A stretch of 64,000 bases of DNA from Podarcis muralis (Eukaryota). The notes below the pieces were generated by a model. That model saw nothing but the letters and a program-made list of their open reading frames with translations, did not search any database and was not told where the DNA came from. Positions 1 through 64,000 of this stretch are shown here, piece by piece. The stretch's first letter is position 1; each line of letters begins with the position of its first letter. The stretch spans positions 111,166,001 through 111,230,000 of the forward strand of contig NC_135657.1 in the NCBI RefSeq assembly GCF_964188315.1. The letters are read 5' to 3'. The position numbers and the translations under genes were made by a program.

Positions 1-168
1 ATTGCAAAAGTAGTTGCTCCGTACATGACCACAGAACATATATAACGTTGCAATCAAAATCTCAATGATGTACATTTCACTGATGTCAGTGGAGTATACA
101 CGGTGAAGACTTCATCCTATTTATTATTTGACCTTCATTTATTTGTTATTTGGCTTTCATTTTCTCAG

Positions 169-313
169 GCAAGAGGGGGACCTCGGAAGTACAGTGTGTC
201 TGGATGGTTACAAATTCAAGGGATCAAGAAATCAGATGAAGGTGTCTACATATGCCAAACAAAAAACAAATATGGGTTTGCCTATTCATCTGCAATGCTG
301 AAAGTTATTGATG
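169..313 (+). CDS. Penultimate coding exon of a Kazald-family (IGFBP-Kazal-Ig, KAZALD1 paralogue) gene; C-terminal half of the Ig domain
   Basis: Acceptor tttctcAG (167-168), donor GTaaat (314). Encodes ARGGPRKYSVSGWLQIQGIKKSDEGVYICQTKNKYGFAYSSAMLKVID, with the Ig DxGxYxC motif. Resembles KAZALD1 as recalled (RGGPQRFEVTGWLQIQAVRPSDEGTYRC). Confidence 0.85.
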
Positions 314-618
314 GTAAATTACTGTATTATTATTATTATTATTATTAGTCCTTTTTCCATGACAGGGGACTCAGGGTGGTTCACAGATAAAAGTAAGAAA
401 ACCTAAAAACATAGAAAAAAACAATAATTAAGAAAAAAATTAACATTGATAGAAATGTATATCTATTAATAATATAAACAGCACGGCACCAGCCCTTTTA
501 TTAAAAACAATCAGTTCCCAAAAAGTCTGCTGGCGGAAGGACATAAAAAGATCAAGCTTTCGGTGGTGGTTGCCTGATTCTGCTAATAGGAACCCAAATT
601 GTTCATTTCAAACCAGCA

Positions 619-972
619 CAGTGGTACCTTGCAAGACGAATGCCTCGCAAGACGGAAAACTCGCAAGACGAAAGGGTTTTTGGTTTTTTGAGTTGCTTCG
701 CAAGACGATTTTCCCTATGGGCTTGCTTCGCAAGACGGAAACATCTTGCAAGTTTGTTTCCTTTTTCTTAAAACCGTTAATACAGTTGCGACTTGACTTC
801 GAGGAGCAACTCATAGCACGCGGTGTGGTAGCCTTTTTTGAGGTTTTTGAAGACTTTGGTGATTTTTGAAGCTTTTCCAAAACTTTTCCGACACTGTGCT
901 TCGCAAGACGAAAAAATCGCAAGACGAAAAAACTCGCAGAACGAATTAATTTTGTCTTGCGAGGCACCACTG
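619..972. mobile_element. ~355-bp Tc1/mariner (Tigger/pogo-like) MITE, family A copy 1
   Basis: TIRs CAGTGGTACCT..GCAAGACGAA / TT..GTCTTGCGAGGCACCACTG with TA on the right. Near-identical to 8476-8830 and 27475-27829. Confidence 0.9.
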
Positions 973-1175
973 TATGTTTTAGATAGGGAATCTATGTTTC
1001 AGTGGACATAATGGCTTTTTTAAATCAGTGTTTCCCAGTCCTGCTACCTGAACTGAACCTGCCCAGGAATGAAACTGGGCCCTCCTGCAGGCAAAAGAGG
1101 GCCCTATCCACTAACTTATGGCCACTCCCCAATCACAAGCTTAATTGTTAACACTAAATGTCCCTTTTTCTGCAG

Positions 1176-1306
1176 ACTCATCATTAAATTTCCAGAATAT
1201 TCCTGGCAGCTGGAGCACAAGCGATGGCACAGATTACGGAGACGATTTTGATTCTGCTGAAGACGAGGAAGAGGCAGAATATGAATCTGGAGACTATGAA
1301 AAATGA
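1176..1306 (+). CDS. Terminal coding exon of the Kazald-family gene (acidic tail)
   Basis: Acceptor ctttttctgcAG (1174-1175), phase 1 matching the previous donor. Encodes DSSLNFQNIPGSWSTSDGTDYGDDFDSAEDEEEAEYESGDYEK, stop TGA at 1304-1306. KAZALD1 also ends in an acidic Tyr-containing tail. Confidence 0.8.
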
Positions 1307-1826
1307 AGCAAGTTTGGATTGTGTAAGGGGTTGTTACGTGCTGATGCTTTCAAGTTCATCCATTTTGCTTGTGTGATTTGCACTGTCCTGAAACCTCATA
1401 TTATCACAACAAAAATGTGTATCAAATTCTAGAAATTATCACAGTGCCTAGAAGTATACATACCATTTCAATCACACTATTCTAATTTTAAGCCTCCATT
1501 ATATTTATTATATTCAGAATCCTGCACACTGAGAAAAACCATAGTGGCAAAAGATATAAACGTTGCACTTATCAAGATCCCTCTACAATTCCTTGTGTGA
1601 GATATAGCTCTCTGTCATACAGCTGTAGGGCAGGAAAGTCACATGAGGACTTCACAGTCACAGTAAGTTGTTGAAGACCGATACCACCACGTGATTGCTG
1701 TCCAGAGTGCAACAAGAGTGGGACAAAAATAACCTGTTAAAAAGTTACAGGATTTCAGCAGGAAGTTACACTGATTGGAAGTGCAGTAGTGTGACCATCC
1801 CAAAACATTTTCACTGCCCTGATCAG

Positions 1827-2114
1827 TGGTAAAGGTAAAGGTAAAGGACCCCTGACCATTAGGTCCAGCCGTGACCAACTCTGGGGTTGCGGCGCTCATC
1901 TCTCTTTACTGGCCGAGGGAGCCGGCGTTCAGCTTCCGGGTCATGTGGCCAGCATGATTAAGCCGCTTCTGGCGAACCAGAGCAGCGCACAGAAACACCG
2001 TTTACCTTCCTGTCAGACCGGTACCTATTTATCTACTTGCACTTTGACATGCTTTTGAACTGCTAGGTTGGCAGGAGCAGGGACCGAGCAACGGGAGCTC
2101 ACCCCGTCACGGGG
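1827..2114 (-). mobile_element. Sauria SINE, 5'-truncated
   Basis: Reverse-complement (ACCTTT)n tail at 1827-1847; body matches the full-length copies in this window; tRNA-like head missing. Confidence 0.9.
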
Positions 2115-4404
2115 ATAGTTGCATATTATTTAGTCCCCATGCAAAAGGGAAGAAAACCCTTTCCAAACCCAGTGGTACCAGCTGATTCAGAATTGCTGCC
2201 ATTTTTATAAAGCAGTGACATGCTGCAGGAGTGAAAGGCAATACTCTTCAACCTTTTTTTTTCTGTTGGAGAAGCTGAAATATTCTGGGAATTCCCATTA
2301 TATGCTGAAGGCCTGTAAATTGGCATTGTTAAAACTAGAATACCACATCTTTGTGGCATGGAAGTTAATCAAGCAAAGTGGTCCCGTTGCAGGTGAATTT
2401 CACTATGGTTTCAACAAACAATTTTCCATGTCTGAAGCATTCGTGTTTCATCTATCACAGTATGGATTTATTTCAAGGTCAGCTTCACATAAATAATTCA
2501 ATCTAACATTTTAGGGTAATCTGCAGCACAAAACATTTGACAAACTACAGATTGCTTATTTGCAAATAAATGTATTTAAGTCTAAGGACAACAGTTAAAT
2601 ATTCATAAGCACATAATATATAAGGCAATACTGGTGATAAGTTCCTCTTTTTATACTCCATGGACACCTCAGATCCATTATAAGGGTAAACCTCCTTTGG
2701 AGGTGTTAAGTTTTAGCTCACAAGCCTTTTGAATGCTGGAAAGTAGGACCTGGTCATACTAAAGCTGGTGACAAAATATCACAATTAGCACAATTAAATC
2801 CTCCTTTTACTTCCAGACAACTCTGATTGTTCAGAGCCTATCAAGGAGCAAGAGAAATCACTAGTTTGCCAGCAGGTTGACTCAGGAATTTCACCCCTCC
2901 AGTTTATCTCAGAAGCTGGCTGCCCAACTCTAGTGCATTTTCCCCCTCCCTTTCTTTCAGGATTAAAAGAGCACATTTGCTTGCTTGTTTTGGCATTAGA
3001 ATGAAACATGCCCTTTGGAGGCCTAATTCTCACAGAAAGCACTAAAAAGAGGCAAGCGGTAAAACCATTCACAAACGCACTTTTTCCAGCAGTTTTGCAA
3101 GTCTCCTCTCAAGAAAGTTATCCATATTTCTATGTTCCCACCTGATTCTAAAACTGCAAGCAATATCTGGTGTGAGTCTCTTGGACAATTGTTGTTCAGT
3201 ACTTTCTGAGCAGCCCTCAGGCAGAGGCTCAAAGGTCTCAGTTTCAGCAAATCTCCGTCTCACTAACCATGTTCAGGCGATCTCAGGGAGATTGAATAGC
3301 CATTTGCATGGCTGCAGTTTCAGTCTGCCCCACAACCATGATCACTGATTGGAGATACAATAAATGAGCTGTGGTGGTTAAATCAGCGCCAGGGATTTTC
3401 AACTCCAGACTTCAGGTGGAAGAAAACTTTGGAGTGAATGTTCCTTCATGCCAAATAAATAAATAAAAATCAAATATATACATGGGGAGGGGGGCCCTGG
3501 CACAGAGACAACTAAATGTCAGGAAGAAGAATTCGAGTCTGGCTTCCTCCTAAGGAGTGGTTGTGCCAATTTGACAATTAATGTTCTAAGCCCACCAATA
3601 GTGAGTTGCAAGAAAGACAGTGCTTAATATTGACTCAAGACAGTGCTTAATATTGACTGTAGGGCACTGGGCCCATCAAAGACATCACAACAGCCCCCAA
3701 TATTGATTGTTTCATTTTAATTTAAGTGTGTCACTGGCAGGACATGTGTGTTGCATACAGAAAGTTGAAGTTTCCGTACCGACCACCCCAGCTAAGGCAC
3801 TAGGCTATCTCACACACATTCCATATTCTCCCAAACTGAGCCTTACTTAAGCCAGTGTGATGTTGCGGTTAGTCTAGGACCAGGAATCTGGAATTTTTCG
3901 GATACGCCTGTGCACATCGGCATGAATTTGAAATTCTGTCTGTGTTCGGCTACCCGGAGCTTAAATACATGACCTTCCACACAACCTTCCACACACGTAT
4001 TTGGAGAGGTTCCCTAACTTGGCAGAAAGAGAAAAGACCTGAAATACAGGACAAAACTGTTATCCACCTGCTTTCTACATTGAAATACGGGACAATCCTG
4101 TATTATACAGGACAAGTGACAACAGCGCCAGATTGAACCCTATGGAGGGCCCTTAGGGCCTAGGCAGTCGCAATCTCAGAGGGCCCTTCGCAAATTATCT
4201 CCTAATATGTTTTTGATTTTACCAGCCAAACCAAATCAATATTATTTTGACCCCCAAAAGGCCCGTAGACCGGCGCCAACTCTGCCTATTTGGCAACCCC
4301 CAACCCTAGCTCCCTGGGGTCCAGAGACCTTGTTATGAAAGTGCGCCTTTCGCACATGTATCATAGGGGTCAGGGCTGTATTTAGGTTTGATGTGGCCCT
4401 AAGC

Positions 4405-4656
4405 CAGGGGTAGGCAACTTAAGGCCCATGGGCCGAATGTGGCCCAATTGCCTTCTCAATCTGGCCTGCAGACGGTTCGGGAATCAGTGTGTTTTTACAT
4501 GAGTTGAATGTGTGCTTTTATTTAAAATGCATCTCTGGGTTATTTGTGGGGCGTAGGAATTTGTTCATTTTCCCCCCTTCAAAATATAGTCTGGCCCTCC
4601 ACATGGTCTGAGGGATGGTGGACCGGCCCATGACTGAAAAAGGTTGCTGACCCCTG
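4405..4656. mobile_element. hAT (Charlie-like) MITE
   Basis: Ends CAGGGGTAGGCAAC / GTTGCTGACCCCTG; perfect 8-bp TSD CCCTAAGC (4397-4404, 4657-4664). Confidence 0.9.
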
Positions 4657-4729
4657 CCCTAAGCTACTGAAGGTATATGTCCAGCTGTCCTTTGTCAACA
4701 ACAAATTGTCACTATTTTTTTCTGTTGAA

Positions 4730-4955
4730 TAGTGATACCTCGGGTTAAGTACTTATTTCGTTCTGGAGGTCCGTTCTTAACGTGAAAGTGTTCTTAACCT
4801 GAAGCACCACTTTAGCTAATGGGCCCTCCCGCTGCTGCCGCGCCGCCACCACATGATTTCTGTTCTCATCCTGAAGCAAAGTTCTTAACCTGAGGTAATA
4901 TTTCTGGGTTAGCGGAGTCCGTAACCTGAAGCATCTGTAACCTGAGGTACCACTG
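4730..4955. mobile_element. Tigger-like MITE, family B
   Basis: Degenerate left TIR TAGTGATACCTCGGGTTA; right TIR TAACCTGAGGTACCACTG followed by TA. Body shared with 54062-54265. Confidence 0.85.
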
Positions 4956-5019
4956 TATACGCTTATGTGGTAATTGATGGACCTAATAGGCATCTAAAGC
5001 CATTTGCACATAAGAAACA

Positions 5020-5191
5020 GGAGCCTACACAACACAAAACACTGTTGCTGTATGTAGGTTTTATTTTATTTCTTTTTTATCTTACATTTTGGAAATGTAC
5101 ATCCTTTTTTTCCCTCTTTACATTTTTGGGGGACCCCAAGAGAGTGGAGCCCTAAACTAGAACTTGTTGAGCTTATATGTAAATCCACACT
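5020..5191. mobile_element. Probable hAT-like MITE right-end remnant containing the left arm of the 57-bp inverted repeat
   Basis: Ends ...GTAAATCCACACTG, resembling the CAGTG-type termini of other hAT MITEs here. No left end or TSD found. Confidence 0.4.
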
Positions 5192-5284
5192 GATAGGGGT
5201 CAACTCCTAGGGGGGTCTCCCCCCCCAAAAAATATATATATATTTGAAGGGGCTGCCTCACCCCGCCCCCAGGTTGATGGACAC

Positions 5285-5909
5285 TGCCATTCAAATAGCG
5301 CGCGTGTGCCGTGACACGTGACCAACCCTGTGGGCGGGGCTCAACCTGCCCGCCTGTCATTCCGTTCAGGTCGGCGCCCTTGACACGCGTCGAGTTCAAA
5401 CGGGGCCAGATAAGGCGGCGGGGATTTAAAACACGCGCGGAAATACTTCAGAGGGCCGCGAGGGGCCTGGTTCCTCTCCTCCCTCCGCGGTGCTCCCCTC
5501 AACCCCTTCCCCGCCGCCGCCTCCTCTCGCTCCGCCTCCTCCCGCCGGGCCTGCCCTCTCCTCCTCCGGCCCGGGCTGCTCGCGGCGTCGCCCTCCCGCC
5601 CCGCTGGAAGATGGCGCTGAGCGGCCAGGTCAGTGGGCGCCCCGGGCGGCGGCGGCGACGTCGAACCCGGAGCCTGACCGTTGCGTGGCGGGGAGATGGC
5701 TCGTCCCCGTGGGGAGTGGGACGCGCGGGGGGGGGGGCGGGTAGGCCGCCGGCCGAGCGGGGCGGCAGCGCAGCCCCGGGGGGAAGGGGTGGGGGGCGGG
5801 CGGGAGAGGAAGGCTGCCCCACCGCCGCACGTCCGTTGGGGATGCGGCGAGGAAGAGACGCCTGGGGGGGGGGGGGCTGCGGGGATCGTGTGGGGCGGGG
5901 AAAAGTAAG

Positions 5910-5910
<1 letters not shown>
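5285..5910 (+). promoter_or_regulatory. RANBP17: CpG island / promoter and 5' UTR of RANBP17
   Basis: Very GC- and CpG-rich stretch around the ATG at 5611; E-box CACGTG (5315-5320); GC box GGGCGGGGC (5332-5340); no TATA box evident. Confidence 0.85.
5611..5628 (+). CDS. RANBP17: RANBP17 coding exon 1 (MALSGQ)
   Basis: gaagATGG Kozak context, donor GTcagt at 5629. Human N-terminus recalled as MALHFQ|SLAEL. Confidence 0.9.

Positions 5911-5911
<1 letters not shown>

Positions 5912-5946
<35 letters not shown>
5912..5946. repeat. (CA)n microsatellite
   Basis: About 17 uninterrupted AC units. Confidence 0.97.
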
Positions 5947-5947
<1 letters not shown>

Positions 5948-6095
5948 GAATATAGATAAGAAAAAAAGGATGTACATTTCCAAAATGTAAGATAAAAAAG
6001 AAATAAAATAAAACCTTTCAAGAATAGAGGGATGTCAACTATATCTATATCTAATCTATATATGGACATATATATGTATGTATCTGTGTATATAT

Positions 6096-6440
6096 GCACA
6101 CTTCTTCAGATACGTGTATCTGAAGAAGTGTGCATGCACACGAAAGCTCATACCAAGAACTAACTTAGTTGGTCTTTAAGGTGCTACTGGAAGGAATTTT
6201 TTTTGTTTTGACTATGGCAGACCAACACGGCTACCTATCTGTAACTGTGTATATATATAACTGTAGTTACAGGTAGGTAGCCGTCTTGGTCTGCTGTAGT
6301 TGAAACAGAGACCAACTAAGTTTGTTATTGGTTATGAGCTTTCGTGTGCATCTGAAGAAGTGCATGCACACGGAAGCTCACACCAATAACAAACTTAGTT
6401 GGTCTCTAAGGCACTACTGAAAGGATATTTTTTTGTTTTA
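6096..6440. mobile_element. Cluster of four Penelope-like element terminal fragments in alternating orientation (-,+,-,+)
   Basis: Motif CTGAAGAAGTG...CACGAAAGCTCATACC...TTAGTTGGTCT.TAAGG.GC(T)ACT...GGCTACC is typical of reptile Penelope pseudo-LTRs (from memory). Arms are mutually reverse-complementary. Confidence 0.7.
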
Positions 6441-6469
6441 TATATAATTGTGTGTGTCATGGAAAGTTA

Positions 6470-6950
6470 CATGTGCGTTTGTGTACAGCTATTTCTGTGT
6501 GCCATGAAAGACACAGGTGTGTGTATGTGTAATTATTTGTGTGTGTCTTGAAAGACACATGTGCATTTGTGTATAACTTACTGGTATGTGCCTTGAAAGA
6601 CACATGTGCATTTGTGTATAACTGTTTCTTTGTGCCATGTATGCATGTATTACTCTTTGTGTGTCTTGAAAGACACATGTGCGTGTGTGTATAACTTACT
6701 GGTGTGTGCCCTGAAAGACACATGTGCATTAGTGTATAATTCTTTGTGCCATGTATGCATGTATAACTCTTTGTGTGTGTCTTGGAAGACACATGTCAAC
6801 GTGTGTATAACTTACTGGTGTGTACCCTGAAAGACACATGTGCGTTTGTGTATAACTATTTGTGCCTTGAAAGGCACACACATGTATGCATGTATAACTA
6901 TTTGTTTGTGTCATGAAAGATACAAATGTGTATGTATGCATGCATGCAGA
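6470..6950. repeat. TG-rich minisatellite, ~45-bp monomer with a ~117-bp higher-order period
   Basis: GAAAGACACA-like cores at 6506, 6550, 6595, 6668, 6713, 6784, 6829, 6869, 6915. Confidence 0.85.
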
Positions 6951-8475
6951 GAGCATGTGGCACCAAACTTGCAAAGTTATGCTATCTTCTTTATGCAGAT
7001 CAAATTTAATGTAAGTTCACCCCCACCTTTTTAATATATTCTATTTCAAGCACCAAACAAAACATTTATTTCTCAAAACTGTGAATTTGAATTACACATA
7101 ACACCAATGTATTTTAATTACATAAGAACAATTGTTGCCTTCATGGACAAATGTCCTTGTTTGACACTCCTAGATATTTGTTTGGTTTGGCCTTTCTTTT
7201 CTCTGTTTCTGATACTCTGTTACAGCTATTTTTCTTGTTTTATATCCATTGGAAAAAAATAAACAAACTCCCACCAGATTATCTCTTACAACTGTAAGTC
7301 ATGTCTGGAATCTATTCACCACACATTGGGATTATCTGTTTAAAGCATTAAAGCCAAGTTTGACATGTTTGACATCAGTTTTTAACCTTTAAATCTCTAA
7401 AAAGTCTGGGTCTGGGATATTTTAGGGAATGTATTTTCCTGCATTATCTCACCCCTGAGAAGTGAGATAAGTGATTGTGAATTCCATTGTCAAGGGTGGC
7501 TTGATTGGCATCTACTGGTGGTGACTCCTTTTCTATAGAAAAGGGAAGTTTGCCTGATCTCCATGCTTGACTCTTGGACAAAGCAAGAGGGAAGTGGGTG
7601 AATCCTCAGTGAAATAATAGCCCAATCCAGAGCCCTGACAGTTTTTGGGAAGTGTGTATGTGTTGGGTGGTGGTATGCCTGCCCTAGACTCCTCCCCTTG
7701 TTGGGGGAATGGGTAGGCTCTAGATCCTGTTGATATGAAGCTTCTCTCAATGTGTCACCATGAAGTGTAAAGTCTGAAATATCAGCTGCCCATAGAAGAG
7801 CAGTTAATGCTCAATCTGCTGGAGCTTTTAAACTCCGGTTGTATACTTCTGATATTATCTCCTGGCTGGCTTTAGTTATTTGATTAGTATTATTTTTATT
7901 GAATCTGTTGTTTGAATTTTGCGCCTATGCTACCTTGGAATGAAAGGTGGCTTACAAATACTTGTGATGATTTCTTTCTGTCCATTAGAGGTACGAGGTA
8001 CATAACACTACTTGAAGTTTGTATTTGCATCATGACTGCACTCATGCAAACAATGAGGGGACATATTGGGGCCTCTAGTTGGTGCACATCTGAGTTTGCG
8101 GAAGGTAGAGAAAAAGTTGGTGAAACACTCTTTTGGCTGGTGACCAAGAATACCCTATTCCAGTCCTTTCCTTTTGGGAACAGAAAAGAAAAATATTTGA
8201 TATCTATTGGGTAAAAATTCAATTGTTTATTTCAGTTTTAGGACATATTTACATATTCAACAAAATTTACTCTCTTCTGGCTAAGACAAGGGTAGACAAG
8301 CTGTTGCCCTTCAGATGTTGTTGGCTTACAATGGCTATTATCTGTGATCATGAATGGGGTTTATGGGAACTGGAATCTAGTAACATCTGGAGGACCATAT
8401 CTTTCTCATCCCTGCCCTAAGAACATAAAATGGACATGCTGGACCAGAACATGAGCCAGTCTAGCTAGCCAGGTA

Positions 8476-8830
8476 CAGTGGTACCTCGCAAGACGAATGC
8501 CTCGCAAGACAAAAAACTCGCTAGACGAAAGGGTTTTTTGTTTTTTGAGCTGCTTCGCAAGACGATTTTCCCTATGGGCTTGCTTCGCAAGACGGAAACG
8601 TCTTGCAAGTTTGTTTCCTTTTTCTTAACACCGTTAATACAGTTGCGACTTGACTTCGAGGAGCAACTCATAGAACGCGGTGTGGTAGCCTTTTTTGAGG
8701 TTTTTAAAGACTTTGGTGATTTTTGAAGCTTTTCCAAAACTTTCCCGACACCGTGCTTCGCAAGACAAAAAAAATCGCAAGATGACAAAACTCGCGGAAC
8801 GAATTAATTTCGTCTTGCGAGGCACCACTG
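8476..8830. mobile_element. MITE family A copy 2
   Basis: TA-CAGTGGTACCTCGCAAGACGAA ... TTCGTCTTGCGAGGCACCACTG-TA. Confidence 0.92.
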
Positions 8831-9194
8831 TACCCCTTAAACCTTACAAGTAGGTAAGAAGGTGAAGGTATCATTCCTTTCAGCATGGAGGTTCTGTTTA
8901 GCTATCATGGCCAATAGATGCTAATAGACATCCCAGAAGGAGACGTCTAACTCCCTGTGAAAACAATATGTTGTTAGGGTAGAGAAGGGGTAGTGTTAAG
9001 CACTTTGTATTTTTATGTACTTTGATAATCATCTAATAATTGTCCTTCACATGAAGTTGCTATTACTAGGGTAATGACTGTACCTTGACATGCACTCTGC
9101 TTACAAAGGGCAATTATAGATATTCAGCATAATCTTTCACTAAGAGCAGATCAACAAACATTTCACTTTGTTTGAAATCTGTTTAACCAGATTA

Positions 9195-9430
9195 CAGTGG
9201 TACCTTGGTTTAAGAACAGCTTAGTTTATGAACAACTTGGATTAAGAAAGCTGCAAACCCGAAAGGAGGTGTTTTGGTTTGTGAACTTTGCCTTGGAATA
9301 AGAACATGTTTTGCTTCCTGTTGAGTGTGTTCCATTTGTAAATTGAGTCCCCTGCTGCTGTGGGAAAGCATGCCTTGGTTTAAGAACAGACTTCTGGAGT
9401 GGATTAAGTTCATAAACCAAGATACCATTG
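9195..9430. mobile_element. Tigger-like MITE, family C
   Basis: TA-CAGTGGTACCTTGGTTTA ... TAAACCAAGATACCATTG-TA; body shared with 34677-34930. Confidence 0.88.
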
Positions 9431-10348
9431 TACATCCACTTTGTTAGTTTTGTCTTAATACTCCTGCATCCCCAGTAATACGTGAATACGCCTAAGTTTT
9501 ATGGTGATGAGATTCAAGCTTACTGTGTTTTAACTGTGTGGACACAGTATGTTTTCCTAACTGTTATTATATTTAACCTGTATACCTGAGAGAGGAGGGA
9601 ATCACAGTGTATTTGGGCAAAAGTTATTCATGCACCTTGATTCTTCCTTTGATTAGGAAGGATATCCCACACCTCACAAGTGGTGAGGTGGAAACTAAAT
9701 TTATATTCTTTCTTGGTAAGTGGGAAATAAATGGCAAAGACCAAAAGCAGCACTGAAAATATTGATTATTACTGTTAACTTTGCCTGCTTTCTTGTTTGT
9801 TAAGTGCAAGAAAAAATATTGCTGATTTAGATGCTCAAGGAAATTTAATTGCTTGTGCATGATCTTCCATTTTGGATCTGACAAATAACCCCTGTTTCCT
9901 TTGCACATATTCTACTTCAGTGCTAGGATATGTTTCTTGGGTGATAAATGAACAAATTACTTTTGAGCAGTGAGTGGGAGGAATTGGATGAGCATCCCCT
10001 GTGTCCTTCCTCCCTACCCCTTGGCAATGGCTTAGGGATACTTCATTATTTAAACACACAGGGTTGCACTTGCAATGTATGTGCATTTAACCAATGTGAT
10101 TTCAAGTTTATGCACTTGGCAAGCTGGGAGGGTGGGCAGTAGGCTGGGAGGAAAACATAGGCAATTCCACCTGCAATTGCACTTGCATTTGGAGGTGCAG
10201 TTAGAGTGTGTGTGTGACCTTAGGAGAGTATTACAGGCCATTTCCCAGTTTTAAAATGGTTTTTCTGACTACATACAATTGTGGTTTTATGTGCTGTCTC
10301 TGGAACAGAACCCAAACAAAAGATGTGAGTTGATTGTATCTGACTTTA

Positions 10349-10987
10349 CCATACAGTGATGCCTCGCAAGACGAAAATAATCTGTTCCGCGAGTCTCTTC
10401 GTCTAGCGGTTTTTTCGTCTTGCGAAGCAACCCTATTAGCGGCTTAGCGGATTAGTGCTATTAGCGGTTTAGCGGCTTAGCGGCTATTAAAGGCTTAGCG
10501 GCTTAGCGGCTAAAAGGCTATTAGCGGCTTAGCGGCTATTAAAGGCTTAGCGGCTTAGCGGCTAAAAGGCTATTAGCGGCTTAGCGGCTATTAAAGGCTT
10601 AGCGGCTTAGCGGCTAAAAGGCTATTAGCGGCTTAGCGGCTTAGAAAAAGGGGGGAAAGCGAAAAAAATCGCAAGACTCGCAAGACGTTTCCGTCTTGCG
10701 AAGCAAGCCCATAGGGAAAATCATCTTGCGAAGCGCATCGAAAAACGGAAAACCCTTTCGTCTAGCGGGTTTTTCGTCTTGTGAGGCATTCGTCTTGCGG
10801 GGCACCACTGTACTTTCTCGAGTCTAATGCACCATTGAATCTAACATGCACCTCAATTTTCAGAACCTTGAAACAAAAAAAAGTATTTGATGGTGAATGT
10901 AAATGTGCCATCGAATCTAATGCGTACCTTAATTTTCGCAACGCAGTTTGGCCAAAAAAGGTGAGAGTTAGATTCCAGTAAATATGG
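10349..10987. mobile_element. Tc2/pogo-like MITE split by a nested insertion in its left TIR
   Basis: TA-CCATA|[insert]|CTTTCTCGAGTCTAA ... TTAGATTCCAGTAAATATGG-TA. The rejoined left end matches the reverse complement of the right end at 16/20. Confidence 0.7.
10354..10810. mobile_element. MITE family A-related subfamily with an internal TTAGCGGC minisatellite
   Basis: TA-CAGTGATGCCTCGCAAGACGAA ... TTCGTCTTGCGGGGCACCACTG-TA. The right ~145 bp matches the reverse complement of the family A left end. Confidence 0.88.
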
Positions 10988-11157
10988 TAGTGATACTCAG
11001 GAAAGACCCATTGAGATGAATGATATTAAGGTAGTTATGAATATGACTTGTATACAGCCCATTCTGACTTTCATATTCTATATCAATGTGCATGAATAAA
11101 TAGTACTGTGAGGATATTAATGGAGGGCAATTCATGTCTGATTTTTACCCCCAGCAG

Positions 11158-11304
11158 AGTCTGGCAGAGCTAGAAGTTCTTTGTAAACAGCTCTACGAGG
11201 GGACAGACTTAGCACAGCGAATACAAGCAGAAAAGGTGCTATTGGAGCTTATTAATAGTCCTGAATGTCTTAGCCAATGCCAGCTTTTACTGGAACAAGG
11301 AACA
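11158..11304 (+). CDS. RANBP17: RANBP17 exon 2
   Basis: cagcAG|[49 protein letters not shown]|GTaagt; 147 nt, phase 0/0. Confidence 0.97.
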
Positions 11305-12495
11305 GTAAGTGCTTCAAACTTTATTATCTAAATACACATTCATTAAATGCCCATCCTTTCTCTGCTTTTCATAAACCGTAGTGTGAGATTTGAAAGTAGT
11401 GATAATGAACTTTTGTAGATTAAAAGGAGATTCCCTCCAACCCCAATGAAAATAAGTTGGCTGCAACGTAATCATTGGAGGTGCTTTTTCTTCTGCTTGT
11501 TTTGCTTGTTTTGATTTTCAAATGACACCCCCCCCCCCATTATGGATAAGGTTTGTACAAGCATTAATACTTTAGAAGAACATAGCAAATATGTCATATT
11601 TATGCATAAGTTAGGAGCTTACCATTCCACATGATAATGGTTTGGTTTACACAAATGAAATATTAGCTCCCTTGGGTAAAATGGTGAAATCATTCTAGAC
11701 TCTCCAAGTTTATCAGTCTAAAGCTATGATCTGGCAGATCAAATCTATGTATTCAGGTTGAACATCTCTCTTCCTGCTTACGGACAGGGAAAGAGTCCCC
11801 TTAACTTATAGAGCTCAGAGGCAGAAGGGGCCACATTTATGCAGTATGCATTTATGCAGTATGAAGTCTGCAGTAGGGTCTAGAGAGTATGGACTAAATG
11901 TCCTTCAGCCACAGGCAACTTGGTCAGTGATGAGGGATGGTGGGAATTGTAGCCCAAACCATCTGGAGGGTACTGGGTTGTTGTTGGCCGCCATTTGTCT
12001 TGAGAGACAATGGAGTACGCCTCCAGGGATGAAGTCAAATTGCTGTGTTAGCAGCACTGAAGTGACTTCCCTGGGGCGCAAGCCTGGGCAATGTGTATGG
12101 AGGTCCTGGGCTGCCCAGATAACAAACTCCTCTCTTGGCCTCGCTGATGTTGCTTTAGTTGTTCTGAGAGAGCCGTGATTTCAAAGGAGGGACTGTAGGG
12201 TCTATGAAGGTATGACCCTGTGTATATTTTATAGGCATATCCTTGAAAGTAATATATAGCTGTTAGATAAATATAGTACGTGTCTTAATCCCATGTTGCT
12301 TACATAGTAAATCTCAGGACTGAGCTGTAAATTGTATCAAAATGCACACATCCAAGTAAGTAGAGCAAATTTGTCACAGCAAGGTTTTAGGAGATGTGTT
12401 TCTTGTTGCAAGATTATCTTTTTGGATGCTATTTAAGGATTTTTAAAAAATGAATAGTTATTACTGCCACCTGAATTGTGTGCATTTTCCCCTAG

Positions 12496-12586
12496 ACCTC
12501 TTATGCACAACTGTTAGCAGCAACATGCCTCTCAAAACTTGTGTGCAAAACACCTCCTTTACCTGTTCAGCAAAGGATGGACATCA
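12496..12586 (+). CDS. RANBP17: RANBP17 exon 3
   Basis: cctAG|[30 protein letters not shown](R)|GTaagt; 91 nt. Confidence 0.97.
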
Positions 12587-13655
12587 GTAAGTATTATTTA
12601 TTCCTTTCAGTATTGCAGTAGGGTATTTTTTTGTGTAATGATACAAATTTCAAATTGCCCTAGTAGTTAGTCAAAGAGTTTAAGATTGCCAGTCAGAATG
12701 ATTTTAGGTGTTCTTCATTTATAGCTGCTATATACTTTATCATTCTTTGAAAAACTGTTGATGTTTCTAACTTCCAGAAAAATCAGATTAAGATGTGATA
12801 AAGATGTGATCCAGAATTTGTGTTGTCCTTTATTTTTTATGGGACAAAATGTGTAAACATGTGGGTGTGTTTGTATTGCATGAATTAAAAAGCCTAAGAA
12901 TTTGATCAGGAGCCTAGGTACATGTATGTCCTTGTTGTAAATGCATTTATTTTAAACTGTCCCATTGCTTTCAGTAGTACTGAACTCAAATACTTTTAGG
13001 TCTACTCCCTTAACTAGGTTTGATCTGTCAAACAAATGCAGCAGCAGGCATCTTCCTCACCTGCTTTATAATAAAAATAAAAAATAAATGTTAATAGATG
13101 TGCTAACAAAAAATGACTTCAGTTGCTCCACATAAGATATATTTTGTATTTGGGTGTGGGCATAAGAGTACAAAATTCACAAATATCTGTGACTCTTTCA
13201 TAATTAATGTGGTACATGCGTGCTTGGGTATCAGTCCCTTAGTATAAAAGTCTTGTAAGACATGACCTTCAGTATTTATTGAAATGACCTAAAATATGGA
13301 GTTAGTTTATCAGTTAATAACAAAGGAAAAGTATGTTTTATCTGGGGTATTTTGGAGAAGTCAGCTACATATTGAATTGTGCAGCAGCTCCATCAAAACC
13401 AGCCCATTTTGTGATTGACGCTCTTGTTTAAGTCTAAGCTTAAGTCTCCTTCTTGTTTAAGGAACCTATGTATGTGGGGTTAGCATCAAATATTTGCTTA
13501 GCTCTTTAGGCTTCAGTAATAAAGAGTTTTGCTAATAGTACTTGCCTATAGTTCTAGTCCAGGGACTTAACATTTAAGGGAGACAAACCATATTTGGATC
13601 TTTATTCTGAACCATGCTGTCATGAGCATGTTGCCTACTTGTATCAATGATGGTA

Positions 13656-13989
13656 AAGGTAAAGGGACCCCTGACCATTAGGTCCAGTCGTGACTGACTC
13701 TGGGGTTGTGGCGATCATCTCACTTTATTGGCCGAGGGAGTCGGCGTACAGCCAGCATGACTAAGCCGCTTCTGGCGAACCAGAGCAGCACACGGAAACG
13801 CTGTTTACCTTCCCGCCGGAGCGGTACCTATTTATCTACTTGCACTTTGACGTGCTTTTGAACTGCTAGGTTGGCAGGAGCAGGGACCGAGCAATGGGAG
13901 CTCACCCCGTTGCGGGGATTCGAACCGCCGACCTTCTGATCGGCAAGTCCTAGACTCTGTGGTTTAACCCACAGCGCCACCCGTGTCCC
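13656..13989 (-). mobile_element. Sauria SINE, full length
   Basis: tRNA-like head with A box (TGGCGCTGTGG) and B box (GGTTCGAATCC) on the minus strand; 13-bp TSD ATCAATGATGGTA (13643-13655, 13993-14005). Confidence 0.93.
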
Positions 13990-14923
13990 GGGATCAATGA
14001 TGGTAGAGAGCTGATTAAAATAAACAGAACATCTGGAGCTGATATGGTTGCTTGGCTAATTTCTTGTTTAATACAGAGACTTTTCAGACGCTCATCTTCA
14101 CAGATTCTGAAATAATATCTCCAAGTAAACCTGGCACCAAGCTGTTTAGGGCTCATTGATAGGCAAGAGGCTTTAGGATAAATGGGGGAAAGTGAATACT
14201 TGTAAAGGGGGAGAAAAGATTTATTTATAGAATGTTGTAATGAAATAAGCCTTCTAAGAAATTAAAAAGCAAAATAGCACCCTGACATAGCATAATCAAA
14301 CCAAACTAACCAAAATAATAGGGCACATGGTGATTGATTCCAGTTGGCAACTGGAAGCTCACAAGGTATAGCATACACAAGTTTCCTGCAGGGTCTTGTC
14401 TGCCAGGAAACACCAAACAGTTGTGGAATCTTTAGAGAACTAAAAGTGAGTCTGGTAAGCTGTTCCCATAACCTTGGTAGTTTTGTTGAGTTATAGCAGA
14501 AGTAGCCAGTGTGCTTGTTCTGTAACACCCATTGGCCCTGTCCAGTATGGCCAGTGATTTGGGGTGATGGAATCTGTAATCCCCACAGAGACAATCAGGC
14601 ACTGTTTTCGCTATCCCTGAGCTTTGGTTTTGGTATGGAAGCACTATGCTTATGAACAGCACTGGACATTTTTCTTGTACATTCAGCTGACATGTTCGGC
14701 CTTCTCAAAAATACTATTTCTTGAGTAATTGTACTTTAATAATAGCACTAGAATACCTGCACTTGCCTTTGAAGCATTTAATTAGGAATATTACTATGCA
14801 GTTTTCAAGATCTGGTCTTCTGGAGACTCAATCCGTGTATTTCACAGTAACAGCATAACTTAGAACAACTTGATGCATTGAACATAAAATAATTTTGATT
14901 TAATTTTTGGTATTTCGGTACAG

Positions 14924-15090
14924 GAAACTACATATTAAACTATGTTGCATCTCGACCAAAACTGGCCCTTTTTGTGATCCAAGCTCTTGTTCAAGTAATT
15001 GCTAAGATCACAAAGCTGGGTTGGTTTGATGTTCAGAAAGACCAGCTCATCTTTAGAGACATTATTGCTGATGTTAAAAAGTTTTTGCAG
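14924..15090 (+). CDS. RANBP17: RANBP17 exon 4
   Basis: tacAG|(R)[55 protein letters not shown]|GTaaga; 167 nt. Confidence 0.97.
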
Positions 15091-17509
15091 GTAAGAGAAA
15101 GTGAACATGACTGCTTGTTAAAAACATTTCTGTATTATATATAGTAGTCACATATTTTAAATGCCATATGATCCTAAGGAGGAGACACAGAATGGAGAAA
15201 GTAGTTCAGTCAGCTGCAAATTGTACGATTAAGAACTGCCTGAAATATAAAAGAAGAGCCGACTTAAGGCGGAGACTATTTATGATTTTGTCATGAGAAC
15301 TGTGCTGTAGAAAATGATGCAACTGGATGAAAAATGGATGTAAAAATGTAGCATTGAAATAGACCTCTTGCTAGTGTCATGTTGCATTGGCACTAAGGAG
15401 ATGTATGGGGCTTCCGGGGAGGTGATGCTAAAAACAGTTGGTTGCATCTCCTTTCAATAATTTCTGCTCTGTACTGGTACTTTCTTCCATGTCGGTCCAG
15501 CAGTGCCAGGGGTTGCTGCTGAGTGGAGCTAGCTTCTAGTGCTGAATAAAAACAATGATGTGTCATTTGCACCAAAGTTTCCTTTGCCTGTTAATAGTAG
15601 GGGCAGCATATGTAGAGACTCTGGTGAATGAGAAGGCTTTTGTATATACAGGAAATCCACATGCATATGAAGCCCCAACCAGATTTGGGAAGCTATGCTA
15701 ACCCAAGTAGATAAGAGGGGATCCATTTATTTTATATTAAATATTCTGTTTTGTGTTGTTCGACTCCAGCTCCCATCATTCCTGACCTTTGGTCATGCTG
15801 GCTGGGGCTGATGGGAGTTGGAGTCCAACAACATCTGGAGGGCCACCCCTGCTATAAACTCAAACCTTCAAGAAATAACAAGAGTTAAGGTAATGCCCAA
15901 GTCCTGGAAATGCCTGTTTAAGGTTTTCCCTACCTATGGGTGGTGCTTACCTTGAGAAATAATTGATAATTTATACCCAGGACTGTGTGTTGATTCTCTT
16001 CTTGTGATTCTTATGGCCAAGATGGTTGCTGTCATGCTCCTGTCTTCTCACCTGTTCAGTTCAATAGTTTTAAAAATTTAAATAGAAAAGGCACTTCATT
16101 TGTTTCAAATTATGTAAGGCAAGGGGAGTTAAAAGAGGAAGGCAGTTTCCAAGGGGGTTATTTTTCTGTGTGGGGAAATGAGTTCCCTTAACTTGGAATG
16201 AGAAATGTATTTTTATCATCAAAGCTTAGATTAGGTAGTTTTTGCTACCTAGCCTAGGTGGAAGTAGAGTTGTCATGGAATTTTTACAAATTAATTTGAA
16301 AGTAAGTAGTAGCTGCAAACTGAATATTCAAACCAAAGTGGTGGATTGAGTGTTTTTCCTCCTGGTAAATCTTTGATGCTTGCCAACCACAACTCCTTTT
16401 GTCAGATAAAATCTCTAGCACTGAGTGGGAGTGGTGAAGGAGATAAGGAATTATTTAGCAAAGCGAACTTATGATTGTGAGACTTAGATTTATTGGTGCT
16501 CAAAAAGTGTTTGATATACTTTTATCTGAGTAATCCTTCCCAGAGTGTGGTATGAGGGAGCAGTATTATGGGAAAAGGACTGACTGTAAGAGTTGTTTGT
16601 CTTAGGCTACCCAATATGTTAATGGCTAAATGAGATTTAAACTGATCCTGGTTTCACAAATGTGAAACCATCTCCTGTTAAATGTCATTATATTCTGTTT
16701 CTATTTTTGCATGAGGGGGGAAAGCTGATAATATGTTACAGTTAATGCACTTTAAAATCATTAGGAAAGTGTAATAAAAATGGCCTTGTGTTCATTAACA
16801 ACAAATATGGGAAGAATACTGCGGCTGTTTTGCAGTTATTTTTATTAATGTAATTTGATTTTACATTTATTATTAAAATGTTTGAAGTGTGAATCTGCTG
16901 TAGTTAATTCATTAATAATAGAGATTCAGACTCAAAACTTTGCTTCTTGGGAGACTTCCTTCACTGAATTATTTTCCTTTGAGAGACAAAATGAAACCAT
17001 ATTTCTAATTCCCGGCTGAACTTACCATTTAAAATAGAGATGTTGATCAGCAATAAATATTAAGTCTTGGGCACAAGTGTTTGGATGGTCATTAAATAGG
17101 GGAAAATGGGGAGGGGGAGTCCAGTTTAAATTTGTAAATATATCTGTCTTGCCTAGTATAGCAGTAAGTTTGCCAGCCATTCCTGGAGTTTGGCTGTGTA
17201 GGGCTGTGGAATGGTTTGTTCTGATTGCCTAAGACATTGAGGAGCCAAGGCCAATTTGAGTAGATGGCACTTAACTGGGTTAGCAAGACTAATACTCTGA
17301 ACTAATATAAGGCAACCTCATGGGCTTGTGTTAGCAGAGAAACTCCCTCCTCCCTGATATAGGCATTCAGGTGTTAGTACTTGTGGGTACTGAATTCTGA
17401 AGGGGCCGCGAGAATGTATGGGGATAGCCCTACCTACTTGATGACGTTTGTGCTGGCCATCATATTTGTTATGATAATATGGATAAAAATGGCCAGATTC
17501 GTCTTAACT

Positions 17510-17639
17510 CAGTGTTTCCCAAACTTGGGTCTCCTGCTGCTTTCAGACTATAATTCCCACCATCACTGATGCTTGCTTGCTAGGGATGATGGGAGTTGTA
17601 GTCCAGAAGCAGCTGGAGACCCAGGTTTGGGAAACCTTG
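17510..17639. mobile_element. Short palindromic hAT-type MITE
   Basis: CAGTGTTTCCCAAACTTGGGTCTCC ... GGAGACCCAGGTTTGGGAAACCTTG foldback; related to 35374-35509. Confidence 0.8.
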
Positions 17640-17866
17640 CTCTAGCAGAAGCTAGTGTAAGGGCTCTTGCTAGCTCAGTGGTCTTCCTCTTCTCCTCCCC
17701 ACTATGTACCCTGTTCCTTCCACCAAATCTTCTCTGCAGGGTTGGGAGAAATGCTTCAGCTGACAGAATGATCAGAAAAGCACGGTGCTGAATACCTACC
17801 TGAGATTAAAAGCCACCTAAAACATTCATTTTGGAACATTAACACTTTTTTCCCTATATGCTGTAG

Positions 17867-17932
17867 GGGACTGTGGACCACTGCATAATAGGAGTAATGA
17901 TTCTTTCAGAACTGACTCAGGAAATGAATTTT
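17867..17932 (+). CDS. RANBP17: RANBP17 exon 5
   Basis: ctgtAG|GTVDHCIIGVMILSELTQEMNF|GTaagt; 66 nt. Confidence 0.96.
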
Positions 17933-19437
17933 GTAAGTGCACTTCTTTCCTCTGGAAATTCTTTTACGCTGTCAAGAGAATGGTCAGAGTGTCTTATGGG
18001 GCTGAAAATTGGGAAGCTGCTGTACATTGTAAAAAGTAAAAAAATTGCCTAAGAAAGGTTTTTAATGGAATGAAGCAGAGAAATGGGTTGCAGGGAATGT
18101 GGCCCATCCAACAGTTGCTAGAATCAGTTATAATACTCTGAAAAAGGACAAAGAAACCACATGCCGCCCCCCAGCCACATCAAGTAATCACACTTTCCCG
18201 TGCAACACAGAAGTGCAGGCAAATGCACCCTGCATATAGGAAATAGGTTAAGAGAGGAAAGATGCAGAAATGTTCTCTCACTTGTTCTTCAGCTTTTAAT
18301 AATCCTATCCACATCCCACTAAGGGCTGCAAAGACTATTAGTCTTTATCATTTTGGAGGAAACCAAAGAGAAGATTGAAGGGAAGGAGAGCAGGGTTCTT
18401 GATTGTCATTATTTGCATTAGCTTGCCTTTGCTTTGAAGTATAATCCAAGGTGATACTTTAAAGTGGCATTTTCTTCTCCCCTTGAACCTTGCATGTGGT
18501 GTTTAGCGTGGCCAATTTTAGGTTTGATAATGGTCATCAGAAAAAGTTGTGCTATGCAAATTGACCTGGTAGATGTACATTCTTAACAGATATGTACCAT
18601 CTGTTGCTGATTGTAATTTTTGCTATAGAGAAGGCTAGTATATGGATGTTTCTCGTGTGTGTGTGATGACGTCTCCACTAAAATGGTGAGGGAGTTACGC
18701 TTAGCAATGTGAATTTTTTTAGCAGTTCAACTTGCACAATATGGGTTGGTGTGATGCAATTATAGAGATGCAGAAATTTAGTAAGTGATTTAAGTCTTGT
18801 GAATGCATCCTAAGAATTTTTAGGAGTTCTGCTTAATCCTTATCCTACATGGAATGATTGTCCTTTATACTTTGTTCCATATCTTCTGGTTTCATATCAA
18901 TATGATCTTTTGCAAATTCAATTGAATCAGTGGGACTTGACCCTAACATACAGGTTTGCATTGAGGTGTCACTGCTGGCTTTGCAAAGTAGCTTGGCTGC
19001 ACTTATGAAGGAACTGTCCACCATAATGACTGAATATTCTAAACTAAGTGTCCTGGTATTAGATATGTATAGTTATGGTACAGATTCTGTATGTCTGGAG
19101 GACTATTTTTCTGAATGACTTTCTCCACTTGAACTCTGTTCCTGTTCATTTTAGAGCACATGCCCCACAGTAATTTCAGACCCACTTGTATTTTGCATGG
19201 ATATTGAGTTCCAGACAGAAGTCAAATTTGTATATCTGTTTCAAATTAGGCTTAACACAAATAGAGGGAAACAAAACTAAGAACATGTGGGTAAGGAGGA
19301 TCATATGAATTAAATAATAGGATGTAGACCTCCTGTTGCGCAATAATTTTCTTGTAGCTCACATACAAGTAATATGTTTTATCAAGCCAAAATGAAGAGA
19401 CACTGATTCTGAAGTGTTTTTTAATTTTTATTTTAAG

Positions 19438-19542
19438 GTTGATTATTCTAGACCTTCATCAAAGCATCGTAAAATAGCTACCTCGTTTCGTGATACTACT
19501 TTAAAAGACATTTTGATGCTGGCATGCTCGCTGTTGAAAGAG
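19438..19542 (+). CDS. RANBP17: RANBP17 exon 6
   Basis: tttaAG|VDYSRPSSKHRKIATSFRDTTLKDILMLACSLLKE|GTaggc; 105 nt. Confidence 0.97.
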
Positions 19543-21019
19543 GTAGGCCTAAACACAAGCTGTATTATAAAGATAGAATTTCAGCAATGCAGAAATCTTT
19601 TGCCCACCATGGGGCTCAAACTCACTACCCTGAGATTAAGAGTCTCATGCTGTACCGACTGAGCCATCCCAGCGTTACCCAAGTGGCTAATAATTGCATT
19701 TGTTTTTGAGCAAAATTAGTATGCCACCAGAACATTGTTTGCTGTTGAACAACAACAGAATAGAACATAGTAGACTAGAGATGAATTCACGATTGGAATC
19801 AGATGCAGAATATACATCTGTACCTGTCTATGATAAGTCTAACTGGCTTATGAATTCAGCCTGAAACAGAACTCTTGCCAGTAAAGCTCACATATGCTGG
19901 GTTTTTAACACATAATACTCTTTGCTCTTGTCTCCACTTAAATTTCTGAAGCATGATGGTGGTTTATATTGCTACTTTATTTTTTGAATAAACCAAGAGA
20001 AGTGATTTTTGCTTGTTGTTGTTGTTATTTATTATTATTAATTGAATTTATATACTGCCCTATACCAGGGGGTCTCAGAATGGTTATCGTTGGATTGGTT
20101 ACCGTTGGATGTCAAGGCAAACCACAGGGTACAATTCAGTGCTATGCTACTATAGTTGTTCCACCAGTGCAAAAATTTCAGCTTGCCAGACAGAATGATT
20201 CACCCCACATACTGTTCTGGGAATTCTCCAGATCCCCCAGAGCCCATTGGGAGAGGCAGGAGGGGAAGTCACATTGCAATAGCAGAACTGAGTCCACTGG
20301 CTTCCACAAGTGTGCCTATTTAGTTAAATCCAGCCCATAGTTCATATTTTACCATGAATGTTCAGATAGCTCCCATGTAGTGTTTCCCACAGTGAGAGCA
20401 GCAAACCAGGATCCTTGGCTTGCAATGATAAATTATGCTGGCGATCATAGTTCATTTTTTGCTTTGCACAGTGCATAGTTAAACTGCAGCATTCCTTTCC
20501 ACAAGATGACCACCAACTTTAGTTATTTTAAAAGCAGGTTAGACAAATTTATGGAGGATAAGGATATAAATGGAAACTAGCCATGATTGCTATGTTCTGT
20601 GCCTCTGAATAGCAGTTGCTAGGGAGCACAAATTTATTAATTTGTTTTTATTTATTAAACTTGCATACTGCCCTTCATTCATAGATCCTAAGGAGGTTCA
20701 CAAATGGGGAGATCGTTGCTACATTCATATCCCACTTGTGGGCTTTCTGTAGGCTTTTGGATGCTGGACATGCTGGACCTTTGATCTGATCCACCAAGGC
20801 TCTTCTCATCTTTATGGTGTGACCTGATGGTGATTTGTATGAGCCCCAAAAAACCCCCACAGCCCCTTGTTTGGACATATTGCTAGGAGAGGGATCATGC
20901 TTTGTTGCTCTCAATAGGTGAGGAAGGAAGAAGCTTCTGTCTGCGAGGTCGACTATGATATGTGAATGTGGCCAGTTACTGACACACACTTCTTTTTTCT
21001 TTTTTTGGTTTGGATTTAG

Positions 21020-21185
21020 ATGTTGGCAAAACCATTAAATCTTCAGGATCAGCAACAACAAAATCTAGCAATGCACCTTTTGAAACTTGTCCTCAATTGT
21101 CTTAACTATGACTTCATTGGCAGTTCAGCAGATGAATCTGCAGATGATCTGTGCACTGTACAGATCCCAACAAACTGGAGATCAA
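21020..21185 (+). CDS. RANBP17: RANBP17 exon 7
   Basis: tttAG|[55 protein letters not shown]|GTaaga; 166 nt. Confidence 0.97.
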
Positions 21186-22690
21186 GTAAGAGAATTAATT
21201 AATGGTGATAACCTAACATTTTAGGTGGTGCCCATGACTATACACAATTGAAGTTGAATATCTGTTTTGCATCTAAAGGCATTCTATCTTATGGGGGTAT
21301 TTTTGATCATGATATTAGTTGCAAAAAAAATATTCTATGGGTTGGGAGAGGAACTGACACGGCAAAACTTCCCATATTTCACAGCTCACAACCATTTGCA
21401 GTCTCACACCTTAATTCCCTGAACTTGGACAGTAGTCCTGGGCAGAATTGAACTCTTTGCATGTGAAGTGTGAGCCACGCAGTCAGTATGTAATGTAAGG
21501 GACCATGGGTTATATTTGTCATATGTGATGCTTCAGGGTGGTTGGTATCCAATGAAATAATCTTGTACTAATTTTGTTTCTTTTCCCCTGCTAGCCTCTG
21601 AAGTGTTAGTATTAATAATACAGGGGCACAATGATGTACTATGGAGTTCCATGATACTAAGACTATAATATACCCTAAAAACAGGGATCACCAACCATTT
21701 TTGGTCAGTGGGCACATTTGGAATTTTGAGGAAGTGCCAAGGGGCAACAGTCACAAAAATCCCCTCATTCTTTTTTCCTTCACCTTTTCTTATTCTTTCC
21801 CTCCTGAATATTCCCCTTAATACCCTTCCTTCCCATTGCCCATCTAGCTGTTCTTCTATAATTGCTGTTTTGCAAATATTCTCTTGAAAAAGTGCAGGTG
21901 AATCCATGCCCAACTAACAGTGATATTGCTCCCAGTCCTTCCCTATCTAAATAGAATGTTTCATTGAACCCATCCTTAGTGGTGAAAACTGCTTTAAGTT
22001 AATAATTCTTTAGCGGAAGAGAAGTTAATGAAAGTTAAAATGGGCAACGTGTATACAGCAGCAACAGTCTGCAGAGTGCAATCTTTATTTTCTCTCTAGT
22101 ACATCCATTTTGCCTACTCTGGAAGCTTTTAAATAGTGTACATTGTTGCTGCAGTGGTTGCTTCGTTGGTCCATTAGAAAGCTTCGGTTGGATAATGTAC
22201 TTAAGAAGTATGTGCAAACTATACTCTTTGGGCCTCCCTACCTTCCAGCTGCTGTGCTTTGTGCTGAACAGCTTTTTAAAAATGTCAGCCTTTCACTTTG
22301 GAGGGGCAGTAGTAAAGACTGAGATGACTGTTCACATTTTGTGTATATATTGCTAAAGTTTGTTCCTGGAATGTTTTCCCTTCTCTACTGTTTGAAAAGA
22401 GATTTTAGTTTAAAAGGAACTTTTCAAAGCAGAGTTCTATATACCTGTAATATTTGTGTATTTTGTGGGACATTTTAAAAAACCAGTAAGCATACATAAT
22501 GTTAAAATGGCAAACGGTACTGTTTCATTGTGTTAATAGAAAGCTATTCAGGTCATGAAACAAAAACTGTTGGTTTTCAGGGATACGCTAAAACCTGACA
22601 TAGGCTGTGAACAAGAACTTTATATTCGCTCTGTCCTAAACATAACTCTGACAACCAATGAAACGGGGAACAGGGCTATGGTTTGGTTTA

Positions 22691-22890
22691 CAGTGGTACC
22701 TTGGTTCTCGAACTTAATCCGTTTCGGGAGTCCATTCAACTCCCGAAACCTTTCGAAAACCAAGGCGTGGCTTCTGATTGACTGCAGGAGCTTCCTGCAC
22801 TCAAGTGGAAGCCGTGTCAGATGTTCGGCTTGCGAAAAACATTCGCAAACTGGAACACTTACTTCCGGGTTTGCAGTGTTTGGGAGCCAG
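22691..22890. mobile_element. Tigger-like MITE, right end missing
   Basis: TA-CAGTGGTACCTTGGTTCTCGAAC left TIR; no matching right TIR found. Confidence 0.7.
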
Positions 22891-23930
22891 GCCGTATTGT
22901 CCTGCTTCTCCTGTGCTTGACAGTCACAAGGAGAGGCTGAGTCAAAAGAAGGAATACTGAAATAGCAAGAGTAGAATTTAGTGCTGGTCTTAAGCAGTGG
23001 CAGGTTCACATCCTTTTTATTCCTCTTTACTCTGTTATGGTTTTGTGGGGTTTTTTGGGTGGGGTGGGGGACACAAAGAAGAGTATGCAACCAGGTGAAA
23101 GCACAGCTTCCCACTTGGAACCCTTTCAGAGTTTGGCACAATGTTTCTTGCCTCAGCTTTAATTGGCTTTGTGACATTCTCATGCCGCTGTATTTTGATT
23201 GGCTCCATGGCATTGTGATGTAAACATGACCACACATGGTCCCCAGTTGGCTGGGATCTCTGTTCAGCAGCAAGGTGAGGCAGTTAAAGGGGACAGAACA
23301 TGGATTGGAGCATCACTTGACAGTGGTTAACATTATCGGTGAACAAGTATAAAATATTGGGAGGGAGCTTGGAAAAACATCACCACCCTACCCCAGACAC
23401 CCATTTTATGTAAAAATGTGTACTGGTGAATATTTGACATAGCACTAGTATAATTTGGATTGTACTCTTGAAGTAGAGACCATTTAGAAAGAAGAAAACT
23501 GGGTTGTGCAGTCTGCAACTTACACGGGGGTTACATTCCAGGGATCACGCCAAAACCCAAAACCACGTGTAGTCAAAACCCATTGGGTTCAATAGTGGGT
23601 GGGATTGTCAGCATCATTTTCCCTGTAATCCTGGCTCCTTTCTGCCCTCTTTTTTATTTTTATTTTGTGACATAAAACTGAATGTGCACAAGTTAAATGC
23701 ACATAAATTGTGGTCCTACCTTAGCAGATTTCATTTTCTGCAGGAGTCCCAACAGTTTGGGCTATGATTTATATGGCCTGCTTTTTTCTTTTTCTTTTTG
23801 CCAGTGTAGACCAAATGCTAAACAGTTATATTTCTTACCATTTTTAAAAAGAGGAGTGGAACTTGTGAAAGTTATTTTCTTTGTAACGCAGGGATTTGTC
23901 CATTTCATAATTTTACCTTCCTCTTCTCAG

Positions 23931-24004
23931 TCTTCCTGGAGCCAGAAACCTTGGATCTCTTTTTTGATCTGTATCATTCCCTCCCATCAATGCTGTCTCA
24001 GTTA
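23931..24004 (+). CDS. RANBP17: RANBP17 exon 8
   Basis: ctcAG|(I)FLEPETLDLFFDLYHSLPSMLSQL|GTaagt; 74 nt. Confidence 0.96.
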
Positions 24005-25405
24005 GTAAGTATGTTTTTCCAATAGTAAAAGAAAGGGATTTCTGATAAGCTGTTTGGACATTAGTACATGTTTAATGAATATGTCATACCAGAATTGCCC
24101 CTTGTATCACCTTAGATTTCACTCCTGTTTATATGCTCCAAAAGAGTTTCTGTGGTACAGTTCAGAAGAGGGGGAGCACACACAATTGCAATTGGAAGCA
24201 ACAGGACGTTTCTGCTAATCAGCCAGCAGCAAATCAACAGTATATTTATAAATGTAGCTACAACTGCAGCCTCTCCCACAGCAAATGCTCAGCCCACCAT
24301 CAATTATGTATTTGCCCACAGACAGTAAAAACGTGCGGAAAGCACATGCCTTGCTTAAATGTGTGGGTTTATTTTGGCCTTGCATTTCCCGGTGCAATTC
24401 CATGGACCTCTCTGTCCTTAGATGTTGCAGTAGCACTCTTTGTTTGTTTATTAAATTTGTGTACTGCCCTTCATCCGAAGATATTGGGGCGGCTCACTCT
24501 TCTGCATGTGCTTTGCAGAAACTATTATTCAGAGCCCTGTCGTCTCTGATGCTGGAGTTATTAAATAGCCATCATGACTTTTAGCCACAATTTGGTCTAA
24601 CCCTCTTTTAAAGCTGATGTTGCGGCTGTTGTTGCATCCTGTGGAAGTGAGTAGGTTGACTGTGCCCTGTGTCTGCCCTGAAGTTTCTGTCAGCTTCTTT
24701 CAGTGACCCCAAATTCTAGTAGTCTGAGAGAAGAAAAATCTCTCCCTCCAAATAATGCACAATTTTAGATGTCTCTCTATAAATATCCTCAAATATTAAC
24801 TTCTGTCATACAGGAGTTGCTCCAGAGATAATCCCCAAATTGTGGAATGGTGGGTAGAATTCTAACAAAATGGGCCACTCTTCCATGCTTCCCCTACCAT
24901 GCCCCTTTCCCCACTAAGTTTTGGCCTTGTATTGCCAGAGTTGCTATGACTCTCTTACATTGTCACAATGCAGCATAAGTCACTGGGCTCTTCTGGTTAG
25001 CTGTGTAATCACAGCACATGCCCTTGCAACAGGGCACAGTATCTAACACCATGTTGCCTGGCTAGTGTTCTGTTAGGATGTGATCATACCAGAAGCCAGT
25101 AACTACCTGAATTGTGTCCGTTGTAGAGATGGTGGACATACAGATACGTGTATTTGAATCAGTTTATTTAGCATTGTTTTTAATGGCGCATGAACACTGA
25201 TGACAGCTTTCTGTGTTTTAAATATAGACTGTGTTTGACTAATGTAGCTGTTGGCCCAACATGAATGTATAGACTTTTCTAAGCTAGAAGAAACTTGACT
25301 GGTATAGCAGTAAGGTGTTGGATGCTTCTGGTATCCGTTAGTCCAAAAAGGAATGGTTGTATCTTGTTAATGAATAAAATTATTAAATCCATGTTTTCTT
25401 TCTAG

Positions 25406-25525
25406 GCACTTTCTTGTTTAGTTCAGTTTGCTTCTACAAGGAGATCCTTATTTAGCAACCCAGAACGTGCCAAATACCTTGGTAACCTGATCAAAGGAGT
25501 AAAAAGAATACTTGAAAATCCTCAG
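25406..25525 (+). CDS. RANBP17: RANBP17 exon 9
   Basis: tctAG|[40 protein letters not shown]|GTatac; 120 nt. Confidence 0.97.
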
Positions 25526-26969
25526 GTATACATTCGTCAGTTTTCTCCTCAGTTCTGAGTATATGCTGTCCGCTTTTAAAAATATGTCTTGCTGCTAATT
25601 TAAATTGTGGATGAAGTGGTTATCTTCCTGTTTGTTTGGGCTAATAAGCTGGGAAAGGAAGGGGGAAATAGGGGGCATCACGTGTGGCACATATCCTCTA
25701 CCTTCTGGGTTAAAAAGGAGTAATAGGAAATGGTTCTGTGCTTGATGCACAGTGACAAATGTTATAGAGTTTCCTGTATGGCAACTTCATACAAACCATT
25801 GGTGAGGGAAACATGCCAATTACTCAGCAAATAGCTCCTGTGGTGTCGCTAGCTTTTGGGGAAGACAGGAGGGTTGGGATAAGTATGGTGGCCCATCAGC
25901 TCCAAGTGTTGTCTGCATGGTTCATTATTTCACCAGACTTAGGTTTGTGCCTGCACTGTCTTTTCTAGAAGAAAAAGGCACCTTTAAAAATATTTCCCAG
26001 CAGTGTTATGTTGCTGTTCTGTTTAGTTTCAACAACTCTGTTTGAAAATACACTGTTGTTTATTTGAAAAACACAGCTGCTTATAACTATGTGGAATATT
26101 CATTTATTTCATTTATTAAATTCTTATACTGCCCTTCATCGGCGTGCCACATGGAAGCTTACAATATAAAAACTCAAATACGCAGAACATAGTAACAAAC
26201 AGAACCAATAGCCCCCTTCCCTTATAGTCACTTTTAACTGTTTGTCGATGTTTCTATCTTTCTAAGTATGTATGGTATAATCACCTTTTAATTACTAGTT
26301 TTTATTCCTTACCTGTTTTAAGTCTTATGTGTTCAGTTTATCTATATGTTTTATCTTATGCTGGTCTGTGACCAGAATGAAGTTTGAGACTGATACTGTA
26401 ATGAAGGTGCCAGGTGAGGCTCCCTGGGGAGATCATTCCACAAGTGGAGAGCCACTGCAGAAAAGGCCCTTCTTGTGTTGCCACCGTCTGGATCTCATGG
26501 AGGGGAGCACACAAAGAAGAGCCTCAGATGGTGATAACCTAGTAGGGTAAATGAAAGCATAGGAGCAACAGGCAAGGGTGCTCTCTTTAGCCACATCTCA
26601 GTCAAGCAAAAAAAGTGTGAATCTGCAAATATCATGTCTGACCTCCACATGATGAGAGTTGTATTATTGCTCTGGTATTTTATATGTTAAGCAGTATAGA
26701 AATTCCTATAAATAACTAAAGAATCAGAAAGGAGTCACAACAAGCTTGGCTTTCTTCTGCCACAGGTTGTGAGACTTCGCTGTACTCCTAGTGTGCCTGA
26801 ATCAGGGTACTAATAGAGCCGGCTGAGGACATGAGAGAAAGTCCCCATTCTGCTCAGCCAACTGGTGCTCAGCAACAATTAACAAGAGACAGCCAAGTTG
26901 CTTACATCACTATATTTTAAAAATTGCTTTTCCCCCGAGGACATTAAACTTGAAGCATTTTGTGTGATA

Positions 26970-27345
26970 GTAGCTGGAGGAGACTCTTGAGAGTCCCATG
27001 GACTGCAAGAAGATCAAACTTATCCATTCTGAAGGAAATCAGCCCTGAATGCTCACTGGAAGGACAGATCCTGAAGCTGCGGCTCCAATACTTAGGCCAC
27101 CTCATGAGAAGAGAAGACTCCCTGGAAAAGACCCTGATGATGGGAAAGATTGAGGACACAAGGAGAAGGGGACGACAGAGGACGAGATGGTTGGACAGTG
27201 TTGTCGAAGCTACTAACATGAGTTTGACCAAACTGCGGGAGGCAGTGGAAGACAGGAGTGCCTGGCGTGCTCTGGTCCATGGGGTCACGAAGAGTTGGAC
27301 ACGACTAAACGACTAAGCTAACAACAACAACAACAACAACAACAA
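26970..27345 (+). mobile_element. BovB (RTE) LINE 3' end with (CAA)n tail
   Basis: Stop-free WRRLLRVPWTARRSN...GHLMRREDSLEKTLM.GKIE...RGRQR.RWLD...W...VHGV.KS.TRL, the typical BovB ORF C-terminus; (CAA)n tail ~27320-27345; possible TSD TTGAAGCAT (26950, 27350). Confidence 0.93.
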
Positions 27346-27474
27346 GCAGTTGAAGCATGAATGGCAGAATCTATTTTCATTTAGCTTTAACATCAGTTGG
27401 CACTTGCATGCACACAAACTTTATATTAATGATTCCAAAAGGACAGCCAGCTGCTCCACTGCTGTAACTCCGTA

Positions 27475-27829
27475 CAGTGGTACCTCGCAAGACGAATGCC
27501 TCGCAAGACGGAAAACTCGCAAAACGAAAGGGTTTTTGGTTTTTTGAGTTGCTTCACAAGACGATTTTCCGTATGGGCTTGCTTCGCAAGATGGAAACGT
27601 CTTGCAAGTTTGTTTCCTTTTTCTTAAAACCGTTAATACAGTTGCGACTTGACTTCGAGGAGCAACTCATAGCATGCGGTGTGGTAGCCTTTTTTGAGGT
27701 TTTTGAAGACTTTGGTGATTTTTTAAGCTTTTCCAAAACTTTTCCGAAACCGTGCTTCGCAGGACGAAAAAAACCGCAAGATGAAAAAACTCACGGAACG
27801 AATTAATTTCGTCTTGCGAGGCACCACTG
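27475..27829. mobile_element. MITE family A copy 3
   Basis: TA-CAGTGGTACCTCGCAAGACGAA ... GAGGCACCACTG-TA. Confidence 0.92.
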
Positions 27830-28091
27830 TATCTGGTCACCTAAAACATGGGCCTCAGCTCTACTGATTTTTCTTCTTATAATAATAATGTTCATTTTTC
27901 TGAATATGCCACTTGTAACACAGCTTTCAGTGCCCTTCTTAATCTTTCAGGATCCTCTTCAGGACATGCAGATCATTCTGGAATGGCCCACCCTGTGCAA
28001 AATAATTTAGTATATATTTTCAAAGCATGCATTTCTGCCATTAGACGATTGCTTTACTAATTACAATCTTCTGTGTTGGTGTGCAATTTAG

Positions 28092-28238
28092 GGTTTATCG
28101 GATCCTGGTAACTATCATGAATTCTGTCGATTTTTGGCTCGACTGAAGACTAATTATCAACTGGGAGAATTAGTAGTTGTGAAAGATTACCCAGAAGTTA
28201 TTAGACTGATAGCCAGTTTCACTATTACTAGTTTACAG
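28092..28238 (+). CDS. RANBP17: RANBP17 exon 10
   Basis: tttAG|[49 protein letters not shown]|GTaaga; 147 nt. Confidence 0.97.
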
Positions 28239-28547
28239 GTAAGACAATGGTAGAACTGTTCTGTGATCTACTTAATAAAAAGGAGGATTTTTTAAAGTGC
28301 ATACCTTGCATGATGATGAACTCATTAAAACTGATGCTTTTACATGTTCCAATAGCCTTACTCTGAGAGCATCAACTTTGGGGAGCATATCTTTTTGCAG
28401 TTTTACATAACATCTTGGGGCTTTGGTTCTAATTGAGGCATGAACAGAAATAGTAAATAACGGTGGTAGTATAGATTACAATGTTTGTAATTGCTCACAT
28501 TGGGCTAAAACCTACTTTAATGAAAATCTCATTTTGTTTCTTCGTAG

Positions 28548-28720
28548 CATTGGGAATTTGCACCAAACAGTGTTCATTATTTGCTAACCCTTTGGCAGAG
28601 AATGGTTGCCTCGGTGCCTTTTGTGAAGTCATCAGAACCCCATCTCTTGGATACATATGCACCTGAGATCACAAAGGCATATATTACTTCTAGATTGGAA
28701 TCTGTCCCCATGGTTATAAG
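28548..28720 (+). CDS. RANBP17: RANBP17 exon 11
   Basis: cgtAG|[57 protein letters not shown](R)|GTaaca; 173 nt. Confidence 0.97.
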
Positions 28721-29196
28721 GTAACAACATGAAGTATTCTTCTCCACGAGTACTGCTGTACTGTTTCCAGTTTGATAGCATACTGTCGTTGTCATGCATA
28801 TTCTTCTTGTGTTACGATAACAGTATTGATTGATTGATTATACAAAATTGTGAGGGGGAAAGTGCTCCTGAATTCAACTGGGTCCAGTCAAAGATTGGGC
28901 TATTTCCTGTGTTGCATGCCTAAGATAATAGATCATCGTAGCTCTATAATCTTTCATTTTTTGGCTTTGGAGTGTATGTTTTGAAGGCGCTCTCCTGAGA
29001 AGCTTTTTTCAGCTTGTAGCTAATACAGAGTAATACAGAGCCATACATAGCCATCCATACATGTCTATACTGAAGTAAGACCCGTTGTATTCAGGGTATA
29101 GGATTGCAACCTTATAAGTAAGCCAAAAATGCTTACATTCCTACACGATGCATTTTACATTGCCCAGAATGACTTTCCTATTTGTATGTATTCTAG

Positions 29197-29390
29197 AGAT
29201 GGCTTGGATGATCCCTTGGATGATACAGCCACAGTTTTTCAGCAGCTGGAGCAACTGTGTACAGTTAGCAGATGTGAATATGAAAAGACTTGCGCTCTTC
29301 TTGTACAGCTATTTGACCAAAATGCACAAAGCTATCAGAAGCTGTTGCAGTCTTCTAGTAGAAATCCCTTGGCGATCTCAATTCAGGAAG
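29197..29390 (+). CDS. RANBP17: RANBP17 exon 12
   Basis: tctAG|[64 protein letters not shown](G)|GTtagt; 194 nt. Confidence 0.97.
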
Positions 29391-30182
29391 GTTAGTATTT
29401 ATGTTGTCTGAAAGTTTGCCTGTCTGGTACATTTGCCTTCACCTCCTGAACAACTTTGCCGGCACAGACAGGGAAAATACTATCAGAAAACACAAAGCAG
29501 GGCTGACTAACCTGCCTTGTTGAACTCTTGGTAGCCCCAGTCAGCATGGCCAGTCATTGGGAATGATGGGGAAGTCCCACAACTTTCGGAGGGCTCTTGA
29601 GTAGCAGATTTTACCCTGCTTTTCAGTCAAAAAGACTTCTTGAGCAGTTTAAATAAGATAAATAAAAACAAATACAAAAGGCATGACACAAAAGAGTGTT
29701 TTTTTTTTAAAAGAGTAGGGAGAGAAAAAACTTGAGCACCAGTTCAGTTGCATTGTAGCTCTTACAATGAATGGCTGGAATGGAAACAGTCCAGAGAGAG
29801 AGAGGAGCCAATTGGACCTGGCCTTTCAAGAGAGCTCCTATTCCTCCTACCGATTTTTCTGCTGAGCCTGATGAAATGGCTTCTGCCGAGTGATAGATTA
29901 ATGCGGGCAGGGAGGAACCTGATCAGTGGGGTTCGATGTTTGCTGCCGCTGCTGCTTTTCCTTTGTCTTAGGTGAGGGAATTTGTCAAAACTATTTTTGA
30001 AAGTTGAGGTGTATATAGCCTGCTGGATCGCTGCTATCAGCCTGCTTGCTGAGACACTCAAAGAATTAAAGTTTGGTGGGATGAAAATTACCCCTTTCAG
30101 AAGCTAGATCTTTTGGTCTCTGGGCTAGAAATTATTATTGTTGGCTTTCCAACTGGTTGCTATGCAGTTGTGTTTAAGCATA

Positions 30183-30527
30183 GGTAAGGGACCCCTGACC
30201 ATTAGGTCCAGTCGTGGACGACTCTGGGGTTGCGGCACTCATCTCGCTTTACTGGCCGAGGGAGCTGGCGTACAGCTTCCGGGTCATGAGGCCAGCATGA
30301 CTAAGCCGCTTCTGGCGAACCAGAGCAGTGCACGGAAATGCCGTTTACCTTCCCCTGGAGGGGTACCTATTTATCTACTTGCACTGTGACATGCTTTCGA
30401 ACTGCAAGGTTGACAGGAGCAGGGACCAAGCAACGGGAACTCACCTCGTCGCGGGGATTTGAACTGCGGACCTTCTGATCGGCAAGCCCTGGCCTCTGTG
30501 GTTTAGACCACAGCGCCACCCACATCC
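30183..30527 (-). mobile_element. Sauria SINE, full length
   Basis: 14-bp TSD TGTG(T/C)TTAAGCATA (30169-30182, 30528-30541). Confidence 0.92.
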
Positions 30528-32099
30528 TGTGCTTAAGCATACATAATTATAATCACTGAGTGGCCTTACATTGCCAACTATCTCAGCCTTGGTACCTCCC
30601 TGCTCCATTTGTAATATCAGAATAACAACTCTGACCTATTTTACAGGGTTGTTGTAAGGACTCTTGACATAATTTATGCAAATAGTTTTTAATACTAATG
30701 AAGCAATATGGGGTTGTTAAGGATTAAAACGGAAGATGCATCTTTTGAAGATGATACTCAGTGCTATAAGAAAATTAATGACTCCATTAATATTTTTGTA
30801 CCCCAAGTTGTGTGTCAGTACATATGATGAAAGTGGTTAGCTGCTATTCTCAGAAAACCTCTGTAGGTCAAAGCGTTTGAATTCGCCCACCACCAAAGAA
30901 AACGTTGGCATTATTTTAAATTTGTATTTCTCTTTATATAATATTCAATATCTTTTCTGTGGACTAAACATTTTCTGTTAGCACAGAACAATAAATGTTA
31001 CCTCCTCTAGTTATGCACACTTTAATTTAGATGTTTAATGGTTTTTAATGTTACAAAATAAGTTAATATAATATTAAGACCTCATTTTATTATATTGTCT
31101 TGGTCTCTGTATCGATTGTGATGCAGTCGTGGTTTACTAAAACAATAATCCCCAAGAAATGGGTCATTAACAGTAGTTAACGATTACTTGTGATCTATGG
31201 TAATGACTGATTTCTTTGGGATTATTGCTGTTATAAAACATAATTACAGATTATTACAGCAATAATTATTTTGGTAAGGAAAAAAAATATTCTCCTTAAG
31301 CAGCTGGAAAAGCAGCAATACTGAATGTTTTGAATAGAGGAAGTAAGCATAGAGAATTGTGATGGAAAATGAATTCTATTTTCTGTGCATAGGGATTAAC
31401 TCAGGATCATTAACAGAATACTCCATGTGCTGATGGGAGTAGTTTAGAGTTTAATCTTAAATGTTGAGGAGGCTATCAATCCATTTAACGGTTTTCTGTG
31501 CTTCAGACTTGCCAATATTCCAGCTTTCAGACATGGTGGTGCTGGCCTTAAAATTGTGAAATAGTACTTTTAAAATACTGATTTTGTTTTTGCAATAAGC
31601 ATTTGATTACAGAATCTGCATTAATAGCAGCAACCAAATAGATACCAAATGAGGAGCAGAACTTGGTCAGTTTAAAATAAATAGTTATCACTTTAAGCTT
31701 TTGAGACTATAACAAATCAAATCAAACCAACGGGGGGTGGGGGATAGAAAAATGATCATGTTTTCACTCCTCGCAATAGATACCATAAAGAAGGGATGGT
31801 GTCTGCAATGATCACTGTTCATCTATTTATAGCCCACGCACCATCCTAATATTTTAGAGTGGGGAACAATAAAATTTTCTTTTTTTAAAGCCACAATCCA
31901 GTAACTGAACATGAGAATAGATAAAATTTCAGTTGGTCATAAAATTGCAGAGACACGCCTCAAAATCCAAAGTTGAACATTAATCATTTACAATGGCTCC
32001 CTCCTCTTGCCTGACTCCCTCCTCTGGCAACCTGCACAGAATTTTGCTTAACGGTTGCCATTAATTTGATTTTAATTAATTAATTTTTATAATGAAGTG

Positions 32100-32195
32100 T
32101 TTTTAGAATGTTGGATTATTTGATTGTTTGATTATTTGATTGTTGTTAGCCGTCCTGAGCCCGGCTATGGCTGGGGAGGGCGGGATATAAATAAA

Positions 32196-32254
<59 letters not shown>

Positions 32255-32745
32255 GCTTGAGTAAACAGACATGTTTTAAGCTGGCACTAGGATGAAAAGA
32301 GAGTAGGTACCAGCTAAATTTCAGCAAGGAGGACATTTCACAGCTGGGGTGTCACCACCAAGAAGGCCTTTATTGTTGCATCACTGCAAGACGATATAGG
32401 AAGAGGCTCTTTCAAGTATTTAGGTCCCAAATCATCAGAGTTTTATAAGTTGTCAACAGTACATGATGGCAGCCACTCCTTCAGAACAGGTGATATGTGG
32501 CTCTCGGTGGCTGATCAACTCAGTAACCTTGCTGCGGCATTCTGTATTAGCTGCTGTTACAGAGTCTTTCTGAAAGACAGGCCTACGTAGAGCACATTGT
32601 AGTAATCTATATGAGAAGTTATTAGAGCATGAATTACTGTGACCAGGCTGTCACTGTTCAAGAATGCCTGTAGCTGGCAAACCAGATAAAACTGGCAAAA
32701 GGCACTCCACATCACTGAAGACTCTTAAGCCAATAAAGACAGCTA
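32100..32745. mobile_element. LINE remnants: a CR1/L2-type 3' tail ending in (ATT)n, followed by a decayed minus-strand L2-like ORF2 end
   Basis: (ATT)n at 32198-32250. The minus strand near 32330-32370 reads AFLVVTPQL*NVL, resembling the L2 AFSVAAP.LWN.LP motif. Similar remnants occur near 26400, 36200, 53930 and 56600-56710. Confidence 0.6.
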
Positions 32746-32757
32746 GATCTAGGAGTA

Positions 32758-33113
32758 GGGACGCGGGTGGCGCTGTGGGTTAAACCACAGAGCCTAGGAC
32801 TTGCTGATCAGAAGGTCGGCTGTTCGAATCCCCGCAATGGGGTGAGCTCCTATTGCTCGGTCCCTGCTCCTGCCAACCTAGCAGTTCGAAAGCACGTCAA
32901 AGTGCAAGTAGATAAATAGGTACCGCTCCAGTGGGAAGGTAAACGGCATTTCCGTGCACTGCTCTGGTTCGCCAGAAGCAGCTTAGTCATGCTGGCCACA
33001 TGACCCGGAAGCTGTATGCTGGCTCCCTTGGCCAATAAAGCAAGATGAGTGCCGCAACCCCAGAGTCAGTCACGACTGGACCTAATGGTCAGGGGTCTCT
33101 TTACCTTTACCTT
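32758..33113 (+). mobile_element. Sauria SINE, full length
   Basis: GGGACGCGGGTGGCGCTGTGG head, TTTACCTTTACCTT tail, perfect 14-bp TSD TAGATCTAGGAGTA (32744-32757, 33114-33127). Confidence 0.95.
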
Positions 33114-33880
33114 TAGATCTAGGAGTATTCCTGGTTCCCCTGTTATTTCAAAGGCAAAAAAATGGGACCATTGGAATGACCTCTCAGATACTTGCCAGAT
33201 GTTCAAGAAGGTCCCAAAGAATAGTGTCAAAAACTGCAGAGAAGTCTATCCAGGATGAGGAAAGAGATATTATTTTTGTTGATTTGCAGTGAAGATCACT
33301 TACTAGAGGTGTGAAGGCCTTTCCCCTCCCATAGTCAAGGGCCAACGAACAGAATCTAGGTCTGCAGTGGTTTTTTTAAAAACCTGCTATATTGGATCAT
33401 TAGTCAGAATGTTGTCATAAAAATGGAAATTATAGTACTTGGGATGACTATATCAAAGTATGATTTATAACAGAAAGCAAAATTCGGTCTTAATTCTGGA
33501 ATTACTTCCTCAGCTGTGTTACAATACATATCAGGAACTTGGTGAATGTTGATGTTTGCTAGCAGTTCTTAACATTTTAGAAGATTTTAAGAATAGATTT
33601 CAAGGCTAACCAAGTGGTTTTGGTAAACTCACAAGTTTCATCCGCATTTCCCTCTTCCTGGTAAAATGTGAGCCACAATAGCCTGCCCTACAATATAAGC
33701 ATTTATGAGTTTATTATAAGAATCATCAAGTGGCTTCAAAGAATTAGACAGAAATTCAACAATTTATCAATAAACATTAGCATTTACTAGAACAGCCTGC
33801 AATATGTTTGGATCAGATGCTGTATGAAGTTGTAATGTAAATGCTCTCTCTCTCTCCCTCCCTATCTCCCTCCATGCTAG

Positions 33881-33986
33881 GATGCTTGGCATGGCTTGTC
33901 TATCTTGTGGGAACTGTTGTAGGAGGAAGATTAACTTATACCAGTACTGATGAACATGATGCTATGGATGGTGAATTATCATGTCG
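33881..33986 (+). CDS. RANBP17: RANBP17 exon 13
   Basis: gctAG|(G)[34 protein letters not shown](R)|GTaagt; 106 nt. Confidence 0.97.
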
Positions 33987-34676
33987 GTAAGTGTGCATCA
34001 TTACCCTCAAACGTTTTCAAAAAAGAAGGCATGTTTTGTGAATGAAAATTGCTATGGGCAAAAGTCCTGTTTACCCCTCGGTGTTTTCAGATTTGATGAA
34101 CAGAGAATGGCTTTCAAAACAGCATATTGGCTTGGAATCTGAATTGGCATTACAGAACTGCTCATTTGACAGCATTTGATAACACCTCTGTCTTAAATCA
34201 CAGTCACCTGACTGTCCCTGCAGAGTGCATGCTTTTCAGTGTAGTAAACAAGTTGAGTTTGTGGGCCTAGGTCCTCAGTGCTAAACTAAAACAGGCAGGT
34301 TCTTCTTTCATGGAAGGTAATCTGATCCTTCTGGACGTTCTCTGTGTGGAAAACAAGATTAAGCCGAAAAGGGTTCTCCTAATTGGCAAGAGAAGCAACC
34401 ATTTGTTTGCCCTGTGTGTGTATTTTCCTACGCAGAACACTTTCCCAGCCTAGAGATCATGGAGTACAGGATCTGATTGTCAGGACAAGGTATGGATCAT
34501 AGGTCGAGCACAAACTGACTGGGTCTCAAAGAACTGCATTGCGACCATGTGTAGAGAAAATCCTTGGTTGCCCACCTCTGCTGTAGCCATTATTGACTTT
34601 ATGTCCTTTGGACACAGGTATTCATACACACACTGTGTTTCACAGTGTGATGCACACACATATCATCATACATATA

Positions 34677-34930
34677 CAGTGGTACCTTGGTTTAAGAACA
34701 TCTTAGATTATGAACAACTTGGATTAAGAACGCTGCAAACCCGAAAGTAGGTGTTTTGGTTTGTGAACTTTGCCTTGGAATAAGAACATGTTTCGCTTCC
34801 TGTTGAGTGTGTTCCATTTGTAAATTGAGTCCCCCGCTGTGCTATGGGAAAGCACGCCTTGGTTTAATAACACTTTGGTTTAAGAACGGACTTCCAGAAT
34901 GGATTAAGTTCGTAAACTAAGGTACCACTG
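34677..34930. mobile_element. Tigger-like MITE, family C
   Basis: TA-CAGTGGTACCTTGGTTTA ... TAAACTAAGGTACCACTG. Confidence 0.88.
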
Positions 34931-35373
34931 AACATACATACAGGTACCATTCTATATATTGTCAGCATCCAGTGCCCCAAGCCCTGGAACATTGCCTAGC
35001 CATTGATTGGTTAGCAGAGCAGTGCATCCCAAAAAGACACCAGACGCAGGAAAAATCATTAGCATAAAAGTTTACTAAGGCATAAACAGTTCTTTGCCAG
35101 ATCCCTGGCAAGTCACAGTTCAGCTCTTTGTCGAGCAAAATCCAGTTCCAACATAAAAAAAATTACACCACACGAACATAAAATGCAAAAAATAAAAGCA
35201 AGGAAATAGAAGTCTGTAGAAGAATGAGAGAAAAAGAGAAAGACTGCTCACCGGGCAGCAGATATACACTTCCCAGTGGCCTTGGCACTTCAGATGACAC
35301 ACACAGTTCGAAAATACCTGTTGCGTGCTCAGAGCAGAATGGAAAGTTACAGGCTCTCTAGAATGTTCTAGCA

Positions 35374-35509
35374 CAGGCTTTCTCAACCTCGGCCTTCCAG
35401 ATGTTTTTGGCCTACAACTCCCATGAGCCCTAGCTAGCAGGACCAGTGGTCAGGGATGATGGGAATTGTAGTCTCAAAACATCTGGAGGGCCGAGGTTGA
35501 GGAAGCCTG
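35374..35509. mobile_element. Short palindromic hAT-type MITE
   Basis: CAGGCTTTCTCAACCTCGGCC ... GGCCGAGGTTGAGGAAGCCTG; degenerate 8-bp TSD TTCTAGCA/CTCTAGCG. Confidence 0.85.
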
Positions 35510-35565
35510 CTCTAGCGTGTTCTAATATTTACTGGGAGCTTCTGCACATACACAAAACTTCATAA

Positions 35566-35596
<31 letters not shown>

Positions 35597-35851
35597 CCCC
35601 AGCACATAAGTATACATATTTTCCCCACCAATCAATATTTTTTTTTTGGATGGCTAGCAAACAAAACAATATTAAAAATGCAATATACAATAATTAAAAT
35701 GAACAGTAAGTGATAAAAGACAGCAAAAACGTATGTGCAGCACAGACAGCATAACACATTTTACAGTCCAAACTGAATCAAAAAGCCTGGGTGAAAAAAT
35801 AGGTCTTTGCCTGCTGCTGAAAATACCATAGAGTAGACCCCATGTGAAAAA

Positions 35852-36193
35852 GGAATGCGGGTGGTGCTGTGGTCTAAACCACAGAGCCTAGGGCTTGCCG
35901 ATCAGAAGGTCGGCTGTTCAAATCCCCGCGGCGGGGCGAGCTCCCGTTGCTCGGTCCCTGCTCCTGCCAACCTAGCAGTTCGAAAGCATGTCAAAGTGCA
36001 AGTAGACAAATACCTCCGGCGGGAAGGTAAATGGCGTTTCCATGCGCTGCTCTGGTTCGCCAGAAGCGGCTTAGTCAAGCTGGCCACATGACCCGGAAGC
36101 TGTACGCCGGCTTCCTCAGCCAGTAAATTGAGATGAGCGCCACAACCCCAGAGTCGTTCGCAACTGGACCTAATGGTTAGGGGCCCCTTTACC
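35852..36193 (+). mobile_element. Sauria SINE, full length
   Basis: 14-bp TSD TAGACCCCATGTGA (35834-35847, 36194-36207). Confidence 0.92.
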
Positions 36194-37228
36194 TAGACCC
36201 CATGTGAGCTTTTCTAGAGAAGCAATTCTGCAGCTGCAGTCCTGAGGCCCCTTCCTTGGTATCACCTATTCCCAACTTCACTTGATGAGACCCCTGGAGC
36301 AGAGCCTTTGTAGAGGATCTTAAAATTTGGATAGGCTTGCACAGGAGGAGATGATCTTTCAGCTAACATAGTCTCAAGCCATTTAAGGCTTTATTGGTTA
36401 AAAACAGCATTATAAATTGGGCCTGGAAACGGACTGGGAGTCAATGCAATTAATAAAGCACTGGCATAATGCCTCACCAAGTTCAAAGTTTTGTGTCCCT
36501 GTTTTGAAACAATTTCAGTTTCTGGATTGTTTTTAAAGGCAGCCCCATATATAATACACTGTCATAGTCTTAAGTGGCAGGTTACCAAAGCCTGGATAAT
36601 TGGATAAGCTATCCTCATCCAGGTATAGGTATAGGTTTATTAGCTGGAGCTGACTGAAGCTACTTTGAGCCAGAGAAGCTACTCAGTGTTGGAACAGAAA
36701 ACACACCCAAACTGTGAATCTGGTCCTTTAGGGGACTGAGCACAATCACCATACCTCTCCCTACCTGAAACTGCTCTTATAGGGGCATCTCTATTCATCT
36801 CCCCAGGTCCATCAAATCACTCTGTACGTAATGAAAACCATAAACCAAGAGCATTTAAATAACATACAGTTAAAAAGGGCAATGAGTTGAAAATAATGCT
36901 ATGCAACAAATAATACCACGCAGAAAAGAGTTTCCAAAACAAAATCATAACCAGAGAGACGTGAAACAACAAAATGACAGTGTTGGTTTCTATTGGCTCT
37001 ACGGTGATACTCATATCCTAGTCAGCACTTTGGCTGCTTGTGTGTTGTGTAAACTCAAATTCAGAACAGGGAAATTGGTAAAAATGACTGTCCTCTTCTG
37101 TTAGCAGAGGTGTCTGCTTGATGAAAAAGAACACAGTTTGATTCAACTGAAGATGTGTTTAGATTTTAATGGCTGGTGCACCTGTGAATCATTTTGAATA
37201 TCAGGTTTAAAACCCAACAACTTTATAC

Positions 37229-37230
<2 letters not shown>

Positions 37231-37261
<31 letters not shown>

Positions 37262-37262
37262 T
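37231..37262. repeat. (CTTT)n microsatellite in the exon 14 polypyrimidine tract
   Basis: Eight CTTT units ending 11 nt before the exon 14 start. Confidence 0.95.
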
Positions 37263-37273
37263 ACTGATTTCAG

Positions 37274-37409
37274 AGTCTTTCAGCTAATTTCTTTGATGGA
37301 TGCCCAGTTACCCCGCTCTAGCAATGAGAAAGTGGAACTTGCCATACTCTGGTTTTTGGATCAGTTCCGTAAAACTTACGTAGGAGATCAGCTCCAGCGC
37401 ACCTCAAAG
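37274..37409 (+). CDS. RANBP17: RANBP17 exon 14 (last recognisable canonical exon in the window)
   Basis: ttcAG|VFQLISLMDAQLPRSSNEKVELAILWFLDQFRKTYVGDQLQRTSK|GTaagt; 136 nt, ends in phase 0. Confidence 0.97.
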
Positions 37410-39073
37410 GTAAGTGTTTCCCTTACACAATTTAATTTTATACAGAAAAGCCTGTTGTTGTTAGATATGTGTGTTGTGGGGAGAATTGATCCTGAACCAA
37501 AGAGTTTGCGTGTGCTCTTTCACTAAATAAGCAGCCCAGCTCATTTTAGTAGAGAGAGATTATCTGCTATTTAGTTCATTGAAAGTAAATTGGGAAGCTG
37601 TTTGGGCAAAGGAGCTGAAGCTGCTGTTCATGGAACGGAGTGTGGAACTGGTGCGACTAGACTGCAGATGAATGTGATTTTTATCTCTTGACGTATTTTC
37701 TGTATTTGTAGTCAAGTTCATTTCAGGGTGCTGTATGAAAGTACTTCACTTTTTCAACAGTTGTATTCATTAAACAGTTTGATATTACATTGCATTTTGT
37801 CTTTTATTTCAAGCATTTAACAGAGTTTGCTATATTGTATTATATTTCACAGCTGGGTATGCAGGATTTATACTTTTAATAGTTCTGTCCTTTTGACAGT
37901 TACTCATTTATTCGGTTTCTACTGAATTTCTCACACTACTTGGCTTTTCCTTCATTTTGACTAGAGAAGAAAGAAATAGTAAGACACATTCTTTAAGGAA
38001 AAAGTACCGGTAGTTAATTCCTCCTAACTTAAGGGGACACTCCCAATACAGATATTATACCGAGCTGATCAGCTGATGTTGAGAAAGATTGAAATAGTTT
38101 TTGCTGCTTCTCCAAAGCAAATATTTAGCAGGAAGACAGTGATGAAAGACTAGACACAGCAACTGGACTTTCTGATTACCAGATCAGTATCATGGTTTTT
38201 ATTTTCCCCTTTTGGTGTACTCCTCTTTTTAGAGATACTTAATGTTGAGTTCCGTGAAGAAAAAAATAAATTAAATTGTGTACGTGGACACTCAGAGTGG
38301 GGACAGGGGTGCACACACAATCCACATCCCCAGGGTGGTCCTCCATAGTCACCGACCTTTGCCTTGTTGTGTGGGAATGGTCTTTGAGGGGCCTCTGCTT
38401 GTGTTTACTTGAAGCCGGGTTGCTGATCACATGGAGGAGTGTAGTCTCATTCAAGCAAATGTGAGCAGAAACTCCCTGCAGACTTTTCCTATACAACACA
38501 AGAGAAGGCAGAGAACTGACCGTGTATGTGCAATGCAGGCAAGGATGTTTGGGACTGGTCTTATAGATGCACCCCTGTCTGCGCTCATAGATTTTGTGTG
38601 TTTAGGCAAATTCCTGAACACAGAACGTGTTTCTGTTTTGAGATGTGAACAGTGGCAAACATTTGCTGGTCCTTGACTGTGGCAGTAAAGATTTGATAGT
38701 GACCAACTATAAAATTCCTCTTCCTGTTGTTGAAGAAGTCTAGGCTGTTGCAAGCTTGTCTAGTTGGAAGTACGTTTTTTCTAATGCTTTAATTTTTGTA
38801 GTTTCTTTTGGCTATTTTTGTTTTCACCTGATGTCATCAAACTGAGAATTGATATTGCTGAAGAGCACATTAGTTTCATTAAAAGGAAACAATCATATAA
38901 TGAGGCAAAGCAGTAGTCTGTGAAGCCCTCGGCTGCCCTCTCTGCTTTGTTGCATATGCACCCTCACTTTCCTAGGTCTGGGCATATTTACCCTGCTGCC
39001 ACAGCTCCTGTTTAACCAAGTGTACCTTACCTACTTAAAAAGATCGATAGAAAGTTATGTTTTAATCAGAGTA

Positions 39074-39414
39074 AGGTAAAGGGTAAAGGGACCACTGACC
39101 ATTAGGTCCAGTCGTGGCCAACTCTGGGGTTGCGTCACTCATCTCGCTTTATTGGCCGAGGGAGCCGGCGTACAGCTTCCGAGTCATGTGGCCAGCATGG
39201 CGAACCAGAGCAGCACACGGAAACGCCGTTTACCTTCCCACCGGAGCGGTACCTATTTATCTACTTGCACTTTGACGTGCTTTCAAACTGCTAGGTTGGC
39301 AGGAGCAGGGACCGAGCAATGGGAGCTCACCCTGTTGCGGGGATTCGAACTGCCGACCTTCTGATCGGCAAGCCCTAGGCTCTGTGGTTTAACCCACAGC
39401 GCCACCCGCGTCCC
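39074..39414 (-). mobile_element. Sauria SINE, full length
   Basis: 13-bp TSD TTTAATCAGAGTA (39061-39073, 39416-39428). Confidence 0.93.
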
Positions 39415-41813
39415 ATTTAATCAGAGTAGATCCACTGAAATGAATGGACCTAAGTTGGTCATGTTCATTAATTACAATGGGTCTACTCTGAGTAAAATGC
39501 CTTCAGAGAACCCTATCTACATTGATTTCTTAGAGGAACACTGTGTGCCTGCTGTGGCCTCCCTTTAGATAGGATGCACTGTAAAGGATATTGGGTGATA
39601 TTGGATAACTTCCAAGTGCTGATCAGCCTAGAATCATAGAATTGAAGAGTTGGAAGGTACTCACAGGGTCAACTAGTCCAATCCCCTGCAATGCAGGAAT
39701 AATCCGGTATGCTTAACATTACCCTAGCTGGACGGTGGCAGACCTAACACATCCCTGTGGGTGCAAATTGCAAGGGAAAGTGGGTGGTGGTAGATAAGCA
39801 GTTTTTAGGGGTTCTAGTCCATTGTTACTCACTGATTCTTCCCTTGGATAATGAAAGAGGATCCCAAAGACAGATCTAGTCCAGTATCCTGTTTCTGATA
39901 GTGGTGAAGAAGATGCCTAATGGAAGTCCACAAGCAGTATTTGAGGGCAAGAGGCCTCTTCTGTTATTTCCCTTCAGCAGCTGGTATTCAGGGGCAATCT
40001 ACTTCTGAATATAGCCAGGATCAAGTTGCTTTGTGATCCAGGTTCACCAGAATAAAACTTCACCACCACACTGTGAATCAGTATTGGATCCTTTACACAA
40101 TCCAGTTCAGCATGGACCTGTGAAAGGATGAGAGAACTTGTCTTGTAAATCTATTCTGAATATAGTGTTTCTCAGATTTGGCAGGCAATAGAGGTGTGTA
40201 GTTGTGGGATGGTGGGATTGAATAACAAAACCCTGGTCCTTTCTTTGAATGTCTGGGTTTAACGTTTCTGGGATAAAATGAAACGATATGATCGCTAAAG
40301 CATTTTTTTTGTTAAACTAAAGGCCCAGTTATGTCTTTGTTTTTTTCTCTCCCCCTGCTATAGCAGCAACTGTAGCAGCAGATGGCATTATATCCCTACA
40401 GTAAATCCTCTGCTATATATTGCCTGCATAGATACACTCTTATTGATTAGAAGGATTCATGTTTGGAAACAGAAGTAAAGAGAGATTTAAAAACGGATCT
40501 AGTTAAGATGACAACCATTTATATGGCTATTGAAAGTAGCTTAAATTAACTGAAAGTGATATTTATAAATTTGATAAAAGGATTGTCTGTGTTCTTCGAC
40601 CTCATTGAGACACTGCTGGGGATCCTTTTTAAGCTGAACTTTGACAGATTTTTTTTTTTTAAGATGCATTTTGTTAGCAACTGATAAGGGGAGGCTTAGT
40701 ATCCAGTTTAACCAAAGAAGCCACAAGGTCATGCTTTCCCTAATATAGCAAACACTTTATTATGCTTGCTGCAAATCTGGAGGGTTTGGAGAATGCTAAC
40801 AAATGTCCTGCTCTGAATACTGCAGTGGGGAGTTCTAAAAATAGCGTATATCTAGGCTGTACTTGGTTGTACAAAGGGCCAAGTTGCAAATGTTTGACTA
40901 ACCATGCAACCAGTCAATGAGCATTCTTTCAAATAGCTATGCTCAGACGCATAGGTGGAAAACTGTGGCGCTGTAATGCTATAGAACATACGCTGTGTGT
41001 ACCTTTTCCTGCATGTAGATCTTTAATTTGTTAACCTTTACATCTGTATTTTCTCCCATGCACATTATACACGTTCTTTATTTATTTATTTTATTTAATG
41101 TGGTTATTTCATTCTGTTGGGGAAATATAAGCAGTAGGGAATGATCAGAAGCCCAAGTGGGGAAAGACTCCCTCTGTTCTATGTATTACACATTTATATT
41201 GTTATGGTTTTTAATGATATTTATGAGATTGCATTTCAGCATAATGTGCTCCCCAAGTAGCGCTTGGTGAAAAAGAGAGGGAAGGAATCAAAAATATTCA
41301 ATTGACTGTGGATGTTTTCTCTCTTCAGGGCACCAGGTTTATCCTTCCATTTAATTGCCCTCTGCTTTATGCAGGAAATAAATGACCTTGCAGGGGTAAC
41401 GGAGAAATATATGTCTTGAAGATTAACAGTGGAGAGAAAATATTTACATTTGTCCCTTATAGTTAGAGGCATTGATAATAAGCACTCTCAACAATGCTTA
41501 GATTATTTCAGTTTGGAGTGTTTAACAACCTATAAGATTTAATCCAACTACGGTAAGTCATACTTAGAGTAAACCAACTGAAATCAATGTGTATGATTAA
41601 CATTAGACCATTGATTTCAATGAGTGGTACTCAGTGCTAGTCCAACTCTGAGTGGACCCATTGAAGTAAGCGAGCATGACTAATTTAGGTTCATTAATTT
41701 CAGTAGTTCTACTCTGAGTAAGATTTCGTTGAATACAATCCAGTGGTTTTATTCTGAGTTACGCTTTACTTGGATACAACCCACAGATTTTGGAGATGAG
41801 TATAACCAGTTGT

Positions 41814-42169
41814 GGGACGTGGGTGGCGCTGTGGGTTAAACCACTGAGCCTAGGACTTGCCAATCAGAAGGTCGGCGGTTCGAATCCCCGCAACAGGGTG
41901 AGCTCCCGTTGCTCGGTCCCTGCTCCTGCCAACCTAGCAGTTCGAAAGCATGTCAAAGTGCAAGTAGATAAATAGGTACCGCTCCAGCGGGAAGGTAAAC
42001 GGCGTTTCCGTGCGCTGCTCTGGTTTGCCAGAAGCAGCTTAGTCATGCTGGCCACATGACCCGGAAGCTGTACGCCAGTTCCCTCAGCCAATAAAGCGAG
42101 ATGAGCGCCGCAACCCCAGAGTTGGCCACGACTTTACCTAATGGTCAGGGGTCCCTTTACCTTTACCTT
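41814..42169 (+). mobile_element. Sauria SINE, full length
   Basis: 13-bp TSD TATAACCAGTTGT (41801-41813, 42170-42182); A and B boxes intact. Confidence 0.95.
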
Positions 42170-42498
42170 TATAACCAGTTGTAGGAACTGAAATAGCTTT
42201 AAAAGCCAGAACGATCATTGGTGATGCAATAGAATTGGTTTAAATACTACATATTGTTACCTATGCTCACCTATAGCCATAACTGTTTGTAAGGAATGCA
42301 CATCATAATTTAATTTGACCATAGATGGCTATTAAACAGCTTTCCTCATATTTTCATTTATTTTAATATAAAGGGCTTAAAATTACTATATAAAAATTAG
42401 AAACAACACACCCTTATCTTAGGCTTTCAATTTGAATATAGTCTCCTTTGGAATGTGATTTAAAGGGCATGAGTGATTGTCCTGTCCGCAGTATTGCA

Positions 42499-42843
42499 GC
42501 TGGTGGCGCTGTGGTCTAAATCACTGAGCCTCTTTGGGCTTGCCGATCGGGTGAGCTCCTGTTGCTCTGTCCCAGCTCCTGCCAACCTAGCAGCTTGAAA
42601 GCACACCAGCGCAAGTAGATAAATAGGTACCACTGTAGCGGGAAGGTAAACAGCATTTCCATGTGCTCTGGCACTTGTCATGGTGTCCTGTTGCGCCAGA
42701 AGCGGTATAGTCATGCTAGCCACATGACTCGGAAAGCTGTCTGTGGACAAACGCCGGCTCCCTCGGCCTGAAGCAAGATGAGCGGTGCACCCCATAGTTG
42801 CCTTTGACTGGACTTAACCATCCAGGGGTTCTTTACCCTTTTT
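42499..42843 (+). mobile_element. Sauria SINE, divergent subfamily
   Basis: Shares core blocks (CCTGCCAACCTAGCAG, CAAGTAGATAAATAGGTACC); B-box region deleted; different central insert; no TSD seen. Confidence 0.8.
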
Positions 42844-43604
42844 AAAACCTATGTTGAATCAGTCCATCTGCTAAAAAATATGAAGACCAGATTCTCCCTG
42901 ATCCATAAGACTGGAACCTGTTTTATGTGTTTGAATCCTCTGAATTGCTATTTTGTTTGTTTTTATATACTTTTACTGCTGTTTTGTTTTAGGCTGCACT
43001 TTTGTTTTCGTTTTAATAATATATATCTATCATTACAGTGCATCACTTAGAGATTTTTGAAATACTAAGTATTACTATCTATCTATAAATACTATCTAAA
43101 TACTATCTATCTATAAATGCTGATAGATAGATAGACAGACAGACAGATAGCAATGTTGAGAGGCGTTTTCATTCCCCATTTTGGTCTACATGTTTTGGTA
43201 TGGATTGCACAGCATTATCAAATGCCAAGATTAGTCTTGTTTTTGCAGTTAGTGTCATTCTGTTAGGCTGAAGATCTGTGGTCGTATAGCTTGACACAGA
43301 TAGGATGGTTGCTTCTTCTTCACAAATTGCATCTTCCAACACTCAAGACGGTCTCATAGTTTTGCTAGTTGTATTGACGCTAGTCGTAGACTGAATGGTT
43401 GACAAGGCTTATTCATCCTGGTGATCCTTTTAAACTCTTATTTGCGAGAGGGAGCTTGCTGTTGGTGTTCTAGAACCAACTGAGCATGTTCTGAAACCTG
43501 TTGAGTGTTGAAATGACTTGTGTGTTCTCGTTTATGCAGATGGGGCTCAATTTTTGTTTCCAAAACAAGGCAAAGCTTTATTAGGCTGCACGCAGTGTGT
43601 AGAT

Positions 43605-43782
43605 CAGGGATATCCAACTTCTAAGAGACTGCAATCTACTCCCACTAAAAAACACCAACAGTGATCTACCCATTGTATTGACCAGAGTTCTTGAGCTTTT
43701 GGGGGGGGGCAGGGTCCCGTGATCGACCAGAGACACCCTGCGATCGACCAATAGATCACAATCAACCTGTTCGACATCCCTG
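43605..43782. mobile_element. hAT MITE
   Basis: CAGGGATATCCAAC ... GTTCGACATCCCTG; perfect 8-bp TSD GTGTAGAT (43597-43604, 43783-43790). Confidence 0.88.
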
Positions 43783-43790
43783 GTGTAGAT

Positions 43791-44070
43791 CAGTGGTGGG
43801 GGACCTCGGGCCCAGAGTTTGAATGTGGCCCACTAGGCGCCACTGTCTAGCTCTTGCAATTCTCCCCAGGTCACAGCTTCTGTGACTTGGCTTTGCACTG
43901 CCAAATATTTTTGCCTGGCTGGAATGTGTCCTTCAATTCTGGTAACGCCTCTTACTTTTCTGGATGTGAATAAAGAGAGGCATGTGAAAGTACATAGAAG
44001 CTAGCCTACTGCACAAATGTAATATTTACATTCATTGCTCTGCCCCCTTTTCTCCTGATTGTGGCCCTTG
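43791..44070. mobile_element. Second, older hAT-like element abutting the previous one
   Basis: Begins CAGTGGTGGGGACCTCGGGCCC immediately after the TSD; TGTGGCCC subterminal motifs; right end uncertain. Confidence 0.5.
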
Positions 44071-45340
44071 GGCTGAGCATGATTTGGAAGACCAAGGATC
44101 TACAGTACATTGTTTCTGTGAAGAGGTGCTATAAAGCAAAGACGAATCTGTGAAACATAATTATTGCAAAGGATATTTGGAGCAGGGGTAGAGTTTTTTG
44201 GAAAATAATCCTAGAAAGAACCCCCCAGTGCAGGTGACTTAGAAGGGAAATTGTTAGTAATCCCTCACTCCAAAAATATAGAGACATTGAGAAAGTTGGT
44301 GATTGTTTCCTGGAAAGAACAACTAAGTATTTTAATTATAATTCCTGTATTAATCTCACTTCCTTGTGTGCAGTTTCTATCTGTGCTTGATAATTGCGGA
44401 ATAAAACTACAAAATATAGGAACATAAATGTACAGTATGTTAAAGAAAATTTTCTTTCTTTATCAGTGCAAGTTTAATATTGCAAACAGAATCTGTATAT
44501 ATTCTGGCAATTTACTTTATTTGGAACTGGAATGGTTTAAAATAAAAAAATTGCTCATTATTGTGCCTCTAGTTTTCTTGTTAATCCTAGTTTATAAAAT
44601 ACTGTATTTTTGCAAGGCTACAGAAGTGACTTTATACTAAACTTAACATTTCTAATATTTTTGCAGTGCATTTCACAGTGTATACAAATGCATTTGCTTC
44701 ATTGGGACTAGAAGAATTGAACATATATGGTTCACATTGTAATCAGGGATTTGTACTTTTAGTGGTTAATTACATTAAAATGTGTGTTCAATTTTTATTT
44801 TTAATGAGCTGAGCAGAAATATACCTCATTTTATTACTGGAAAGTAAAGGATTGCTGTTCTGACAGGTGGTGGAAATTAGCAGGCATTTTTGAAATTGTG
44901 TTGTGTGACCAGGAATTGGATCTCATTTTAATTCATCTTTTCTCAACTGGTAAATGAGGTTAATGCCATACATATTCAGCTGATATGGATGAAGAAATTG
45001 ATATAAAGTAGATCAAGATAGCTAGAGGGCTGCTTTAATTTATAGGTAAAGAGGCAGTGATAAATGGAAGCAATGTAGTAGTGGTCACTAAACTGCTCAG
45101 CCATGAGGGCTTAAATAGCGTTAGCTGCTCATTAAAGGTATTGTCAGGATGCAACAAACAGGAATGTGAAAAGGAATAGCCAACTAATCCTTAATTATCA
45201 AAATACAGAAAATACTAATTATATCTTAATTAGTTTTTCTCTTAATGTACTGAAATTGTTACTTTTTGTGTAGCACAAATGGATAGTTATATCAACAATA
45301 AATAGGTTGTTTTAATAACTTTCTTGTACCTCCTGGGAAA

Positions 45341-45511
45341 NNNNNNNNNNNNNNNNNNNNNNNNNNNNNNNNNNNNNNNNNNNNNNNNNNNNNNNNNNNN
45401 NNNNNNNNNNNNNNNNNNNNNNNNNNNNNNNNNNNNNNNNNNNNNNNNNNNNNNNNNNNNNNNNNNNNNNNNNNNNNNNNNNNNNNNNNNNNNNNNNNNN
45501 NNNNNNNNNNN
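45341..45511. other. Assembly gap (171 N)
   Basis: Run of N. Confidence 1.
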
Positions 45512-46467
45512 CCTCTCATTTAACTTTAACATTTAGAGTTTACAGAAGAATTTTAACAAATAATGGGTTCAGTTGTGCCCCCGAATGTTTTAGGGAAGGG
45601 CTGTTGAGATCGCTACATTAGTTTTAAAGTAGGGCTTTTAGGGTTCTTGGCCAAAGTAGGTGAAACTTCACAGAGGTATGACAATGATAAAGATATGTTG
45701 GAGTCCAGTTTTATAACGTATTGATTACCAAAGTACCCAACTGTACGTGAGCTGTTATTTAGGGTCAAGAGAAAGAATAGCTGGGATGAACAGATACATT
45801 TTGTACAGCTGTACTTCCACACACATGAAGTGAACATTGGGCTCACATGGCCCCCCATCCCCGGACTTCGTTTGCTCAGATGAACTTGATTCCATAGTTC
45901 GCTGTTACATCTGAAACAGTGGACTATGGCACTTACCCTCTTAATCAGAATAGGAAACCACATTCAACATTGGAGTGTACGAACCTACATGCTGGCAAAT
46001 ACATCTCACATTGCATTTATGTATGTATGGCTGCCATGGACTACCTCCCAAATGTTGGTTCAAGTAGTGTAAAGAACTCATATGCTCAGTCCTCCTGTTG
46101 CATTGTGGCTTGGCTTGTTTTATACCATATCACACCATTGGCCCATTGATCTTGGTACTGTCAACACTGACTGGCAGCGACTCCTCAGGGGTTTCAGGTA
46201 GGAGCTTTTCCCAGCCTTAGCTGAAGATTGAACCTGGAAGTACTGGCTGTTTTGAATGAGAGGTGAAAAAGTCCCGTTTCCAGACAGTTGTACTAAAGAC
46301 TTTGCGGTGCACTGTTTACCATATCTAGTTTTCTGTGTGTTACAGAAGTACCATAATTTTTAAAGGCCCATAAGTAAAGGGGAGGCAACCAAGTGTCATT
46401 TTATATATCACTATTAAAAATGGATTTAACCATGTTATTCTATAATGTGGCTATAGTCATGATGATG

Positions 46468-46710
46468 GAGGAGGAGTTTGGATTTGATATCCTGCTTTAT
46501 CACTACCCGAAGGAGTCTCAAATCGGCTAACAAGTTCCTTTCCCTTCCTCCCCCACAACAAACACTCTGTGAGGTGAGTGAGCTGAGAGACTTCAGATAA
46601 GTGTGACTAGCCCAAGGTAACCCAGCAGCTGCATGTGGAGGAGCAGGGATGCGAACCCGGTTCACCAGATTACGAGTCCACTGCTGTTAACCACTACACC
46701 ACACTGGCTC
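46468..46710 (-). mobile_element. Squam3-type tRNA-derived SINE
   Basis: Minus strand starts GAGCCAGTGTGGTGTAGTGGTTAA...GGGTTCGCATCC (A and B boxes) and ends ATATCAAATCCAAACTCCTCCTC. Confidence 0.8.
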
Positions 46711-59613: not shown

Positions 59614-59889
59614 NNNNNNNNNNNNNNNNNNNNNNNNNNNNNNNNNNNNNNNNNNNNNNNNNNNNNNNNNNNNNNNNNNNNNNNNNNNNNNNNNNNNNNN
59701 NNNNNNNNNNNNNNNNNNNNNNNNNNNNNNNNNNNNNNNNNNNNNNNNNNNNNNNNNNNNNNNNNNNNNNNNNNNNNNNNNNNNNNNNNNNNNNNNNNNN
59801 NNNNNNNNNNNNNNNNNNNNNNNNNNNNNNNNNNNNNNNNNNNNNNNNNNNNNNNNNNNNNNNNNNNNNNNNNNNNNNNNNNNNNNNNN
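59614..59889. other. Assembly gap (276 N)
   Basis: Run of N. Confidence 1.
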
Positions 59890-60816
59890 GAACGAGTTCA
59901 ATGCCATAATTCCAACTTTAAATATTGATTTAGGGAATTCAACACAATGTTTTGTGCTGTGTGAATTTTATATAAAGACAAATATTAATTTTATGTATTA
60001 TATGTATGTATATAGAACCACGGCAAGGCTGTTAGCAGTATGTGCATGAGTTAATAGTGATCTATATTAAGTCATTTTGATATTATTGCAGTCATAATGA
60101 ATCAATGATATTCCCGTCATCATTGTAATACTGTTTGTAACCCATTAGCACAGAGAAATTACAACCCATCATACCTCATTATAGTGATTGAGGGTTTATT
60201 ACCATATTCTCAAATTGCTTGCTTGCGATAAAACTAAATAGGCACCAGACAACTGTAGGTAGACCATAGACTATGTGTTATCATACTAGGGTAATGAAGG
60301 ATTGTTATAGCATAATAGGACAAAATCTATGCAGAAAATAAACTTGCCAGTTGAAAAGAGCCGGAGAGTATTTTTTATACTTGTCAGTGTATTAAAGGTC
60401 AAACATTTGTTTTCATCATACTGTTTAGCAAATTTCAAGAGTCATATGGCTTTTACACTTGAATAGGTGCTGCACTGGAACCTTTTAAAGCCTTTAGATC
60501 ACATACTGTAACGTGAAGCTCGTACATAAACTGACAAGCTCTATGGTGGTATTTAAATAGCATCATTTTTGTTGCAGAACTGTACCAATTATTTTTTACT
60601 AAATCCCATTGTTCTATTGAGTTATGTGCATTGTTTGAGAGAAGGGGACTTAGACTCTTAAGAGTCGCAATCAAGAGTGACACATTGTATGCCAGAAGCA
60701 ACTTTTGGGCCCTCCAAACATTGAGGGACTCCTATCTCCCTGTTCGTTGGGACATGCCTTATGGTGCTGATGTGAGTCCGAGTCCCCATCCAGTCAAACA
60801 GAAAAGGGGCATATGC

Positions 60817-60860
<44 letters not shown>
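60817..60860. repeat. (TAT)n microsatellite
   Basis: About 15 units. Confidence 0.95.
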
Positions 60861-60861
<1 letters not shown>

Positions 60862-61254
60862 TAGTTGAATTTTTTGATCACTTTCTCTTGCCAAAGACAG
60901 CTCAAAGCAGCTTACAAGCAAAAAAGAAAATAAACAAAAATCTGCATTAATATATTAAAATGCATGGATACATTTAAAGCAAACATAAATACATTAAACT
61001 GCACAGATACATTAAAAACAAACACATGTTTCACCAATATTTTGGCACTTAGACTTTGGACAACTAAACTGAAAGGGCTGGTCATTGATAAATTATGAAA
61101 GCTCATTTCAAACTGGATTATTATTTTTATCTACAGGACAGGTAGAATTGCAAGCATATGCGAGAGTTTATTGTCCTGGGGTAAAATTTGTTTCACATTT
61201 TATGTGTGTGCGTTTGTCTTCGAGAGAGTTTTTCTTTGTGTGCTTATGTCCAAC

Positions 61255-61465
61255 TCCGTTCTGGTGTAGTGGTTAGAGTGCTGGACTAGGAACTGGGAGA
61301 CTCAGCCATGAAGCTCTCTTGGGTCTGTCACAGTCTCTCAGCCTAGCCTGTCTCACAGGGTTGCTGTAAGTATAACAACAGGGAGGAGGCAAATCATTTT
61401 ATGCCCCCTTGAGATCCTTGGAGGAAAGGTAAACTATAAATGTAATAATAGAAATAAAAAATAAG
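61255..61465 (+). mobile_element. Degenerate Squam3-type SINE
   Basis: TGGTGTAGTGGTTAGAGTGCTGGACTAGG head, CTCACAGGGTTGCTGT core, A-rich tail. Confidence 0.65.
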
Positions 61466-62999
61466 TAAAGGATACAGTTTCTACTGAGCTGCAATAAAAT
61501 TGGAGCGGGGATGTCCTGTGTTATGGTTTGCAAGCCATGTATGGTTTCTGAGACGTTTCTCCTAGTCTGTGCTAGTACTCTTGTGTTGAGTCACACTCTG
61601 TCTGGTAATATTGTGGGGAAAGGTCAAGGAGTGTATTTAAAGGGGAAAGCCTTGTTGGCCGTGTTAACTCCCTTTTAATGATGTGTTCCTCTATCTGAGA
61701 GGACTATCAGACTCTTTGTGCATTTGGGTTTTTATATTATCTGAAAAATATAATATCTGAAAAATATAATATAATATCCAGTTGCTCTTGTCTACTGAGT
61801 TGCTCATTTATTTGGCCTTTTCTGAGCAGGTCGTGTAAATGTGGTGTTTTATATCTTTCTAAAATGTTCTTGGGACCTTTCTAGTGCCTGAAATGGTGTC
61901 CTTTAAGGTACTGTTAGAACGTTTAGTGCACAAATTGTGATGGAGATGCAATAAATAAATGTTCTTTTGCTCGGCTAATAAAAATTTGGCTCGGGAGTTA
62001 AAGAATAATTCAGAAGACTTAATAGTTTTATGTTATTGACGGCATTAATCTACTTGAGTCTGAACAGCCCCTGGAAACCTCAATCAAGATTGAGCCTTGT
62101 TGCACTATGGATATGAGGCACAGTCCAAATGCCTGGCCCTGCAGTGAAGGGAAAGGCTCTGCACATCACACATTCAGAATTATGTTACTTATAGATGATA
62201 TACAGAAGACCCAGGAGGCTTTGAACATCATGCATGCTTTGGAGCTCCTGGATCATGGTGGTGGTGTGACTGTGGAATCTGTAACAAATCTGTGCATGCA
62301 TGTGCTTACTTTTTTGGGGGGGGAACGACTCTGAAAGTCAGGAAGTTTTTGTTTTTTTATGGGTATTGGCAGAAAGTGAAGTTTGGTTTGATGCTAGAAG
62401 CTGCTATTATGAACCCGGACTATACTGTTGATTTGTTTGTATCCTTGGCACAAATTTTATAGCAAGGCTGTGGAACTTGCGACCCTCCATGAGTAGGACT
62501 GCACCTCCTATTGTCCTTAACCATTGGCTACGCTGACTGAGGCTGAAAGGAGGTGGCCAGCCAACAACATCTGGAGGGTCACAGATTCCCCATCTGAACT
62601 ATAGAAACCCAGAAGAAGAGCAAGTACACAGGGCTTATGTCAAGCAAGGTATAAAGCCAGCTTTTCCCATTTTAACTGCACGCAGTGGTCATTTTGGTCT
62701 TACAGTATTGAATAGGTAAGATGGCTACTGTGACCACTTAGAATTTTCATGAATGTATAGTGATCTGAGATTCCTGTTCTTTTAACAGAAGTTTATTCTG
62801 GGCTCTCTCTGTCTCTCTCTCTTGACAACATTCCATTTCTGTCTTCTTATGCATGGAGGGTCACATGTGACAAATGAATTACCTAGCTGAAGGACATGGG
62901 AAAGGGCAAATTCTCATGTGGGATTTTGTTCCAACACATTGGTCATGGGGCATTTGCTGGTTCAGCTACCTCTTCCCCGCAGCCCATCTTTATTATTTA

Positions 63000-63249
63000 C
63001 TGTACTTTTCCATGTATAACACGCAGCCATGTATAAGACGACCCCTATTTTTTTGAACCCAATATTAAGAAATCACGATTTCTTGAGTTGAGCTTTTGAG
63101 TGTGGGGGAGATCTCTCACCTGCCGGCCTAGCCACCACCGATCGCAACAACCACGATGCCCCCCCCCTCTATCTGTATATAAGATGACCCCCTATTTTTG
63201 CCTATAATTTTTCAGGGAAAAACATTGTCTTATACATGGAAAAATACAA
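63000..63249. mobile_element. Tc2/pogo-like MITE
   Basis: TA-CTGTACTTTTCCATGTATAA ... TTATACATGGAAAAATACAA-TA inverted ends. Confidence 0.75.
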
Positions 63250-64000
63250 TACTCTGTGTGATGCAGTATCGCAGAGGAGGCTATGGAAGAGAGGTAAAAA
63301 ATTACTTTTGATGGCCACGAAATTTCTGCAAGTGTACCCATACCTGTACATCCTAAGAACCTAAGTTACTATAATCCCTGTTCATATGCTTGTTCACCAG
63401 GACAGTTTTACTGCTGAAAGAAACTTGTCTTCATCCAAAGAGCTGTCACAGTTTGGGAGGAAAGAGTAAACAAAGAGGGATAGTATAGAAAGGATTCATT
63501 GGGAGTCTCCAAGAATGGAGGAAAGAGGGGAGGTTTTAGAGGCTATATTTTCTGCATGTCATGATCTTTGAGGAGGACAGTGTTTGCTCCCTGTCCCACT
63601 TCAGCCAGTCAGTGGTATGAAAACTGGTGATATGGTAATGCCATGATAGATCCTCTCCACCCTGCCTCATGCAGGCCCTTCATCTTCCATCCATCACCTT
63701 CCTTTGTGTATCCTCATTAATCCAAGTTCGAAAACTTCAAAAAGCAAAGCATTCTCATATATATAGGAACAAAGAGCAAGCAAAGATTAAAGACCATAGA
63801 AAGACAAGATAAGAGAATAAATAAATTAACAAAACCAAAAAAGAGGGCCTTCCGATTCTCTTGTCTACCAATTGTATCTATAACAATTATTTAAAGTATT
63901 CAAGGTATACACTCCCAGTTTACTTCTAGCTGTATTAATGTCTAGCTTTTTCTCAGTCTTCAACTCCAGGCACCTCAGATTTGCCTTTTTCCACTCAAAA

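What the first reader, a model, noticed from the sequence alone, without database searches (positions are those of the whole stretch)
5056..6016. Perfect 57-bp inverted repeat brackets the whole RANBP17 promoter, CpG island and exon 1
Seen: 5056-5112 (AGGTTTTATTTTATTTCTTTTTTATCTTACATTTTGGAAATGTACATCCTTTTTTTC) is the exact reverse complement of 5960-6016, including homopolymer lengths. The 847-bp spacer holds the promoter and exon 1, and there is no TSD outside the arms. The left arm sits inside a probable MITE remnant; the right arm is isolated, next to (CA)n and the Penelope cluster. Inference: 100% identity suggests a recent local templated (fold-back or template-switch) copy or gene conversion rather than two independent insertions. 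It could serve as a substrate for inverting the promoter, which would silence RANBP17 and point transcription toward the Kazald gene.
Basis: partly seen in the sequence, partly recalled or inferred. Interest (0 to 1): 0.7.

Follow-up and report, generated by a model that had tools for sequence, protein, structure and literature searches.

The report
Short inverted copy flanking RANBP17 promoter
A 57-base stretch just upstream of a lizard gene's promoter reappears, letter-perfect but backwards, in the gene's first intron; it is most likely a small harmless copy-paste scar of DNA repair or replication, not a switch that flips the promoter.

Summary
Window 5056-5112 and 5960-6016 are exact reverse complements, 57 nt each and 847 nt apart. 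They enclose a 656-bp CpG island and the first coding exon (MALSGQ, then a GT donor) of a RANBP17-like gene whose exons 2 and 3 follow on the same strand. The 57-mer has no other copy in the 64-kb window. It is the only long exact match in the window with no weaker homology beyond its ends, so it does not look like a pair of transposon copies. The right arm alone sits between two copies of CAAGAATA, like a 66-nt insertion with a target duplication (P about 0.01-0.05). A 9-mer inside the left arm recurs just outside it (P about 0.03). Both weakly suggest the left arm is the source and the right arm the copy. Best reading (about 0.5): a local templated inverted insertion made by fold-back or template-switch synthesis, probably neutral. 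The rivals are fragments of a young dispersed repeat and an assembly error. The promoter-inversion idea is speculative, since 57 nt is well below the usual homology needed. First-stage notes list similar perfect short inverted duplications on other DNA of this genome.

The parts
5056..5112 (+). Left arm of the perfect inverted repeat. Probable source copy, about 140 nt upstream of the CpG island.
   Evidence: The 9-mer TTACATTTT inside it (5082-5090) recurs just outside at 5118-5126. There is no flanking direct repeat.
5960..6016 (-). Right arm, the exact reverse complement of the left arm, in intron 1. Probable derived copy.
   Evidence: It lies between two CAAGAATA copies.
5945..5952 (+). 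First copy of the CAAGAATA direct repeat (target-duplication-like), 5' of the right arm.
   Evidence: An 8-nt shared word in 20-nt flanks has an empirical P of about 0.008. A gapped version of the test gives P of about 0.05.
6019..6026 (+). Second copy of CAAGAATA, 3' of the right arm.
5953..5959 (+). 7 nt (TAGATAA) of unassigned filler between the first direct repeat and the right arm.
   Evidence: AGATAA also occurs inside the arm.
6017..6018 (+). 2 nt (TT) of filler between the right arm and the second direct repeat.
5083..5099 (+). Small hairpin inside the arm (7-bp stem TACATTT/AAATGTA, 3-nt loop). It is mirrored in the right arm at 5973-5989.
   Evidence: Read directly from the sequence.
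5250..5905 (+). CpG island and promoter in the spacer. It contains an E-box at 5315, GC boxes, and a TTTAAAA at 5425.
5611..5628 (+). Coding part of exon 1 (MALSGQ), followed by donor GT at 5629-5630.
   Evidence: Its orientation agrees with exons 2 and 3.
6002..6012 (+). Two overlapping AATAAA hexamers that the right arm places in the sense direction in intron 1. The same hexamers read on the minus strand in the left arm at 5060-5070.

Best explanation
The right arm is a small templated insertion. A DNA end or nascent strand at about 5952-5959 in intron 1 primed on the same strand about 0.85 kb upstream. This could be fold-back (snap-back) synthesis after resection of a break, or a template switch at a stalled fork. 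It copied 57 nt (or about 49 nt, if the A-run at the start was already there and served as the primer), came off the template, and was joined back to the other end. The result is a reverse-complement copy, a few filler bases (TAGATAA and TT) and an 8-nt duplication of the target (CAAGAATA). The event left the CpG-island promoter and exon 1 untouched and in their normal orientation. The repeat is most likely a neutral scar. What is shown: the exact, isolated, sharply bounded inverted copy; the flanking direct repeat; and the intact, correctly oriented exon 1. What is inferred: the direction (left to right), the enzymology, the age, and neutrality.
For: The match is exact over 57 nt and homology ends completely at both ends. 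Every other exact match of 43 nt or more in the window lies inside a longer 76-96% homology on at least one side, as transposon copies do; this one has none on either side. There is no third copy in 64 kb, even at 3 mismatches or with word size 7. Other inverted pairs in the window are 84-94% identical transposon copies. The right arm alone is flanked by CAAGAATA, with 66 nt between the copies (P about 0.008). The left arm shares a 9-mer with its own outer flank, as expected if it is native there (P about 0.03). Exon 1 has the same orientation as exons 2 and 3, so the spacer was neither inverted nor mis-oriented by an assembler. Inverted templated insertions of this size are documented: fold-back insertions of 2-150 bp at yeast breaks (PMC11724301), germline inverted MMBIR-type insertions of 25 bp or more in humans (PMC8421209), and template-switch events that create new inverted repeats (PMC5453318).
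Against: There is no outgroup and there are no reads, so neither the ancestral empty site nor the reality of both arms was seen. The flanking-repeat evidence is modest: P is about 0.05 in a gapped test, and three flank pairs were examined. The documented processes use templates within about 100 bp or within a fork, whereas the template here is 0.85 kb away. In the four-point model a flank duplication means that switch point 4 precedes point 1, a type not seen in human-chimp data. No junction microhomology can be demonstrated without the ancestral sequence. Genome-wide copy number of the 57-mer is unknown.
Confidence: 0.5

Rival explanations
1. The arms are two fragments of one young dispersed repeat. 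The right arm would be a severely 5'-truncated non-LTR (or other) insertion of about 62-66 nt with its own target duplication. The left arm would be the matching end of a longer copy inserted in the opposite orientation. The shared 57 nt would then be bounded by the element's terminus on one side and the truncation point on the other.
For: A target-duplication-like repeat around the right arm fits any insertion, including a retrotransposed fragment. The arm ends in an A-rich stretch with AATAAA. Unchecked scan notes report young LINEs and Penelope elements in this genome. A 64-kb window cannot detect families below tens of thousands of copies.
Against: There is no other copy or partial copy in the window. 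There is no poly(A) or microsatellite tail at either end of the insert. The identical interrupted A-rich pattern in both copies would have to be encoded internally in the element. Two perfect copies of a family within 1 kb, with none elsewhere in 64 kb, is a coincidence. All recognisable repeat pairs in the window are 6-16% diverged.
Confidence: 0.2
2. One arm is an assembly or polishing artefact in a region that is hard to sequence (80% GC, G11 and G13 runs, (CA)n) and does not exist in the animal.
For: The spacer is extreme in composition. First-stage notes list several other perfect short inverted duplications of unique-looking DNA in this assembly (unchecked); if all are perfect, that would hint at a systematic cause. 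I could obtain no read support.
Against: Fold-back chimeric reads give large palindromes, not a 57-nt copy with distinct flanks. An inverted gap-fill would put exon 1 on the wrong strand, and it is on the correct one. An artefact would not be expected to create an 8-nt target duplication. There are no gaps (N) within 39 kb of the feature.
Confidence: 0.12
3. The 961-bp unit is a mobile element with 57-nt terminal inverted repeats that carries the promoter, or the repeat is a maintained recombination switch that flips the promoter.
For: The arms are perfect and symmetric, and they bracket the whole promoter and exon 1.
Against: The unit has no target-site duplication: the outer flanks share at most 4 nt. 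There is no second copy. The interior is a host CpG-island promoter with a start-codon exon spliced in frame to downstream exons. 57 nt is well below the usual homology requirement. No recombinase gene was seen among ORFs in 1-7000. Gene conversion between old arms is excluded by the absence of flanking homology.
Confidence: 0.03

Closest known systems
Fold-back (snap-back) templated inverted insertions at double-strand breaks (yeast Break-Ins study, PMC11724301) and MMBIR-type templated insertions (MMB-TI, PMC8421209)
   Same: The insert is a reverse-complement copy of nearby sequence on the same chromosome. Its 57 nt falls within the reported 2-150 bp range. One junction carries a few unassigned bases, as in end joining. 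Such events exist as germline variants in humans.
   Different: The template is about 850 nt away, against a 41-nt loop in the yeast system and the limit of 100 bp or less used to define MMB-TI. Junction microhomology cannot be shown. There is an 8-nt flank duplication.
Short-range template-switch mutations, four-point model (Loytynoja and Goldman 2017, PMC5453318)
   Same: One event creates a new perfect inverted repeat flanked by dissimilar sequence, with no pre-existing homology needed.
   Different: That model is meant for switches within one fork over short distances. A flank duplication implies that point 4 precedes point 1, a class the authors did not observe.
Inverted-repeat-mediated inversions by non-allelic homologous recombination (Gu, Zhang and Lupski 2008, PMC2583991)
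   Same: Two identical inverted arms bracket a segment that recombination between them would flip.
   Different: The arms are 57 nt, against a minimal efficient processing segment of 134-232 bp (mitotic) or 300-500 bp (meiotic). Only rare events with under 50 bp are reported, and those for closely spaced repeats. No inverted allele was seen here.
MITE or TIR DNA transposon
   Same: Long perfect terminal inverted repeats about 1 kb apart.
   Different: No target-site duplication, no other copies in the window, and a host promoter plus exon as the interior.

Membership tests
Templated inverted insertion (fold-back / MMBIR-type) | The insert is the reverse complement of a nearby sequence on the same chromosome | tested here: met
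   57 of 57 nt complementary, 847 nt apart.
Templated inverted insertion (fold-back / MMBIR-type) | The template lies very close (100 bp or less in the MMBSearch definition; tens of nt loop in yeast) | tested here: not met
   The distance is 847 nt, against the definitions read.
Templated inverted insertion (fold-back / MMBIR-type) | Microhomology at the priming junction | tested here: inconclusive
   There is no homology beyond the arms. The A-run/T-run at the inner arm ends could have been the primer, but the ancestral sequence is unknown.
Templated inverted insertion (fold-back / MMBIR-type) | An ancestral allele without the insert exists | not testable with these tools
The only related contig found does not reach the promoter.
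Short-range template-switch mutation (four-point model) | Switch-point order among the observed types (point 4 does not precede point 1, so no flank duplication) | tested here: not met
   The CAAGAATA duplication around the insert implies that 4 precedes 1, a type not observed in PMC5453318.
Pair of dispersed-repeat copies | Weaker homology continues beyond the exact core on at least one side | tested here: not met
   All 10 comparison pairs in the window meet this; the 57-mer does not.
Pair of dispersed-repeat copies | Further copies elsewhere in the genome | tested here: inconclusive
   None in 64 kb. The rest of the genome was not searchable.
TIR transposon / MITE | Target-site duplication directly outside the terminal repeats | tested here: not met
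   The outer flanks share at most ATGT, and it is not adjacent.
Invertible promoter / NAHR inversion substrate | Homology at or above the minimal efficient processing segment | tested here: not met
   57 nt against 134-232 bp or 300-500 bp. Exceptions under 50 bp exist for close repeats.
Invertible promoter / NAHR inversion substrate | Both orientations of the spacer occur in molecules | not testable with these tools
   No reads were available.

The most novel reading that the evidence does not exclude
The repeat is a working substrate for occasional germline or somatic inversion of the 847-nt promoter and exon 1 cassette, which would make RANBP17 expression switchable. A milder version: because the arms flank a divergent CpG-island promoter, both the sense pre-mRNA and the upstream antisense RNA would carry the same 57-nt sequence with a hairpin and two AAUAAA signals about 0.4-0.5 kb from the start sites, giving symmetric early-termination modules.
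Probability: 0.03. Interest if true: 0.8.

Novelty: new member of a known kind. Interest (0 to 1): 0.28.

Why it matters
If the reading holds, this is a clean natural specimen of a templated inverted insertion whose template lies nearly 1 kb away. That is further than the ranges used to define such events in yeast and human surveys, and the insert carries a flank duplication that the short-range template-switch model did not observe. A genome-wide census of such isolated perfect inverted copies in this lacertid could show how far fold-back or template-switch synthesis reaches in vertebrate germlines. First-stage notes list several candidates. For RANBP17 itself, the likely consequence is nil.

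Tried and rejected

2. Orthologous loci. The one JGI contig fetched through the search for related loci (L001) shares the exon and a downstream conserved block, but has no CpG island in the 6.4 kb it extends downstream, so it gives no comparison. I do not take it for human and did nothing further with it.

3. Gene name. Pfam found nothing for exons 2 and 3. The word search gave only unnamed fragments. The PDB search gave nothing relevant. Exons were searched apart by reference, and the joined spliced model was deliberately not built.

4. A target duplication around the left arm (5041-5055 against 5163-5181, seen by eye) is not significant and was dropped.

5. Gene conversion between old arms was rejected for lack of any flanking homology.

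6. An inverted gap-fill artefact was rejected because exon 1 is on the correct strand.

7. An L1-type retrocopy of an upstream antisense transcript was considered. The arm contains AATAAA on that strand, but the insert has no poly(A) tail, so this is not favoured.

8. A Penelope-associated origin was considered. The arm has no similarity to the adjacent Penelope-like cluster.

9. Rfam on 6700-12000 found nothing.

Full report
**Observation.**
Window 5056-5112 and 5960-6016 are exact reverse complements, 57 nt each, with 847 nt between them. With up to three mismatches allowed, the 57-mer occurs only at these two places in the 64-kb window, and dinucleotide-preserving shuffles give none. The 25-nt core behaves the same way. 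A word-7 blastn of both arm contexts against the window finds nothing else. Gapped local alignment of the two contexts stops exactly at the 57 nt.

**What lies between and around the arms.**
- The spacer contains a CpG island, 5250-5905, with GC 0.74 and CpG o/e 0.88. The flanks have o/e of 0.2-0.44.
- Inside the island, ATG 5611 to CAG 5628 encodes MALSGQ and is followed by GT.
- Exon 2 encodes [49 protein letters not shown]. It runs from 11158 to 11304, or from 11155 if the upstream AG of a cagcag tandem acceptor is used.
- Exon 3 ([16 protein letters not shown]...) starts at 12496. Both exons follow on the + strand.
- From my memory of the human proteins, this N-terminus matches RANBP17 better than XPO7. 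The short exons drew no Pfam hit, only unnamed fragments in the word search, and nothing in the PDB. The name is therefore not database-verified here. I searched the exons apart and did not join them.
- At the start of the window, 103-345 (+) encodes the end of an immunoglobulin I-set domain. Its best named relative is a KAZALD1-like protein.
- The left arm lies about 140 nt upstream of the island. The right arm lies about 330 nt past the exon 1 donor. It comes just after (CA)n at 5913-5946 and about 75 nt before a Penelope-like fold-back cluster.

**Is it a pair of repeat copies?**
I listed all exact matches of 25 nt or more in the window in both orientations. For the longest ones, I measured identity in the 50 nt beyond each end. 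Every other match of 43 nt or more sits inside a longer homology of 76-96% on at least one side, as transposon copies do. The 57-mer alone has no flank similarity on either side. The other inverted pairs in the window are 120-220-nt transposon copies at 84-94% identity. Nothing in 4950-6100 recurs elsewhere in the window. A 64-kb window cannot exclude a low-copy or middle-copy family.

**New anatomy.**
- The outer flanks of the whole unit share nothing (longest common word 4 nt), and neither do the flanks of the left arm (3 nt).
- The right arm, however, lies between two copies of CAAGAATA, at 5945-5952 and 6019-6026.
- Between those copies are 66 nt: TAGATAA, the 57-nt arm, and TT.
- Across the window, an 8-nt shared word in such 20-nt flanks occurs at 0.8-0.9% of positions, and at a similar rate (0.77%) in local-composition shuffles.
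- A looser gapped test gives P of about 0.05. The evidence is suggestive, not strong.
- Separately, the 9-mer TTACATTTT inside the left arm (5082-5090) recurs just outside it (5118-5126). The empirical P is about 0.03. This is expected if the left arm is native to its surroundings.
- Both hints point the same way: the left arm is the source and the right arm the inserted copy.
- A possible duplication around the left arm that I saw by eye was not significant and is dropped.

**Mechanism.**
Take the top strand ending near 5952-5959 and fold it back onto itself just right of 5112. If it then copies leftwards to 5056, it produces exactly the observed orientation and sequence. Joining the displaced product to the other end would leave a few filler bases, and filling in a staggered break would leave the short duplication.

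Processes of this kind are documented:
- Fold-back inverted insertions of 2-150 bp form at yeast breaks. One end is extended by Pol delta and the other is captured by end joining (PMC11724301).
- Inverted MMBIR-type templated insertions of 25 bp or more are present as germline variants in humans (PMC8421209).
- Template-switch events create new inverted repeats flanked by dissimilar sequence (PMC5453318).

The fit is imperfect:
- Those studies define or observe templates within about 100 bp or within one fork, whereas the template here is 0.85 kb away.
- In the four-point model, a flank duplication corresponds to point 4 preceding point 1, a class not observed in human-chimp comparisons.
- Junction microhomology cannot be assessed without the ancestral sequence. 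The A-run at the inner end of the right arm could have been pre-existing and served as the primer, in which case only about 49 nt were newly made.

I therefore say it works like these processes and file it as a probable new member of that kind, with 0.5 confidence.

**Rivals.**
- **Young dispersed-repeat fragments (0.2).** The right-arm duplication fits any insertion, and unchecked scan notes report young LINEs and Penelope elements in this lacertid genome. Against this, there is no tail, no third copy, and no extended homology.
- **Assembly artefact (0.12).** The spacer is 80% GC with long G runs, and I have no reads. However, exon 1 is on the correct strand, so an inverted gap-fill is excluded. 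An artefact would not be expected to make a target duplication, and the nearest N run is 39 kb away.
- **Mobile cassette or maintained inversion switch (0.03).** There is no target duplication around the unit, the interior is a host promoter and exon, and no recombinase-like ORF lies nearby.
- **Gene conversion.** Excluded by the absence of flanking homology.

**On 'recent' and on inversion.**
The chance of zero differences in 2 x 57 nt is still 0.5 at about 3-6 million years and 0.05 at about 13-26 million years. This assumes neutral rates of 1-2e-9 per site per year (the rates come from my own knowledge). Perfection therefore only bounds the age loosely.

For inversion, mammalian assays show a 20-fold drop in recombination when uninterrupted homology falls from 232 to 134 bp, and human meiotic events need about 300-500 bp. 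Events with under 50 bp are recorded for repeats a few kb apart (PMC2583991). A 57-nt repeat 0.85 kb apart is thus at best a very inefficient substrate, and nothing here shows an inverted allele.

**A side observation.**
The arms flank a divergent CpG-island promoter. The sense pre-mRNA and any upstream antisense RNA would therefore both contain the same 57-nt sequence. That sequence has a 7-bp hairpin and two overlapping AAUAAA signals, at 6002-6012 on + and 5060-5070 on -. The sense-side signals lie 370 nt past a strong donor and are probably suppressed. This is inference only.

**Limits.**
- The single metagenome scan returned a vertebrate contig (L001) with the Kazald-like exon and a conserved downstream block, but it does not reach a CpG island.
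- As a result, the three decisive tests remain open: genome-wide copy number, long-read support, and the outgroup empty site.

**Earlier notes.**
First-stage notes on other DNA of this genome list other perfect short inverted duplications of unique-looking sequence, one of them 'flanked by direct repeats'. These notes are unchecked. They are a reason to run a census and are not support for my reading.

**Verdict.**
The feature is real in the assembly. It is probably a neutral templated inverted insertion, it is a new member of a known kind, and its interest is low to moderate (0.28).

Noticed in passing
window 6094-6441: A Penelope-like fold-back cluster. It holds a 20-nt perfect palindrome (6094-6113 / 6116-6135), CTGAAGA...GAAA hammerhead-like cores at about 6119-6147 and 6350-6377, and terminal segments repeated in direct (6130-6209 / 6360-6439, 88%) and inverted (6204-6246 / 6265-6307) orientation.
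   Followed up: no
window 6450-6950: A tandem array with a period of about 116 nt (three 110-nt copies at 84-86% identity, plus 42-46-nt sub-repeats of a GAAAGACACATGTG... motif) directly after the Penelope cluster in intron 1.
   Followed up: no
window 10469-10641: Perfect tandem repeat with a 52-nt period, in three or more exact copies, about 500 nt upstream of exon 2.
   Followed up: no
window 11149-11160: The exon 2 acceptor is a cagcag tandem (NAGNAG) site, so the protein could read MALSGQ-SLAELE or [13 protein letters not shown].
   Followed up: no
window 103-345 and 1203-1319; L001 9953-10121 and 11042-11158: The Kazald-like last exon (Ig I-set C-terminus) and a 117-nt block about 0.9 kb downstream are conserved (77% and 73.5%) in a vertebrate contig found in a JGI metagenome. 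The block is probably a conserved 3'UTR element.
   Followed up: partly
window 5121-5136 and 5211-5234: Imperfect inverted pair of T-run/G-run/C-run motifs (TTTTTGGGGGACCCC against GGGGGGTCTCCCCCCCCAAAAAA) just inside the left arm. It was seen by eye only.
   Followed up: no
window 45341-45511 and 59614-59889: Two runs of N (171 and 276 nt). I left them as they are.
   Followed up: no
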